From the NCBI RefSeq assembly GCF_000007185.1, contig NC_003551.1:1380001-1412000 (forward strand): a DNA stretch of 32,000 nt, read 5' to 3'. The notes under the pieces are model-generated. The model did no database searches. It was not told the origin of the DNA and saw nothing but the letters and a program-made list of their open reading frames with translations. This DNA comes from Methanopyrus kandleri AV19. GTDB taxonomy: Archaea > JAADCQ01 > Methanopyri > Methanopyrales > Methanopyraceae. Made by a program: the position numbers and the translations under genes. This document shows, one piece after another, positions 1-32,000 of the stretch (positions are counted from its first letter, which is position 1; the number at the start of each line of letters is the position of its first letter).

Positions 1-73
1 GGCCGGAACCCGTGGGGTCGGGGCGCCGGAGGACCGGCCGCCGGCGTCCACGCCCGGCGATCACTTCCCCGGG

Positions 74-862
74 ATGGGGAGAGTTATGTTTCCGAAAGCG
101 TACCGGCATGGCCCTCACCCGCGGCCCTCCTACGGGGGCCGTGTGATTGCTGGAGGCCCTGGTTCTGGCCGCGTTGTCCGTGCCGGGGGACCCGGGAGAG
201 GTCCTCGAGCGGGTCGTCGAGCACCCCGAGGTCCTCCTGGCCAAGGGAGGGGCGGTGGAGGTCGCGGCGGTGGAGGGGGCAGGGGTGGCGCCGGTGCCAA
301 GCTCTCCCGGGCCGGTAAGGTCCTGAGGTCCCCGGGGAAGTTCCTCCGGGCGCTCAAGAAGTTCAAGGTCCGAAAGCGTTACTCGAAGCGGGAACGCAAA
401 CGACTGCTGCTCCTCTACTGGAAGGTCCGGCTTTACTACCGGACGGTCGCCGAAGGCGTGCTACTGTACGCCTCCTTCGCGCTCGCGATCGTGATCTTCG
501 CCCTGGACTTCCTGACGGACGACCTGGAGCTGCTCAGGGAAACCTGGTTCGAGAGGAGCCTCTACCTGACCTCCGGCGGCGCCTTTCTCGCTATCTTCGG
601 CGAGATGGTAGTGGCAAACAGGGCCGTTTCGGCGTTCTCGGAGGCCGTGCTCAGAGGCGGGGGCCTCCCGGCGGCGCTCGGCGCCTTCCGGGCGTGGGCG
701 GTCTACGGGATGGGGATGCTGTTAGCGATGTACGTCGCGCTCGTCCCCCTGATTATCGCGCTCACCCGGAAGGAACCCGACGTCAGGACCCTCCCGATGC
801 TGGCGGTCCCGTTGGCCACGGGGATCTGGGCGCTGTGGTGGGGCCTGTGGGTGGTGAGTTGA
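74..862 (+). CDS. Lineage-specific polytopic membrane protein, paralogue 1 (N-terminal region read in an anomalous frame; possibly frameshifted or pseudogenised)
   Basis: The 262-aa ORF has a basic linker (KKFKVRKRYSKRERKR), then LLLLYWKVRLYY and about 4 TM helices ending in PLATGIWALWWGLWVVS. It aligns along its length with the 2453..3180 proteins. The part homologous to the paralogue's N-domain lies in another frame (147..326). See findings. Confidence 0.55.
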   Translation: MGRVMFPKAYRHGPHPRPSYGGRVIAGGPGSGRVVRAGGPGRGPRAGRRAPRGPPGQGRGGGGRGGGGGRGGAGAKLSRAGKVLRSPGKFLRALKKFKVRKRYSKRERKRLLLLYWKVRLYYRTVAEGVLLYASFALAIVIFALDFLTDDLELLRETWFERSLYLTSGGAFLAIFGEMVVANRAVSAFSEAVLRGGGLPAALGAFRAWAVYGMGMLLAMYVALVPLIIALTRKEPDVRTLPMLAVPLATGIWALWWGLWVVS

Positions 863-1089
863 GGGTGATCCGGTCCCGTGCCGGCGGTCTCCGCACCCGC
901 CCGAAGGTCGAACCCGGGAGTTCGATCCGGCGGTACCCGCGGGGGGTGTCAACGGGGGTGTCGTCGTCCACCGAGGCGGACAACGTTTAGCGCTCCCGCG
1001 AGGCCCCCGGTCCCTCACACCGATCGCGGATGGTAACCGCACGGAACGCCCGAGGAGGGGAGTGTCCCGTGCACCACACCGCGTCCGAG

Positions 1090-1686
1090 ATGCTGGCGGT
1101 AGGCGCCGCGCTGGGCGTGAGCGGCGGGCTGGCCCCGGGTCCGCTGCAGGCGCTCATCGTGGCGGAGACGCTCGGGAACGGCCTGCGGGCCGGGCTGGCG
1201 GTGGCCGTGGTCCCCGTGATCACGGACGGTCCGCTGGTCACGGCCGCGGGGTTGGCGGCCGCGCGGCTCCCCGGCTGGGTCCTCCGGTACCTCGGACTCG
1301 CGGGGTCCGCCGTCCTGGCCTACATGGGGCTGTCGCTGATCAGGGAGGCGGACTCGGCCGAACCCGCGCGGTCGGAGGGCGCCGGGTCCTCGCTGCGGCG
1401 CGCCGTGGTCGTCAACCTGCTGAACCCACACCCCTACGTGTTCTGGCTCACCGTGGGGAGCTCGATGATGGGTTCGGCACGCTCGCTCCCGGAGATGGTG
1501 GCGTTCCCCGTGGGCTTCTTCCTCGGGATCGTGAGCACCCAGGCCGGGATAGCGGTGGCCGTTCACCGCGCGCTCTCGCTGACGCCCGCCGAGCGGGTGG
1601 GCGGGGCGAGGCGGTTGTCCGGGGTCCTGCTACTCGGGGCGGCCGCCTACCTGGCCTACGTCTCGCTGCGTGACATGCCCTCCTGA
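1090..1686 (+). CDS. LysE/RhtB-type amino-acid exporter
   Basis: About 198 aa and 5-6 hydrophobic segments. N-terminal GLAPGPLQALIV and central NLLNPHPYVFW match the family PGP and NPK..lF motifs. ATG 1090 chosen within ORF 1030..1686; start uncertain. Confidence 0.8.
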   Translation: MLAVGAALGVSGGLAPGPLQALIVAETLGNGLRAGLAVAVVPVITDGPLVTAAGLAAARLPGWVLRYLGLAGSAVLAYMGLSLIREADSAEPARSEGAGSSLRRAVVVNLLNPHPYVFWLTVGSSMMGSARSLPEMVAFPVGFFLGIVSTQAGIAVAVHRALSLTPAERVGGARRLSGVLLLGAAAYLAYVSLRDMPS

Positions 1687-2452
1687 GCGATGACGCTCGC
1701 CCTCTACCCCCGGCGGCTCCCGTCCGGCCTCGAGCTGTACTCGATCGGACCTCATTCGACGCGGCACCGACCGTGTGAGGGGAACGCGCCGGTCCACTCC
1801 ACTCAACGCGAACCCGACATTCCGCCGGACCGTAGGTAGGGCTCCGCCCGGCTCGGAGACGGCACCTTCTCCGTGCAGATGACCGTCTTCGGGTTCCCGC
1901 TCACCTACTCGCTGGGAGGGTCCTGCCTGATCTCATTCTGGGTCTCCATGATCCGTGTCAGCGACTGGCTCGAACGGCCCTCCAGCTGTCCGTACGAACC
2001 CACCCGTTCTCCGAGGACGGAGTGAGGTCGCTCAAGCACACGGTCGAGAGCGTACACCCTCCGAGATCGGGTCGGTGGTATCACGAGGGCGGACGTTGAT
2101 TCGCGCAGACCGTCCAACGACACCTGGTACGTCGGTTCCCGCCGTCGCAACCGCAGCCGTACGAAACCCCGACGGAGTCCACGGAAACATCCGGTAAAAG
2201 GAGATCGTCTGCTCGGTCGTCGCGCCGGCGTGTGAACGCGCTCGGACCGCGACGGGGCGCACACCGACCGCCCGAGGATCCGTGAGGCACCCCGGAGCGT
2301 CATCGACGACGCTGTCGGCGCCTCCCTGTGAAGCCAGTACCGTGCGAGTTAGCGTCCACCGTCGGCGGTCACCTCTCCGAAACGGTAAGGGTTACGTCCT
2401 CGAAAACGCACCTGCGCGGCCCTCCGCCGATCCCCCGGCGACTGGGGGGTCG

Positions 2453-2905
2453 ATGAGGTTGTGGGAATCCCTGGTCCTGGCGATGCTGTCCGTACCGGAG
2501 GATCCGGGCGAGTGGCTCGGGCCCGTCCTCGGGCATCCCGAGGTCCTCCTGGCCAAGGTAGGGAGGGGCGGCGGAAGAGTGGGGATCAAGTTCCCCCGGA
2601 TCGGCAGGACTTCGAAGTCAGAGAGGCTCCCCCGGGTGAAGATCAAGAACTGGGGATACTACCCGGAGCGGGAGCGTGAAGAGCGCGAACGGCGGGAGCG
2701 CGAATTACTGTCGCTCGTATACTGGAAGGTCTGGCTTTACCACAGGATGGTCCCTCCGTACCTCATGAAGGCTTTCGTGGTACTTCTCCTCGGGGGGCTC
2801 GGACTCGTCGCACTGTACTGTCTGGGCGTTTTGAAGAGGACCTGGAGGTACGCGCTTCTAACGTCCGTTCTCGCCGCCGTCTCGGTGTCCTACCCGAGGC
2901 GGTGA
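2453..2905 (+). CDS. Lineage-specific membrane protein, paralogue 2, N-terminal part
   Basis: ATG 2453 in the frame of ORF 2282..2905. MRLWESLVLAMLSVPEDPGE..HPEVLLAK, a G/R stretch, a basic/acidic linker, LLSLVYWKVWLYH and TM helices, all collinear with paralogue 1. It stops at TGA 2903-2905, where the paralogue continues. Confidence 0.55.
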   Translation: MRLWESLVLAMLSVPEDPGEWLGPVLGHPEVLLAKVGRGGGRVGIKFPRIGRTSKSERLPRVKIKNWGYYPEREREERERRERELLSLVYWKVWLYHRMVPPYLMKAFVVLLLGGLGLVALYCLGVLKRTWRYALLTSVLAAVSVSYPRR

Positions 2906-3180
2906 TGACGAATTACGCCGTCGAGGACTTCTCGAACGCCATGCTCGCGGGCGGGGGCCTACAGGACTGTCTCCACGCCTTTAAGGTATGGGGAGTTTAC
3001 GGCCTCTGGACCCTGCTGGCGGCGTACGTGATGCTCGTGCTCGCGGCGGTCGTGCTGGCCCGGAACGCCCTTCGGGATGTCCCCGTACCCGTCCTGGCCC
3101 TGTCGCTGGCGATACTGGCGGTCCCGCTGGTCACCGGGATCTGGGCCCTAGACTGGGGTCTGTGGGTGACGATGAGCTGA
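2902..3180 (+). CDS. Lineage-specific membrane protein, paralogue 2, C-terminal part
   Basis: 92-aa ORF (GTG 2902 / ATG 2905 overlapping the upstream stop). AGGGLQDCLHAFKVWGVYG...PLVTGIWALDWGLWV aligns to RGGGLPAALGAFRAWAVYG...PLATGIWALWWGLWV of paralogue 1. Confidence 0.55.
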   Translation: MMTNYAVEDFSNAMLAGGGLQDCLHAFKVWGVYGLWTLLAAYVMLVLAAVVLARNALRDVPVPVLALSLAILAVPLVTGIWALDWGLWVTMS

Positions 3181-3880
3181 GCCCGCCACTCCGACACCGG
3201 CCGAGGCCGGACGGTGGAGTGGTACTGGCCTCCCACGGTTCTCCTTTCCCCGGAACGAGCGGGTGATGACCCAGCGTCCCCCACCGCTCCGACCCCGTGA
3301 GGGGGAGGCTCTCCGACGGCACCGCGTGGGGTCCCATCGACGAGCCGATCGGGAGGATGAAAGGGATCAGCACCGGGGTTACTCCTCATCCGGCTCGGGC
3401 GTCCGCCACCCTCATCACCCGACGTCGCCCGGGGTCGGCCGCGTCGCGCCTGTGGGCTCTCCCTTACCGAGTTCGGCGCACCGCGGGACCTGATCCCGAA
3501 TGTATCTGTATCGGAAAAACGTTTCCGCGTCTCCCATCACGCGCGGACGTCGGCAGTGCATGAGCTAGCCGAATTCGCCGTCAAGACGTGGGCGTCCGAC
3601 GGTTCTCACGGCTAGGGATCGCGGCGTGGGAGATCACGCTACCGTCGGGTACGGAACGCCGACATCACGACGGGGGTTGACGGAACAAGGGTCGACGATG
3701 TTCCCCCATCCACTCATGCGGCCGCTCTCGGCCGGGAACTATGCTTTAGAAAACTTCACTCTCAAAAGCTTCCCGGTGATCACGAGAAGGCGATCCACTC
3801 GGGGCTGTTTCAGGTTCGTAGTCGTCGCCGATCGTCGGGTTCTACCCCCATCAATTCCACGGCACGCCCGGATCACTCAA

Positions 3881-3894
3881 CGAAAAATATAAAG
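3881..3894 (+). promoter_or_regulatory. Strong archaeal BRE/TATA-like element (CGAAAAATATAAAG)
   Basis: An isolated AT-rich TATA-like box in GC-rich non-coding DNA, preceded by purine-rich CGAAA. It lies 120-145 nt upstream of the first plausible start of the phosphoesterase gene. Confidence 0.4.
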
Positions 3895-4039
3895 TACCAG
3901 ACGTGAATGTCTGGCGTCAGGACACGGGTCGATGCATCGTATCCACTGACGCATCGGCGAGATCCTCGCACAGCACCGATCGTCCCGACGTACTCCGCAG
4001 GCTTCCATCGGTGTCGTGCGTGAAGGACCGGAACGCCCG

Positions 4040-5821
4040 ATGGATCCGGGGGTCGCCCGAACGGTGCGACTCCCGGTGGTCCTCACACCTTCGGTGCTCG
4101 GAATTCTGCTACTACTGTCGATCCACGTCGCACGCCCGGTAAACCCGAGCTCGCATTACGCCCTTGACGACTTCCTGAAAGTCGAGTTCGACGGCATGCG
4201 GGACGGGATCGTCCTCAAGTTCCCGGTCGCCTTGGACGGCGAGGTCGTGTACGGCTCATCCGCACCGGGCAGGTACCCATACCCGGTGTACCGGTACCGG
4301 GACCCTCTGGAGGGCGGGATCGCGAACGTCTGGATCGAGGGTCTACCGTACATCGGCCGGTCCGGGGTTCACACTTTCATCTTCAAGGTTATCAACACGG
4401 AAGGCCGCCCGATCTTCTACGGCGAGGTTCAGGTCCGACGGGACCCGAGGACCGGTCGGTTCCAGGTTCTGCGCGGTTCGGTGATCTGCGGCCCGTTCGT
4501 GTACTGTCCACGCCCCGACGGATGCGTGATCCGCTACCGGACGCTAGAACCCGTGAGAACGGAGCTCGTCGTCCGGAGACCGGATGGAGGAATCGTGACT
4601 CGGCTGGAGGACGGGAAACCCCGGACCGTGCACGAGTTCCGAGTGACGGGCCTCCGCCCGGACACCGAGTACGAGCTGATCGTGCGGTGGAACGGGTTCG
4701 AGCTGGCGAAGCGGGAGTTCAGGACCGCGGTACCGGACGGAGCCGCGGGTTTCACGTTCGCGTTCGCGAGCGACTCGAGGTGCAGACACCTCAAGGAGTC
4801 CGCCGGCGGTGGCGACGCCGACGCGTACGGTTGCAACGTGGAGGCGCTCCGGTCGATCATGATGTTTGCCGCGCGGCACGGGGCGCGGTTCCTGGTCTTT
4901 CCGGGTGACCTGATCTACGGACACGCGACCCCGGAGGACGCTCGGCTCCAGTACTGGAACTGGAAGCAGGCCGTCGCCCCGTGGGAACCCTCGGTGCCCG
5001 TGTACGTCGGCTACGGTAATCACGAGGCGGCCGTGGTCGGATCCGGAGGTCGATGCTCGGGCGAGGAGGTCTTTTCCCGGGAGTTCGTGACTCCCGCCGA
5101 GTTAGGCCGGGGTCCCGCGGGCGTCTCGGAGGGTAGGGGATTGCCGCCTTACGGGGACACGGTATACTGGTTCGAGTACGGCTGCGTGGCCGTGGTCGTC
5201 TTGAACAACTGCTACTCGGGAATGCTCCGGGACTGGACGGGTCCCGGCGAGTGCCCGTACCTGGGGTACGTGATGGATCGACAGTTGAGGTGGCTCGAAG
5301 AGACCCTCGACAGGCTCGATCGGGATCCGACCGTCCGGTACGTGTTCGTGGCGGCACACTTACCCCCGTACCGGTTAACCGAGCCACAGGAGCTGAGCAA
5401 CAGGCTCCGTCCCGTCGTCAACGGACGACCCGTCGGCGAGGGCTACGTCGACAGGTTGAACCGTCTCCTCGAGGTCCTCATGAGGCATCGTAAGGTCGTG
5501 GCGTTGCTCTGCGGGCACGACCACTGCTACGCGCGGTACCTCATCGACAGGAACTTCCCCATGTACCCGAAGGGCTGGCGGGGTCGGGACATCCGACGCG
5601 AGCCCTGGTTCAGGCCGCTCTGGGTCATCATCGACGGGAACGCGGGCGCGCCCATGTTCACCCTCGCGGACAGCCCGTGGAAGGACCGCGTCCGGGTCTT
5701 CACCACGCGCTCGGCCGTGGTCGTCCTCTTCCACGTGCGGTTCGACCGGATCGTCGTCGAGGCCTACGATGCCACCACCGGGGAGCGCGTCGACCGGTTC
5801 GAGATCCCCGCGCCGGGCTAA
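4040..5821 (+). CDS. Membrane-anchored or secreted metallophosphoesterase, purple-acid-phosphatase-like
   Basis: N-terminal hydrophobic anchor (VVLTPSVLGILLLLSIHV). An FN3-like segment (VHEFRVTGLRPDTEYELIV). Calcineurin-like motifs FPGDLIYGH, GYGNHE, AAHLPPY and CGHDHCY. Start is ATG 4040 or GTG 4016. Confidence 0.85.
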   Translation: MDPGVARTVRLPVVLTPSVLGILLLLSIHVARPVNPSSHYALDDFLKVEFDGMRDGIVLKFPVALDGEVVYGSSAPGRYPYPVYRYRDPLEGGIANVWIEGLPYIGRSGVHTFIFKVINTEGRPIFYGEVQVRRDPRTGRFQVLRGSVICGPFVYCPRPDGCVIRYRTLEPVRTELVVRRPDGGIVTRLEDGKPRTVHEFRVTGLRPDTEYELIVRWNGFELAKREFRTAVPDGAAGFTFAFASDSRCRHLKESAGGGDADAYGCNVEALRSIMMFAARHGARFLVFPGDLIYGHATPEDARLQYWNWKQAVAPWEPSVPVYVGYGNHEAAVVGSGGRCSGEEVFSREFVTPAELGRGPAGVSEGRGLPPYGDTVYWFEYGCVAVVVLNNCYSGMLRDWTGPGECPYLGYVMDRQLRWLEETLDRLDRDPTVRYVFVAAHLPPYRLTEPQELSNRLRPVVNGRPVGEGYVDRLNRLLEVLMRHRKVVALLCGHDHCYARYLIDRNFPMYPKGWRGRDIRREPWFRPLWVIIDGNAGAPMFTLADSPWKDRVRVFTTRSAVVVLFHVRFDRIVVEAYDATTGERVDRFEIPAPG

Positions 5822-5836
5822 CCGTCTGAAGCGCTC

Positions 5837-6562
5837 TCACCCACGTACTCTTCCCTGCTCCGCGCAAACGCCCGCGATCGGACACTCCTCACACTCCGGC
5901 TCCGGACGGCAGCACCTCCGTCCCAGTTCCACAGTACCCAGCGCGAGGTCCCTGGGATCCCGGGCGGCTCTCACCCACTCCGCGCCGACATCTCCCACGG
6001 GACGCCCAGTCGACCGTCTCACCACGCGACGCACGTTCGCGTCCACGGGCAGGACCCGCTCCCGGTACACGACCGCCCGCACCAGGTCCGCGGTGTACGG
6101 GCCCACCCCGGGCACCGAGAGCAGATCCTCGCCCGAGGGTTCCGGGTCTTCCGACAGCAGCCTGGCCAGCCCCAGGACGGCCTTCAGCCTCCGTTCCACC
6201 AGACCGATCCGCGCGAGCGACTCCTTCAGCTCGTCCTCCGGGGCCTTCAGGAGGTCCGAGGGTTCCGGGTACCGGCGCAGCAGTTCCCTGAGCACCGGCT
6301 CGGCTAGCTCCCTCCGGGTACGTTGATGTAACACACCCGCGAGCGCGACCGAGTAGACGTCTTCCCTATCGCCCCAGGCCGGTTCGTACTCCCCGCGCTC
6401 CTCCATCCCCCGGAGCCACCGCTCGACGATTCTCGGCGCCTCCAAGAGCGTCGCCACCCGGAACGGTTTTCCGTGCCCAGACCCGGATGAGGGTTCCGGG
6501 ATGACGAGGCAGGGGATCGCCGAACCGGTGAGGACACCCAGGGGCACCGACCCACCGTTCAT
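5837..6562 (-). CDS. HhH-GPD base-excision DNA glycosylase with 4Fe-4S loop (EndoIII/MutY/Mig family)
   Basis: Helix-hairpin-helix LLSVPGVGPYTADLV, VDANVRRV, and a C-terminal C-x6-C-x2-C-x5-C cluster (CRPEPECEECPIAGVC). There is no Lys after the HhH (GPYT), which suggests a monofunctional enzyme. Confidence 0.85.
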   Translation of the reverse strand: MNGGSVPLGVLTGSAIPCLVIPEPSSGSGHGKPFRVATLLEAPRIVERWLRGMEERGEYEPAWGDREDVYSVALAGVLHQRTRRELAEPVLRELLRRYPEPSDLLKAPEDELKESLARIGLVERRLKAVLGLARLLSEDPEPSGEDLLSVPGVGPYTADLVRAVVYRERVLPVDANVRRVVRRSTGRPVGDVGAEWVRAARDPRDLALGTVELGRRCCRPEPECEECPIAGVCAEQGRVRG

Positions 6563-7240
6563 TCGGAAACATATTAGTTTTAGAGAAATCGGAGGTCATA
6601 GGGCCCGGAGACCTGGAGGCTCGTTCCTAGAGGCCGCCAAGAACGCGATCCGCGCCGCCGGCGACCCCCCGAGGGTATAACGGCGTGATCGTGTTCAACC
6701 GCGTGGCCCGGTACGAAATCGTGAGCACGGACAGACCGTCAAGCCGCTCCGACGTGAGCTCGGGAACGTGTCTACCGTGGGGTAACCGCTGCGGGGAAAT
6801 CGACGGCACGGAAAGCGGTACGCCCTTACCCCCAACCGGACCGCCTCCCTCTTCGCGATCGGCAACGAGCTGATCGGTAGGTGGTCGGGACGACCCTCCG
6901 TGTGCGTCGTCGACGACGCATGGAGTCCCGTCGCCGGAAGGGAATATCCCCAGTCTCACCCAGACCCGAATGGACGCGACTCCGACGTTCCGGTCCCCAT
7001 TGTGGTCTACTTTCCCGTCACGATACCCCCCGAGCCCCGGACTTCAGGCCGTACCGGTCCGAGACCTCGGCGAGGGTCTCCTCGAGGACCTCCGGGCCCA
7101 GGTGCCCGGTGCGCCGAGCCCCCGAGGTTGCAGTGGGGGAGTGGTCACGTCCACGGCCACGGCGCGGAACCTATCCCGAAACGACCCCGTGGAACCACTT
7201 CGACGATATCATCAAGTTAATAACCGACGCTAGCGGGGCG

Positions 7241-7399
7241 GTGGCCCCTCCGAGACCCCCGGGGGGGGGCGTCGGGGAGGTGAGGGACGTCACGGTGATC
7301 GTCCTGGCCGCTCTGATCGCCGTCTTTCCAGTGATCGTCCATCCGATGCTGCCTCGGGACTCCCCCGCGCACGTATTCGGGCCCAGGTACGCCTGGTAG
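7241..7399 (+). pseudogene. Possible orphaned 5' fragment of the downstream large membrane protein
   Basis: GTG 7241 lies about 24 nt after a TATA-like AAGTTAATAA (7213-7222). It encodes one TM helix (VTVIVLAALIAVFPVIV) then PRDSPAHVFGPRYAW-stop. It contains a C5G9 homopolymer tract (7256-7269). Confidence 0.3.
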
Positions 7400-7523
7400 A
7401 TCCTGACAGGACGAGCTTCTCCGGATCTCTGCCATTTACTGGTACACGGGGTTCCCTTACACCACCTTTTACTGCTTCCTCCCTTACTACCTAGCGGCAC
7501 CGCTCACCACGCTGCTAGGCCCG

Positions 7524-7820
7524 TTGTACACCTTCGTGGTAGAGCTCTCGATCGCGACCGTCCTGTTCATCTCGAGTGTGTACCTGCTGGCCAAGAGCGT
7601 AGGATTCGATCGGGATAGGGCGATCGCGGCCTCCGTCCTCGCGGCTTCCGGGATGCTTCCGCAGTGGGAGTGGGGCGGCACCTACCCGATGACGCTGTCG
7701 TTCGGCTTCGGTCTGCTGGCCCTGGCGATGCGAGACCGTCGGATCCTGGCCCCGATCCTCCTAACCCTCTCACTCTACTCTCATCCCTTGGGCGGCACCT
7801 TCTCCTCGCTCGTCTCGTGA
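7524..7820 (+). CDS. Polytopic membrane protein fragment (middle part of a GT-C/YfhO-like protein)
   Basis: 98-aa ORF with 3 TM helices. The same frame stays open and protein-like from 7407 (ISAIYWYTGFPYTTFYCFLPYYLAAPL) but has no ATG/GTG/TTG before 7524. It ends at TGA 7818-7820, overlapping ATG 7820. Confidence 0.5.
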   Translation: MYTFVVELSIATVLFISSVYLLAKSVGFDRDRAIAASVLAASGMLPQWEWGGTYPMTLSFGFGLLALAMRDRRILAPILLTLSLYSHPLGGTFSSLVS

Positions 7821-9643
7821 TGCTACTTTGGGGCGCGTTCGAGAGGAGACCCGGATACGCAGTCTCGGTGGGCGTGGCTTGGGCTCTCGCCCTACCGCAC
7901 TACGCCTTCTTCCTACCGTACGCCCGCTGGCTTTCCACGCTCATCGACTCGCCGGCTCCCGACGAGCTGTTTCGGATGCTGCTCCTGCCCTTCCCCGACT
8001 TAGTCTCGCCCGGCGCCTTCCTGCTGGCGCTCGCGGGATTGGGCCTGTGGAGGGCCCGCCGCGAGCCCTGGGCCCGGGTCACCGGGGTCTGCTGGGCGCT
8101 GGCGTGGGGGATGGTCGCGGCCTACGCGCTAGGTCTGACCCGGCACCTACCCTTCGGCCGGAACCTCCTCCTGGACCGGTTCACGTGCGTCCTAATCACC
8201 CCGCTCCTTGCGCTCCCGGCCGCGTACATGCTCCGAGATCGAGCCCGACACGTCCGGATAGCGTCGAAGGTGCTGCTGGTACTCTCCATCTCGTCCGCGG
8301 CGCTGCCGTTATCTGACTCGTTATCCTGTGAACTACCGACGGTGCCGGGCTCGGCCGACGTCGTAGCTTGGGTGAAGGAGCATCGGTCCCATGACCCGAT
8401 AGTCAGGGTGGAGTTCCTCCTCGCGACGAAGAGGTACGGGAAGCCCCACAACGCCCTGTGGGTGGGCCCGCGTGTGAAGGGGTTCTTCGCCCAGGGAGAT
8501 CCGTACTTCCACGCGCTGACGGAGCGGATGGAGTGGGAAGGATTCTGGTGGTACGATCCCGAGTTCGTGCGGACGGTCTGCCGACTGTGTAACATAGAGT
8601 ATCTGGTCGTGTCGTCATTCCCTACCGTGAAGTCGGGTATGGCGGCGGGTTTGACACCCGTGTACAAGTCCAAGTGGATACGGGTGTTGGAGAACCGGAG
8701 GATCGCGGGCGCGGAGGCGGTGGACCCGATCGGCGTCTACGATCCGAGGTCGGTCCGCGAGGTCGTGAAGGAGTACACGACCGCGCTGAACCTCGTCCCG
8801 AAGAGGGGTTACCGGTACATCTTCGCGGTCGTCGAGGACCCGCGGGAACTCTCCGCGTTCCGGAAGGTCCTGATCCGACCCGAATCACCGGAAGACGTCC
8901 GACTGGCGGTGCGGTTGGCCCGCGAGGGCAAGCGGGTGTTACTGGTACTACCCGCCGGGGACGACCGGATCGCCCGCGAGGTCTCCCGGGAACTGGGCGT
9001 GCACCCGAAACCCGCGGAACTCCGACTACGGCCCAGGTACCCCAAACCGATCCTACCACGATCGCTGCGCACGACGCTGATCCTGAAGGGGCCGAAGCGA
9101 TCCGAGAAGGTGCCCCCCGGCTACCAGGTGGGCGGTGGGTGGTTCAGGGACGTGCGCGTGGGTCGGGGGACGGTCCGCGTCGTGGGCGTGGACCTGCCCG
9201 TCGTGGCGATACGCCTGCATCCGACGTACGTCAACGTCGGGAAGGATTTAGGCAAGATCCCGCCGCTGCCGGGTCCGCATGAACGACGTCTGTACTCCCG
9301 GATACTGGACGGGTTCGGGTCGGGACTCCACCCGATTCCCTGTCGGTTCGATCCCCGCTCCGCCCGCGTCGAGGTGATCCCTTCGGGATACCAGTGGGCT
9401 CTGGTCAAGGTGAAGCACTTCCCCGCGTGGCACGCCAGCGGCGGGAGGATCCTCGTGGGTCCGGGCGGGACGATGATCGTCCGAACGCACTCCGAACGGG
9501 TGATCCTGTACTTCGCCTACCCGACCCGACTGTACGCGCTGGGCGCGGTAGGGTTCGCACTGGGCGCGCTGGCTCTGGCGCTTCGGGCACGGCCGGATGC
9601 CGTCCTGTCCGTAATACCGGGACAGCGTCCAGAGTCCGATTAA
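7820..9643 (+). CDS. Large membrane protein, GT-C/YfhO-like (putative glycosyltransferase), C-terminal part
   Basis: ATG 7820 in the frame of ORF 7664..9643. The 7664-7819 part of that ORF is non-membrane junk overlapping the better frame. About 6 TM helices, then a soluble domain of about 350 aa and a terminal TM. The C-terminal pattern HFPAWHASGGRILVGPGGTMIV...ILYFAYPTRLYALG resembles YfhO/GT-C family ends. Confidence 0.75.
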   Translation: MLLWGAFERRPGYAVSVGVAWALALPHYAFFLPYARWLSTLIDSPAPDELFRMLLLPFPDLVSPGAFLLALAGLGLWRARREPWARVTGVCWALAWGMVAAYALGLTRHLPFGRNLLLDRFTCVLITPLLALPAAYMLRDRARHVRIASKVLLVLSISSAALPLSDSLSCELPTVPGSADVVAWVKEHRSHDPIVRVEFLLATKRYGKPHNALWVGPRVKGFFAQGDPYFHALTERMEWEGFWWYDPEFVRTVCRLCNIEYLVVSSFPTVKSGMAAGLTPVYKSKWIRVLENRRIAGAEAVDPIGVYDPRSVREVVKEYTTALNLVPKRGYRYIFAVVEDPRELSAFRKVLIRPESPEDVRLAVRLAREGKRVLLVLPAGDDRIAREVSRELGVHPKPAELRLRPRYPKPILPRSLRTTLILKGPKRSEKVPPGYQVGGGWFRDVRVGRGTVRVVGVDLPVVAIRLHPTYVNVGKDLGKIPPLPGPHERRLYSRILDGFGSGLHPIPCRFDPRSARVEVIPSGYQWALVKVKHFPAWHASGGRILVGPGGTMIVRTHSERVILYFAYPTRLYALGAVGFALGALALALRARPDAVLSVIPGQRPESD

Positions 9644-9892
9644 CACAACGGAGGATCGTGGTGGAGCAGAAGCCGGGGCGTCGCGGTCCGTCGGACGACG
9701 TCGGAAGGTTCCGGCCGGCCTACTGGAGTCTCCAACCTCCGGAATAGCTCTTCGAGGTAAAGATCCACGGCGATGGAGTCTGGACCGTGGATCGCCTCTC
9801 GGCCCGTTCTCCTGGAGTCGACGGCTCACGTGATCCTCTTCGGACGGAACCCCGGTAGTTCTGCGTTACTCCGGGTCGAGCCGCGAGCACAC

Positions 9893-9898
9893 TTTAAA
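9893..9898 (+). promoter_or_regulatory. TATA box (TTTAAA) for leuS
   Basis: CACTTTAAACGG lies about 34 nt upstream of TTG 9932. The GTG at 9902 is too close to be downstream of the predicted transcription start. Confidence 0.4.
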
Positions 9899-9931
9899 CG
9901 GGTGGACCGGTCCCCGCCGGGGGCCGTCGAG

Positions 9932-12763
9932 TTGGCCGAGCGCCCAGAGGAGCGCCAATGGAAGGAGTGGGAGGAAGCGGGCCTCTTCGAGGCGGATCCG
10001 GACGACCGCGAGTCGGTCTACATCACGGTCGCGTACCCGTACCCGTCGGGTTCGATGCACGTGGGTCACGCGCGGACGTACCTGGTTCCGGACATCTACG
10101 CGCGGTTCAAGCGGATGCAGGGCTACAACGTCCTGTTCCCGATGGCCTTCCACGTGACGGGTACGCCCGTGGTAGGGATCGCGGAGCGGATCAAGGAGGG
10201 CGACGAGGACACGATCCGGCTCTACCGCGACCTCTACGGGGTCCCCGAGGAGGAGCTGGAGAAGTTCACGGAGCCGGAGGCGATCGTGGAGTACTTCGCG
10301 CGCGAGTACGAGGAGAACATGAAGCGCATGGGTTACTCGATCGACTGGCGCCGGAAGTTCACAACGGTCGACCCCGAGTACCGCTCGTTCATCACCTGGC
10401 AGTACCTGAGGCTCCGGGAGAAAGGCCTCGTCGACAAGGGCGAGCATCCCGTCCGGTACTGCCCGCACTGCGAGAACCCTGTGGGCGACCACGACCTCCT
10501 GGAGGGCGAGGACGCGACCATCGAGGAGCTGACCCTCGTGAAGTTCCCGGTCGAGGGCGACGACCTGATCCTCGTGGCGGCCACGTTCCGACCGGAGACG
10601 CTGTACGGAGCGACGAACGTATGGGTGAAACCGGACGAGGAGTACCTGGTCGTGGAGGTGGACGGCGAGCGGTGGGTGGTCTCGGAGGAAGCCTACCGGA
10701 ACCTGAGGCACCAGAAGGACGGCGTGGAGAAGGTGGACACGGTGCGGGGCGAGGAGCTGATCGGCGAGAGCGTCGTGAACCCGGTCACGGGCGAGGCGCT
10801 ACCGGTCCTACCGGCGGAGTTCATCGACCCGAAGTTCGGAACCGGCGTGGTCTACTCGGTGCCCGCGCACGCCCCGGCGGACGCGGCCGCGCTCGAGGAC
10901 CTGAAGAAGGACCCGTCGGTCCTCGAGGAGTACGGCGTGGACCCGTCGGTCGTGGAGGAGCTCGAGCCGGTGCAGGTCATCGAGGTGGAGGGCTACGGGG
11001 AGTTCCCGGCCTACGACGCGCTGGAGGAGCACGGGATCGAGTCACAGACGGACCCGGAGCTCGAGAAGGCGACGCAGGAGGTCTACCGGGCGGAGCTGCA
11101 CAAGGGTGTGATGGTAGTCGACGAGTTCGAGGGCACGCCGGTGCGGGAGGCGCGGGAGGAGATCAAGTCGCGCCTGATCGAGTCGGGCGACGCGGACGTC
11201 ATGTACGACTTCTCGGAGAAGCCCGTGATCTGCCGGTGCGGTACCGAGTGCGTGGTCAGGATCCTGAAGGACCAGTGGTTCCTGAGGTACTCGGACGGGG
11301 AGTGGAAGGAGCGGGCGGAGGAGCTGCTCGGGCGCATGGAGATCGTCCCGGAGGAGGTGCGCGCGAACTTCGAGGATACTATCGAGTGGCTGGACGACTG
11401 GGCGTGCGCGCGTAGGGTCGGCCTGGGCACCCCGCTGCCCTGGGACCCGGACTGGATCGTCGAGCCGCTGAGCGACTCGACGGTGTACATGGCGTACTAC
11501 ACGATCGCGCACCGGCTGAAGGGCAAGGGCGAGCTCCCGCCCGAGGTGTTCGACTACGTCTTCCTGGGCGAGGGTGACCCGGAGGAGATCGCCGAGAAGG
11601 CCGGGCTGGACGTCGAGGAGCTCGAGGCGATGCGCGAGGAGTTCGAGTACTGGTACCCGCTGAACTGGCGGCTCTCGGCGAAGGACCTGGTCACGAATCA
11701 CCTGACGTTCTTCATCTTCCACCACGCGGCGCTGTTCCCGGAGGACAAGTGGCCGAAGGGTATCGTCGTGTTCGGCATGGGTCTCCTCGAGGGTCAGAAG
11801 ATGAGCTCGTCCAAGGGTAACGTGGTCCTCCTGTCCGAGGCGCTCGACGAGTACGGTCCGGACGTGGTGCGGCTGTTCCTCGCGACCTCGGCGGAACCCT
11901 GGCAGGACTTCGACTGGAGGGACGAGTACGTCCGAGGCGTTCAGCGGCATCTGGAGCGGTTCGAGACCCTGATCCGGGACCACGCCGACGAGTCGGTGGA
12001 GGATAAGGACGCCGTGGACCGGTGGTTCCTGCACGAGTTCCGTGAGGTCGTCGAGGAGACCACGGAGGCCCTCGAGGGGTTCCAGATCCGGCGGGCGTAC
12101 AACCGGGCGTTCTACGGCGTCATGAAGCTGCTCCGCGAGTACGAGGCCATGAAGGGACACGTGAAGATACTGGGCGAGATCGCCGAGGACTGGCTGAAGC
12201 TGCTCCACCCGGTGATCCCGTTCGCGACCGACCGGCTGTGGCGAGAGGTGCTGGGCGAGGACTCGTTCCTGCTGGAGGAGGAGTGGCCCGATCCGTCGGA
12301 GTACCCGGAGGAGCCTGAGCTCTCCGTGGCCAAGGAGGTCCTGGACCGGCTGATCGAGGACGTCCGCGACGTGGAGAAGGTGATCGGTGCCGAACCCGGG
12401 TACACGCTGCACGTGTACCTGGCGCCGGAGTGGCAGTGGCGGGCGCTGGAGTTGATCCTGAAGGACAAGGAGTTCGGGGAAGTCATGTCGGAGCTGATGA
12501 AGGACGAGGGGCTCAGGGAGAAGGGCGACGAGGTGGCGAAGATCGTGCAGGAGCTGACGAAGGAGGATCTGCCGGAGGACGTCGACGTGGACGCACTCAG
12601 GGAGGCCCTGACAGAGTTCCTGGAGGCCGCAGGGCGGGCCCTCACGGACAAGACGGGCGCCTCGGAGGTGGTGATCCACACGGACCCGGAGGAAGCTCCG
12701 GGACCGGAGGACAGGAAGGCGGGAGCCCGGCCGCTCAGGCCGGGCATCTGGCTGGAGGAGTAA
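9932..12763 (+). CDS. leuS: Leucyl-tRNA synthetase (archaeal type)
   Basis: [16 protein letters not shown] (HIGH-type motif), KMSSSKG (KMSKS) and an editing-domain insertion. With TTG 9932 the length is 943 aa, and the N-terminus [20 protein letters not shown] matches the usual ..KWQ..W....F start. The ORF-track start 9773 adds about 53 implausible residues. Confidence 0.95.
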
Positions 12764-12766
12764 ACT

Positions 12767-13741
12767 TCAGTGCTTCTTGTACAGATCCACCCACGCCCTC
12801 ATTCTCACCGTCCTCCAGCCTCGCTCGCCCACTAGCTCGATGACGGCTTCCCGTGTCGCCTCGCCCGGTAGCACGACGAACCGCTCGACCGGTTCTCCTT
12901 CGGGCTCCTCTACGCCGTCGACGAACGGTTCCATGTTCGAGTACGACGCCTCGATCGCCTCCTCGTCGAGCGTCTCCAGCAGCCCGCCGATCCCGCCAGC
13001 CTCGATCAGCGCGGCGAGCGTCGCGAGGGTCATCATGGCCTGGCGGTCGATCATCTCCTGCGGTGCGCCGAGCGCCTTCACCGCGCAGAACTCCTTCAGC
13101 GCCTCGATCACGCGCTTCAATAGGACGACGCTGAGGTCGCCGACCACCGATACCAGCTCCACGTGCGGGAGCTCGAAGACCTCCTTGCCCGTGGAGGACA
13201 ATACCTCCTCGACGAGCTCCGCCTGCTCCTCCGTGGCGAGGACGGTGCCGTTGCCCGTACCCCGGGCGGTGATGTAGGCCCGGTGGTTCTCGGTGCCCGG
13301 GATGCCCGCTGGGTGTGCGGGCATCACGCCGACGGCTTCGGGCACCTCCAGTCCGGCCTCGTACAGGCTCTCGTGAATCTCGAAAGCGGAAGACGTACAG
13401 GTGGGACAAACGACGGCCCCTTCTTCCAGATGCGAGGCTATCTCGCGGATGATGCCACCGGTGGCGCCGAACGGTGTGAACAGGACGACCATCTCGGCCC
13501 CTTCGACGGCCTGGGCGTCGTCCTCGGTCAACTCAACACCGGCGTCGGCGACCCGGTCCACGTGCTCGGGGTCCTGCTCGCTCAGGTTCGGGTCCGCGAG
13601 TACGACGTCGTGGCCCGCCTCGGCGAACTCGATCGCCATGGCTGCACCGCCGAAGGGTGGCTCCCCACCCAGCTTCTCGGCGGCGCCGATCCTCTCGTAC
13701 AGGCGCTGGTTGCCGAAGCCGAGGACGGCCACGGTGGCCAA
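12767..13741 (-). CDS. Hmd paralogue (H2-forming methylene-H4MPT dehydrogenase-related protein, HmdII/III-like)
   Basis: Collinear with [Fe]-hydrogenase Hmd: VAVLGFGNQR (cf. AILGAGCYR), TEDDAQAVEGAEMVV, the cysteine-containing CPTCTSS at the position of HACTIPT, HPAGIPG, ALGAPQEMIDRQA. TTG start 13741 has a GGGGGT SD and a TTTATCA box about 35 nt upstream. Confidence 0.85.
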   Translation of the reverse strand: MATVAVLGFGNQRLYERIGAAEKLGGEPPFGGAAMAIEFAEAGHDVVLADPNLSEQDPEHVDRVADAGVELTEDDAQAVEGAEMVVLFTPFGATGGIIREIASHLEEGAVVCPTCTSSAFEIHESLYEAGLEVPEAVGVMPAHPAGIPGTENHRAYITARGTGNGTVLATEEQAELVEEVLSSTGKEVFELPHVELVSVVGDLSVVLLKRVIEALKEFCAVKALGAPQEMIDRQAMMTLATLAALIEAGGIGGLLETLDEEAIEASYSNMEPFVDGVEEPEGEPVERFVVLPGEATREAVIELVGERGWRTVRMRAWVDLYKKH

Positions 13742-13824
13742 GTGCTACCCCCTTATCACGACCGCAGGGATAGCATGATAAATGCCACGGTTTGGAAACG
13801 TCAGCCGTCAAAATTGGGGTCGGG

Positions 13825-15282
13825 TCACAGGCGGTCCCGCACGAGCTCGGAGAGCGGGTCGCCACGCATGAACTCGGCCAGGGCCTTACCCAGCTCCGGG
13901 TCCCGATCGGCCAGCTCGGCCAGCTCCTCGGCGGAGAGCAGCCTCACCTCACCCTCGGAAGACCGCGCTAGGTCCTTCCCGAAACCGTGGGACAGGAGCG
14001 TCTGGCGGTCGGCGCCCTCCAGACGCCCCAGGAGGTCCTCAGGACGTACGAACTTGCGCTCGGCCCGAGTCGCCAGCTTTCCGTCCTCCTCCACCCAGAA
14101 CCTCCCGTGGGCGCGGACGAACCCGCGGACCCTGTCCTCCCGGACCCAACCCGACGGGCCCACGCGCCACTCGAGCTCGGGCAGTTTTCCGTGCTCGAAC
14201 TCCAACAGGACGTACCCATGCTCCTCCTCGGAGTCTCGCATGACGTGCCACCGACGCACCTCGAACCCCTCGTTCTCCAGCACCCTGCTGAGGCTCCTAG
14301 CCGTCTTCTCCAGCTGCGGCCAGTAGATGTCCTCCACCTCATCCGGCAGCCGAACCTCGATCGCGACGACGTGGGTGGGGTTCCTCTCGAACCAATCCCT
14401 GACCTTCTCTCCACTCACGGGTTCGGGCTTCCTCCCCCGGAAGAACTCGGGCGACGGATCCCCTAGGAACGCCCTGGCCGCCAGGATGAAGCGGGTGAGC
14501 TGGCGCCTTGAGAGGGCCGCCGCCACGTTGCGCTCGGGATCCACGGGGTCTAGGACGATCAGCGCTGGGTCCTGATCCTCGAACGTCTCCCTTACCTCGT
14601 CGTAGTCTTCGTAAACTTCACCCACGAACCCCTCGAGGTCGATGACGAAGCCGGGCCTCCAGGTCCTCACGGCCTCCCGGAGTACCTCCTCGAAGGACCC
14701 GTAGTGGATCGCGAGAAGCTCGCAGAGGTAGCCGGAGAACCCCTTCACGCGGACCTCCGCACCGTACGCGTCGATCGCCTTGACGAAAGCTTTGAGCAGC
14801 CTCGCCTCGACAGTGTCCTCCAGGTGCTCCTCGACGTAGCGGTTGTGGTGCGGCGTGCGATCGACCGGGGTGATAACTTCGCCCGGTTCGGTATCGTAGC
14901 AGGGTACGACGTCGACCTCGAAGGTCCGACCCCGGTGCTCGACCTCGCCCCCGATGTAAGGGTGATGCGCGTACTCCTCCCGGGCCTCCCCGCCGAGCGC
15001 CTCGATGGCTTCGCGTCCTACCTCCAGCGTGACCTCCACGATTTCGTCCAGGTCGCGGTCCTTCGGGAACACGCAGAACACGTCGACGTCCGAGGCGCCC
15101 GGCAGCCAGGTGTCCCTGGCTACCGAGCCGATGAGCTCGACCTCGGCGTCGGGGTCGCGCTCCTTCAGCCTGTCCCTAACCTCGCTCAGGATCCTACGTG
15201 CGAAGCCTTCCACCAGCTCGCGCTCCTCGGGGTCCGGCGTGACCTCTCGTCTGATCTCGTCGAGGACCTCTTCGAGGCTCAC
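13825..15282 (-). CDS. cca: CCA-adding enzyme (archaeal class I tRNA nucleotidyltransferase)
   Basis: 485 aa. LIGSVARDTWLPGASDVDVFCVFP nucleotidyltransferase motif and overall archaeal CCA-enzyme layout. GTG start 15282. Confidence 0.95.
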   Translation of the reverse strand: MSLEEVLDEIRREVTPDPEERELVEGFARRILSEVRDRLKERDPDAEVELIGSVARDTWLPGASDVDVFCVFPKDRDLDEIVEVTLEVGREAIEALGGEAREEYAHHPYIGGEVEHRGRTFEVDVVPCYDTEPGEVITPVDRTPHHNRYVEEHLEDTVEARLLKAFVKAIDAYGAEVRVKGFSGYLCELLAIHYGSFEEVLREAVRTWRPGFVIDLEGFVGEVYEDYDEVRETFEDQDPALIVLDPVDPERNVAAALSRRQLTRFILAARAFLGDPSPEFFRGRKPEPVSGEKVRDWFERNPTHVVAIEVRLPDEVEDIYWPQLEKTARSLSRVLENEGFEVRRWHVMRDSEEEHGYVLLEFEHGKLPELEWRVGPSGWVREDRVRGFVRAHGRFWVEEDGKLATRAERKFVRPEDLLGRLEGADRQTLLSHGFGKDLARSSEGEVRLLSAEELAELADRDPELGKALAEFMRGDPLSELVRDRL

Positions 15283-15442
15283 CGAACCCGCCCCGCCGGG
15301 CTACTGGAGCGATTATCGTGAAGGAGCGAACGTGGGCACCGATCGTCCAGTGCCGGGCTTATGAGGGTTAAGTCCCGATCCCCCGAATCCCGATCTCCTC
15401 GGGGCGTGACGCCCGGAACGACGCCGCGCCGGGCACATCGGT

Positions 15443-16018
15443 TCAGATCTCGACCTCCTCGACCGTGTGGTACTCAGGACCCTGAGGCCTGAGGATGCTC
15501 TTCTTGAGCCGGATCCGGTCGACCTCCACCTCACCGACCTCCACGTTCGAGAGCTCGCGGATGGCCTCGATCAGCCGGCCCTTGTTGCGCCCGCTCCGGA
15601 CCCTGGCCACGGTCACGTGGGGCACGAAGTCCTTCCGCTCCCGCCGGAACCCCATCCGACCGAGCTCCTGCTCGAGCACCGCGGCCATGGCCTTGGTCTC
15701 GTCAGACCCCTCCTGCACGCCGATCCACACCACGCGCACGTAGTTGGGGTTCGGGAACACCCCGATCCCCTTCAGCCGCATCGTGAAGGGCTCGACAGTC
15801 TCGGCGGCCTTCTCCATCGCGTTGACCACATCGGTGACGCGCGACTCGGGGATGTCACCCAGGAACTTGAGCGTGAGGTGCACGTTCTCCGGCTCCACCA
15901 GCTTCAGGTCGGCTCCCGAGGCCTTCAACCGCTCCTGCACCTCGACGATCCGGTTCACGACCTCCTCGTCCTCTATATCGATCGAGATGAACGCCCTGAA
16001 CCGCGACACGCGTCCCAC
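15443..16018 (-). CDS. thpR: RNA 2',3'-cyclic phosphodiesterase / 2'-5' RNA ligase (2H phosphoesterase, LigT/ThpR)
   Basis: About 190 aa with two H-x-T-x motifs (VHLTLKFLG and PHVTVARV) at the expected spacing. The start is GTG 16018 or GTG 16009. Confidence 0.9.
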   Translation of the reverse strand: MGRVSRFRAFISIDIEDEEVVNRIVEVQERLKASGADLKLVEPENVHLTLKFLGDIPESRVTDVVNAMEKAAETVEPFTMRLKGIGVFPNPNYVRVVWIGVQEGSDETKAMAAVLEQELGRMGFRRERKDFVPHVTVARVRSGRNKGRLIEAIRELSNVEVGEVEVDRIRLKKSILRPQGPEYHTVEEVEI

Positions 16019-16170
16019 CCCCGGCGAAGTTAATTACGGGTTCGTAAAAGGCAGTTCTCACGGAGGAGGCGACCGGGGGGCTTAGCATCCCCGCCGAACC
16101 CCGTGATCCGGTCCCGGACGCCAAGCTCGTCGAGTTAAAACCGTTGGGCTACCCCGTACGGGAGCCGGGG

Positions 16171-17154
16171 ATGGGTAAGGAGGTAGTCGTGGACTCGCTG
16201 GAAGCTTTCAACGCGTACGCTCGTGAGCAGTGGTTAGGCGAGGTCGTGCGGGAGGGTACGATACTCTTCGACACCGGCGTCGTTCACAGCTACGCCTTCA
16301 AGGTCGTGCGCGTCGTGCCCTCCGGGATGGGCCGGATAACGTCCTCCACCAGGTTCGTCCTCCGCACCCGGTTCGAAGAGGACCGCATGGAGATACCGAA
16401 CTTAACGCTCGACGACGTGGTGGGGCACGAGGAGGCCAAACGCGCGTGCTCGCTCCTCGTCGAGTACCTCAAGAACCCGGAGGAGTTCCGGGACTGGGCC
16501 CCGAAGACGGTCCTCTTCTACGGGCCCACGGGCACGGGTAAGACCCATACGGCGAGGGCCGTGGCTGGGGAGGCGAAGGTTCCGCTCCTCCACATGAACG
16601 CGGCCGAAATCCTCGGCAAGTACGTGGGTGAGGCCAGCGAGAGGATCCGGAGGGCCTTCACGCGGGCCCGTAAGGCGGCACCCTGCGTGTTCTTCCTCGA
16701 CGAGATCGACGCGTTGGCGCTCGACCGACGGTACCAGGAGCTCCGGGGGGACGTGGTGGAGAGTGTGAACGCGCTGCTCACGAACCTCGACCGGCTCAAG
16801 AACGAGGGCGAGGGTGTCGTGTTCATCGCGGCCACCAACCAGCCCGACATATTGGATCCCGCGGTGAGGAACCGGTTCGAGTACGAGATCGAGTTCACAC
16901 TACCGAATAAGCGCGAGCGCGAGGAGCTGGTCCGATACTACGCGAAGAAGCTACCTATGCCGCTCGACGTCGATCCGAGGTACATCGCGGCCCGTACGGG
17001 TGGGATGTCACACAGGGAGATCAAGGAGAGGGTGCTCAAACGCGCACTCCTCGAGGCGTTACGTGAGGGTGCCGAGAAGATCGAGCGGAAGCACATCCAG
17101 AAGGTCCTGAATCAGGAGCGGGAGCGCCGGGCAGTCCGTATATACCACAGGTAG
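16171..17154 (+). CDS. AAA ATPase with a small N-domain and a single classical AAA module (AMA/CDC48-N-like)
   Basis: Walker A GPTGTGKT, Walker B FFLDEID, second region of homology ATNQPDILDPAVRNRF. N-terminal beta-rich segment TILFDTGVVHSYAFKVVRVVPSGMGRITSSTRFVL. ATG 16171 sits about 34 nt after GTTAAAAC (16133-16140). Double stop TAGTAG. Confidence 0.85.
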   Translation: MGKEVVVDSLEAFNAYAREQWLGEVVREGTILFDTGVVHSYAFKVVRVVPSGMGRITSSTRFVLRTRFEEDRMEIPNLTLDDVVGHEEAKRACSLLVEYLKNPEEFRDWAPKTVLFYGPTGTGKTHTARAVAGEAKVPLLHMNAAEILGKYVGEASERIRRAFTRARKAAPCVFFLDEIDALALDRRYQELRGDVVESVNALLTNLDRLKNEGEGVVFIAATNQPDILDPAVRNRFEYEIEFTLPNKREREELVRYYAKKLPMPLDVDPRYIAARTGGMSHREIKERVLKRALLEALREGAEKIERKHIQKVLNQERERRAVRIYHR

Positions 17155-17156
17155 TA

Positions 17157-17174
17157 GCCCGCCGCGTGGCGGGC
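17157..17174. other. GC hairpin between convergent genes (GCCCGCC-GCGT-GGCGGGC)
   Basis: Perfect 7-bp stem with a 4-nt loop, 3 nt after the AAA ATPase stop and directly distal to the selD SECIS. Possibly a transcript-end or stability element. Confidence 0.3.
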
Positions 17175-17178
17175 CCTC

Positions 17179-17218
17179 CCCCGCCGGGTCCCCACACCTA
17201 CGGGGTTCCCCGGCGGGG
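17179..17218 (-). promoter_or_regulatory. Archaeal SECIS element in the selD 3' UTR
   Basis: Minus strand reads C-CCCGCCGGG-GAA-CCCC-GTAGGTGT-GGGG-A-CCCGGCGGG-G. That is a 9-10 bp helix I, a GAA/A asymmetric internal loop, a 4-bp G:C helix II and an 8-nt apical loop. It begins 1 nt after the TGA stop. Confidence 0.8.
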
Positions 17219-18223
17219 TCACGGGTAATCCTCCACTTCTTCCACGTCCCCACGGACCTCCACGCCCGACCCCTCCTCGACGCGGCCGATCCGTCGGTAC
17301 CAAACATCGCGCCGCTCAAACGCATCCTCCAGGTCCTCGGCGTGTTCCTCCGGCACCGCGACCAGAAGCCCCCCGGCCGTCTCCGCCGACTCGCCCCGCT
17401 CCAGCCCGTACCCGAGCGCCCGTGAGAGCTCCGTCGTCCCCGGGATCACCGGCAGTCGCTCGATGACCACGCGGACGCCGCTGGCCTCCGCCATCTCACC
17501 CGCGTGCCCCTTGAGCCCGAACCCGGTGACGTCTGTCATCGCGTGGACCCCGACCTCGAGCGCGGCCTCCGCCGCGTCCTTGAGTGGCTCAGTCATCACT
17601 TCGACGGCTAGGTCAACGGCCTCCTCCAGCTCGGAGTCCGTCAGGAACTGCTTCCGGACGTCCTCGGGCAGCCTCAGGGCGGCCATCGCCGGCTGTGTGC
17701 CGAGCGGTTTCGTGAGGTACAGGACGTCCCCGGGCTCGGCCCCACCGACCGTCACGTACCGTTCGGCGAACCCCGTGACGCAGCCGCCGAGGATGGGCCA
17801 TGGGTTCATAATCGTGTGTCCGCCGACGATCAGTGCGTCCACTTCGCGGCACTGGTCCGCGAACCCCTGCAGCATCTCACGCGCATCCTCCTCCGGGAGC
17901 TCCCTCGGGAACCCCGAGACCACCAGGACGGAGAGCACCTCGGTGGCTCCCATCGCGAAGACGTCGTTGATGGAGTTGTTCGCGGCGATCCGTCCCTGGG
18001 TGTACGGGTCCGGGTGTATCGGTGTGAAGAAGTCCACCGACTGGATCACGTAGCCGCCGTCCACGCGGATCACCGCGGCATCGTCGCCGACACCGACCTC
18101 CACGCGCCCGCCTTCCTCCGGCAGCTCGACGCCCTTCAGCAGATCCTCCAGGTCTCCCTGGGGTAGTTTACAGGCTCATCCGTGGAGGTCCGCCATCTCG
18201 ACGAGGCTCTTCTTTCTACTCAT
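17219..18223 (-). CDS. selD: Selenophosphate synthetase (selenide, water dikinase) with in-frame UGA selenocysteine
   Basis: ORF 17219..18103 is full-length homologous to SelD ([46 protein letters not shown]). Extending in frame through TGA at 18176-18178 reaches ATG 18223 and gives [19 protein letters not shown]. This aligns to E. coli ..HGAG-C-GCK, with U at the Cys17 position and the Lys conserved. Confidence 0.9.
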
Positions 18224-18407
18224 GCTACGGTACCCCCGACCTCACCCGATAGATGACACGGCTTAAGACGTGCCCGGAGCCATACTGATGGCTATGAAGT
18301 GCGTCGATACCGTACCGGTGGGAAGCGACCGTAGGACCGACGAGGGTGCGGATGGGTCGGAGGCTCCGGCAGAACTAGCCGCCGAAGGCCGCGAGGGCCG
18401 GATGACT

Positions 18408-19037
18408 TCAGGGTAAGTCCGGGAGGTCCTCCTCGTACACGTGTGCGTTGGCGGCATACACCGTCAACGTCGTCGGTTCCAGCCCCGCCCGCTCCGCCAC
18501 GTGCTCTTGTAACCTTCTCAGGGCGATCATGTTCGCGACCAGCGCCTTCCCCACGTCCCACGAGCGGTAGAACGCGTGGAGCTCGAGACCACTACCTCCG
18601 TCGGACTGCAGTTGGAGTGCGGTGAGGCAGGGTACCTCTTCCTCGTCGAGATCCCGGCGTGGATCCCAGGTTACGGCGATAGCTCTCCTAGTGTTATTAG
18701 ATTCAGAGAGCCTTTCCACTATCTTGGTCACTTGGTCCAGGCCGAAGTACCGCCTGAGCCGATGACCGTAGGTGTACTCGAAACCCCGTAGCTCGGGATC
18801 GAGCAGCTGATCCTCGTACGCCCGCACGGAGTGCTCGTCGAGGGGGTAATCGTCCGGGATATCGAAGGATTCCGGTCCGGAGGGCTCGAGGTGTGCTATC
18901 AGGCCGCGTACTTCCTTGACCGGACCCCGCTCCCTCTCCACCTTCTCGCCGTGTACCTTGATCCCGGTGACGGCCTGCCGCCACACCTGCTCCACGGTGC
19001 GCCCGCGTACGACCAACGGTCTGCCCTTACCCAGCAC
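18408..19037 (-). CDS. thyA: Thymidylate synthase, short archaeal ThyA-type
   Basis: 209 aa. RRAIAVTWDPRRD and the active-site EVPCLTALQLQ (P-C motif). The C-terminal YAANAHVYEED matches the ThyA pattern. GTG start 19037. Confidence 0.8.
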   Translation of the reverse strand: MLGKGRPLVVRGRTVEQVWRQAVTGIKVHGEKVERERGPVKEVRGLIAHLEPSGPESFDIPDDYPLDEHSVRAYEDQLLDPELRGFEYTYGHRLRRYFGLDQVTKIVERLSESNNTRRAIAVTWDPRRDLDEEEVPCLTALQLQSDGGSGLELHAFYRSWDVGKALVANMIALRRLQEHVAERAGLEPTTLTVYAANAHVYEEDLPDLP

Positions 19038-19128
19038 GTCGGCGCCCCGGTCGGACGCGGAGGCGGTCCGTTAAATCTAACCAGTACCCGCCGTACCTGA
19101 TGGGAACCCGCGTTTCCGAGCGGGGGAG

Positions 19129-20016
19129 TTACTCACCACGCAGCTGCATCCTCTCCTCTTCCGGGATCTCCGAGATCTCCAGCCCGCGCATGGCCACCTC
19201 GTCGCCCAGGTTCTTCGACACCTCCGCCACGACCTCCGGGTCGTCGTAGTAGGCCGTCGCTTCGACGATAGCTTCCGCCATCTCCTGCGGTCTATCCGAC
19301 TTGAAGATGCCCGATCCCACGAAGATTCCGTCGGCACCTAGCTGCATCATCAGGGCGGCGTCGGCCGGCGTCGCGATACCGCCCGCGGCGAAGTTCACCA
19401 CCGGCAGCCTGCCCAGGCTCGCGACCTCTGCGACGAGGTCGAACGGCACCCCGTACTCCTTCGCCTTCCCGTAGAGTTCTTCCTTGTCCAGTCGGGTGAG
19501 CTCCGAGATCTCGCGCCGGATGATCCTCATGTGCCGGACGGCCTCGGCGACGTTACCCGTGCCCGCCTCACCCTTCGTCCGGATCATCGCGGCGCCCTCG
19601 GCGATCCTACGTAGCGCCTCACCCAGGTTCCTGGCGCCGCAGACGAACGGCACCTCGAACTCCCACTTGTTGATGTGGTGTTCCTCGTCCGCCGGCGTGA
19701 GGACCTCCGACTCGTCGATCATGTCCACGCCGATCGCCTCCAGAACCTGCGCCTCGGCGACGTGTCCGATCCTGCACTTGGCCATCACGGGGATGGTCAC
19801 GTGGTCCATGATCTCCTCGATCTTGGCGGGGTCGCACATACGGGCGACGCCGCCCGCGGCTCGGATGTCCGCAGGGACCTTCTCCAACACCATCACCGCG
19901 ACCGCACCGGCATCCTCTGCGATCTGAGCCTGCTCGACGTTGGTCACATCCATCACGACGCCTCCTTTCAGCATGCGCGCGAACCCGGTCTTCACACGCC
20001 ACGTACCGGTTTTCAT
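19129..20016 (-). CDS. pdxS: Pyridoxal 5'-phosphate synthase subunit PdxS
   Basis: 295 aa from ATG 20016 ([41 protein letters not shown]...). Near-canonical PdxS/SNZ sequence throughout. The ORF-track extension to 20247 is a spurious N-terminal read-through. Confidence 0.95.
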
Positions 20017-20046
20017 CCGGATCCCCCAATTAACCTGTTGTGAAGG

Positions 20047-20054
20047 TTTATATA
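20047..20054. promoter_or_regulatory. Shared bidirectional TATA box (TTTATATA) between pdxS and the GTPase gene
   Basis: The only AT-rich element in the 67-nt divergent intergenic region. It lies about 31 nt from the pdxS ATG (20016) and about 30 nt from the GTPase ATG (20084), which also has a GGAGGGGGT SD. Confidence 0.5.
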
Positions 20055-20083
20055 GTACGATCACGGGCGCCGGAGGGGGTTGG

Positions 20084-20647
20084 ATGATTTCGGAAGATAG
20101 CGGTAGTAATGAGGATCGGGAGGTTAAGATAGCCGTGATCGGGCCGGAGGACGCCGGCAAGACCACTGTGGTCCGGCAGCTATCCGACAAGTTCACCACG
20201 GTATCGCCCCGTGGGAAGACCGTGGGGATCGACTTCGGGAAGTGCAAGTACTACGAGGGGGTATACATGTTTGGCGTTCCGGGACACCTGCGATTCAAGT
20301 TCGTGATGCGTCTGGGGGCACGGAACGCCGACGGTATGATCCTGGTCATCGACTCGGCCGATCCACGCATAGACAAGGCGGTTAAGATATACAATATCGT
20401 GAAAAGTGTTGTGAAGAACCCGCATCGCGTCGTGGTCTTCGCCAACAAGCAGGACCTCCCCGACGCCCTGTCGCCGGAGCAGGTCGGGGAACTCGTCAAG
20501 AGGGCACTGGGTATCTCCCCACCCGTGATCGGGACCGTTGCGATTAAAGGGGAGGGGTTACGGGAAGGCCTTGACACCTTGCTCTTCCAGCCCACCTACA
20601 ACGGAACTAATGAAATTGATGATATCGAGATTAAAGGGATCCGCTGA
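20084..20647 (+). CDS. Small Ras-superfamily GTPase, MglA-like / COG2229-type
   Basis: 187 aa. G1 GPEDAGKT, G3 FGVPGH (no Asp, His for Gln), G4 NKQD, G5-like AIKGEG. ATG 20084 preceded by an SD. The ORF-track start 19940 overlaps pdxS and is rejected. Confidence 0.85.
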
Positions 20648-20668
20648 GCCCCTACAGGGGTCCCGACG

Positions 20669-21601
20669 TTGCCCGTCCCCGTCAAGAACAGGGCCACCCT
20701 CGCCCAATTGATGTTATCCTATGGGATCACGATATGCGTAGACGAGGATGTCCTCCGGGCCATCAACGAGATGACGTTCGGGCAACTGCCTATGATCCTG
20801 GATGAGTCCGTCAACGTCCCCTTAGAGTATGAGGAGAACATCATAGACGCTGAATTGGTATCACTGTTGGAGTTCGGTGAGGATATGGTATCCTCCCTCC
20901 TCGACATGATCGTTGTCGTGAGGGTGAACGCCGTCAACGGTACCGGCACACCGTGGGAGTTATTAAACACCATCCTACTGGCCGACAATCCGGGAAAAGT
21001 CGAGTTAAACGGTTCTTACTTCTCCATCTTCGCTATCGACGAGAGACAGATCGTATACATATCGAGCAGCGGGAGACGTCGGATACCGTACACCGATCTC
21101 ACTTACATGAAAGACATATCGGAATGGGTGAATGCGCGCAATATAATGTCCCCGAATTACGCATATATATATGACGAGAGCGCGCTCAACATTACGGAGG
21201 ATGTGCTAAAGAAGAGATACAGGGCGAGTATCAAAGGATTATCAGAATTGCTTGATAGACCTAAACATTGGGTGCGAATTGATACTACTATTACGGAGAA
21301 AAAGGACGGTATATTGATTAGAGATAGACTTCTTGATTGGATAGAACCATTAGAATTCACTAAGATAACGGTAAGACGTGATGTGGATGAGCCAGCTATC
21401 GAGGCAATTACTGGTGAGTCAAAAGTGAATAAGGTGTATGCACTTAGGGTATTCAGGGAGATCAAACCCGGATTCAAAACGTACCGTGAACTCGTGGAGA
21501 GGGCCCAGTTACCGGATTCTATAGTGAAGTCCACCTTAGCACTGTTCACGAGGTTTAACTTCCTGATGTATTCATTCAAGTACACTCCTCCGATAATTTA
21601 G
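20669..21601 (+). CDS. Uncharacterised 310-aa protein, low-GC, I/N/K/Y-rich; possible C-terminal winged helix
   Basis: An uninterrupted 933-nt ORF in DNA that falls to about 35% G+C, where random stops should be frequent. TTG 20669 lies 8 nt after AGGGGT and 21 nt after the GTPase stop. The C-terminal KTYRELVERAQLPDSIVKSTLALFTRFNFL looks HTH-like. Confidence 0.75.
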   Translation: MPVPVKNRATLAQLMLSYGITICVDEDVLRAINEMTFGQLPMILDESVNVPLEYEENIIDAELVSLLEFGEDMVSSLLDMIVVVRVNAVNGTGTPWELLNTILLADNPGKVELNGSYFSIFAIDERQIVYISSSGRRRIPYTDLTYMKDISEWVNARNIMSPNYAYIYDESALNITEDVLKKRYRASIKGLSELLDRPKHWVRIDTTITEKKDGILIRDRLLDWIEPLEFTKITVRRDVDEPAIEAITGESKVNKVYALRVFREIKPGFKTYRELVERAQLPDSIVKSTLALFTRFNFLMYSFKYTPPII

Positions 21602-21621
21602 CTCCGCGGGGGGAACGTAGT

Positions 21622-22089
21622 ATGACTTCTGAGGCATTCACCGGAAAATACACTCAGGTGGTACTCAAAGTGCCTGTGTATAAGAGTGCAGGTGTTGAGT
21701 ACAAACCGTCACTGTATGTGATTCCGATGTGTTTTCAGGGCGATCTGATAGCGGGCGAGCTGGCCGTCGCCACCCTACTTTTCGTGATAATCGTGGGCTC
21801 CCTCTCGTTGATCTCCCTTCGGAACGCCATTCATGCCAGGGATAAGGGCCGAGTCGTACTCCACATCGGGATGCTGACGTTCCTGGCGTCGTTCACGTAC
21901 GCCGCGTTCCGAATGGTCCAATCGTCCCTTTTCGTGCCGGTGGGACCACCGTCACCCAGAACGGTCGCAGTGCCCCCGGCGATCGTGAGCGGCAACGAGA
22001 TCAACATGGTCTTCGTGGCGTCGCTGATCGGCCTCGGTTTGGTCGTGGTCGGAGCCATCGCGTCGATGACACGGCGCATCCGCGTGTAG
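21622..22089 (+). CDS. Small membrane protein (about 3 TM helices) of unknown function
   Basis: 155 aa. ATG 21622 follows a GGGGGG SD, 20 nt after the previous stop. Hydrophobic segments LAVATLLFVIIVGSLSLISL, VVLHIGMLTFLASFTYAAF and MVFVASLIGLGLVVVGAIASM. Confidence 0.7.
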   Translation: MTSEAFTGKYTQVVLKVPVYKSAGVEYKPSLYVIPMCFQGDLIAGELAVATLLFVIIVGSLSLISLRNAIHARDKGRVVLHIGMLTFLASFTYAAFRMVQSSLFVPVGPPSPRTVAVPPAIVSGNEINMVFVASLIGLGLVVVGAIASMTRRIRV

Positions 22090-22136
22090 TTCCCTCTCCC
22101 CTCACCCATCGTTAAGAGTGACGTAACGTTAGGGGG

Positions 22137-22895
22137 ATGTCCGTGACGAAGGTCTACTTCGTCGGCGCCGGTCCGGGCGACCCCGAGCTGATGACGTTGA
22201 AGGGTGTACGGGTGCTTCGACGGGCTGACCTCGTGATATACCCCGGTTCGCTGATTCCTCGTGAGTCTGTGGAGGAATGGGCCCCGAACGCCGAGCTCAT
22301 CGACAGTCACGGCAAGACACTGGAGGAGCTGGTGGAGACCATGGTCGAAGCCGTGGAGGACAGCCGTACCGTGGTACGACTAGTTTCGGGAGATCCCTTC
22401 GTCTACAGCTCACTGTACGAACAAGTCCGCGAACTCAGACGACGGGGAGTGGATTACGAGGTGATCCCCGGCGTAAGCTCCGTCAACGCCGCCGCAGCGG
22501 CACTAGGTGAGGAGCTGACGAAACCCGGGATCAGTCAGACGGTGATACTCACCCGCCCGGCCGGGAGGACCGGGAAGCCCGAAGGTGAGTCGCTTTCCGA
22601 GCTCGCGGAGCACGGTTGCACGATGGTGATCTTCCTGGGGGCCGCTTACCTGGAGCGCATCGTGAAGTCACTGCTCGGAGGCGCGTACGACGAGGATACC
22701 CCGGCCGCCGTCGTGTACAAGGCGTCCACACCCGAGGAGAAGGTGATCCTGGGTACGCTAGGAGACATCGCTGAGAAGGCGCGTGAGGAGGGTATCGATA
22801 GGACCGCCCTGATCATCGTGGGTGACGTCTTGAAGGAGGAGGGGAAGAGGTCTCACTTATACTCGGAGGAGTACGCGAGGAGGGTGCGGAGATGA
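22137..22895 (+). CDS. cbiF: Cobalt-precorrin-4 C11-methyltransferase
   Basis: KVYFVGAGPGDPELMTLKGVRVLRRADLVIYPGSLIP is the CbiF/CobM N-terminal signature. 252 aa. Class III tetrapyrrole methylase layout. Confidence 0.88.
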   Translation: MSVTKVYFVGAGPGDPELMTLKGVRVLRRADLVIYPGSLIPRESVEEWAPNAELIDSHGKTLEELVETMVEAVEDSRTVVRLVSGDPFVYSSLYEQVRELRRRGVDYEVIPGVSSVNAAAAALGEELTKPGISQTVILTRPAGRTGKPEGESLSELAEHGCTMVIFLGAAYLERIVKSLLGGAYDEDTPAAVVYKASTPEEKVILGTLGDIAEKAREEGIDRTALIIVGDVLKEEGKRSHLYSEEYARRVRR

Positions 22896-23554
22896 CGGGG
22901 CTGGGATTCTCGCCGAAACGTCGTCTAGACCGCGTCGTGGTCTACGAGTTCCGGGATCTCCCGGTGCTCGACGACGTTCTGGAGTTCTTCGAGCTCCTGA
23001 ATGTCGAAGTTGACGTCGAGAACCGGTTGGGGTTCGATCCCGACGCGGACGCGCTAGTGTACGTGTGTTCACCGGGGATCGCGACCCGGGCGTTAAGACT
23101 GCGGGAGAAGGGTGAGGACCCTGTGGTCGTGGTCGTGACGCCCACCCGAGAGGTGGTGTGCCTCTCCGGCCACCACTGGGGCGGGGACGAGCTCTCCGTC
23201 GCGCTGGCGGGATGGTTGGGCGGCCGTCGATCGGGTCTCACCGCCGCGGAGGCGGAGTCCCGCCCGTCGGCCGAGGACGTGCTGGACGTTCTGGGCGTGG
23301 ACCCACGCCGGTACCGGGACGAGATCGTGGAGATCGTAGAGGCGCTGGAACGGGGCGTCTGGATCGAGAAGTCGCCGCATCCGGGGCTCATCCGGTACCT
23401 GAAGCTGCTGGGGGTTAAGGCGGGGAGCAGAGAAGAGGCGGGGCTCGTGGTAGACCCCGAGCGCGGTGAGATCGTGGAGTTGCGGGGTGATGATCGTGGG
23501 CAAGCTGTACGTGGTCGGAACGGGACCCGGAGACCCGGATCTGATGACGGTTAA
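22892..23554 (+). CDS. cbiG: CbiG-like protein (cobalt-precorrin-5A hydrolase), N-terminal and middle domains only
   Basis: ATGA overlap with cbiF. GIATRALRLREKGEDPVVVVVTPTREVVCLSGHHWGGDELSVALAGWLG matches the CbiG core (K..DPAVVVVDE.G..vI.LLSGH.GGAN.LA). No CbiG C-terminal domain. The last 65 nt overlap cbiH. Confidence 0.75.
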   Translation: MTGLGFSPKRRLDRVVVYEFRDLPVLDDVLEFFELLNVEVDVENRLGFDPDADALVYVCSPGIATRALRLREKGEDPVVVVVTPTREVVCLSGHHWGGDELSVALAGWLGGRRSGLTAAEAESRPSAEDVLDVLGVDPRRYRDEIVEIVEALERGVWIEKSPHPGLIRYLKLLGVKAGSREEAGLVVDPERGEIVELRGDDRGQAVRGRNGTRRPGSDDG

Positions 23555-24254
23555 GGCCCAGAGAGTGCTACGGCACGTGGACGTGGTGGTGGGGTACCGG
23601 ACGTACGTCGACCTCATCGAGGAGATCCTACCGGAAGACGTCGAGATAAAGCGGTACGGCATGCGGGAAGAACTCGACCGGGCGCGGGAGGCCGTACGGC
23701 TGGCGGCCGATGGGTTCGAGGTGGCCCTCGTCAGTGGTGGAGACCCCGGCGTCTACGGGATGGCCGGCGTCGTCCTCCCGATCGCGGTCGAGGAGGGCGT
23801 CGAGGTCGAGGTCGTACCCGGGGTCACGGCGGCCTGCGCGGCCTCCGCGCTGCTCGGTGCGCCGCTCATGCTGGACTTCGCGGCCGTGAGCTTGAGCGAC
23901 CACCTCGTACCGCTGGAGGAGATACTGGAGAGGGTCCGGGCGGCCCTCGAGGCCGACTTCGTCCTGGTCGTGTACAACCCGAACAGTTCCGAGCGTAGGC
24001 ACATCTTCGAAGCCTTCGTCGACGTCCTCGAGGAGATAGTGGAAGAGGACAGGCCGGTGGGGATAGTCCGGAACGCCTACCGCGAGAGGCAGAGCGTCGA
24101 GGTAGTGCGGGTTCGCGAGCTGCGCGACCTGGCCGACAGGATCGATATGCGGTCCATCCTGATCGTGGGGAGCTCGCGGACCCGGATGGTGGGCGATTGG
24201 TTGGTGACGGAGCGTGGTTACTCCTCGCGCACCGGCCGGAACTCCAGCGAGTAG
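23490..24254 (+). CDS. cbiH: Cobalt-precorrin-3B C17-methyltransferase
   Basis: MIVGKLYVVGTGPGDPDLMTVKAQRVLRHVDVVVGYRTYVDLI is the CbiH/CobJ signature. ATG 23490 chosen; the ORF-track GTG 23466 is also possible. Confidence 0.9.
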   Translation: MIVGKLYVVGTGPGDPDLMTVKAQRVLRHVDVVVGYRTYVDLIEEILPEDVEIKRYGMREELDRAREAVRLAADGFEVALVSGGDPGVYGMAGVVLPIAVEEGVEVEVVPGVTAACAASALLGAPLMLDFAAVSLSDHLVPLEEILERVRAALEADFVLVVYNPNSSERRHIFEAFVDVLEEIVEEDRPVGIVRNAYRERQSVEVVRVRELRDLADRIDMRSILIVGSSRTRMVGDWLVTERGYSSRTGRNSSE

Positions 24255-24622
24255 TAGATCACACCGTCCTCACCGTCCTCACTGATACGGCGGAACACGG
24301 CCTCCACCGGCGTGCCTACGTCGATCTCGCCGGGCTCGCAGTCCACGATCATCGCCGTAACCAGCGGTCCCTCCTCCAGTTTCACGATCGCCACGACGTA
24401 GGGCGCCTTGTCCTCGAAACCTTCCGGCGGCACGCGCACCACCGAGTACGTGTACACCTCGCCCCGACCCGAGAGCTGTACCTCTTCCATCTCGCCGTCG
24501 CTGCGGCAGTTGGGACAGACCACACGCGGCGGGAAGAACACCTCCCCGCAGTTCTTGCACCTCGTCCCGACCAACCGGTACCTGTTGTCGATGCTCCGCC
24601 AGAAGCGGGGTACGCCACCCAC
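24218..24622 (-). CDS. DUF35 OB-fold / zinc-ribbon protein (scaffold of the archaeal thiolase/HMG-CoA synthase complex)
   Basis: 134 aa. Rubredoxin-like CKNCGEVFFPPRVVCPNC, then an OB-fold segment (GEVYTYSVV...VVAIVKLEEGPLVTAMIVD). It sits immediately downstream of the thiolase gene. Confidence 0.9.
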   Translation of the reverse strand: MGGVPRFWRSIDNRYRLVGTRCKNCGEVFFPPRVVCPNCRSDGEMEEVQLSGRGEVYTYSVVRVPPEGFEDKAPYVVAIVKLEEGPLVTAMIVDCEPGEIDVGTPVEAVFRRISEDGEDGVIYYSLEFRPVREE

Positions 24623-24634
24623 GACGGATCCCCC

Positions 24635-26872
<2,238 letters not shown>

Positions 26873-26876
<4 letters not shown>

Positions 26877-27622
26877 CCACGATCCCCCGGCTGAACTTCG
26901 GTAAGCTCCTTAAGCCTTTTCGAGATCCTCGAAATGGACTCGGTAGTCGTGGCCAGATTGATACCCTCTACCTCCGCGATCTTGATTCCAATGTCATCCA
27001 CCTCACTTTTATCAATACCATGTAGTACCACCGCGCTCGGTTTGACCCCCGCCGCCTTGATGGCCACCATCGGGGAGCGCCCTCGGTCGATCCTCGTGAA
27101 CACCAATACCCTGTTCGGGCACTCCCCGTACACCCGAATGAGGGACCGTGCGGGGACCTCCAGTATCGTCTTCACACTGTCGATCACCGTGTACCCGAAC
27201 ACATCCACGTTACCGTGATGGACCACGGGTTCCGCCTCGATTGCTTCATAGACCTCTTCGAGTTTTCTCGGGTAGGGGAACTCACCGATGCCGATTAAGG
27301 TGACTAGTAACTCCTCGCTGAACAGGACGTTCTCGAGCGCGGAGACGATGTTACCACCGCGCTCCTCGTCGATCTCTATAAGTGCTTCCACGAACTTCCG
27401 CACGGTGTCGACCCGAGGGGCTTTAGTCTTCCCAGTTTCGTACTCACTGATGACCGACGGTGACACGCCCATCCGCCTGGCGACCTCGACCTGTGAAGCG
27501 TGGAACACCTTCCGCCACTTCCTCATTACCTTCCCCGGGTGCTCCGACGCGGCGATGTCGCCGACGATCCTTTTTAGCACGAGGCTCCTCGGCAACGAGA
27601 TCACTCCCCGCGGGTGATTCAA
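26873..27622 (-). CDS. XRE-family HTH transcriptional regulator with a C-terminal domain of unknown function (COG1709-like)
   Basis: [47 protein letters not shown] is an HTH_3 module. Its 3' end overlaps the HMG-CoA synthase start by 4 nt. The start is ambiguous: TTG 27622, GTG 27604, TTG 27595 or GTG 27580. Confidence 0.8.
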
Positions 27623-29290
27623 GTGCTCGACGGAGGACTGACGCTGTTAGTACTCACCGCCCTGGCACTGTTCAGGGAGAGGAAGAAGCGGCCGCAAAAG
27701 GTCTCGGTGGTGATTCCGGCGTACAACGAAGAGAAGACTGTAGCTCGCGTAGTTCGGGCCGCGAAGGAATGCGACCTGGTTAACGAGGTAATAGTTGTAG
27801 ATGACGGTAGTGAGGATAGGACCGCGGAAGAGGCCGAAGCCGCCGGCGCCATCGTGATCTCGCACTCGGTAAACCGCGGCAAGGGAGAGGCGATGAAAAC
27901 CGGGCTAAAACACGCCTCCGGCGAGATCGTGGCCTTCGTGGATGCCGACATCAAGAACATTCGACCCGAGATGATCGAGAAGATGATCCGGCCCGTACTC
28001 GAGGGGGAGGCGGATCTCGTCAAGACCAAGTTCAAGCGCAAGGCGGGCAGGGTCACGCTCCTGACCGCCAAACCCCTACTGAGGTTCTTCTTCCCGGAGG
28101 TCGCGCACTTGGAGCAACCGCTCAGCGGACAGATCTGCGCCCGTAGGAAGCTGCTCGAGCGCGTCGACTTCGAGCCGGACTACGGTGTGGACATCGGTAT
28201 AATCCTCGACGCCGTAGCCCTCGGCGCCAGGATCGAGGAGGTGGACATCGGTGAGATCAAGCACGAGATGCAACCCCTGGAACGACTCCACCGGATGGCC
28301 CTCCAGGTCGTCCGGACGATCCTGGATCGGGCCCATAAGTACGGTCGTGTCGTCCTCAGGTGGAACGTCGGCAAAGCGCTCAACCGCATGAACCTGGGCG
28401 TGTCCCTGCTCGCCTTGGCCCTCGCCACCCTGTTCTACACGGAGCTCCCGTTGGCGAGCGTGCTGGCGCTGGGGATCCTGGGTCTGGGGATCGCACTGTT
28501 CTCCCTGGCCCAACTCGTCTACGAGCTCCTCCGCGTCGAGGGTAAGAAGCGGCGCATCCTCCGCCCGTTCCTCCACATGCACGCTTCCGTGATCATGTCG
28601 TTGGCGGTCGTCGCCGTGCTCGTCGGTGCGATGTTCTCGTCGATACAGATCGCCCACGACCGCGTCGAGGTCAACCCGCTACCCAGGAAGGTCGTCTGGG
28701 GAGAACGGGAGGTCAAAGCCGAAGGTCCGTACGTGGTGCAGTACGGTCGTGAGTTGAAGATGGGGAGGAACGTCCTCAAGGTGCTGGACCTGAAGCCCGA
28801 CGATGTCCTCGTTTACCAGCGGGGGGAGTACAGGGTCGAGAGCGCGGGCCGTGATAACCTGCTCATGGTCCCGACTGAACTGGCTCGACAGCTCGGGATC
28901 AAGCCGGGGAACGCCACGGACTCGGAGATACGGCTGGCGTTCCGAAACATCACGGTCAAGCGTAAGGTGGAGGGCCCGGACGTCAACATCCGGGTGACCG
29001 CGGTTCTGTCCGCGACCCCCGACCGCGCCGAGGCCTTGACGGTGTACGTGGACGGTAAGAAGGAGGCGTGGATTCCGGTGGCCACCAGGGGCGGATCCGT
29101 CTACGTGTACGTCTCGGGGTACGGGCTGATAAAGCTGGAAGACCGGAGTGTCGTCTACGTAGGCAACAGGGAGATCCTCCTGAAGCTCGAGGACACCGAC
29201 ATTGAGACGCTCCTCCTCGCTCCGGCCGAGCCGACACCCTTCGCGGTCATCGAGCTCAAGATGCCGTCGGTGAGGGCAGTGGTCGAATGA
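27614..29290 (+). CDS. Membrane glycosyltransferase: GT-A (GT2/GT81, GpgS-like) catalytic domain fused to TM helices and a beta-rich C-terminal domain
   Basis: N-terminal TM. VSVVIPAYNEE, VVDDGSEDRT, FVDADIKN (DxD). GRVTLLTAKPLL...EQPLSGQICARRKLL...DYGVDIGIILD closely parallels the GpgS motif RVTELVARPLL...QPLSGEYA..R.LL...GYGVEIGLLID. Then 3 TM helices and about 190 aa containing LLMVPTELARQLGIKPGN. Confidence 0.85.
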   Translation: MIQVLDGGLTLLVLTALALFRERKKRPQKVSVVIPAYNEEKTVARVVRAAKECDLVNEVIVVDDGSEDRTAEEAEAAGAIVISHSVNRGKGEAMKTGLKHASGEIVAFVDADIKNIRPEMIEKMIRPVLEGEADLVKTKFKRKAGRVTLLTAKPLLRFFFPEVAHLEQPLSGQICARRKLLERVDFEPDYGVDIGIILDAVALGARIEEVDIGEIKHEMQPLERLHRMALQVVRTILDRAHKYGRVVLRWNVGKALNRMNLGVSLLALALATLFYTELPLASVLALGILGLGIALFSLAQLVYELLRVEGKKRRILRPFLHMHASVIMSLAVVAVLVGAMFSSIQIAHDRVEVNPLPRKVVWGEREVKAEGPYVVQYGRELKMGRNVLKVLDLKPDDVLVYQRGEYRVESAGRDNLLMVPTELARQLGIKPGNATDSEIRLAFRNITVKRKVEGPDVNIRVTAVLSATPDRAEALTVYVDGKKEAWIPVATRGGSVYVYVSGYGLIKLEDRSVVYVGNREILLKLEDTDIETLLLAPAEPTPFAVIELKMPSVRAVVE

Positions 29291-30831
29291 GGGAGCTCCT
29301 CGCCGTCGAGCCGAGCCCGGGCGCCGACCTCCGCGTATGCCTCACGTACCCGAACGAGTACCGCGGTATGGCCTCCAACCTCGGATTCCACATCGTTCAC
29401 AGGATACTCGCCGGGATCCCCGGAGTTTCCGTGGAGCGTTCGTACGTGCCGACGGACGCCTACAAATCCCTCGATCCGAACCGCACCTTGGTGAGCCTGG
29501 AAACGGGCTCCCCACTGTCCGAGTTCGATATCGTCGGTTTCTCGCTACAGTTCGAGCTCGACTATCCCCACATGCTCGAGGCCCTGGTCATGGGTGGGAT
29601 CCCCCTCAGGCGCGAGGACCGCGACGAAAACGACCCACTGGTGCTCGTCGGCGGCCCCTGTACGGTGAATCCTAAACCGCTGGAACCGTACGTCGACGTG
29701 TTCTACGTCGGGGAGGCGGAAGCGGGTCTGGAAGAGGGTATCGAAGCCATCCTGACCGCCCGCGATCGCCGCGACGCCCTGGAGGAGCTGGCCGACCTCC
29801 CGGGTTTCTACGTCCCGGAGTACCCCGGCACCGTCGATCGAGTGACGGTGAACAATCTCGGCGGAACGGAGCCCCCGAAGATCGCCTTCGCCCCGGAAGA
29901 CACCGAACACACCGGTCTCCGCGCGTACCCTGTGGAGCTGGGGAGGGGTTGCCCCTACCGATGCGCGTTCTGCCTAGGGGGTTTCACCGCGGGACACATG
30001 CGCCACCGTCCGGTCGAGCAACTCCTAGAAGTACTCGAGGACGTCGAGAAGTCTCCCTACGACCGCGCGGCCATGATTTCCCCCTCCCCGACGCTACATC
30101 CCGAGTTCGAGGAAATACTGGAAGAATGCCTCGAGCGACATCTCGAGGTCTCACTACCGTCCACCAGGATCAACGACCTGGATCCCGAGCTGCTACCCGA
30201 ACTCAGGGAAGCGGGCGTCAGAACGCTCACGTTGGCCCCGGAGTCGGGGTCCGAGGACGTCCTCGAGTTCCTGAACAAACCCCTGCATCGGGATCACCTC
30301 CTCGAACTCGTGGAGGACGCGGGAAGACTCGGTATGCGGGTGAAGCTGTACTTCATCGTGGGGATCCCGGGATTCCCCCCCGAGGAGGACACCGTGGCAT
30401 CGGCGCGGCTGGCCCGCGAGTGCGCGGAACTCGCCGACGTCCGTGTCAGCGTCAACCCCCTGATCCCCAAGGCCTGCACACCGCTGCAGTACTCCGAGAT
30501 GCTGTCCGCACGGGAGATCAACCGTCGATACCGGCTGTTCGAGCGGGAATTCAGGGGACGCGTATCGTTCGAAGACCCCGAGTTAGCCCGCGCCCAGTGT
30601 CTGCTGTCCAGAGGGGACGTGGACGTCTCCCGGATCCTAGAGGAAGTACTGTGGAACGCTAGGAGTCCAGGGGCGTGGGCACGTGCGATGAGGTCTCATG
30701 GTGTCTCGATATCGCCCGACCGACCACCCGACGGTCCCGAAGACGTCCCCTACGACTTCGTTCGAGCGGGACCGGACCACGAGGAGCTTTACCGGCTCTT
30801 CACGTCACTTCAGTGCGCTCCCATGAAATGA
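29287..30831 (+). CDS. Radical SAM protein with an N-terminal B12-binding-like domain (COG1032, TIGR03960-like), function unknown
   Basis: ATGA overlap with the glycosyltransferase gene. CxxxCxxC = GRGCPYRCAFCLGG. The N-terminal LTYPNEYRGMASNLGFHIVHRIL...SEFDIVGFSLQFELDY...DPLVLVGGPCTVNP pattern matches that family. Confidence 0.9.
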   Translation: MRELLAVEPSPGADLRVCLTYPNEYRGMASNLGFHIVHRILAGIPGVSVERSYVPTDAYKSLDPNRTLVSLETGSPLSEFDIVGFSLQFELDYPHMLEALVMGGIPLRREDRDENDPLVLVGGPCTVNPKPLEPYVDVFYVGEAEAGLEEGIEAILTARDRRDALEELADLPGFYVPEYPGTVDRVTVNNLGGTEPPKIAFAPEDTEHTGLRAYPVELGRGCPYRCAFCLGGFTAGHMRHRPVEQLLEVLEDVEKSPYDRAAMISPSPTLHPEFEEILEECLERHLEVSLPSTRINDLDPELLPELREAGVRTLTLAPESGSEDVLEFLNKPLHRDHLLELVEDAGRLGMRVKLYFIVGIPGFPPEEDTVASARLARECAELADVRVSVNPLIPKACTPLQYSEMLSAREINRRYRLFEREFRGRVSFEDPELARAQCLLSRGDVDVSRILEEVLWNARSPGAWARAMRSHGVSISPDRPPDGPEDVPYDFVRAGPDHEELYRLFTSLQCAPMK

Positions 30832-31397
30832 GTCACGAGACCCACCAACCCTCCGATGGCGGCGGTCTCGCACCCGCGCAGGATGAGGTCCTTCTTCCTC
30901 TCCTTACAGAGTCGTCCCAGGTAGACCCCCAGCAGGAACAGGAAGATCCCGGAGACGCACGTGCAGGCGATCACGCTCCACTTCGGATCCTTGATGATCA
31001 GCACCGGGAGTATCGGCACCATGGAGGCCATGAAACTGGATCCTCCGTGGGAGACCACGCTCGTGTAGATCCGGATCCGAGCCAGATCGTGCACGCGGGT
31101 GTGTTCCAGACCACCCCGCTTCATTATCATTTGACGCTCTAGTTCCCGGATCTCGCGCAGTTCCTCGATCTTTTCACCCAGATAAGAGCCGAACCCGTTG
31201 GAGAGGGCGAGCGCCACCGCCACGCTGAGCCCGGCGCTCGCCGCGTCCTGCGCCGAACCGCCACGGGCCACCACGCTGAGCACGGCACCCATACTCGCCA
31301 GTACACCGTCCATGGATCCCAACGCCATGTAGCGCCCGGTCGCCAGAGCCTCCTTAAGCACCCTCCTCAGCAGCTCCTTCCGGTTCAACGGTGACAC
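30810..31397 (-). CDS. VIT1/CCC1-family (DUF125) membrane protein, putative Fe/Mn transporter
   Basis: 195 aa. GSMDGVLASMGAVLSV and ALSNGFGSYLGEK resemble the family G.nDGl....l..G and SMa.GEYlS motifs. Central amphipathic helix and C-terminal TM helices. Confidence 0.75.
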   Translation of the reverse strand: MSPLNRKELLRRVLKEALATGRYMALGSMDGVLASMGAVLSVVARGGSAQDAASAGLSVAVALALSNGFGSYLGEKIEELREIRELERQMIMKRGGLEHTRVHDLARIRIYTSVVSHGGSSFMASMVPILPVLIIKDPKWSVIACTCVSGIFLFLLGVYLGRLCKERKKDLILRGCETAAIGGLVGLVTHFMGAH

Positions 31398-31403
31398 TAA
31401 CCC

Positions 31404-31694
31404 TTAGTCGTCTTGTGGTGTCTTTACCTCCTCGACGATCCGAGATCCGGCTACCACCTCGTCTATGCTGTGGATGGCGCCTCCCATGTCCTCGATCAGG
31501 TCCTTTATCCGCTCGAAGTCAAGATCCGGTCCCTCTACCGTGACCTTCACGTTCTCGACGTCGCGGTCCACCTCGACCAGGACTATGTTGACGCCGTCGA
31601 CTCCCTCCAGCTTCGCCAGCGAGCGCGCCAGCTCCGTGGTATCGGGTTCCATCGGCTTCATAACGTCCAGTACCAACCTCCGGATCTTAGCCAT
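31404..31694 (-). CDS. DUF211-family small protein
   Basis: 96 aa from ATG 31694. MAKIRRLVLDVMKPMEPDTTELARSLAKLEGVDGVNIVLVEVDRDVENVKVTVEG...GGAIHSIDEVVAG matches the DUF211 pattern. The ORF-track start 31775 adds implausible residues. Confidence 0.8.
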   Translation of the reverse strand: MAKIRRLVLDVMKPMEPDTTELARSLAKLEGVDGVNIVLVEVDRDVENVKVTVEGPDLDFERIKDLIEDMGGAIHSIDEVVAGSRIVEEVKTPQDD

Positions 31695-31725
31695 GGGAGA
31701 CCCCCTTCGGAGAGGGTGATGGAGT

Positions 31726-32000
31726 TTGAGCACGTGGCACCCACGACCTGGACCCATCCCGGCAGCCATGTACACGCTTCGGGATCTTCTCGCGGATGCC
31801 GTGGTGCTCCACGGACCTAAAGGATGTTGCTTCCGGACCGCACGCCTGCTCGAGAAGGACGGCGTCCGGGTGTTCGTGACCGGGATGGAGGAGGATGACT
31901 TCGTGTTCGGGGCCCTGGAAAAGCTCGTCGAACTCCTCGAGTACGTGGAGGAGCGCCTCGAACCGGAGCTGATCGGGGTCGTCGGAACGTGCGTCTCGTC
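31726..32000 (+). CDS. cfbD: Nitrogenase component-1-like oxidoreductase, NflD/CfbD-like (Ni-sirohydrochlorin a,c-diamide reductive cyclase subunit), 5' partial
   Basis: Open to the window edge, so absent from the ORF track. TTG 31726 gives [52 protein letters not shown]...VVGTCVS. HGPxGC and VGTC are hallmarks of the NifD/E/NflD family. ATG 31768 is the alternative start. Confidence 0.6.

What the first reader, a model, noticed from the sequence alone, without database searches (positions are those of the whole stretch)
20047..22089. Low-GC three-gene cassette (MglA-like GTPase + 310-aa orphan + 3-TM protein) between pdxS and cbiF: candidate undescribed GTPase-switch module
Seen: three co-directional genes with gaps of 21 and 20 nt, each start preceded by a G-rich SD, sit between two core biosynthetic genes. 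My hand counts of G+C are 53% (20701-20760), 35% (21241-21360) and 67% in the next gene (22141-22200). The encoded proteins switch from the E/R/V/G-rich style of the rest of the window to an I/N/K/Y/S-rich one. Established: prokaryotic Ras-like GTPases of this type usually work with dedicated partners encoded next door. Examples are MglA with the Roadblock/LC7 GAP MglB, and actinobacterial conservons with CvnB Roadblock, CvnC wHTH and CvnD GTPase plus a membrane sensor. Inference: no recognisable Roadblock, kinase or GEF/GAP gene is present here. The 310-aa protein and the small membrane protein are therefore the likely cognate partners, that is, a non-canonical membrane-linked GTPase module acquired horizontally. 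No integrase, tRNA or flanking direct repeat is visible, so it is not an obvious mobile element.
Basis: partly seen in the sequence, partly recalled or inferred. Interest (0 to 1): 0.8.

Follow-up and report, generated by a model that had tools for sequence, protein, structure and literature searches.

The report
Methanopyrus GTPase module with novel partners
In the hot-vent archaeon Methanopyrus kandleri, an already catalogued small molecular-switch protein (GTPase MK1372) always sits next to two proteins found only in this lineage, so the three probably form a new version of a GTPase signalling module, and it is old rather than recently imported.

Summary
Three co-directional genes (187-aa GTPase, 310-aa protein, 155-aa 3-TM protein; gaps 21 and 20 nt) lie between pdxS and cbiF in Methanopyrus kandleri. 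GC falls to 0.41 against ~0.65 for the window. The GTPase is MK1372, already listed as an uncoupled 'MglA Group 4' GTPase. What is new is the partnership. The 310-aa family forms only 4 clusters among 1.84 billion representatives, all Methanopyri-type as far as named, and follows the GTPase in all nine loci examined. The trio recurs as a diverged second copy in another context within one assembly and again in a third assembly. All three genes are under purifying selection (dN/dS 0.05-0.15). Related archaeal GTPases usually pair with KaiC, Roadblock and V4R; none occurs here. The partnered GTPases alone have altered catalytic motifs: G[K/R]T in switch I and GVPG[H/Q/D/S] in G3. The 310-aa protein has a robust C-terminal winged helix and an acidic N-half of unknown fold. 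Recent horizontal acquisition is not supported. The module is syntenic across diverged lineages and the GTPase clade is sister to Methanobacteriaceae GTPases. The persistent low GC remains unexplained. Verdict: a lineage-restricted new variant of a known kind; mechanism inferred, not shown.

The parts
20047..20054 (.). TTTATATA TATA-like box at the centre of the 67-nt divergent pdxS(-)/GTPase(+) spacer (20017-20083)
   Evidence: Read directly. It lies 30 nt from the GTPase ATG and about 31 nt from the pdxS start. It is conserved at the same position in Methanopyrus strains L088 and L089. Promoter function is inferred, not shown.
20072..20079 (+). GGAGGGGG Shine-Dalgarno-like run before the GTPase start
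20084..20647 (+). Small GTPase MK1372 (187 aa), MglA Group 4 / Arf-like
   Evidence: Pfam Arf E 1e-17, 64.6 bits; TIGR00231 small_GTP 51.6 bits. Listed as MglA Group 4 in the supplement of PMC4316618. dN/dS 0.12-0.15.
20141..20167 (+). G1 P-loop GPEDAGKTT (residues 20-28)
20210..20221 (+). Switch I R43-G44-K45-T46: a basic residue sits next to the G2 Thr, where other Group 2-5 MglA proteins have Thr and Group 1 MglA has its intrinsic Arg finger
   Evidence: Motif table: [KR]-T in 6/6 lineages with a 310-aa partner and in 0/77 other loci. MglA alignment. Literature.
20273..20287 (+). G3 G64-V-P-G-H68 in place of the family consensus GTPGQ; the catalytic Gln position varies (H/Q/D/S) within the subgroup
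20444..20455 (+). G4 NKQD (residues 121-124), guanine specificity motif
20669..21601 (+). 310-aa Methanopyri-restricted partner protein (p310)
   Evidence: Only 4 full-length clusters among 1.84e9 representatives. Aligns end to end across four subgroups down to 26% identity. dN/dS 0.05-0.09. Always lies immediately downstream of the GTPase.
20669..21163 (+). p310 N-terminal half (residues 1-165): acidic alpha/beta region of unknown fold
   Evidence: Net charge -11 to -25 in all five lineages tested. No Pfam, NCBIfam, PDB or hhalign match. AF2 pLDDT 30-63.
21164..21418 (+). p310 middle helical region (residues 166-250)
   Evidence: AF2 pLDDT 62-86, helices 170-182, 188-195, 199-213, 241-248. 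A possible first winged-helix-like unit; this is inference.
21419..21583 (+). p310 C-terminal winged helix-turn-helix (residues ~251-305)
   Evidence: Pfam HTH_9 23.6 bits against a 23.4 cutoff. It recurs in 10/11 family members, best E 1.5e-5. AF2 pLDDT 86-90. The top Foldseek hit is the RPC39 winged helix, prob 0.99 but E 0.12.
21622..22089 (+). 155-aa three-TM membrane protein
   Evidence: Hydropathy peaks at residues 47-65, 78-96 and 129-147. Homologues follow p310 in L005, L009, L088, L089 and L090, with conserved YV(I/L)P-C, A-x-x-A-x-D-x-x-R and a basic C-terminal tail. dN/dS 0.05-0.11. Absent in L004/L008.
21760..21816 (+). TM helix 1
21853..21909 (+). TM helix 2
22006..22062 (+). TM helix 3

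Best explanation
The three genes form a Methanopyri-specific GTPase switch module built on a vertically inherited archaeal MglA-family (Group 4) GTPase. In most archaea this GTPase family is encoded with KaiC-like ATPases, a Roadblock/LC7 protein and a V4R protein. In the sister Methanobacteriaceae it stands alone. In Methanopyri it is instead co-transcribed with a 310-aa protein (acidic N-half of unknown fold, helical middle, C-terminal winged helix) and usually with a small 3-TM protein. Proposed mechanism (inferred, not shown): the 310-aa protein binds the GTPase as its dedicated regulator or effector and takes the place of the Roadblock platform. The GTPase's remodelled active site fits a changed hydrolysis mechanism matched to the new partner: a Lys/Arg next to the G2 threonine and loss of the fixed catalytic Gln. 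The 3-TM protein would tether or gate the complex at the membrane through its conserved basic cytoplasmic loop and tail, and it is dispensable in one lineage. The winged helix would provide the output, either DNA binding or protein docking. The module is ancient in this lineage, not a recent import. Rough sub-probabilities: the three genes form a functional unit, ~0.8; the 310-aa protein physically partners the GTPase, ~0.6; it is specifically the GAP or GEF, ~0.3.
For: Linkage: the 310-aa gene sits 18-24 nt downstream of the GTPase in window, L088, L089, L004, L008, L009, L010 (truncated), L005 and L090. Moves as a unit: assembly GCA_054007815.1 holds both a syntenic trio (L089) and a diverged trio in an MFS/HMD context (L005; GTPase 60%, p310 29%, TM ~26% identity). 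A third assembly carries the second type again (L090). Function retained: dN/dS is 0.05-0.15 for all three genes, within the flank range of 0.004-0.23. Restricted family: the exhaustive HMMER profile search finds 4 clusters, and the only other hit is a spurious EcKL kinase. Partner swap: 61 of the ~77 other GTPase loci carry KaiC and/or Roadblock/V4R, and none of these occurs in any Methanopyri locus searched (window, L004, L005, L008-L010). Correlated active-site change: G[KR]T and GVPG[HQDS] occur only in the GTPases with a p310 partner; elsewhere the motifs are GTT (with minor variants, always Thr before the G2 Thr) and GTPGQ. Group 1 MglA has its intrinsic Arg finger at that same position. 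Winged helix. Vertical descent: synteny with diverged flanks and an NJ clade sister to Methanobacteriaceae. Operon: 20-21 nt gaps, SD-like runs and one upstream TATA box conserved in three strains.
Against: The 310-aa protein shows no detectable similarity to any GAP, GEF, Roadblock, longin or V4R protein, and its N-half model is low-confidence. The TM gene is missing in L004/L008, so the membrane link is not obligatory. M. kandleri has two orphan MglB homologues that could be the real GAP. The winged-helix region is basic in only 3 of 5 lineages, so the output mode is unclear. The NJ tree has no support values. L089 and L005 come from a MAG, so 'same genome' assumes correct binning.
Confidence: 0.6

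Rival explanations
1. The true GAP/GEF of MK1372 is one of the orphan Roadblock/MglB homologues encoded elsewhere (MK0216, MK1325). The 310-aa and TM proteins are then downstream effectors. The most specific version is a GTPase-controlled winged-helix transcription factor, with a membrane protein that sequesters or senses.
For: Orphan MglB homologues are listed for M. kandleri. The winged helix is robust, and the C-terminal region is basic (pI 9.5-10.2) in window, L009 and L090. Weak Foldseek hits are dominated by DNA-binding wHTH regulators such as Lrp/AsnC, MarR and Csa3.
Against: The active-site remodelling is specific to the GTPases with a p310 partner, which points to a change in catalytic partner and not only in output. 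The winged-helix region is neutral or acidic in L004 and L005. HTH_9/RPC82-type winged helices are often protein-binding modules (own knowledge). No target DNA motif was identified.
Confidence: 0.25
2. The cassette is a recently and horizontally acquired low-GC island, possibly a remnant of a mobile or defence element.
For: The low-GC block is sharp-edged and coincides with the three genes in two different genomic contexts. A second copy lies in a region rich in unannotated genes. The partner proteins diverge fast, and p310 has elevated dS.
Against: The module is syntenic at pdxS|cbiF in at least four diverged lineages, and GTPase divergence (75-78%) matches the flanking genes. The GTPase clade is sister to Methanobacteriaceae. 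The L009 copy is fully GC-equilibrated. There are no relatives on viral contigs, phages or plasmids, and no viral fold match. PADLOC and PHROGs give no significant hits. No tRNA, integrase or flanking repeats are present.
Confidence: 0.07
3. The adjacency is operonic hitch-hiking. The three proteins have unrelated functions and merely share the promoter that also drives cbiF-cbiG-cbiH.
For: No promoter-like or terminator-like element is visible between the TM stop and the cbiF start. The TM gene can be lost.
Against: The trio is retained together in a second, cbi-independent context in two assemblies. The GTPase-p310 pairing is invariant across nine loci. GTPase motif changes correlate with the pairing.
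Confidence: 0.05

Closest known systems
MglA Group 4 GTPases of methanogenic Euryarchaeota (Wuichet & Sogaard-Andersen 2014, PMC4316618)
   Same: MK1372 itself is listed in this group. It is a short single-domain GTPase that lacks the canonical G3 aspartate and lacks the bacterial G1-G2 insertion. Its nearest eukaryotic relatives are Arf/Sar.
   Different: The paper reported no conserved neighbours for Group 4. Here a conserved two-gene partner set is found for the Methanopyri branch. That branch also departs from the Group 2-5 consensus: GVPG[HQDS] instead of GTPGQ, and K/R instead of Thr next to the G2 Thr.
MglA/MglB (Group 1) polarity switch of Myxococcus and Thermus
   Same: A small GTPase with a dedicated partner encoded next door. 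A basic residue lies adjacent to the G2 Thr, where MglA has its intrinsic Arg finger, and the G3 has V-P-G.
   Different: Identity is only 24%. There is no Roadblock partner in the locus. The residue is Lys in M. kandleri and Arg only in some lineages. The Gln is not conserved. The partner is a 310-aa protein with a winged helix.
Archaeal KaiC-like ATPase + KaiC::GTPase fusion + Roadblock/LC7 + V4R operons
   Same: Homologous GTPase domain (35-46% identity) from the same broad family.
   Different: None of the three partner families is present. The GTPase is unfused and short. hhalign finds no relation between p310 and Roadblock, V4R or KaiC (probability below 1%).
Actinobacterial conservon (CvnA membrane histidine kinase, CvnB Roadblock, CvnC, CvnD MglA Group 2)
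   Same: The logic is the same: an MglA-family GTPase encoded with a membrane protein and further soluble partners, proposed to be a signalling unit.
   Different: No component other than the GTPase is homologous. There is no kinase domain, no Roadblock and no DUF742 hit. This is an analogy only.
GATOR1 NPRL2/NPRL3 (longin plus winged-helix GAP for Rag GTPases)
   Same: An architecture combining an alpha/beta platform with winged-helix domains in a GTPase regulator (own knowledge). Weak Foldseek hits to these chains (E 0.3-0.8, prob 0.5-0.6).
   Different: The hits are not significant. The N-half of the model is unreliable, and no sequence similarity exists. This is a lead, not evidence.

Membership tests
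MglA family, Group 4 (Wuichet & Sogaard-Andersen 2014) | Placement in the published classification | tested here: met
   The supplementary table lists 'MglA Group 4 | Methanopyrus kandleri AV19 | MK1372 | 187'. The window protein is 187 aa and comes from M. kandleri. This is a match on organism, length and family, not a sequence check against MK1372.
MglA family, Group 4 (Wuichet & Sogaard-Andersen 2014) | G3 lacks the canonical Asp of DxxG | tested here: met
   The G3 is F-G-V-P-G-H, with Gly at the Asp position.
MglA family, Group 4 (Wuichet & Sogaard-Andersen 2014) | Group 2-5 consensus G3 = GTPGQ with catalytic Gln | tested here: not met
   GVPGH in the window; H, Q, D or S at the Gln position across the subgroup.
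MglA family, Group 4 (Wuichet & Sogaard-Andersen 2014) | Thr (not Arg) adjacent to the G2 Thr in Groups 2-5 | tested here: not met
   K45-T46 in the window; K or R in all six lineages with a p310 partner, and always Thr in the 77 other loci.
MglA family, Group 4 (Wuichet & Sogaard-Andersen 2014) | Absence of the bacterial G1-G2 insertion | tested here: met
   A 10-residue gap relative to M. xanthus MglA between G1 and G2, as described for archaeal forms.
MglA/MglB coupled system | MglB (Roadblock/LC7) gene within four genes of the GTPase | tested here: not met
   No Roadblock HMM hit in the 32-kb window or in the Methanopyri loci searched (window, L004, L005, L008-L010). The published table lists the GTPase as uncoupled.
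Arf/Sar family (Pfam PF00025) | Score above the Pfam gathering threshold | tested here: met
   64.6 bits against a 22.3 cutoff. Arf proteins are the best PDB matches, E 8.6e-16.
Arf/Sar family (Pfam PF00025) | DxxGQ G3 motif | tested here: not met
   GVPGH.
Arf/Sar family (Pfam PF00025) | N-terminal amphipathic membrane-binding helix | tested here: not met
   The N-terminus [13 protein letters not shown] is acidic and not amphipathic (read directly). No hydrophobic segment is present.
Actinobacterial conservon | CvnA histidine kinase, CvnB Roadblock and CvnC (DUF742) encoded with the GTPase | tested here: not met
   Pfam and NCBIfam give no kinase, Roadblock or DUF742 hit for p310 or the TM protein.
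Archaeal KaiC-GTPase-Roadblock-V4R operon | KaiC-like ATPase, Roadblock and V4R neighbours, or a KaiC::GTPase fusion | tested here: not met
   HMMs built from 53 Roadblock, 20 V4R and 51 KaiC neighbours find nothing in the Methanopyri loci searched. The GTPase is 187 aa and unfused.
Winged helix-turn-helix (Pfam HTH_9 / RPC82-type) for the p310 C-terminus | Profile match and the helix-helix-helix-wing topology | tested here: met
   23.6 bits against a 23.4 cutoff. 10/11 members match, best E 1.5e-5. The AF2 model has H255-265, H272-279, H283-295 and E299-303 at pLDDT 86-90. The top Foldseek hit is a winged helix, though E is only 0.12.
Roadblock/longin fold for the p310 N-terminal half | alpha-beta-beta-alpha-beta-beta-beta(-alpha) sandwich, or profile similarity | tested here: inconclusive
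Known anti-phage defence systems (PADLOC) or phage protein families (PHROGs) | Significant profile match for any of the three proteins | tested here: not met
   Only P-loop-level or E>0.001 hits.

The most novel reading that the evidence does not exclude
The 310-aa protein is a new class of small-GTPase regulator, a GAP and/or GEF with a fold unrelated to Roadblock/longin. Together with a 3-TM anchor it replaced the ancestral KaiC/Roadblock/V4R machinery in Methanopyri, and the GTPase co-evolved a Group-1-like intrinsic basic finger while giving up its catalytic glutamine. This would be a natural example of wholesale regulator replacement in an MglA-family switch, with a winged-helix output.
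Probability: 0.25. Interest if true: 0.65.

Novelty: new variant of a known kind. Interest (0 to 1): 0.45.

Why it matters
Archaeal MglA Group 4 GTPases are considered close relatives of the eukaryotic Arf/Sar/SRbeta lineage. The main survey of prokaryotic small GTPases found no conserved partners for them, so their biology is essentially unknown. This locus gives a concrete, testable partner set for one branch: a winged-helix-containing 310-aa protein and a small membrane protein. It also shows that the GTPase active site changed together with the partner set, which makes the question of how hydrolysis is catalysed and regulated directly addressable in vitro with three small proteins. The scope is narrow, since the partners are confined to the class Methanopyri. 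The persistent low GC of an old, vertically inherited and selected module in a 62-65% GC hyperthermophile is a separate small puzzle about codon-usage evolution.

Tried and rejected
1. A first AF2 model from a shallow alignment (pLDDT 42) was unusable. The second model (pLDDT 61) is reliable only for residues ~165-300.
3. hhalign of the p310 family against Roadblock, V4R and KaiC partner alignments gave probabilities below 1%. The idea that p310 is a fused, diverged Roadblock+V4R is therefore not supported by sequence.
4. A profile search against PDB sequences gave only a chance L4 hit at E 0.5.
5. The 1373-aa hit P0020, with six matches to the p310 C-terminus, is an EcKL kinase repeat protein and was rejected as spurious.
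6. Weak hits of the TM protein to DUF3611 and to Na+/H+ antiporter subunit E fall far below the cutoffs and were rejected.
7. Origin from a virus, plasmid or defence system was rejected.
8. tRNA and flanking-repeat searches were negative.
9. The Makarova et al. 2017 paper on KaiC hubs could not be read. My statement that KaiC/GTPase/Roadblock/V4R neighbourhoods are already described in the literature therefore rests on memory only; the neighbourhoods themselves were established here.
10. Literature searches for MK1372 and neighbouring locus tags found nothing relevant.
Full report
OBSERVATION. The window is from Methanopyrus kandleri: the source names attached to the protein hits say so, and identical gene calls occur in public assemblies. 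Three + strand ORFs lie at 20084-20647 (187 aa), 20669-21601 (310 aa, TTG start) and 21622-22089 (155 aa). They are separated by exactly 21 and 20 nt, and each is preceded by a G-rich SD-like run. They sit between pdxS on the minus strand (19129-20016) and a TP_methylase-CbiG-TP_methylase run. The 400-nt GC minimum is 0.41 at 21201-21600, against 0.652 +/- 0.032 for the rest of the window (z = -7.7), and no other stretch of the window drops below 0.557. GC3 falls to 0.60 in the 310-aa gene, against 0.87 in pdxS. Position 20047, the finding's start, is the first base of a TTTATATA box, not a start codon.

THE GTPASE IS KNOWN. The 187-aa protein scores best against Pfam Arf (1e-17) and TIGR small_GTP. 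Arf proteins are its best PDB sequence matches. M. xanthus MglA aligns at only 24% identity; I validated the MglA sequence against PDB at 100% identity before using it. The supplement of Wuichet & Sogaard-Andersen 2014 lists 'Methanopyrus kandleri AV19 MK1372, 187 aa' as MglA Group 4, not coupled to MglB. It also lists two orphan MglB homologues elsewhere in the genome, MK0216 and MK1325. [quoted passage not shown]

THE PARTNERS ARE LINEAGE-RESTRICTED BUT REAL. A word-seeded search of 5.8 billion clusters found the 310-aa protein only in Methanopyrus, and a profile search added one diverged member. The exhaustive HMMER profile search of 1.84 billion representatives found four full-length clusters. 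The only other hit is an EcKL kinase repeat protein, which is spurious. The family aligns end to end in four subgroups down to 26% identity, with 24 invariant positions. Between close strains (window against SNP6 = L088, and against L089), dN/dS is 0.12-0.15 for the GTPase, 0.05-0.09 for the 310-aa gene and 0.05-0.11 for the TM gene. This lies inside the 0.004-0.23 range of the flanking biosynthetic genes. All three are therefore functional protein-coding genes.

THE GENES TRAVEL TOGETHER. The 310-aa gene lies immediately downstream of the GTPase in every Methanopyri-type locus recovered: window, L088, L089, L004, L008, L009, L010 (contig end), L005 and L090. The TM gene follows in window, L088, L089, L009, L005 and L090. 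Its three-TM topology is conserved, as are the YV(I/L)P-C motif, the A-x-x-A-x-D-x-x-R loop and a basic C-terminal tail. The TM gene is absent in the L004/L008 lineage, where cbiF follows directly. L089 (syntenic trio) and L005 (diverged trio between an MFS transporter and HMD) belong to the same assembly, GCA_054007815.1. L090, from a third assembly, carries the second type again. A three-gene unit that has been duplicated and kept intact in a context unrelated to cbi or pdxS is the strongest available evidence of functional coupling.

WHAT THE WIDER FAMILY LOOKS LIKE. A scan of one genome per species returned 80 loci. I called co-directional neighbours, clustered them and annotated cluster representatives. 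The dominant arrangement is a KaiC-like ATPase, a ~390-aa KaiC-domain::GTPase fusion, Roadblock/LC7 and V4R. It occurs in Bathyarchaeia, Aenigmatarchaeota, Archaeoglobaceae, Methanosarcinales/ANME and others. Methanobacteriaceae have a short solo GTPase between aroA and Exo5/Nth-type genes. HMMs built from these Roadblock, V4R and KaiC neighbours find nothing in the window or in the Methanopyri loci searched. hhalign finds no relation between them and the 310-aa family. In an NJ tree of the GTPase domains, all Methanopyri copies (both types) form one clade, sister to the Methanobacteriaceae solo GTPases (no support values were computed). This mirrors organismal relationships.

ACTIVE-SITE REMODELLING CORRELATES WITH THE PARTNER SWAP. 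Across the 77 non-Methanopyri loci, switch I reads x-T-T (commonly G-T-T) and G3 reads G-T-P-G-Q. This is the Group 2-5 consensus described in the literature. All six Methanopyri lineages instead read G-[K/R]-T (window R43-G44-K45-T46) and G-V-P-G-[H/Q/D/S]. The K/R sits next to the G2 threonine, which is where Group 1 MglA carries its essential intrinsic arginine finger. The position of the catalytic glutamine is no longer fixed. I infer that the hydrolysis mechanism changed along with the partner. This is inference: the window protein has Lys, not Arg, at that position, and no biochemistry exists.

WHAT THE 310-AA PROTEIN IS. Its C-terminus is a winged helix. Pfam HTH_9 scores just above threshold in the window protein and recurs in 10 of 11 family members. 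AF2 places H255-265, H272-279, H283-295 and a short strand there at pLDDT 86-90. The best Foldseek match is the RPC39 winged helix, followed by Lrp/AsnC-type regulators, but no hit reaches E 1e-3. Residues 166-250 are helical and moderately confident, and could form a second winged-helix-like unit. Residues 1-165 are strongly acidic in every lineage (net -11 to -25), match nothing and are poorly modelled. The predicted order of secondary-structure elements is compatible with a Roadblock/longin-type sandwich, and weak Foldseek hits to NPRL2/NPRL3 of GATOR1 point the same way. I treat this only as a lead. The winged-helix region is basic in three of five lineages, so DNA binding is possible but not clearly indicated.

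NOT A RECENT IMPORT; THE LOW GC IS UNEXPLAINED. In L004, L008, L009 and L010 the module occupies the same pdxS|cbiF slot. Flanking proteins are 58-96% identical to the window's, the GTPase is 75-78% identical (ordinary), the 310-aa protein is only 37-39% identical, and the TM protein is lost or detectable only by HMM. The module therefore predates these lineages, and its partner proteins diverge fast at depth. Low GC and GC3 persist in window, L088, L089, L004, L008, L005 and, more mildly, L090. The L009 copy, however, is fully equilibrated (GC3 0.93) and its protein is correspondingly less I/N/K/Y/S-rich. The amino-acid 'style' therefore follows nucleotide composition, not function. No relatives exist on viral contigs, phages or plasmids, no viral fold matches, there are no PADLOC or PHROGs hits, and there are no tRNAs or flanking repeats. 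Synonymous divergence of the 310-aa gene is 2-4 times that of the flanks in comparisons involving L089. Why an old, selected module stays AT-rich in several 60-65% GC genomes is not explained by anything I tested.

MECHANISM AND RIVALS. Best explanation (confidence 0.6): a Methanopyri-specific GTPase switch module. In it the 310-aa protein is the dedicated partner of the GTPase, as regulator or effector, and replaces the Roadblock platform. The 3-TM protein is an accessory membrane tether or sensor, and the winged helix is the output. Main rival (0.25): the orphan MglB homologues act as GAP in trans, and the 310-aa protein is purely an effector, most specifically a GTPase-gated transcription factor. 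Minor rivals are a recent HGT, mobile or defence island (0.07) and operonic hitch-hiking (0.05).

VERDICT. The GTPase was already catalogued. The conserved partner set, its duplication as a unit and the correlated active-site change appear to be undescribed. This is a new variant of a known kind, confined to one small archaeal class, with the mechanism inferred only. Interest 0.45.

Noticed in passing
window 20017-20083 (TATA box 20047-20054): A single near-palindromic TTTATATA box sits at the centre of the 67-nt divergent spacer, about 30 nt from both the pdxS and the GTPase start codons. It is conserved in strains L088 and L089. It may serve both genes, which would imply very short or absent 5' leaders even though an SD-like run is present.
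   Followed up: partly
window 22090-22136: The spacer between the TM stop and the cbiF start has no TATA-like or T-run element. It contains a small palindrome (cgttaagagtgacgtaacg) that is conserved in three Methanopyrus strains. The cobalamin genes cbiF-cbiG-cbiH may be co-transcribed with the GTPase module.
   Followed up: partly
window 20669-21601 vs L089 5001-5933: Synonymous divergence of the 310-aa gene (dS 1.1-1.2) is 2-4 times that of the flanking genes (0.2-0.5) in comparisons involving L089, while dN/dS stays low. This could reflect weaker synonymous constraint in the AT-rich gene, or allele replacement.
   Followed up: partly
L009 4986-6873: In one Methanopyri-type lineage the same syntenic module is fully GC-equilibrated (GC 0.65-0.69, GC3 0.87-0.95), unlike all other copies. 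The low GC is therefore not required for function.
   Followed up: partly
window 26600-27800: A second, milder GC trough (0.56-0.59 against ~0.65) lies elsewhere in the window.
   Followed up: no
L016 4299-5471 and about 55 other loci (L018-L087): In many archaeal phyla the homologous GTPase is fused to an N-terminal KaiC-like domain (~390 aa) and flanked by a KaiC ATPase, Roadblock/LC7 and V4R genes. The 2014 GTPase survey that I read does not mention KaiC.
   Followed up: partly
L064, L076, L082, L086 (GTPase G4 motif): GTPases from Asbonarchaeaceae and Nanohalarchaeota carry N-F-Q-N in place of NKQD in G4, which suggests altered nucleotide specificity.
   Followed up: no
L011-L015 (Jordarchaeia / Freyarchaeota; GTPase ~231 aa): The best non-Methanopyri matches are Asgard short GTPases with G3 GTPGH (His, as in M. 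kandleri). They are preceded by two conserved unannotated genes of ~170 and ~175 aa with no Pfam match.
   Followed up: no
L046 (2-kb contig labelled Bacillota MAG): This contig carries an archaeal-type KaiC::GTPase fusion plus Roadblock. It is probably mis-binned rather than a bacterial occurrence.
   Followed up: no
L005 1-6000 and 8000-12500: The second-copy trio sits among several genes with no Pfam hit (174, 297, 150, 328, 94 and 63 aa), next to an MFS transporter and HMD. This may be a variable genomic region.
   Followed up: no

What the first reader, a model, noticed from the sequence alone, without database searches (positions are those of the whole stretch)
20669..21601. 310-aa orphan protein: possible Roadblock/longin-like core plus C-terminal winged helix
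Seen: residues about 60-135 (AELVSLLEFGEDMVSSLLDMIVVVRVNAVNGTGTPWELLNTILLADNPGKVELNGSYFSIFAIDERQIVYISSSG) show a helix / strand / helix / three-strand alternation reminiscent of Roadblock/LC7-MglB or longin folds. The last about 60 residues (GFKTYRELVERAQLPDSIVKSTLALFTRFNFLMY) look like a helix-turn-helix with a wing. Inference: one polypeptide could combine the roles played separately by CvnB/MglB (GTPase regulator) and CvnC (wHTH) in known systems. This reading comes from sequence pattern only and is weak. The gene also holds the GC minimum of the window, and three similar TTGAT(T)RGA-ATAGA strings occur at about 21251, 21314 and 21334. These may simply reflect repeated L-D/I-R codons.
Basis: inference. 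Interest (0 to 1): 0.65.

Follow-up and report, generated by a model that had tools for sequence, protein, structure and literature searches.

The report
Winged-helix partner of archaeal small GTPase
This is a real, strongly conserved gene found only in Methanopyrus-type archaea; it always sits just after a small Ras-like GTPase gene and ends in a winged-helix domain, so it is probably that GTPase's lineage-specific partner, but the proposed Roadblock/longin core could not be confirmed.

Summary
The ORF at 20669..21601 is real (Methanopyrus kandleri). The family exists only in Methanopyri: 4 clusters among 1.84 billion representative proteins. It is under strong purifying selection (dN/dS 0.005).

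It always lies 15-24 nt downstream of an MglA-type small GTPase, published as orphan "Group 4 MglA" MK1372. A small 3-TM protein usually follows it. Two diverged copies of this three-gene cassette coexist in some Methanopyrus genomes, so it behaves as a functional module.

- **C-terminal winged helix: confirmed.** Pfam HTH_9 matches 9 of 10 members, AF2 pLDDT is 74-90, Foldseek finds winged-helix hits, and the domain pI is 9.6.
- **Roadblock/longin core: not confirmed.** There are no Pfam hits. hhalign against a 33-member profile of the Roadblock proteins that follow related GTPases gives 0.13%, against a positive control of 100%. The conserved GP motif of GAP-type longins is absent.
- **Only structural hint.** The best Foldseek matches of a low-confidence model are GATOR1 NPRL2/NPRL3 (longin plus winged helix), at a non-significant E of 0.045.
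- **Positional support.** Related GTPases carry a Roadblock, V4R or longin-like gene in the same slot.
- **DNA strings.** The TTGAT..ATAGA strings are coding by-products.

Verdict: a probable new GTPase partner with a winged-helix output. The fold of residues 1-235 is unresolved. Moderate interest.

The parts
20047..20054 (+). TTTATATA, an archaeal TATA-box-like element about 30 nt upstream of the GTPase start codon. It is the putative cassette promoter, lying in the 73-nt divergent spacer next to pdxS.
   Evidence: Read directly from the sequence. Its function is inferred, not tested.
20084..20647 (+). Small Ras-superfamily GTPase, 187 aa. It is MglA-type (published as Group 4 MglA, MK1372, with no MglB nearby). 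Motifs: G1 GPEDAGKT, G3 FGVPGH (no Asp; the catalytic-Gln position is H/Q/D/S among relatives), G4 NKQD.
   Evidence: Pfam Arf 1.4e-17. Alignment A6. Supplementary table of Wuichet & Sogaard-Andersen 2015.
20669..21601 (+). The finding itself: a 310-aa Methanopyri-specific protein ('X') with a TTG start, 21 nt after the GTPase stop codon.
20669..20848 (+). Residues 1-60 of X. This acidic block (pI 4.1) is the most conserved part of the family (invariant A9 G19 I20 T36 G38 D45 S47 E55) and is a candidate GTPase-contact region.
   Evidence: Alignment A4. pI. The proposed role is inferred.
20849..21370 (+). Residues 61-234 of X: a mixed alpha/beta region of unresolved fold. It includes the conserved block P198..E210..R218-D219-R220..D223 (window 21260-21337).
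   Evidence: AF2 models, with pLDDT 59-69 for residues 80-140 and about 30 for 200-230. Alignment A4. Negative profile comparisons.
21389..21598 (+). Residues 241-310 of X: a basic winged helix-turn-helix domain (pI 9.6). The Pfam HTH_9 match covers residues 266-302, which is window 21464-21574.
21622..22089 (+). 155-aa protein with three predicted transmembrane segments, 20 nt after the X stop codon. It is the third gene of the cassette and carries the conserved cytoplasmic loop motif A-x-x-A-x-D-K/R-x-R.
   Evidence: It is present in L002, L005, L083, L084 and L085, and absent in L001 and L004.

Best explanation
The 310-aa protein ('X') is the dedicated partner of the adjacent MglA-type small GTPase (MK1372). 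Together with a small three-TM membrane protein (lost in one lineage), they form a Methanopyri-specific cassette.

Shown:
- X is a real protein under strong constraint.
- It is co-oriented with the GTPase and separated from it by only 15-24 nt in every locus.
- The whole cassette exists as two diverged copies within single genomes.
- X ends in a basic winged helix.
- The GTPase lacks the G3 aspartate, and its catalytic-Gln position varies (H/Q/D/S).
- In relatives of this GTPase, the same downstream slot encodes a Roadblock (MglB) or V4R protein, and in three Asgard loci a protein that only looks longin-like.

Inferred:
- X binds the GTPase through its conserved acidic N-terminal and central alpha/beta part.
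- X either tunes the GTPase nucleotide cycle (a GAP/GEF-like platform) or reads it out as an effector.
- The basic winged helix passes the state on by binding DNA or another protein.
- The membrane protein tethers the module or gates it.

The fold of residues 1-235 is unresolved. Roadblock or longin ancestry is possible but unproven.
For: Restricted but constrained family:
- Only 4 clusters were found among 1.84e9 representative proteins.
- dN/dS is 0.005 between L001 and L004.

Obligate linkage:
- GTPase followed by X occurs in the window and in L001-L006 and L083-L085.
- The gaps are 15-24 nt.

Module behaviour:
- Assemblies GCA_054007815.1 and GCA_054039895.1 each carry two cassettes.
- One is the syntenic cassette (L083, L084). 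The other is a second copy elsewhere in the genome (L002, L085).
- Gene order and spacing are the same in both copies.
- Identity between the copies is about 60% for the GTPase, 25-27% for X and 26% for the TM protein.

Positional analogy:
- Group 4 MglA genes of Methanocaldococcus, and some Methanococcus strains, are arranged 'MglA>MglB>'.
- Among 79 loci encoding relatives of this GTPase, the downstream gene falls in a BLASTP-linked cluster of 33 proteins of about 122 aa.
- Two members of that cluster were scanned, and both match Robl_LC7 at 3e-13 and 3e-16.
- The downstream gene is a V4R protein in 3 loci.
- It is a protein that only looks longin-like in 3 Asgard loci.

Winged helix:
- Supported.
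- The domain is basic, pI 9.6.

GTPase features:
- They suggest it needs a partner for catalysis or regulation.
- G3 reads FGVPG[H/Q/D/S].
Against: - No experiment or interaction prediction links X to the GTPase. Adjacency could reflect co-regulation only.
- M. kandleri still has two orphan MglB genes elsewhere (MK0216, MK1325). These could serve as the GAP, so X need not replace MglB.
- The N-terminal two-thirds of X has no significant similarity to any GTPase-regulator fold.
- The structural model is of low confidence (mean pLDDT 57).
- The membrane gene is missing in one lineage (L001, L004), so it is not essential to the pair.
Confidence: 0.55

Rival explanations
1. One reading: residues about 60-140 form a divergent Roadblock or longin domain. 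X would then be a single-chain GAP/GEF platform fused to a winged helix. That architecture resembles eukaryotic NPRL2/NPRL3 (GATOR1), or a fusion of CvnB and CvnC of the actinobacterial conservon.
For: - X sits in the MglB slot of the operon.
- The top Foldseek PDB matches are GATOR1/SEACIT chains: 7t3b_C at E=0.045 and prob 0.57, and 12 of the top 38 hits, covering 215-300 aligned columns.
- 8adl_S is Npr2 and 8fw5_B is NPRL2 by sequence.
- NPRL2/3 consist of an N-terminal longin plus C-terminal winged-helix repeats (PMC3747258).
- A fusion of a Roadblock domain with an extra domain exists in the same slot in L041.
Against: - No Foldseek hit reaches E<=1e-3, TM-scores are about 0.23, and model pLDDT is 57.
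- No stand-alone Roadblock or longin structure appears in the 50 Foldseek hits listed; the single-domain hits are winged-helix proteins.
- There are no Pfam Robl_LC7, longin, NPR2/3 or DUF742 hits.
- hhalign gives 0.13% against the 33-sequence Roadblock profile (positive control 100%), 0.15% against M. xanthus MglB and 0.3% against NPRL2.
- hhalign scores lie within block-shuffle nulls.
- The GP motif of GAP-type longins (PMC12290439) is not conserved in the family.
- The better model has no helix between strands 100-105 and 120-123.
Confidence: 0.17
2. X is an ordinary winged-helix transcription factor with an N-terminal sensor or oligomerisation domain. It regulates this operon or other genes without physically interacting with the GTPase.
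For: - The C-terminal wHTH is basic (pI 9.6), with weak sequence resemblance to ArsR/HlyU and IclR HTH regions.
- Many archaeal regulators have a ligand-binding domain plus a winged helix (general knowledge).
Against: - The winged helix is C-terminal and its wing is short, with the protein ending a few residues after it.
- Linkage to the GTPase is strict, and the three genes duplicate together. This is more than expected for a mere local regulator.
- The Pfam match is to the RPC82-type winged helix, which often mediates protein contacts.
Confidence: 0.15
3. Residues 1-235 are a degenerate KaiC/RecA-like domain that has lost its P-loop. In that case the Methanopyri cassette is a rearranged form of the KaiC-like-GTPase fusions seen in other archaea, with a winged helix added.
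For: - In 30 loci the related GTPase is fused to a degenerate KaiC-like N-terminal domain. In Thermoplasmatota a KaiC-like protein follows the GTPase.
- A greedy hhalign alignment is colinear over 196 columns.
- By eye, 'RATLAQLML' resembles the 'GKTTLALQF' helix that follows the P-loop, and 'IFAIDE' resembles a Walker B strand.
- The predicted C-terminal beta-hairpin (203-224) resembles the KaiC-type hairpin.
- Several Foldseek hits are three-layer alpha/beta folds.
Against: - hhalign probability is 0.23%, and 9 of 24 block shuffles score at least as high.
- No Pfam KaiC, DUF7504 or DUF835 hit was found.
- No RecA or KaiC structure appears in the 50 Foldseek hits listed.
- The motif resemblances are post hoc.
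Confidence: 0.08
4. The cassette is horizontally acquired or selfish DNA, such as a defence or mobile-element module, and its role is unrelated to cellular GTPase signalling.
For: - The cassette is 13-22 GC points below its surroundings in four contexts, with an atypical amino-acid composition (FINKY 27.7%).
- A second copy lies in a different context, in L085 next to a RAMP-like gene fragment.
Against: - There are no PADLOC or PHROG hits.
- There are no relatives in 2.9 million viral contigs.
- There are no tRNA genes in the window. No integrase gene was noticed, but none was specifically searched for.
- The flanks are housekeeping genes, with synteny conserved across deep Methanopyri lineages.
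- In the 69%-GC lineage L005 the cassette has ameliorated to 65% GC.
Confidence: 0.05

Closest known systems
MglA-MglB (Ras-like GTPase plus Roadblock GAP), in particular archaeal 'Group 4 MglA>MglB>' operons (Wuichet & Sogaard-Andersen 2015, PMC4316618)
   Same: - The GTPase is a listed Group 4 MglA (MK1372) and lacks the G3 aspartate.
- The partner gene lies immediately downstream on the same strand.
- The partner co-diverges with the GTPase.
   Different: - The partner is 310 aa rather than about 120-160 aa.
- It has no detectable Roadblock sequence signature.
- It carries a C-terminal winged helix.
- It is followed by a 3-TM protein.
- MK1372 was classed as an orphan, and no conserved neighbour was reported for Group 4.
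Actinobacterial conservon (CvnA membrane sensor kinase, CvnB Roadblock, CvnC/DUF742, CvnD MglA-type GTPase)
   Same: A multi-gene module built around an MglA-type GTPase, with a membrane component and a small HTH-like component. That CvnC belongs to the HTH clan is from my own knowledge.
   Different: - No histidine kinase is present.
- There is no Robl_LC7 hit and no DUF742 hit.
- The cassette has three genes rather than four.
- The membrane protein is a 155-aa 3-TM protein with no known domain.
GATOR1 subunits NPRL2/NPRL3 (N-terminal longin, C-terminal winged-helix repeats; GAP for RagA)
   Same: - The domain order is alpha/beta region, then helical and beta linker, then winged helix.
- These proteins act on a small GTPase.
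- They are the top Foldseek matches.
   Different: - The matches are not significant.
- The GP motif and N-terminal beta-hairpin are missing.
- X begins with a 60-residue, mainly helical, conserved block.
- hhalign gives 0.3% probability.
- X has only one clear winged helix.
Group 3 MglA-associated 'DUF' protein of beta/gamma-proteobacteria (N-terminal receiver-like domain plus C-terminal wHTH; PMC4316618)
   Same: A conserved, unannotated alpha/beta-plus-wHTH protein encoded next to an MglA-type GTPase. It was proposed to couple the GTPase to transcription.
   Different: - It lies upstream of mglA, and MglB genes accompany it.
- It is bacterial.
- No sequence relationship was tested here, because no sequences were at hand.
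KaiC-like-GTPase fusions followed by Roadblock (Bathyarchaeia, Aenigmatarchaeota, Nanohaloarchaea and others)
   Same: They carry the closest GTPase relatives outside Methanopyri (about 40-45% identity). They are also multi-component cassettes.
   Different: - The GTPase is fused to a degenerate KaiC-like domain.
- The downstream gene is a bona fide Roadblock.
- There is no winged-helix protein.

Membership tests
Roadblock/LC7 (MglB, CvnB) | Sequence match to the Robl_LC7 profile or to profiles of genuine MglB proteins | tested here: not met
   - No Robl_LC7 hit at E<=1 in any of 10 family members.
- hhalign A4 against the 33-sequence Roadblock profile gives prob 0.13%; the positive control (L041 against the same profile) gives 100%.
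- hhalign against M. xanthus MglB gives 0.15%.
- The Roadblock HMM scores X at 0.9 bits.
- Block-shuffle null: 2 of 24 shuffles score at least as high as the real alignment.
Roadblock/LC7 (MglB, CvnB) | alpha-beta-beta-alpha-beta-beta-beta(-alpha) sandwich topology | tested here: inconclusive
   - The AF2 model gives H63-78, E81-85, short H94-98, E100-105, E120-123, E127-132, E135-140, with no helix between the second and third strands. pLDDT is only 59-69.
- No stand-alone Roadblock structure appears in the 50 Foldseek hits listed.
- A domain-level structure search was not possible.
Roadblock/LC7 (MglB, CvnB) | Encoded next to an MglA-type GTPase | tested here: met
   X follows the GTPase by 15-24 nt in all loci. 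This is the slot that Methanococcales use for MglB.
GAP-type longin proteins (NPRL2/NPRL3, FLCN, SMCR8) | N-terminal longin domain with the conserved GP motif in the first beta-hairpin | tested here: not met
   - X starts with a helical block.
- The only 'PG' (residues 108-109) is not conserved in P0020, P0022 or L002.
- hhalign against NPRL2 aligns only 26 winged-helix columns, at prob 0.3%.
GAP-type longin proteins (NPRL2/NPRL3, FLCN, SMCR8) | Overall structural similarity (longin plus C-terminal winged helices) | tested here: inconclusive
   NPRL2/NPRL3/Npr2/Npr3 chains are the top Foldseek hits. The best is only E=0.045, prob 0.57, TM about 0.23, on a model of mean pLDDT 57.
GAP-type longin proteins (NPRL2/NPRL3, FLCN, SMCR8) | Catalytic arginine finger acting on the GTPase | not testable with these tools
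   Invariant R218 and R295, and near-invariant R220 and R236, exist. Their role is unknown.
Winged helix-turn-helix (HTH clan; Pfam HTH_9 / RPC82-type) | Profile match above the curated cut-off, and a helix-turn-helix plus beta-wing structure | tested here: met
   - HTH_9 at E=5.5e-5, 23.6 bits against 23.4; 9 of 10 members match, best 1.5e-5.
- AF2 gives H255-265, H272-279, H283-295 and E299-302, at pLDDT 73-90 up to residue 290 and 58 for residues 291-300.
- Foldseek finds the RPC39 winged helix 2yu3 at prob 0.99, plus ArsR/SmtB, MarR and IclR hits.
- DNA binding itself was not tested.
CvnC / DUF742 (conservon component) | Match to Pfam DUF742 | tested here: not met
   DUF742 is not among the hits at E<=1 for any of 10 members.
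MglA family, Group 4 (applies to the neighbouring GTPase) | Ras-like G domain in which the G3 aspartate is replaced, with archaeal (methanogen) distribution | tested here: met
   - G3 is FGVPGH, against YTVPGQ in M. xanthus MglA.
- MK1372 (187 aa) is listed as Group 4 MglA.
KaiC/RecA-like (degenerate) domain | Profile similarity to KaiC-like domains | tested here: not met
   - No Pfam KaiC, DUF7504 or DUF835 hit.
- hhalign prob is 0.23%.
- 9 of 24 block shuffles score at least as high.
Known anti-phage defence or phage protein families | Match to PADLOC or PHROG models, or relatives on viral contigs | tested here: not met
   Searches found nothing significant.

The most novel reading that the evidence does not exclude
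X is an extremely diverged longin/Roadblock-plus-winged-helix GTPase regulator. It would be a prokaryotic, non-Asgard counterpart of the NPRL2/NPRL3 (GATOR1) architecture, working with an MglA-type GTPase and a membrane anchor. That would push this 'GAP platform plus winged helix' design back to euryarchaeal methanogens.
Probability: 0.1. Interest if true: 0.8.

Novelty: new variant of a known kind. Interest (0 to 1): 0.45.

Why it matters
Group 4 MglA GTPases occur in more than half of the methanogen genomes surveyed in 2015. They have no known function, and no conserved neighbours were reported for them.

This finding gives one of them (MK1372) a strictly linked, strongly constrained partner with a winged-helix output, plus a membrane protein. 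It also shows that the trio duplicates as a unit.

That yields a concrete, testable three-component GTPase module in a hyperthermophile. It also adds a new protein family to the list of things that can sit in the 'MglB slot'.

If the N-terminal part turns out to be a longin or Roadblock platform, it would bear on the origin of eukaryotic longin-type GAP complexes. If not, it is a new kind of small-GTPase partner.

Tried and rejected
- **Sequence homology beyond Methanopyri.** The word-indexed searches, the exhaustive profile search, PDB sequence searches with the whole family and with the winged-helix part and NCBIfam gave nothing significant except HTH_9.
- **First AF2 run.** Five near-identical sequences gave pLDDT 35, which is useless. 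The second run, with 8 sequences, gave pLDDT 57. Both structure-prediction jobs were then spent, so no domain-level model could be made.
- **Foldseek.** Against BFVD it found only winged-helix noise.
- **Profile-profile tests.** Comparisons against M. xanthus MglB, human NPRL2 (both recalled from memory and verified as 100% identical to PDB chains), a 33-sequence Roadblock profile, the Asgard longin-like trio, KaiC-like domains and V4R proteins were all at noise level.
- **The TTGAT..ATAGA strings as regulatory sites.** Rejected. They are unusual under synonymous-codon permutation (P about 0.001 for a pattern defined after the fact), but they encode the conserved LIRDRLLDW motif and are absent from all homologous DNAs.
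- **Defence system or virus origin.** Rejected.
- **Downstream genes in Methanobacteriaceae.** EndoIII and Exo5 are housekeeping neighbours and are not informative.
- **A first shuffle script** timed out.
Full report
**Identity of the window and the ORF.** The window is Methanopyrus kandleri. The encoded 310-aa protein is found on a 1,694,969-bp contig, and its named relatives are all Methanopyrus hypothetical proteins. The ORF at 20669..21601 (+) has a TTG start and encodes 310 aa. Upstream, 21 nt away, lies a 187-aa small GTPase at 20084..20647 (Pfam Arf 1.4e-17). Downstream, 20 nt away, lies a 155-aa protein with three predicted transmembrane segments at 21622..22089. A TTTATATA box sits at 20047-20054, in the divergent spacer next to pdxS. 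The rest of the window is housekeeping: LeuRS, an HMD paralogue, CCA-adding enzyme, 2'-5' RNA ligase, an AAA ATPase, an AIR-synthase-related protein, thymidylate synthase, PdxS, cobalamin methyltransferases, thiolase/HMG-CoA synthase, a GT2 glycosyltransferase and a radical SAM protein. It contains no tRNA genes and no Rfam matches.

**Is the gene real, and is it an orphan?** It is both.
- The word-indexed search found only four Methanopyrus proteins, at 89-96% identity.
- The exhaustive HMMER profile search of 1.84 billion representatives found four clusters in all, each 304-314 aa long.
- A further profile search with the diverged members added only one more close variant, P0023, which belongs to the same second-cassette lineage as P0022.
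- The protein is nevertheless tightly constrained. The orthologues in L001 and L004 are 99% identical while their synonymous sites are near saturation (pS 0.69, dN/dS 0.005).
- Between lineages it has diverged far more than the GTPase. Window against L001 is 38% identity for X and 70% for the GTPase.

**Composition.**
- The gene is the GC minimum of the window, at 46.7% (second half 41.7%, GC3 0.48) against 64.4% overall.
- The whole cassette is also GC-poor in L001, L004 and L002. In the 69%-GC lineage L005 it is not.
- The protein is rich in F/I/N/K/Y (27.7%) and poor in G/A/R/P.
- The three TTGAT..ATAGA strings exist at 21252, 21314 and 21333. They encode LDR, LIRDR and LDWIE.
- The strings are absent from the homologous DNA of four other loci. 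They are by-products of AT-rich codons for a conserved peptide.

**Context, the strongest evidence.**
- In every locus found, the gene follows the GTPase on the same strand with a gap of 15-24 nt. These loci are L001, L003/L006, L004, L005, L083 and L084 (syntenic, between pdxS and cbiF) and L002 and L085 (a different context).
- The 3-TM gene follows in the window and in L002, L005, L083, L084 and L085. It shares the loop motif A-x-x-A-x-D-K/R-x-R. It is missing in L001 and L004.
- Two assemblies (GCA_054007815.1 and GCA_054039895.1) each hold both the syntenic cassette and the second one.
- Gene order and spacing are identical between the two cassettes. Identity between them is about 60% for the GTPase, 25-27% for X and 26% for the TM protein.
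- The three genes therefore duplicate and persist as a unit.

**The GTPase.**
- Its G3 motif is FGVPGH. The canonical aspartate is missing, as in MglA (YTVPGQ).
- The position of the catalytic glutamine varies across orthologues and paralogues (H, Q, D or S). Switch I has K/R before the conserved Thr.
- Wuichet & Sogaard-Andersen (2015) list M. kandleri MK1372 (187 aa) as Group 4 MglA with no MglB within four genes. They list two orphan MglB genes elsewhere (MK0216, MK1325) and state that no conserved neighbours of Group 4 mglA were found.
- In their table, Methanocaldococcus, and some Methanococcus strains, have the arrangement 'MglA>MglB>'. The 310-aa gene occupies that slot.

**What sits in that slot elsewhere.**
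- A genome scan with the GTPase profile returned 79 loci.
- In 33 of them the immediate downstream gene falls in a BLASTP-linked cluster of proteins of about 122 aa. Two members were scanned, and both match Robl_LC7 (3e-13 and 3e-16).
- In 3 loci the downstream gene is a V4R protein.
- In 3 Asgard loci it is a 255-aa protein with a longin-like 'FD..GP.I.FE' start. Its hhalign match to NPRL2 is E=0.016, prob 2.8%.
- In 2 Thermoplasmatota loci it is a KaiC-like protein.
- In Methanobacteriaceae it is an unrelated housekeeping gene.
- In 30 loci the GTPase itself is fused to a degenerate KaiC-like domain.
- The slot therefore often, though not always, encodes a GTPase-associated protein. This supports a partner role for X by position.

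**Domains of X: the C-terminus.** It is a winged helix.
- Pfam HTH_9 matches just above the curated cut-off and in 9 of 10 members.
- AF2 pLDDT is 74-90 for residues 231-290.
- Foldseek finds the RPC39 winged helix at prob 0.99 and several ArsR/SmtB, MarR and IclR regulators.
- Weak PDB sequence hits go to HlyU and IclR HTH regions.
- The domain is basic (pI 9.6), while the rest of the protein is acidic.

**Domains of X: residues 1-235.**
- The better model gives a mixed alpha/beta region at pLDDT 50-69, and an unreliable hairpin at residues 200-230.
- No Foldseek hit reaches E<=1e-3.
- The top hits are GATOR1/SEACIT NPRL2/NPRL3/Npr2/Npr3 chains. The best has E=0.045, prob 0.57 and TM about 0.23. 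They make up 12 of the top 38 hits. Chain identities were partly verified.
- NPRL2/3 have an N-terminal longin domain plus C-terminal winged-helix repeats.
- It may also be driven by the winged-helix part. No stand-alone Roadblock or longin structure appears in the 50 hits listed.

**Direct tests of the fold hypotheses.**
- Pfam gives no Robl_LC7, longin, NPR2/3, DUF742 or KaiC hit at E<=1 in any member.
- The table lists the hhalign probabilities.

| Compared with | hhalign probability |
|---|---|
| 33-sequence Roadblock profile (positive control 100%) | 0.13% |
| M. xanthus MglB | 0.15% |
| NPRL2 (only 26 winged-helix columns align) | 0.3% |
| Asgard longin-like trio | 0.5% |
| KaiC-like domains | 0.23% |

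- Against block-shuffled queries, the real scores are unremarkable: 2/24, 2/24 and 9/24 shuffles score at least as high.
- The GP motif of GAP-type longins is not conserved.
- Membership of any of these families is therefore not established. With an effective alignment depth of only about 2.5 sequences, the sequence tests cannot exclude a very diverged fold.

**Other origins.** There are no PADLOC or PHROG matches and no relatives on viral contigs. No paper text mentions MK1372 or MK1373. That the target is 'MK1373' is my inference from gene order.

**Conclusion.** The most likely reading, at about 0.55, has three parts:
- X is the lineage-specific cognate partner of a Group 4 MglA-type GTPase. 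It may be a regulator, an effector or both.
- Its basic winged helix provides the output.
- The small membrane protein provides localisation or input.

This makes it a new variant of the known theme 'small GTPase plus co-encoded partner'. It is of moderate interest, with a roughly 10% chance of being a euryarchaeal longin/Roadblock-winged-helix regulator of NPRL2/3-like design.

Noticed in passing
window 20084-20647 (G3 motif at about 20276-20293): The residue at the catalytic-glutamine position of the GTPase G3 motif FGVPG-x is not conserved among close relatives. It is H in the window and P0009, Q in P0008, D in P0011 and S in P0012. The residue before the switch-I Thr is K or R. This suggests catalysis depends on a partner or is unconventional.
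   Followed up: partly
window 20084-22089; L001 6001-7506; L002 6001-7932; L004 3902-5485: The whole GTPase-X-TM cassette is 13-22 GC points below its flanks in four separate contexts, yet has ameliorated in the 69%-GC lineage (L005). This persistent low GC, despite deep vertical synteny, is unexplained.
   Followed up: partly
L001 6556-7506 vs L004 4541-5485: X is 99% identical between these two genomes although synonymous sites are nearly saturated (dN/dS 0.005, lower than the GTPase at 0.022). Yet X is only 38% identical to the M. kandleri orthologue. Extreme constraint within lineages is combined with large jumps between them.
   Followed up: partly
L077 1032-1799, L079 3386-4162, L081 4519-5280: In three Asgard MAGs (Sifarchaeum, Borrarchaeota), the gene overlapping the end of a related GTPase encodes a 255-aa protein with no Pfam hit. 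It starts 'IKAILLIKFDVMAGPYISFE', resembling the GP-motif hairpin of NPRL2 ('[20 protein letters not shown]'). hhalign against NPRL2 gives E=0.016, prob 2.8%. It is probably one of the Asgard GAP-type longins already described in the literature.
   Followed up: partly
L007, L009-L016, L018-L020, L022 and others (GTPase ORFs of about 380-400 aa, e.g. L009 3308-4471): In 30 loci from Bathyarchaeia, Aenigmatarchaeota, Nanohaloarchaea and others, the related GTPase is fused to an N-terminal KaiC-like domain that lacks a Walker A GKT. In most of them a Roadblock gene follows.
   Followed up: partly
L041 4557-5273; L027 4487-5056: The 'MglB slot' can hold larger proteins. L041 has a 238-aa protein with a Roadblock domain plus a weak XylR_N-like C-terminal match (E 0.006, below the Pfam cut-off). 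L027 has a 189-aa V4R-domain protein.
   Followed up: no
L085 4447-4818: The second cassette in GCA_054039895.1 is followed by a gene fragment with a weak RAMP (CRISPR-associated) Pfam hit.
   Followed up: no
window 12767-13741 (-) and L002 9791-10810 (-): Both the syntenic cassette and the translocated second cassette lie within a few kb of an HMD-family gene (H2-forming methylene-H4MPT dehydrogenase or a paralogue). This is possibly coincidence.
   Followed up: no
window 21464-21574 (X residues about 241-300): The best PDB sequence hit of the winged-helix region, though weak (E=0.32), is another M. kandleri protein of unknown function, MK0293 (6iwj, 3c19).
   Followed up: no
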